A stretch of DNA of 11,421 bases from Nitrospira japonica (GCA_020725385.1 DYFC01000044.1:1-11421), one strand, 5' to 3'; numbered from the stretch's first letter, positions 1 through 11,421 are shown. A program made the numbers and translations. The notes: generated from the sequence alone by a model not told the origin.

Positions 1-144
1 ACAGTAATTTACACGGGTACTGATACATCATACACCCATACAGGATTAACTAATGGAACAACTTATGGATACCGAGTTTGTGCCATAGATAAAGCAGGCA
101 ATATGTCATCAGGAGCAACAACTACTGTAAGGCCAGTGCCATAA
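1..144 (+). CDS. 3' end of a fibronectin type III (Fn3) domain-containing, probably extracellular protein (partial, enters from left edge)
   Basis: Frame 1 is open from base 1 to TAA at 142-144 and reads TVIYTGTDTSYTHTGLTNGTTYGYRVCAIDKAGNMSSGATTTVRPVP. The pattern 'TSY..TGL..GTTY.YRV.A.D.AGN.S' is the typical C-terminal half of a bacterial Fn3 module. Not in the ORF track. Confidence 0.85.
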   Translation, partial: TVIYTGTDTSYTHTGLTNGTTYGYRVCAIDKAGNMSSGATTTVRPVP

Positions 145-245
145 GAATTTGGTTCAGAGAATAATATCTGTATTCCAGCCTTGCCATTCCTTTGTCCAGA
201 ACTATTACTGGTCTTTCAGGCCGATTTTTACAGCAGACAACTAAT

Positions 246-300
246 CTCCTTGCTTTCTTACTTTAAGTATGTTAAAGAGAAAGAAAAAGGTGAGTTTTCT
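246..300 (+). terminator. Long imperfect AT-rich hairpin followed by TTTTCT; possible terminator of the Fn3 gene or a decayed palindromic repeat
   Basis: CTC-CTT-g-CTTTCT-ta-CTTTAA (246-266), loop GTATG, TTAAAG-AGAAAG-aaa-AAG-gt-GAG (272-294), then TTTTCT (295-300). Confidence 0.35.
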
Positions 301-341
301 AAAAGCTGCATTGATATTCTAAGTATGTTTCAAGTTTGGAT

Positions 342-371
342 TTGAACGAAAATATTATGTAAGAGTATAAT
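342..371 (+). promoter_or_regulatory. Sigma70-type promoter for the redox operon, overlapped by an inverted repeat
   Basis: TTGAAC (342-347), 18 bp spacer, TATAAT (366-371). SD GGAGG at 380-384 precedes ATG 391. The inverted repeat AATATTAT-N8-ATAATATT (351-374) covers the -10 box. Confidence 0.6.
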
Positions 372-390
372 ATTAAAACGGAGGTTTTCT

Positions 391-744
391 ATGGATGATT
401 TTAAATATAAGGAATACACAGAACTTGAAACTCTTATTTATAACGAAGCAATGGATGGTATAATGAAAGGAATTTCCAATGGCTTGAGTTTTACGGAAGC
501 CTGTAATGCAGTAAATGTCAAAGATTCTGAGTTAAAGGCATTTATAGTAGATGATGCTTTGAAAATTATGATTGCAGATTTGCATTACACAAAAGGAGAA
601 ACTCTTCAGGATACCGCTCAGAAATTGCAGTTACCTCTTGATATAATTCAGAAAGCGCACAGGGAGATGATGGAAGATATTTCACAGTCTGCACCGGGTG
701 TTTATAATATTCTTCATCCCGACAATCCTGCGGGAAACGCATAG
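391..744 (+). CDS. Hypothetical helical protein with HTH-like segment(s)
   Basis: 117 aa with a strong SD (GGAGG). Segments GLSFTEACNAV and GETLQDTAQKLQLPLDIIQKA resemble helix-turn-helix patterns. Its stop TAG overlaps the SD (AGGAGG) of the next gene. No family recognised. Confidence 0.75.
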   Translation: MDDFKYKEYTELETLIYNEAMDGIMKGISNGLSFTEACNAVNVKDSELKAFIVDDALKIMIADLHYTKGETLQDTAQKLQLPLDIIQKAHREMMEDISQSAPGVYNILHPDNPAGNA

Positions 745-752
745 GAGGCAAA

Positions 753-1010
753 ATGGCTGAACAAAATAAAAAAGTAAGAGTTTATGGTCTAAGCACATGT
801 CCGACTTGCAAGAGAGTTAAAAAATTTCTCGAAGAGAATGGAATCAAGTTTGATCTTGTTGAAGTTGATTTACTTGATAGCGGTGAACAATGGCTCATGT
901 CAAAAGAAGTGAAAAAATATAATCCGGCACAAACTTATCCAACAATAGTAATTGAAGAAGTAATCACAGGTTTTGATGAAGAAGCTATTAAAAAGGCTAT
1001 AGGGTTATAA
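753..1010 (+). CDS. Glutaredoxin / NrdH-like redoxin
   Basis: 85 aa thioredoxin-fold pattern: VRVYGLST-CPTC-KRVKKFL (CxxC), cis-Pro motif TYPTIVI, and GFD near the C-terminus. SD AGGAGG upstream. Confidence 0.9.
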   Translation: MAEQNKKVRVYGLSTCPTCKRVKKFLEENGIKFDLVEVDLLDSGEQWLMSKEVKKYNPAQTYPTIVIEEVITGFDEEAIKKAIGL

Positions 1011-1348
1011 TGACAAAAGAACGCTTATTTGAGGTTCTTTCAAAATATGCAGAATCGCAAGGTATTCAATTAAATAAAGACAAAGAGTATGTTCTTGAGA
1101 TACTTGAAGGTTTACTTGCAAACGAGCAGAGATATGGATACCGTTCCTGTCCATGCCGTCTTGCTTCTGGTAATAGAGAAAAAGATAAGGATATAATATG
1201 TCCCTGTATTTACAGGGATCCTGACATTAAAGAATATGGAAGTTGCTATTGCGGACTATATGTTTCAAAACAATGGAATGAAGAAACTATCAAACATGTT
1301 AAGGTGCCTGAAAGAAAACAGAATAAAGATGGAGGAGATAATTTATGA
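1010..1348 (+). CDS. ftrC: Ferredoxin:thioredoxin reductase catalytic (beta) subunit-like protein, [4Fe-4S] plus redox-active disulfide
   Basis: 112 aa with the FTR signature GL..N..RYGY.SCPCR ... ICPC.Y...DI...GSCYCGLYV (CPC/CPC/CxC). Overlaps the redoxin gene at TAATG. Confidence 0.92.
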   Translation: MTKERLFEVLSKYAESQGIQLNKDKEYVLEILEGLLANEQRYGYRSCPCRLASGNREKDKDIICPCIYRDPDIKEYGSCYCGLYVSKQWNEETIKHVKVPERKQNKDGGDNL

Positions 1349-1722
1349 TGCCCGAAGATATTCCAGGCTTAAAAGATATTAAAGAAGATCAGGCTGTTCT
1401 GGAACATATTATATGGGATCTTGAACCCAAACAGCTCATGGAGCCAACGTATTATATTAACGAGGAAGGCAAAAAAGAGAAAAAAATATTAAGGGGTTAT
1501 ATGTTTTATATTGACAGGATGTCCGATATAAAACCCGGTCTTTTTCTCATGTGCCACACAGGTTCAAGCTATGCTGAAACCATAGCAAAAGTAAACGAAG
1601 TGCCTGATGAACTTGTTGATGAAGCTATCGAAGAAAATAAGAATAAAGAGTATTTCGGGATGGTTCCTATAAATAAAAAAATTGAAGTATGGTTAAAAAA
1701 AGAACTCGGTATCGAAAAATAA
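1345..1722 (+). CDS. Conserved hypothetical protein, DVU0772-family-like
   Basis: 125 aa. SD GGAGGAG at 1331-1337 and ATGA overlap with the FTR gene. Motif order (LKDIKED..I.WD..P, YMFYID, P.LFL, A...VPDEL, G..PI...I..WLKKEL) matches my recollection of DVU0772-family proteins of sulfate reducers. Confidence 0.65.
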   Translation: MMPEDIPGLKDIKEDQAVLEHIIWDLEPKQLMEPTYYINEEGKKEKKILRGYMFYIDRMSDIKPGLFLMCHTGSSYAETIAKVNEVPDELVDEAIEENKNKEYFGMVPINKKIEVWLKKELGIEK

Positions 1723-1745
1723 TATTATTTCAGCTGTATTTTTGA

Positions 1746-2168
1746 TTAGAGACTGTGCAATAAATAAATTATCAGGAATATTCCTACAGCAAAAACAGAC
1801 ATAGCAAGAAGTATATCAAGTATTATTGAAGGTTTATATGTATCCTCGTCAATTTGCTTTTCAATTTTTTTATAACGTATGAAAGCAAGAACACCCATCA
1901 ATGCTCCCAGTCCAATAAGGGAAACCCCGAAAATTGTTGAATAACCCGTAGTTTTGCTTATCTGTGGCATTGCATTTTTTAGTTCTTCATTTCTACTAAA
2001 AAAACAGGCAGCCTGTCTGATGAAGATGCCAAATTTTTCAACTACAAATCCGAATGCCATAATACCAATGCTTGTCCTTATCCATGAAAGAAAAGTACGC
2101 TCATTAGCCATATGAACGCGACGGTTTGTTATTTTTGATTTTTTATCGGTTTCATTGATTTCAGGCAT
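1746..2168 (-). CDS. yidH: YidH / DUF202 family inner-membrane protein (about 3 TM segments)
   Basis: Signature RVHMANERTFLSWIRTSIGIMAFGF plus two further hydrophobic segments. Start moved from the track's TTG 2207, which lies in the TTGACA -35 box, to ATG 2168 (140 aa). Confidence 0.85.
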   Translation of the reverse strand: MPEINETDKKSKITNRRVHMANERTFLSWIRTSIGIMAFGFVVEKFGIFIRQAACFFSRNEELKNAMPQISKTTGYSTIFGVSLIGLGALMGVLAFIRYKKIEKQIDEDTYKPSIILDILLAMSVFAVGIFLIIYLLHSL

Positions 2169-2178
2169 CTTGTATTTA

Positions 2179-2230
2179 AGTTTATTTATTGTTCCCTGTC
2201 TTGTCAATCTTAGTGCTATAAGGTTATAAT
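2179..2230. promoter_or_regulatory. Back-to-back sigma70 promoters for yidH (-) and glyS (+) with overlapping -35 boxes
   Basis: Plus strand: TTGTCA (2201-2206), 18 bp, TATAAT (2225-2230). Minus strand: TTGACA (2207-2202), 17 bp, TAAACT (2184-2179). Confidence 0.6.
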
Positions 2231-2282
2231 TTTGTACTGTTCGTTGGCCAAATCATATTCATTCAGAAAGAGGTATTGTTAA

Positions 2283-4361
2283 ATGAATCAGAAAAATCTT
2301 TTTTCTTTTTTGCTCGAAATAGGTACAGAAGACCTGCCTGCAAGATTTATCAAACCTGCATTGAATCAACTCGGTGAAAATACTCTAAAAATTCTTGGGG
2401 AACACTATATATCATGTTCGGGCACAAAGGTTTACGGAACACCCAGAAGACTTGCGGTTATAGCAGATGGCATTCCTGAAATACAGGAAGATAGAACAAA
2501 AGAAGTCTTTGGACCTTCTGTTAAAGTTGCTTATGACTCTGAAGGTAAACCTACAAATGCAGCAATTGGTTTTGCAAAATCACAGGGTATTCCTGTTGAA
2601 AAATTGATTATTAAGAAAAAGGATAAAGGTGAATATGTTGTGGCAATTATAGATGAAAAAGGAGTTCCGGTCAAAGAAATAATTCCGGATATTCTTAAGA
2701 AAATAGTTCTTTCAATGCATTTTCCTAAGTCAATGAGATGGGGTGCCGGTTCTATTAGATTTGCAAGACCGATCAGGTGGCTTCTTGCTTTATTTGATAA
2801 TGAGGCAGTCAAATTCGAGATTGAGGGAATTAAAAGCAACAACCTCACAAAAGGACATAGATTTTTGTCACCTGCTGCTTTCCAGATTAAAGAGATTCCG
2901 GGATACAGGAAACTTCTTGCAAATAATTATGTTATTGTTGACATAGAGGAACGCAAGAGGATAATATCCGAAAAAATGGCTAAAATGCTTGCTGAAACTA
3001 ATGAAAAACCGGTTGAAGATGAGGAACTTCTTGACACAGTTGCAAACCTGGTTGAATATCCTGTGCCTGTAATCGGAAATTTTTCTCCTGAATATTTAAA
3101 ACTTCCTAAAGAACTTCTTGTCACTGTAATGAAAGGGCATCAGAAATATTTTGCTGTTCAGAATAATGAAGGTAACATTACAAATAAATTTGTAATTGTA
3201 AGTAATACTACTGAGGAGAACTCCGGTGTTGTTAAGGCAGGAGCAGAAAGAGTTATAAAAGCACGATTTGAGGATGCGAGATTTTATTATGAAGAAGATA
3301 TAAAGAAACCACTATATGAAAGAATAGAAGAACTTAAGAAAGTAACTTTTCAGGAAGAACTCGGTAGTTTATATGCGAAAATTGAAAGAATGACAATACT
3401 TGCTGAATTTCTTGCCGATAGACTGATACCGGATATAAAAGATTTGGTTATTCGCGCTGCAAAACTATCAAAAACAGATTTAATAACAGGAGTTGTAAGA
3501 GAATTCCCTGAATTACAGGGTATTATGGGAAGATATTATGCAATTGAAAATGGGGAATCCGTTCAGGTTGCCGAAGCAATTAAGGAGCATTATCAACCTT
3601 TACATTCAGGCGGAGCCCTACCGGCTTCTGATACAGGTGCACTTCTTAGTATCGCAGATAAGATGGATAATATAGCATCATTTTTCTCTATAGGTTTAAT
3701 CCCCTCGGGTTCTGAAGATCCATTTGCATTGAGAAGGCAGGCTATTGGCATAATATCGATTCTTTTTGATAAAGGTTATGAGATAACCTTAAGAGAACTT
3801 GTTAACAAAGCTCTCGTAAATGTTGTTGATGATAACGCTCGTAAAGAAATAGAAGCAAAAATATTACAGTTCTTTAAGGGAAGAATTGAGACAATTCTTT
3901 CTGATTATGGTTATTCATATGACATTATACAGGCAGTATTACCTTTTTCGACTGATATTTATTTAAAACAGCTTACTCAAAGACTTGAAGCTTTGAAACG
4001 ATATAAAGAACATGAAAGTTATTCCGATTTTCTGATCGCTATAAAAAGGGTTTACAATATAATACCCGGGAAACCTTTGCCTGAAATAAATACAGGTATT
4101 TTCGAAGAAAAGCATGAAATTAACTTAAAAGAAAAACTGGATTCCATAAATGAAGGACTATCCCGTATGATTGAAAAATCAGAATATTATGAAGCATTTT
4201 TGCTTCTTTCCTCAATTACAGATGTTATCAATAGTTTCTTTGATAATGTTCTTGTTATGGATAAAAGAGAACATATAAAATTAAACCGGCTTGCTTTGCT
4301 TAAAAGCATACAGGAAGTATCGGTTAAACTCGCTGATTTTTCAAAGCTTGCAACCTCCTAA
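2283..4361 (+). CDS. glyS: Glycine--tRNA ligase beta subunit
   Basis: 692 aa with LLEIGTEDLPA, GTPRRLAV, FPKSMRWG...RFARPIRW, GHRF, LVEYP, HQKYF, ARFEDARF, EFPELQG.MG.YYA, P.GS.DPFALRR and the C-terminal anticodon-binding FFDNVLVM...NRLALL. SD GAGG at 2270-2273. Confidence 0.98.
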   Translation: MNQKNLFSFLLEIGTEDLPARFIKPALNQLGENTLKILGEHYISCSGTKVYGTPRRLAVIADGIPEIQEDRTKEVFGPSVKVAYDSEGKPTNAAIGFAKSQGIPVEKLIIKKKDKGEYVVAIIDEKGVPVKEIIPDILKKIVLSMHFPKSMRWGAGSIRFARPIRWLLALFDNEAVKFEIEGIKSNNLTKGHRFLSPAAFQIKEIPGYRKLLANNYVIVDIEERKRIISEKMAKMLAETNEKPVEDEELLDTVANLVEYPVPVIGNFSPEYLKLPKELLVTVMKGHQKYFAVQNNEGNITNKFVIVSNTTEENSGVVKAGAERVIKARFEDARFYYEEDIKKPLYERIEELKKVTFQEELGSLYAKIERMTILAEFLADRLIPDIKDLVIRAAKLSKTDLITGVVREFPELQGIMGRYYAIENGESVQVAEAIKEHYQPLHSGGALPASDTGALLSIADKMDNIASFFSIGLIPSGSEDPFALRRQAIGIISILFDKGYEITLRELVNKALVNVVDDNARKEIEAKILQFFKGRIETILSDYGYSYDIIQAVLPFSTDIYLKQLTQRLEALKRYKEHESYSDFLIAIKRVYNIIPGKPLPEINTGIFEEKHEINLKEKLDSINEGLSRMIEKSEYYEAFLLLSSITDVINSFFDNVLVMDKREHIKLNRLALLKSIQEVSVKLADFSKLATS

Positions 4362-4365
4362 CTAC

Positions 4366-4395
4366 TTCACTTTTTTTATCCATGCTATATATAAT
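4366..4395 (+). promoter_or_regulatory. Possible internal sigma70 promoter for the romY-like/tkt/ftsEX operon
   Basis: TTCACT (4366-4371), 18 bp, TATAAT (4390-4395), within the 75-bp gap after glyS. Confidence 0.4.
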
Positions 4396-4436
4396 AGTCT
4401 AAAGCTGCGAAAAATAATTTATAACCGGTTAAGATT

Positions 4437-4958
4437 ATGCTTGTTGGTTTCAACACTAACATATCATATAAAAATAAGACTTTCCATGTTCAGACCGAAG
4501 ACGGAGGACCTGGTAATCCAGTAGTTATTACGCTTCTTTATTATCAGGGAGCAATACTTGCTTCCAAGAAAACAGGATATTCTGAAGTACTTAAAGACCC
4601 TGATTGTTATGCTAAGGTGGCAAAATTAATGAAAATTCAGCATAAAGGTGTAATAAGGGATCTGCTCTCGGGTAAATATACAGAGAATATGGATGTCGGA
4701 CAAGAAGAGAAGGCAGAAAAGTCTGATGAATCTGCAAGTATAAAAATAGTTAAGGAGACAAATACCGAACAATCAGAGTTAGATAGCACGGAAAAAACTC
4801 TTGAAGAGCAATTGATTGAAGAAGTTCCTGTAAATGAAGAAATGCAGATTCATGAGATTGAGCCAGCAAAGCAGGAAAAGTCAGAAGTTAAAAAACATCA
4901 ATTGACCAACGGACTTGATGATATTCTTTTAAATTTCATTATGAAAAGGACTAAATGA
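4437..4958 (+). CDS. RomY-like protein: conserved N-terminal domain, acidic low-complexity linker, short conserved C-terminal helix
   Basis: N-terminal GFNTNI.YK.K.FHVQTEDGG..NP.VIT.L...GAILASKKT.Y...LMK.QHK.VIR.L.SG.Y and C-terminal GLDDILLNFI match the architecture I recall for Myxococcus RomY (GFNHNI...YHVQTEDSG..NP.IITHLF.GG.ILASKKTSY...MEEQHK...SLDEVILSYL). It lies upstream of ftsEX. Confidence 0.7.
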   Translation: MLVGFNTNISYKNKTFHVQTEDGGPGNPVVITLLYYQGAILASKKTGYSEVLKDPDCYAKVAKLMKIQHKGVIRDLLSGKYTENMDVGQEEKAEKSDESASIKIVKETNTEQSELDSTEKTLEEQLIEEVPVNEEMQIHEIEPAKQEKSEVKKHQLTNGLDDILLNFIMKRTK

Positions 4959-5792
4959 ATGGAAGAAATTAAGACAAAACCCGATATTAAGATGCTCAAG
5001 GAAAAGGCACGTATTATAAGAATGGAAATCCTTAAAATGCTTACAGAAGCAGGCTCGGGGCATACAGGTGGCTCTTTATCCGCAGCAGATATTGTGGCTG
5101 CCCTTTATTTTTACAAAATGAAACATAAACCAGAAGACCCTTTATGGAAAGATAGGGACAGATTTATTCTATCAAAGGGACACGCAGCGCCAGTTCTTTA
5201 TGCTGCACTTGCTATAGCAGGTTATTTTGATAGGAAGTTGCTTAAAACATTACGTAAAATAGGCAGCCCGTTACAAGGACATCCATGTTCAAGAAAACTT
5301 CCGGGCGTAGAAATTTCAACAGGTTCTTTAGGACAGGGTTTATCAATAGCAAACGGGATAGCGCTGGGGTTAAAGATAAGTAAATCACCTTCAAGGGTTT
5401 ATTGTCTTCTCGGAGACGGTGAAATACAGGAAGGACAGATATGGGAAGCTGCGATGACAGCATCACATTACAATCTTGATAATCTATGTGCGATTATTGA
5501 CAATAACGGATTACAGATTGATGGCCGTTGTTGTGATGTAATGTGCATTGACCCGATTGCAAAAAAGTGGGAAGCATTTGGATGGAATGTCTTAGAGATT
5601 AACGGTCATGACATGGAAGCTATAGTTGATGCTCTTGATAGAGTGGAAATTGTTAAAGGTAAACCATCTATGATAGTTGCCCGAACAATCAAAGGGAAGG
5701 GCGTTTCATTTTTTGAAGGGAAAGTTGAATATCATGGGATAGCACCTACAAATGAAGAACTTGAAAACGCATTGAAGGAGCTTGAAATATAA
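4959..5792 (+). CDS. Transketolase, N-terminal (ThDP-binding) subunit of a split transketolase
   Basis: GHTGGSLS, DRFILSKGHA, LQGHP, STGSLGQG, ThDP motif GDGE..EGQIWEA...DNN, TIKGKG...YHG. SD AAGGA at 4946-4950. Confidence 0.95.
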   Translation: MEEIKTKPDIKMLKEKARIIRMEILKMLTEAGSGHTGGSLSAADIVAALYFYKMKHKPEDPLWKDRDRFILSKGHAAPVLYAALAIAGYFDRKLLKTLRKIGSPLQGHPCSRKLPGVEISTGSLGQGLSIANGIALGLKISKSPSRVYCLLGDGEIQEGQIWEAAMTASHYNLDNLCAIIDNNGLQIDGRCCDVMCIDPIAKKWEAFGWNVLEINGHDMEAIVDALDRVEIVKGKPSMIVARTIKGKGVSFFEGKVEYHGIAPTNEELENALKELEI

Positions 5793-6763
5793 TGGGTGAA
5801 AGACAAGAAAAAAAACAGGAAAAGGAAGTTTCTCAGAAAATAGCAACAAGAGATGCATATGGAGATGCATTGCTTGAACTCGGAAAAATAAGGGAAGATG
5901 TAGTTGTTCTTGATGCTGATCTTTCCGGTTCAACAAAGACCAAAAAGTTTGCAAAACAATTTCCTGAAAGATTTTTCAATATAGGCATATCGGAGCAGGA
6001 TATGATCGGAACAGCGAGCGGTTTGTCTTTAACAGGCAAGTTACCTTTTGCTTCGACTTTTGCTGTGTTTGAGACAGGCAGAGCATGGGAACAGATCAGG
6101 CAAACTGTATGTTATTCGAAATTGAATGTGAAACTTGTTGCAACTCATAGCGGTATTACAGTTGGTGAAGATGGAGCATCCCATCAGGCAATAGAAGATG
6201 TCGCTTTAATGAGAGTATTGCCTAACATGACTGTTATTGTGCCTGCGGATGGTTATGAAACAAAACAGGTTATTTATTCTATTGCCGATTATTCGGGTCC
6301 GGTATATGTACGTTTAGGCAGATCTAAAGTTCCTGTTGTAATGCCATCTAATTATGAATTTCAGATTGGTAAATCCTATGCTTTTCACATCGGAAGCGAT
6401 GTTAATATTGTTGCAATGGGCATCATGGTATCTATTGCTCTTGATGCTGCAAAAATACTGAAAGAAAACGGCATTGATGCCGGGGTAATTAATATGTCAA
6501 CAGTCAAACCACTTGATAATGAAATGCTTCTTGAAATATCTAAGAAAAGTAAACTCATTGTAACAGCAGAGGAACATTCTATTATCGGAGGGCTTGGTAG
6601 CGCTGTATGTGAATTCCTTTCGGAAAATAATCCTGTCAGAGTAATAAGAATTGGAATAAAAGATAATTTTGGCTGTTCGGGTTCTCCTTCCGAGCTTTTA
6701 AAACTATATGGTTTAACCGCAGATAATATTGTTAAAACAATCACTGAATTATTAAATAAATAA
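5792..6763 (+). CDS. Transketolase, C-terminal (pyrimidine-binding and C-terminal domain) subunit
   Basis: ATRDAYG, LDADL..ST, FFNIGISEQ, RAWEQIR, GEDGASHQ, GPVYVRLGR, VKPLD, EEH..IGGLGSAV. TAATG overlap with the N-terminal subunit gene. Confidence 0.95.
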   Translation: MGERQEKKQEKEVSQKIATRDAYGDALLELGKIREDVVVLDADLSGSTKTKKFAKQFPERFFNIGISEQDMIGTASGLSLTGKLPFASTFAVFETGRAWEQIRQTVCYSKLNVKLVATHSGITVGEDGASHQAIEDVALMRVLPNMTVIVPADGYETKQVIYSIADYSGPVYVRLGRSKVPVVMPSNYEFQIGKSYAFHIGSDVNIVAMGIMVSIALDAAKILKENGIDAGVINMSTVKPLDNEMLLEISKKSKLIVTAEEHSIIGGLGSAVCEFLSENNPVRVIRIGIKDNFGCSGSPSELLKLYGLTADNIVKTITELLNK

Positions 6764-6767
6764 TAAA

Positions 6768-7430
6768 ATGATAACCTTTGAGAATGTATCCAAATTCTAT
6801 GACAATCAGACTGCTTTAAGAAAAATAAGCTTTTCAGTTGAAAGAGGGGAAATGGCTTTTATAACAGGGCCAAGCGGTTCGGGAAAAACAACAATGCTCA
6901 AGCTTATTTATATGGCTGAAAAAGCTGATGAAGGCAGAATCAACGTGAATGATATGGAGCTTTCACAATTAAGAGAATCGGATGTCCCGGTTTTAAGAAA
7001 AAACATAGGTATTGTTTTTCAGGATTTCAGGCTTCTTGATAATATTAATGTCTTTGAAAATGTGGCTATTGCATTAAGAATAAGAGGGGTAGATGAAAGA
7101 GAAGTCAAATCAAAGGTGTTTGATGCTCTAAAACTTGTTAGTTTAAGACATAAGACAGATAGCTATCCAACTGCTTTATCCGGTGGTGAACAACAAAGGG
7201 TAGCTATTGCAAGAGCAATAGTCTCCGAGCCTGTAATTATACTTGCCGATGAACCAACCGGAAATGTTGACCCGGATACTTCTGCAGGTATTATAAGAAC
7301 CTTCAAAGAGATAAATGCAAGGGGTACAACGATACTTCTTGCAACTCATAACCGTGAACTTTTCAAGAATTCAGGCAAACGTGTGCTCAAGCTTGATTTC
7401 GGGAATTTTGCGGGTGAGGAGATAGGTTAA
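6768..7430 (+). CDS. ftsE: Cell division ATP-binding protein FtsE
   Basis: Walker A GPSGSGKTT, Q-loop IGIVFQDFRLL, signature LSGGEQQRVAIARA, Walker B/D-loop ILADEPTGN. Adjacent to ftsX. Confidence 0.95.
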   Translation: MITFENVSKFYDNQTALRKISFSVERGEMAFITGPSGSGKTTMLKLIYMAEKADEGRINVNDMELSQLRESDVPVLRKNIGIVFQDFRLLDNINVFENVAIALRIRGVDEREVKSKVFDALKLVSLRHKTDSYPTALSGGEQQRVAIARAIVSEPVIILADEPTGNVDPDTSAGIIRTFKEINARGTTILLATHNRELFKNSGKRVLKLDFGNFAGEEIG

Positions 7431-8305
7431 TGTCAATGTCATATTCATTCAGACTTGCTTTTCAGAGCATTATTCGTGACAAATGGGTTAATCTTCTTGC
7501 TGTACTAACTATTGCAGCAGGACTGCTTTTTACTGCAGTTACTGTGTTGACTGTTTTTAATGTTAATTTAATTACAAGGGAAATCCCAAAAAAATTTTCG
7601 GTTAATGTATATCTAAAAGAAAACCTCCAAAAACAGGAAATAGATAATATTACCGCTACAATAAAGAAAGAACCTTCTGTTGAAAATATTAAATTCATAC
7701 CTAAGGAAGATGCATGGAAAGAATTAAAATCAAGCCTTAAGAATACAGAATACATTCTTGAAGGATTAAACGAAAATCCATTACCGGATACACTGGAAAT
7801 CAAACTAAAGAAAGATTCTATAAACCCGGATGCTGTTAAAAAAATTTCTACAATGTTGAAACAGATCAAAGGTGTTAGTGAAATAGAATATGGAGAAAAA
7901 TTTCTTTCATCAATTTATTCATTGAGTCTCGGGATAAAAACAATCGGTTTGACTTTGATTATCATAATGTCTGCGGGTACACTTTTTGTTTGTTATAGCA
8001 CTGTAAAAATACTTTTTTACCGTAAGAATCGGGAAATCGAGACATATAAATTCCTGGGAGCAACTAAATGGTTTATAAGGTTTCCATTTCTTATAGAAGG
8101 TGCAACAATAGGCCTTTGCGGTGGATTTCTCGGACTCTTGGGTCTTCTTATCCTGTATTATTTTGTACTGCTTAAAGTAGGCAGTACATTCCCGATATTC
8201 AGTTCTTTTGTGTTTCCTTTAAATATGTCTTACTTATTACCTGCAACAGGCTTTGTTCTTGGAGTAATAGGTGCTGTTATTGCTATCGGAAGAATACGTT
8301 ATTAA
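7430..8305 (+). CDS. ftsX: Cell division permease-like protein FtsX
   Basis: TM1, a periplasmic domain (VYLK, ENPLPD), three further TM segments and REIE..K.LGAT.WFIR.PFLIEG. TAATG overlap with ftsE. Confidence 0.95.
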   Translation: MSMSYSFRLAFQSIIRDKWVNLLAVLTIAAGLLFTAVTVLTVFNVNLITREIPKKFSVNVYLKENLQKQEIDNITATIKKEPSVENIKFIPKEDAWKELKSSLKNTEYILEGLNENPLPDTLEIKLKKDSINPDAVKKISTMLKQIKGVSEIEYGEKFLSSIYSLSLGIKTIGLTLIIIMSAGTLFVCYSTVKILFYRKNREIETYKFLGATKWFIRFPFLIEGATIGLCGGFLGLLGLLILYYFVLLKVGSTFPIFSSFVFPLNMSYLLPATGFVLGVIGAVIAIGRIRY

Positions 8306-8306
8306 A

Positions 8307-9500
8307 ATGCTCATAAGATTGTCTTTGACTCTAAGTAGAAATCTTTGTTTTAGAAAATTTAAATATTTATTCTTAATTATTTTACTATCTTTTATTTCAT
8401 TGCCTGTATGTTTTGCTGAGACAGCCCATGATGAATACAGAAAGATTCAAAAGGAAATCAGCAAGCAGAAAAAGAAAATCGAGGAAATAAAACACCATGA
8501 ATCTTCCATACTTTTTGAGATTGAAAATATCAATAAACAGATAAAACAGGCAGAAGAGCAACTTAAAAAATATAAAGACAGACTTTCTGAAACTGAATCA
8601 AAAATATCAAAATTGGAAGCCGAGATTAACAATCATTTAAAAAATATCCAGAGACACAAAGACTGGTTGAAAAGAAAACTCAATGCTATTCACAGACATG
8701 GGAACTATTCAGATACATTAATGTTGCTGTTAACTTCTGAAGACATTTCACAATTGATCCGCACGGGTAAATACCTTCAATATATTTCTGTTTATGAACA
8801 TAATCTGATCGAAAATTACAAAAATAGTTTGCAGGAACTTACCGAAAAAGAAAAGCGTCTTCACGGATTAAAGAAAGAACTTGAAAATAATCAGAAAAAG
8901 GTTAAATCAGAAGAAGAAAATCTCGCTGAAAAAAAGAATCAGAAAGAAACCATGCTTTCTACAGTACGAAGACAACATGATTCACATAAAAGAGTTCTTA
9001 AAGAATTGCAGGACGCTTCAAATAGAATACTGGAAATTATAAGAGAGTCGGAAAGAAAAGAGAAAGGTAAGGAATATGTTCCTGAGGGCGTAGAATTTGC
9101 AAAACTTAAAGGCAAATTGCCATGGCCTGTTGAAGGTAAGGTTGCTTTGCCTTATGGGTCACAGAAAGACCCGCAATTTAATACCCCTATTTTTAGAAGC
9201 GGCGCTTTTATACAATCAATATCGGATACCTATGCGAAAGCAGTGTACACAGGTAAAGTCGTGTTTGCCGAATGGTTTAAAGGATACGGACAACTTGTTA
9301 TAATTAATCACGGAGATGGTTATCACACACTTTATGGAAGTTTATCCGAGATTTTTATTAAAGTTGGAGATATAATAAAAAGTAAGCAAGTTATCGGAAA
9401 AATAGGGATGTCCGGATTGATGAACTCCCCCGGGCTTTATTTTGAGTTAAGATATAAAGGAAAACCTTTGGACCCGTTACAGTGGCTGCAGAGGAGATAG
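8307..9500 (+). CDS. envC: Murein hydrolase activator EnvC (coiled coil plus degenerate M23/LytM domain)
   Basis: Signal peptide, long coiled coil, then KGKLPWPVEG...GYGQLVII.HG.GY.TLY...LYFELR..G.P.DP. The Zn ligands are lost (HxxxD reads RSGAF; HxH reads GLY). The likelier start is ATG 8307, 1 nt after the ftsX stop, rather than GTG 8271. Confidence 0.9.
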   Translation: MLIRLSLTLSRNLCFRKFKYLFLIILLSFISLPVCFAETAHDEYRKIQKEISKQKKKIEEIKHHESSILFEIENINKQIKQAEEQLKKYKDRLSETESKISKLEAEINNHLKNIQRHKDWLKRKLNAIHRHGNYSDTLMLLLTSEDISQLIRTGKYLQYISVYEHNLIENYKNSLQELTEKEKRLHGLKKELENNQKKVKSEEENLAEKKNQKETMLSTVRRQHDSHKRVLKELQDASNRILEIIRESERKEKGKEYVPEGVEFAKLKGKLPWPVEGKVALPYGSQKDPQFNTPIFRSGAFIQSISDTYAKAVYTGKVVFAEWFKGYGQLVIINHGDGYHTLYGSLSEIFIKVGDIIKSKQVIGKIGMSGLMNSPGLYFELRYKGKPLDPLQWLQRR

Positions 9501-9515
9501 AATTTGGAGGAAAAG

Positions 9516-10823
9516 ATGTTTCAAAGATTTAATAACAGAAGAACTTTAATAACCATATTACTCATTTTTCTTATTGCATCAACTGGATTTATAATAGGCC
9601 GATGGACTATAAGTATTGTTGGCGCCGAAGAAGGCTATGAAGAACTGAAAATATTCAGTGAAGCTCTATCGATTGTTAAGAAAAATTATGTTGAAGAAGT
9701 AAAACCAAAGGAGATTATATATGGTGCAATTAAAGGCATGCTCAGTTCCCTTGATCCACACTCGGCTTTTATGACTCCTGAACAGTACAAAGAAATGCAG
9801 GTTGATACAAAGGGAGAATTTGGAGGACTCGGGATACAAATAGGAATTAAAGAAGGTATGCTCACTGTTATTGCGCCTATTGAGGATACCCCGGCATATC
9901 GTGCAGGGATTAAGGCAGGAGATAAGATTATAAAGATAAACAATGAATTTACTAAAGATATGAATCTTCATGATGCTGTAAGCAAAATGAGAGGTGCTCC
10001 TTCAACATCAGTAAAAATAACAATACTTCGTGAAGGCTGGAAAGAGACAAAGGATTTCACAATAGTAAGAGAGATAATAAAGATCAAGAGTATAAAATTC
10101 AAGGAATTGGAAGAAGGAATCGGTTATATAAAAATAAATCAATTTCAAGAACAGACATCATCGGATCTCTCAAATGCTATTGAAGAATTAATGAAAAAAA
10201 ATATAACTTCACTTGTTCTTGACCTCAGAAATAACCCGGGCGGACTACTTAACAGCGCTGTTGACGTCTCAAGTCAATTCCTTACAGCCGGCAAGTTAGT
10301 TGTATATATTAAGGATAGAAAAGGGGATAAGGTAGAATATAAAAGCGGAAAGCACAAAACTAATTTTAATCTTCCAATGATCGTACTTGTTAATCAGGGA
10401 AGTGCAAGCGCTTCCGAGATAGTAGCCGGAGCTCTTAAAGACTGGAATAGAGCAGTAATTCTGGGGACACAAACATTTGGAAAAGGCTCTGTCCAATCGG
10501 TTGTGCCTTTAGGTGATGGCTCTGCTTTAAGATTAACTACAGCTCGGTACTATACTCCAAAGGGCATATCAATTCAGACAACAGGAATAACCCCTGATAT
10601 AATTGTGAAACCCGAAGTAAAAGAGGGTGAAAAAACAAGACCTGCAATAAGAGAAAAGGACCTTGAGAAACATCTGAAAAATGGTGATATTGAAGACAAA
10701 ACAGATGAACCGGATGAGATGATACCTGTTGAGATTGATGAAAAAAATGATATTCAGTTACAGAGGGCTATTGATATATTGAAGACCTGGAAGATATTTA
10801 AAGAACTTCCAAAAGCATCTTAA
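9516..10823 (+). CDS. ctpA: Carboxy-terminal processing protease, peptidase S41A with PDZ domain
   Basis: N-terminal TM/signal segment, LDPHS, PDZ GEFGGLGI...TPA.RAGI.AGD.I, LDLRNNPGGLL, catalytic Ser in SASASE and Lys in TFGKGSVQ, TARYYTP.G, GITPD. SD GGAGG (9506-9510) supports ATG 9516 over TTG 9504. Confidence 0.95.
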   Translation: MFQRFNNRRTLITILLIFLIASTGFIIGRWTISIVGAEEGYEELKIFSEALSIVKKNYVEEVKPKEIIYGAIKGMLSSLDPHSAFMTPEQYKEMQVDTKGEFGGLGIQIGIKEGMLTVIAPIEDTPAYRAGIKAGDKIIKINNEFTKDMNLHDAVSKMRGAPSTSVKITILREGWKETKDFTIVREIIKIKSIKFKELEEGIGYIKINQFQEQTSSDLSNAIEELMKKNITSLVLDLRNNPGGLLNSAVDVSSQFLTAGKLVVYIKDRKGDKVEYKSGKHKTNFNLPMIVLVNQGSASASEIVAGALKDWNRAVILGTQTFGKGSVQSVVPLGDGSALRLTTARYYTPKGISIQTTGITPDIIVKPEVKEGEKTRPAIREKDLEKHLKNGDIEDKTDEPDEMIPVEIDEKNDIQLQRAIDILKTWKIFKELPKAS

Positions 10824-10863
10824 CCTGATTGTATAGATATTTTCTTGAGATAAACGAAAAAGG

Positions 10864-10897
10864 ATTCCCCTTAAGAGGTGGATTAAGGGATTGTGTT
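10864..10897. repeat. Short palindromic REP-like element (decayed); may also act as the terminator stem of the ctpA operon
   Basis: ATTCCCCTTAAGAGGTGGATTAAGGGATTGTGTT, with stem CCCTTAA (10868-10874) / TTAAGGG (10883-10889). It is a GC-richer patch in an AT-rich spacer. Confidence 0.45.
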
Positions 10898-10909
10898 ACA
10901 ATTGTTTTT

Positions 10910-10936
10910 TGTCATTTCGAACAAAGTGAGAAATCT
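10910..10936. repeat. Half copy of a GTCATT...AATCT-type palindromic interspersed element
   Basis: TGTCATTTCGAACAAAGTGAGAAATCT with internal inverted repeat ATTTC/GAAAT. It resembles the GTCATTTCGA...GAGAAATCT short repeats I recall from many bacterial genomes. No inverted partner half is present nearby. Confidence 0.5.
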
Positions 10937-11018
10937 TTAAGTAATTGTTTGCATTAGCATTTTGGGGTTATTAAAAAGGGGATAATTAATAACATGTAAG
11001 TATTAAAAGGAGGCAGAC

Positions 11019-11421
11019 ATGTCAAAGAGAACGTTTTTCATTTTTTTTCTGCTAACTATTTTAGCAATTCCCACAATAGCGATGGGCTCATACAATTCAT
11101 TTCAATATCCGTCATTGCCTTCATTCAATGAAAATAATTCAAATGGAATGTTTGATGTTTATGTAGAAAAAGGAGGCGAATGGAAGAACGCTGGCAGATT
11201 AAGTTTCGATAAATACTTCAGACAGAAGGAAATAGATATAAAGAACTACACAAATAGTAATTTAATAAAGATAAAACTTATAAAGACAGGCAGCGGCATG
11301 GCGCATATTGATTCGGCATTATTAGACAATGAGCCACCTGTTAAAATTAACACTTATGACAGGTTGAATAAATTAAAAGAGAATGATTTTGATGTTATAG
11401 ATGCATCAAATAAAGAGATAG
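11019..11421 (+). CDS. 5' part of a secreted hypothetical protein (runs off right edge)
   Basis: SD AAGGAGG (11007-11013), ATG 11019, open for 134 codons to the window end: MSKRTFFIFFLLTILAIPTIAMG-SYNSFQYPSLPSFNENNSNGMFDVYVEKGGEWKNAGRLSFDKYFRQKEID... Sec-type signal peptide. Not in the ORF track. Confidence 0.85.
   Translation, partial: MSKRTFFIFFLLTILAIPTIAMGSYNSFQYPSLPSFNENNSNGMFDVYVEKGGEWKNAGRLSFDKYFRQKEIDIKNYTNSNLIKIKLIKTGSGMAHIDSALLDNEPPVKINTYDRLNKLKENDFDVIDASNKEI

Follow-up and report, generated by a model that had tools for sequence, protein, structure and literature searches.

A RomY-family protein encoded ahead of transketolase and ftsEX-envC-ctp genes in a Nitrospirota genome with MglA and MglB

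The gene cluster headed by romY

The stretch of DNA analysed here (11,421 nucleotides, hereafter the window) contains a romY-like gene on the + strand at 4437..4958 (ATG start, 173 aa), recognized by a match of its product to NF053858 RomY_Nterm and by an AlphaFold2 model. Six genes follow on the same strand. The first two form a split transketolase, i.e., two adjoining genes that correspond to the N half, then to the pyrimidine-binding and C-terminal halves, of one model. The N-terminal half (tktN, 4959..5792, 277 aa) scored 205.8 bits on PF00456 and covers positions 8-280 of 627 in NF004559, and the C-terminal half (tktC, 5792..6763, 323 aa) scored 167.6 bits on PF02779 and 110.5 bits on PF02780 and covers positions 308-625 of 627. 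Next come ftsE (6768..7430, 220 aa; TIGR02673 FtsE, 282 bits, cut-off 264.85) and ftsX (7430..8305, 291 aa). The ftsX product exceeded the cut-offs of PF18075 FtsX_ECD (79 bits) and PF02687 (47.2 bits) and matched TIGR00439 at 214 bits, below the cut-off of 255; it is the sole FtsX_ECD match in the genome. An EnvC-like coiled-coil / M23 (LytM) protein is encoded at 8307..9500, with an alternative GTG start at 8271. It scored 88.6 bits on PF01551, over cut-off, and its top NCBIfam match was EnvC NF008644, at 131.3 bits and below the cut-off of 270. Together, these three genes encode the parts of an FtsEX-EnvC-type module for cell-wall hydrolase control: FtsE, an FtsX bearing an extracellular domain, and a LytM/M23 partner with a coiled coil. 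The last gene, ctpA (9516..10823), specifies an S41 C-terminal processing protease of the Ctp/Prc type (TIGR00225 prc, 371.3 bits, cut-off 218.6; PF03572, 205.3 bits) with PDZ domains.

The gaps from romY to ctpA are 0, -1, 4, -1, 1 and 3 nt, the last becoming 15 nt if ctpA starts at ATG 9516, which has GGAGG just before it, rather than at the alternative TTG 9504. This spacing of -1 to 15 nt agrees with the first-pass annotation, in which the tkt halves, ftsE, ftsX, envC and ctpA followed romY with gaps of 15 nt or less. The cluster is flanked by a 75-nt gap between glyS and romY and a 195-nt gap from ctpA to the next ORF. Within the upstream gap lies a promoter-like site on the + strand (4366..4395; TTCACT, an 18-nt spacer and TATAAT, with 10/12 consensus matches), and a + strand hairpin at 10868..10889, 45 nt past the ctp stop, with 7 pairs and a weak T tail, is a possible operon end; both are matches to a pattern only. 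An Rfam scan of the window found no family at gathering score. The romY gene is very probably co-transcribed with tktN-tktC-ftsE-ftsX-envC-ctp.

The RomY-like protein and its domain relatives

The 173-aa protein is a member of the Myxococcus xanthus RomY family. On NF053858 it scored 104.6 bits (cut-off 50, E 2.8e-30), with residues 1-82 aligned to positions 1-82 of the 83 in the model, and a genome search agreed. The RomY assignment made by the first-pass annotation thus passed the profile test proposed with it, and the compact N-terminal domain of ~80 aa, acidic linker and LDDILLNFI helix that it had described are all present. A Pfam search gave no family for the product. The protein contains the motifs HVQTED, ILASKKT, LMKIQHK and, at its end, LDDILLNFI. 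In an AlphaFold2 model made from a 40-sequence alignment, residues 1-80 had a pLDDT of about 97 and formed four strands and two helices, one short and one long (57-77); this region corresponds to the N-domain found by the RomY_Nterm HMM (residues 1-82, 4437-4682, + strand). The pLDDT was 54-69 over about residues 90-160. The acidic, disordered linker occupies about residues 85-158 (74 residues, + strand) and has 21 D+E versus 9 K+R. It is followed by the C-terminal helix with the LDDILLNFI motif (residues 160-172, 4914-4952, + strand), which sits in a block with a pLDDT of 88.

Homologues are numerous: one protein search placed 478 of 511 candidates at E<=1e-3, and an exhaustive search gave 2559 cluster representatives at the same threshold. 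When 40 diverse homologues were aligned, G4, N6, H17, Q19, T20, E21, D22, G24, G38 and Y48 were invariant. Over residues 2-81, the N-domain and its counterpart in Archangium minus are 50% identical. A regular expression found the C-terminal motif in 63/80 loci, and the free-standing layout of N-domain, variable linker and C motif was seen in the 40-homologue alignment, the model and the regular-expression search. Foldseek against the PDB with the RomY model returned nothing at E<=1e-3, the best hit being to PUR-alpha repeats at 0.07; the best Z in a wide VIA-align search was 6.3, inside the range that the tool calls common, and we claim no fold relative. The sequence before the romY ATG is a weak Shine-Dalgarno, which might suggest that the frame arose by chance, or that it serves the tkt-ftsEX operon as a leader peptide-like element, without protein function. 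However, homologues in the thousands share invariant residues, the fold is predicted with confidence and a curated family model covers the ORF. The likelihood of a chance frame is close to nil, because the conservation data refute it.

Other architectures contain the RomY N-domain as well, and therefore the domain alone is no proof of a co-GAP role. In relatives it is fused to a MinD/FlhG-type ATPase (13/13 homologues of the fused form), so that the domain can partner P-loop ATPases, and elsewhere it is paired with TPR; the fused and TPR forms scored 40-72 bits on RomY_Nterm. A PilZ gene neighbours the MinD/FlhG fusion. A genome search found no MinD fusion in the window's own genome. That genome does have a RomY_N+TPR paralogue, which is kept in 10/10 same-order regions. 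A link between the paralogue and a neighbouring MacB-type ABC transporter was considered and dropped, the transporter adjoining it in just 1/10 regions. A word search among longer proteins, weak as evidence, turned up no further fusions, and no Pfam domain was found in 19 longer family members.

RomY, polarity genes and ftsE across genomes

As the first-pass annotation had held, the host is not a myxobacterium; among relatives that carry a name, Nitrospirota / Thermodesulfovibrionales MAGs are the nearest. That annotation had also proposed searching the genome for mglA, mglB and type IV pilus genes, and all were found. The genes mglB (164 aa) and mglA (195 aa) adjoin each other on contig C13, their products matching PDB 6h5b_B MglB (E 6.5e-61) and 6h17_A M. 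xanthus MglA (E 2.7e-101, residues 1-192), respectively. An MglC homologue matched 7ct3_A (E 8.8e-20), and contig C31 has a full cluster of type IV pilus genes, including those for two PilB, PilT, PilM and PilQ, all over curated cut-offs. The discovery of RomY rested on its co-occurrence with RomR and RomX. A RomR-like candidate, recognized by architecture only, lies at L009 2757-3746 and consists of REC, an acidic linker and Trp-bearing C-terminal helices. No PDB relative was found for its C-terminal part, and NCBIfam gave generic receiver matches only. With this part as a single query, matches were obtained in the MglA-less f7 (5/5) and f3 (12/19), in 0/11 of f21 and in 14/60 of f18, i.e., the co-occurrence of the RomR candidate with MglA was imperfect.

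To follow RomY through the phylum, 251 Nitrospirota genomes were sampled, with thresholds of E<=1e-40 for MglA and E<=1e-65 for FtsE. RomY was over cut-off in 116/251 genomes (117 at E<=1e-3), and MglA was present in 133/251. From family tallies and lists, 116 of the 117 RomY-positive genomes also had MglA, the remaining one being G007 (95% complete, 370 contigs), and 17 genomes were MglA-positive without a RomY match. Both proteins were absent from f6 (0/10), f7 (0/5), f22 (0/39), f23 (0/28) and f25 (0/17). FtsE was nevertheless found in RomY-less families: f6 (10/10), f7 (5/5), f22 (39/39), f25 (17/17) and f3 (17/19). Conversely, RomY and MglA were present in f17 and f26, where FtsE was not found at its threshold (0/7 and 0/3). 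Four RomY-less same-order relatives (L095-L098) keep tktN-tktC-ftsE, with an unrelated or divergent gene upstream. The first-pass annotation had offered either an unstudied MglA/MglB/RomY switch or an older role of the RomY fold tied to FtsEX-EnvC. The presence and adjacency of mglA and mglB support the switch, and the 251 genomes do not favour the older role, since in them RomY goes with MglA and not with FtsE.

The synteny survey that had been proposed gave a divided answer, with linkage of romY to ftsEX in Nitrospirota and part of Myxococcota but not in the Desulfuromonadales and Acidobacteriota loci sampled. Among Nitrospirota genomes with both genes listed, ftsE was downstream of romY on the same strand in 72/79, at 24-325 nt in 16 and at 1.9-3.3 kb in 56. 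In a survey of 80 loci, ftsE was downstream in 18 of the 19 Nitrospirota-labelled loci whose downstream sequence reached 1.5 kb or more. In Myxococcota, the two genes were linked in 45/103 genomes and unlinked in 58/103. The linkage given for myxobacteria in the first-pass annotation is therefore borne out by these 45 genomes and by A. minus (L090), where romY is upstream of ftsE. For M. xanthus itself the support is indirect: the ORFs that PMC4103005 gives as ABC transporter subunits include MXAN_5747, which lies two genes away from romY (MXAN_5749). The idea that Archangium has one paralogue ahead of ftsEX and another ahead of tkt was considered and dropped; each of the two Archangium genomes has a single copy, and it is therefore the gene order itself that differs between them. 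No same-strand ftsE followed romY in the surveyed loci labelled Desulfuromonadales, Geobacter or Acidobacteriota, where the neighbours were murI-gerM-metH, a kinase and sigma-54 regulator, or polA. A gene of ~800 aa upstream of the Desulfuromonadales romY, considered as an FtsX-type permease, is methionine synthase, beside a GerM-domain gene and murI. Across the 80 loci glyS adjoined romY in none, while the downstream genes recurred. A literature search found no published account of the romY-(tkt)-ftsEX linkage. The polarity function gives no explanation for the cross-phylum linkage to ftsEX and transketolase.

Probable function of the window RomY and comparison with known systems

PMC9481161 describes RomY as raising MglB GAP activity in vitro, with residues 1-89 carrying most of the effect, and as conserved in its N region and, in part, in a C motif. 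A published M. xanthus model has its interface near the MglA nucleotide pocket. Because RomY tracks MglA, and MglA-less families keep FtsE without RomY, the window RomY is most likely an MglB co-GAP. We put at roughly 0.75 the probability that it acts as such in an MglA/MglB polarity switch. The N-domain would bind MglA-GTP and the roadblock dimer of MglB and would raise MglB GAP activity. In this way RomY would help to keep MglA-GTP at a single pole in a cell that moves or positions its type IV pili, and the conserved C-terminal helix would probably dock RomY to another shared component.

The possibility that RomY is instead coupled, functionally or physically, to the FtsEX-EnvC-Ctp module has to be weighed against this. 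FtsE/FtsX might recruit RomY to the septum, marking the new pole, or RomY might modulate the FtsE ATPase. Such coupling would fit with the position of romY directly at the head of the operon, with its 0-nt gap to tktN and closely spaced genes beyond, with the recurrence of downstream ftsE in Nitrospirota and in the linked Myxococcota genomes while glyS does not recur, and with the fusion of the N-domain to a positioning ATPase in relatives. It is nonetheless unlikely, given that the MglA-less families f6, f7, f22 and f25 have FtsE without RomY, that tkt-ftsE persists without romY in same-order relatives, that f17 and f26 have RomY and MglA where FtsE was not found, and that romY is apart from ftsE in the unlinked Myxococcota genomes and in the Desulfuromonadales, Geobacter and Acidobacteriota loci. 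Further, the C motif is present in every romY context (ftsEX 20/22, tkt 9/9, other 23/33), and a metabolic pair, tkt, shares the operon, so that operon membership implies no shared function. A complex prediction for an FtsE dimer with full-length RomY, from alignment inputs, scored 0.01 against a mark of 0.32 and is evidence neither way. Most likely, the romY-(tkt)-ftsEX arrangement stems from shared expression or is an inherited order, rather than reflecting an FtsEX requirement for RomY.

Quite unlikely, too, is that RomY regulates some other NTPase switch, e.g., the genome's second MglA-like protein or a MinD/ParA-type ATPase. The genome does have two MglA-like matches at E<=1e-40, a second copy occurs in many relatives (~308-aa frames), and RomY_N is joined to a MinD/FlhG-type ATPase in every homologue of the fused form. 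The window protein, however, is free-standing with a C motif, scores well above the fused and TPR forms on RomY_Nterm, and comes from a genome without the MinD fusion. The co-GAP reading remains the preferred one. A more speculative proposal, which we also consider improbable, is that the RomY N-domain is a portable P-loop NTPase regulator and that its conserved position heading the ftsEX-envC-ctp operon in two phyla may reflect a division-polarity hand-over, RomY being synthesized along with FtsEX, and perhaps recruited by it, as the septum closes. If this were true, each new pole would start as a GAP-rich 'rear', and the hand-over would account for the localisation of RomY, whose determinant is still called unknown in the discussion of PMC12719032 and in the review file of PMC9481161.

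No part of these findings overturns current understanding. The first-pass annotation spoke of an unstudied switch, but RomY outside Myxococcales is not new ground: S1 Table of the 2022 RomY paper (PMC9481161) already has homologues from Aquificae, Deferribacteres, Acidobacteria, Bdellovibrio and Geobacter/Pelobacter, and none from Nitrospirota; by the account given there, most genomes of these non-myxobacterial homologues also have MglA/MglB. Nitrospirota can be added to the phyla listed for the MglA/MglB/MglC/RomY module, and the joint presence or absence of RomY and MglA, family by family, supports the view that RomY belongs to the core of the switch rather than being an add-on of myxobacteria. 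The order romY-(tkt)-ftsE-ftsX-envC-ctp, common to Nitrospirota and part of Myxococcota, is a testable lead on a possible polarity reset at division, and the MinD/FlhG-RomY_N fusion hints at a more general action of the domain on positioning NTPases.

Like M. xanthus RomY, the co-GAP of MglB, the window protein has a RomY_Nterm match and the layout of linker and C-terminal motif, and its genome also has MglA, MglB and MglC. It differs in length (173 versus 188 aa), in its Nitrospirota host of about 35% GC, in the split transketolase between romY and ftsE, and in that RomR is represented by a candidate only. The position of romY upstream of ftsE is shared with A. minus. The Geobacter/Pelobacter, Deferribacteres, Aquificae, Acidobacteria and Bdellovibrio homologues are likewise non-myxobacterial members of the same family; unlike the window romY, the Desulfuromonadales and Acidobacteriota loci examined are without neighbouring ftsEX. 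Thermus thermophilus MglA/MglB is the same pair of small GTPase and roadblock GAP, and the MglA and MglB of the window's genome match its structures (3t12_A, E 1e-71; 1j3w_A, E 1.3e-18). RomY_Nterm had no match in 14 control genomes, T. thermophilus and Deinococcus radiodurans among them, and MglAB systems without RomY therefore exist. FtsEX-EnvC of Escherichia coli is an amidase-activation module. The window module resembles it in that its FtsE is over the equivalog cut-off, its FtsX bears an extracellular domain and its M23 protein is a coiled-coil one with EnvC as top match; the FtsX and EnvC scores lie below the E. coli-type equivalog cut-offs. Unlike the E. coli module, the window operon adds an S41 Ctp protease after it and romY and tkt before it.

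The romY gene and its operon

The romY gene (4437-4958, + strand) starts with ATG and encodes a protein of 173 aa, in a window of about 35% GC on contig C42. The motifs quoted by the first-pass annotation are present in this ORF, and its assignment of the product to RomY held: NCBIfam model NF053858 ("RomY N-terminal domain-containing regulatory protein") scores 104.6 bits (cut-off 50) at E 2.8e-30, the match taking in 82 of its 83 positions, and the protein is nameable by NCBI's current family model. No Pfam family matches the product. In an AlphaFold2 model built from 40 homologues, residues 1-80 form a very confidently predicted N-domain (pLDDT about 97) in which four strands (5-11, 14-22, 29-36, 39-47) are succeeded by two helices, one at 49-53 and a long one at 57-77. 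The linker, modelled at low confidence, is acidic (21 D+E versus 9 K+R among its 74 residues) and is followed by a terminal helix at 160-172. Foldseek gave no clear relatives of the fold among solved structures (best E 0.07), and the best Z in a wide VIA-align search, 6.3, was inside that tool's noise range.

Six same-strand genes follow romY, encoding the transketolase halves (tktN and tktC), FtsE, FtsX, a coiled-coil M23 protein and an S41 C-terminal processing protease (ctp). Successive gaps are 0, -1, 4, -1, 1 and 3 nt, the last being 15 nt if counted from the ATG at 9516. FtsE scores above its equivalog cut-off, FtsX has an extracellular domain, and the best match of the M23 protein is EnvC. 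A pattern scan found no + strand terminator-like sites in the short intergenic gaps from romY to ctp; a promoter-like site within the 75-nt gap 3' of glyS and a hairpin 45 nt past the operon's last gene are pattern matches only. Because the spacing is so short, we infer that romY is co-transcribed with the six following genes.

Active M23 peptidases carry an H-x-H motif. At the expected position the EnvC-like M23 domain (8307-9500) reads L-Y-F-E-L, which would be consistent with a non-catalytic, EnvC-type activator. Another transketolase-family gene, unsplit and in a 630-aa frame, is found on contig C68 of the same genome (2072-2860, - strand); the split transketolase of the operon therefore does not stand alone. 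Elsewhere in the window, three close-packed genes at 753-1722 encode glutaredoxin-like, ferredoxin:thioredoxin reductase catalytic-chain-like and DVU0772-family products, the second matching PF02943 at 83.5 bits and, weakly, a double-selenoprotein FtrB model. Two ORFs gave no family match: one of 117 aa at 391-744, and an open-ended one of 134 aa at 11019-11420 with a hydrophobic, signal-like N-terminal stretch.

Gene order across phyla

With one genome taken per species, at least 597 relatives were found; the best 80 loci were kept, the window proteins were mapped onto them by tblastn, and counts were made over the 71 whose downstream sequence ran to 1.5 kb or more. A same-strand downstream ftsE was found in 30/71, and in most of these ftsX, envC and ctp came next, in that order; tktN-tktC lay directly downstream of romY in 17/71. 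Both tktN-tktC and ftsE were present in nine of the 71, all Nitrospirota, and neither in 33. Among Nitrospirota-labelled loci 18/19 had ftsE. The Myxococcota loci L061, L068 and L090 (Archangium minus, complete genome) read romY-ftsE-ftsX-M23, then ctp, and in M. xanthus romY presumably adjoins ftsEX as well. The window's upstream gene, glyS, was beside romY in 0/80 loci, and romY was single-copy in each of four genomes checked. PMC4103005 includes MXAN_5747 in its count of ABC transporter subunit ORFs, and PMC9481161 states that none of the genes flanking M. xanthus romY (MXAN_5749) has been implicated in motility.

Other lineages have other neighbours. The Desulfuromonadales have murI, a GerM-domain gene and often metH beside romY, with a HAMP kinase and a sigma-54 regulator downstream; the order murI, GerM-domain gene, (metH), romY, HAMP histidine kinase, sigma-54 response regulator was seen in L035, L036, L038, L044 and similar loci. 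Six Desulfuromonadales loci instead have tktN-tktC after romY, and in Acidobacteriota, Aminicenantes and Omnitrophota loci polA follows. Transketolase directly after romY occurs in three phyla, in L046, L066, L067, L085, L087 and L088 (Desulfuromonadales), in L048 and L077 (Archangiaceae) and in the window (4959-6763); the enzyme is encoded in two halves in Nitrospirota and Desulfuromonadales, and by one unsplit gene in the Archangium MAG L077.

The romY-ftsEX linkage is real, occurring among the sampled Nitrospirota and in some of the sampled Myxococcota. For Nitrospirota, both genes could be placed in 79 genomes, using RomY matches of 79 bits or better and FtsE from the 150 matches listed. 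In 72 of these, ftsE lies 3' of romY with contig and strand shared, 24-325 nt away in 16 and 1.9-3.3 kb away in 56; the wider spacing would accommodate tkt. RomY was above cut-off in 114/151 sampled Myxococcota genomes; for the 103 listed with both RomY and FtsE above cut-off, ftsE lay within 8 kb downstream of RomY in 45 (within 1 kb in 39) and not in the other 58.

Polarity genes and the reading of the linkage

The first-pass annotation had proposed either an MglA/MglB polarity switch or an FtsEX-linked role. A search of the window's own genome found mglA and mglB, adjacent on contig C13: the roadblock protein, of 164 aa, matches M. xanthus MglB (6h5b_B, E 6.5e-61) and the GTPase, of 195 aa, matches M. 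xanthus MglA (6h17_A, E 2.7e-101, residues 1-192 of 194). Judged by these matches, the genome does have the switch genes. Also on C13 is a homologue of MglC, a 118-aa roadblock protein (locus L004, 1486-1842, + strand; 7ct3_A, E 8.8e-20); directly 5' of it, a 405-aa protein with TPR-like ends and a long acidic middle (L004, 282-1499, + strand) could be a polarity scaffold. Type IV pilus genes, also sought, are present, with two PilB, PilT, PilM and PilQ on contig C31, all above curated cut-offs. In a RomR-like candidate of 329 aa (locus L009, 2757-3746, - strand, contig C60), a receiver domain is joined by a disordered stretch, acidic and containing proline, and by two Trp-bearing C-terminal helices that repeat a W-E-x-x-P-D-L motif; the candidate co-occurs imperfectly with MglA. 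According to PMC12719032, MglC is bound by W394 in the C-terminal helix of M. xanthus RomR. A further MglA-like gene is common in Nitrospirota, with about 60-64% identity to MglA and open frames no shorter than about 308 aa; it resembles an N-terminally extended MglA paralogue. The window's genome gave two MglA-like matches in the phylum-sample search.

In 251 evenly drawn Nitrospirota genomes, which are related rather than independent samples and for which "not found" is not "absent", RomY was above cut-off in 116 (117 at E<=1e-3), MglA, with the genome's own protein as query, in 133 (E<=1e-40) and FtsE in 198 (E<=1e-65). MglA was found in 116 of the 117 RomY-positive genomes, the exception being G007, an assembly of 370 contigs. 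Neither RomY nor MglA was found in families f6 (0/10 each), f7 (0/5), f22 (0/39), f23 (0/28) and f25 (0/17). RomY and MglA counts were 53/60 and 60/60 in f18, 9/12 and 12/12 in f16, 7/7 and 7/7 in f17, and 10/11 and 11/11 in f21. Seventeen genomes were MglA-positive with no RomY match, five of them with weak MglA-like matches only (f3, f14). FtsE was found in RomY-less families (f6 10/10, f7 5/5, f22 39/39, f25 17/17, f3 17/19) and, at E<=1e-65, not in RomY-positive f17 (0/7) and f26 (0/3). Family by family, RomY counts run alongside those of MglA; FtsE behaves differently. Upstream DNA of ftsE was examined in ten RomY-less genomes. The four from f6 and f3 kept tktN-tktC-ftsE; romY was not found upstream, where there was either a divergent gene or an unrelated phosphoribosyltransferase or HhH-GPD glycosylase gene. 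The six from f7 and f22 had ftsE without tkt. Such a pattern would be expected of a romY that is functionally part of the MglA switch and disappeared together with it from an operon otherwise retained.

That the romY product is directly coupled to FtsEX is a minority possibility. The linkage itself speaks for it, yet there is substantial evidence against a required functional tie, because many FtsEX-bearing lineages are without RomY, the operon persists without romY, the linkage is unseen in more than half of the sampled Myxococcota and in all of the Desulfuromonadales and Acidobacteriota loci, a metabolic pair (tkt) shares the operon, and the C-terminal motif occurs whatever the context (by regex, in 20/22 ftsEX, 9/9 tkt and 23/33 other loci, with some near-misses by eye). 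We read romY as the head gene of a conserved housekeeping operon, co-expressed with the rest of it, and this co-expression may tie romY dose to growth and division.

Domain architectures and the RomY family

Two further architectures emerged from the second-ranking RomY_Nterm matches in relatives. In one, a protein of roughly 250 aa, TPR repeats are attached to a RomY_N-like domain; it was kept in 10/10 same-order regions examined, and a MacB-type ABC neighbour was not conserved among them. The own genome's form has 257 aa (L120, 1298-2071, - strand, equivalent to L002, 997-1770; contig C37) and scores 40 bits, under the cut-off. The other comprises proteins of 404-473 aa in which a MinD/ParA/FlhG-type P-loop ATPase carries a C-terminal RomY_Nterm domain above the cut-off of 50. 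Two such genes, in Nitrospirota relatives (L118, 5009-6295, and L119, 4959-6209, both - strand), score 70.6 and 72.4 bits, and each is directly followed by a PilZ-domain gene (L118, 4333-5007, and L119, 4250-4957, both - strand). Homologues of the fused C-terminal part had P-loop Pfam domains in 13/13 cases; a profile search found no such fusion in the own genome. The fusion hints at a RomY N-domain that acts, as a portable module, on P-loop NTPase switches. In the literature searched, with figures and bioRxiv supplements outside its scope, we found neither the MinD/FlhG-RomY_N fusion nor the romY-(tkt)-ftsEX-envC-ctp order across phyla and its loss pattern. We regard the cross-phylum gene order, the loss pattern and the fusion as useful leads, not surprises.

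The family is large: clustered at 50% identity, it counts 2559 representatives matching at E<=1e-3, of which 773 reach E<=1e-10. In an alignment of 40 diverse members G4, N6, H17, Q19, T20, E21, D22, G24, G38 and Y48 are invariant, QHK is nearly so, the linker has no conservation, and most members end in S-L-D-[DE]-x-I-L-x-Y-L. The N-domain tree, made by a quick method from 88 columns and with many unresolved forks, tracks taxonomy, and gene contexts are lineage-specific. RomY homologues outside myxobacteria were already tabulated in 2022 (PMC9481161), in a table that does not include Nitrospirota; our core finding adds a member in that phylum. M. xanthus RomY is described there as a protein of 188 aa with a conserved region at 8-89 and a partly conserved C-terminal motif, and the family of the window has the same anatomy, an N region plus a C-terminal motif.
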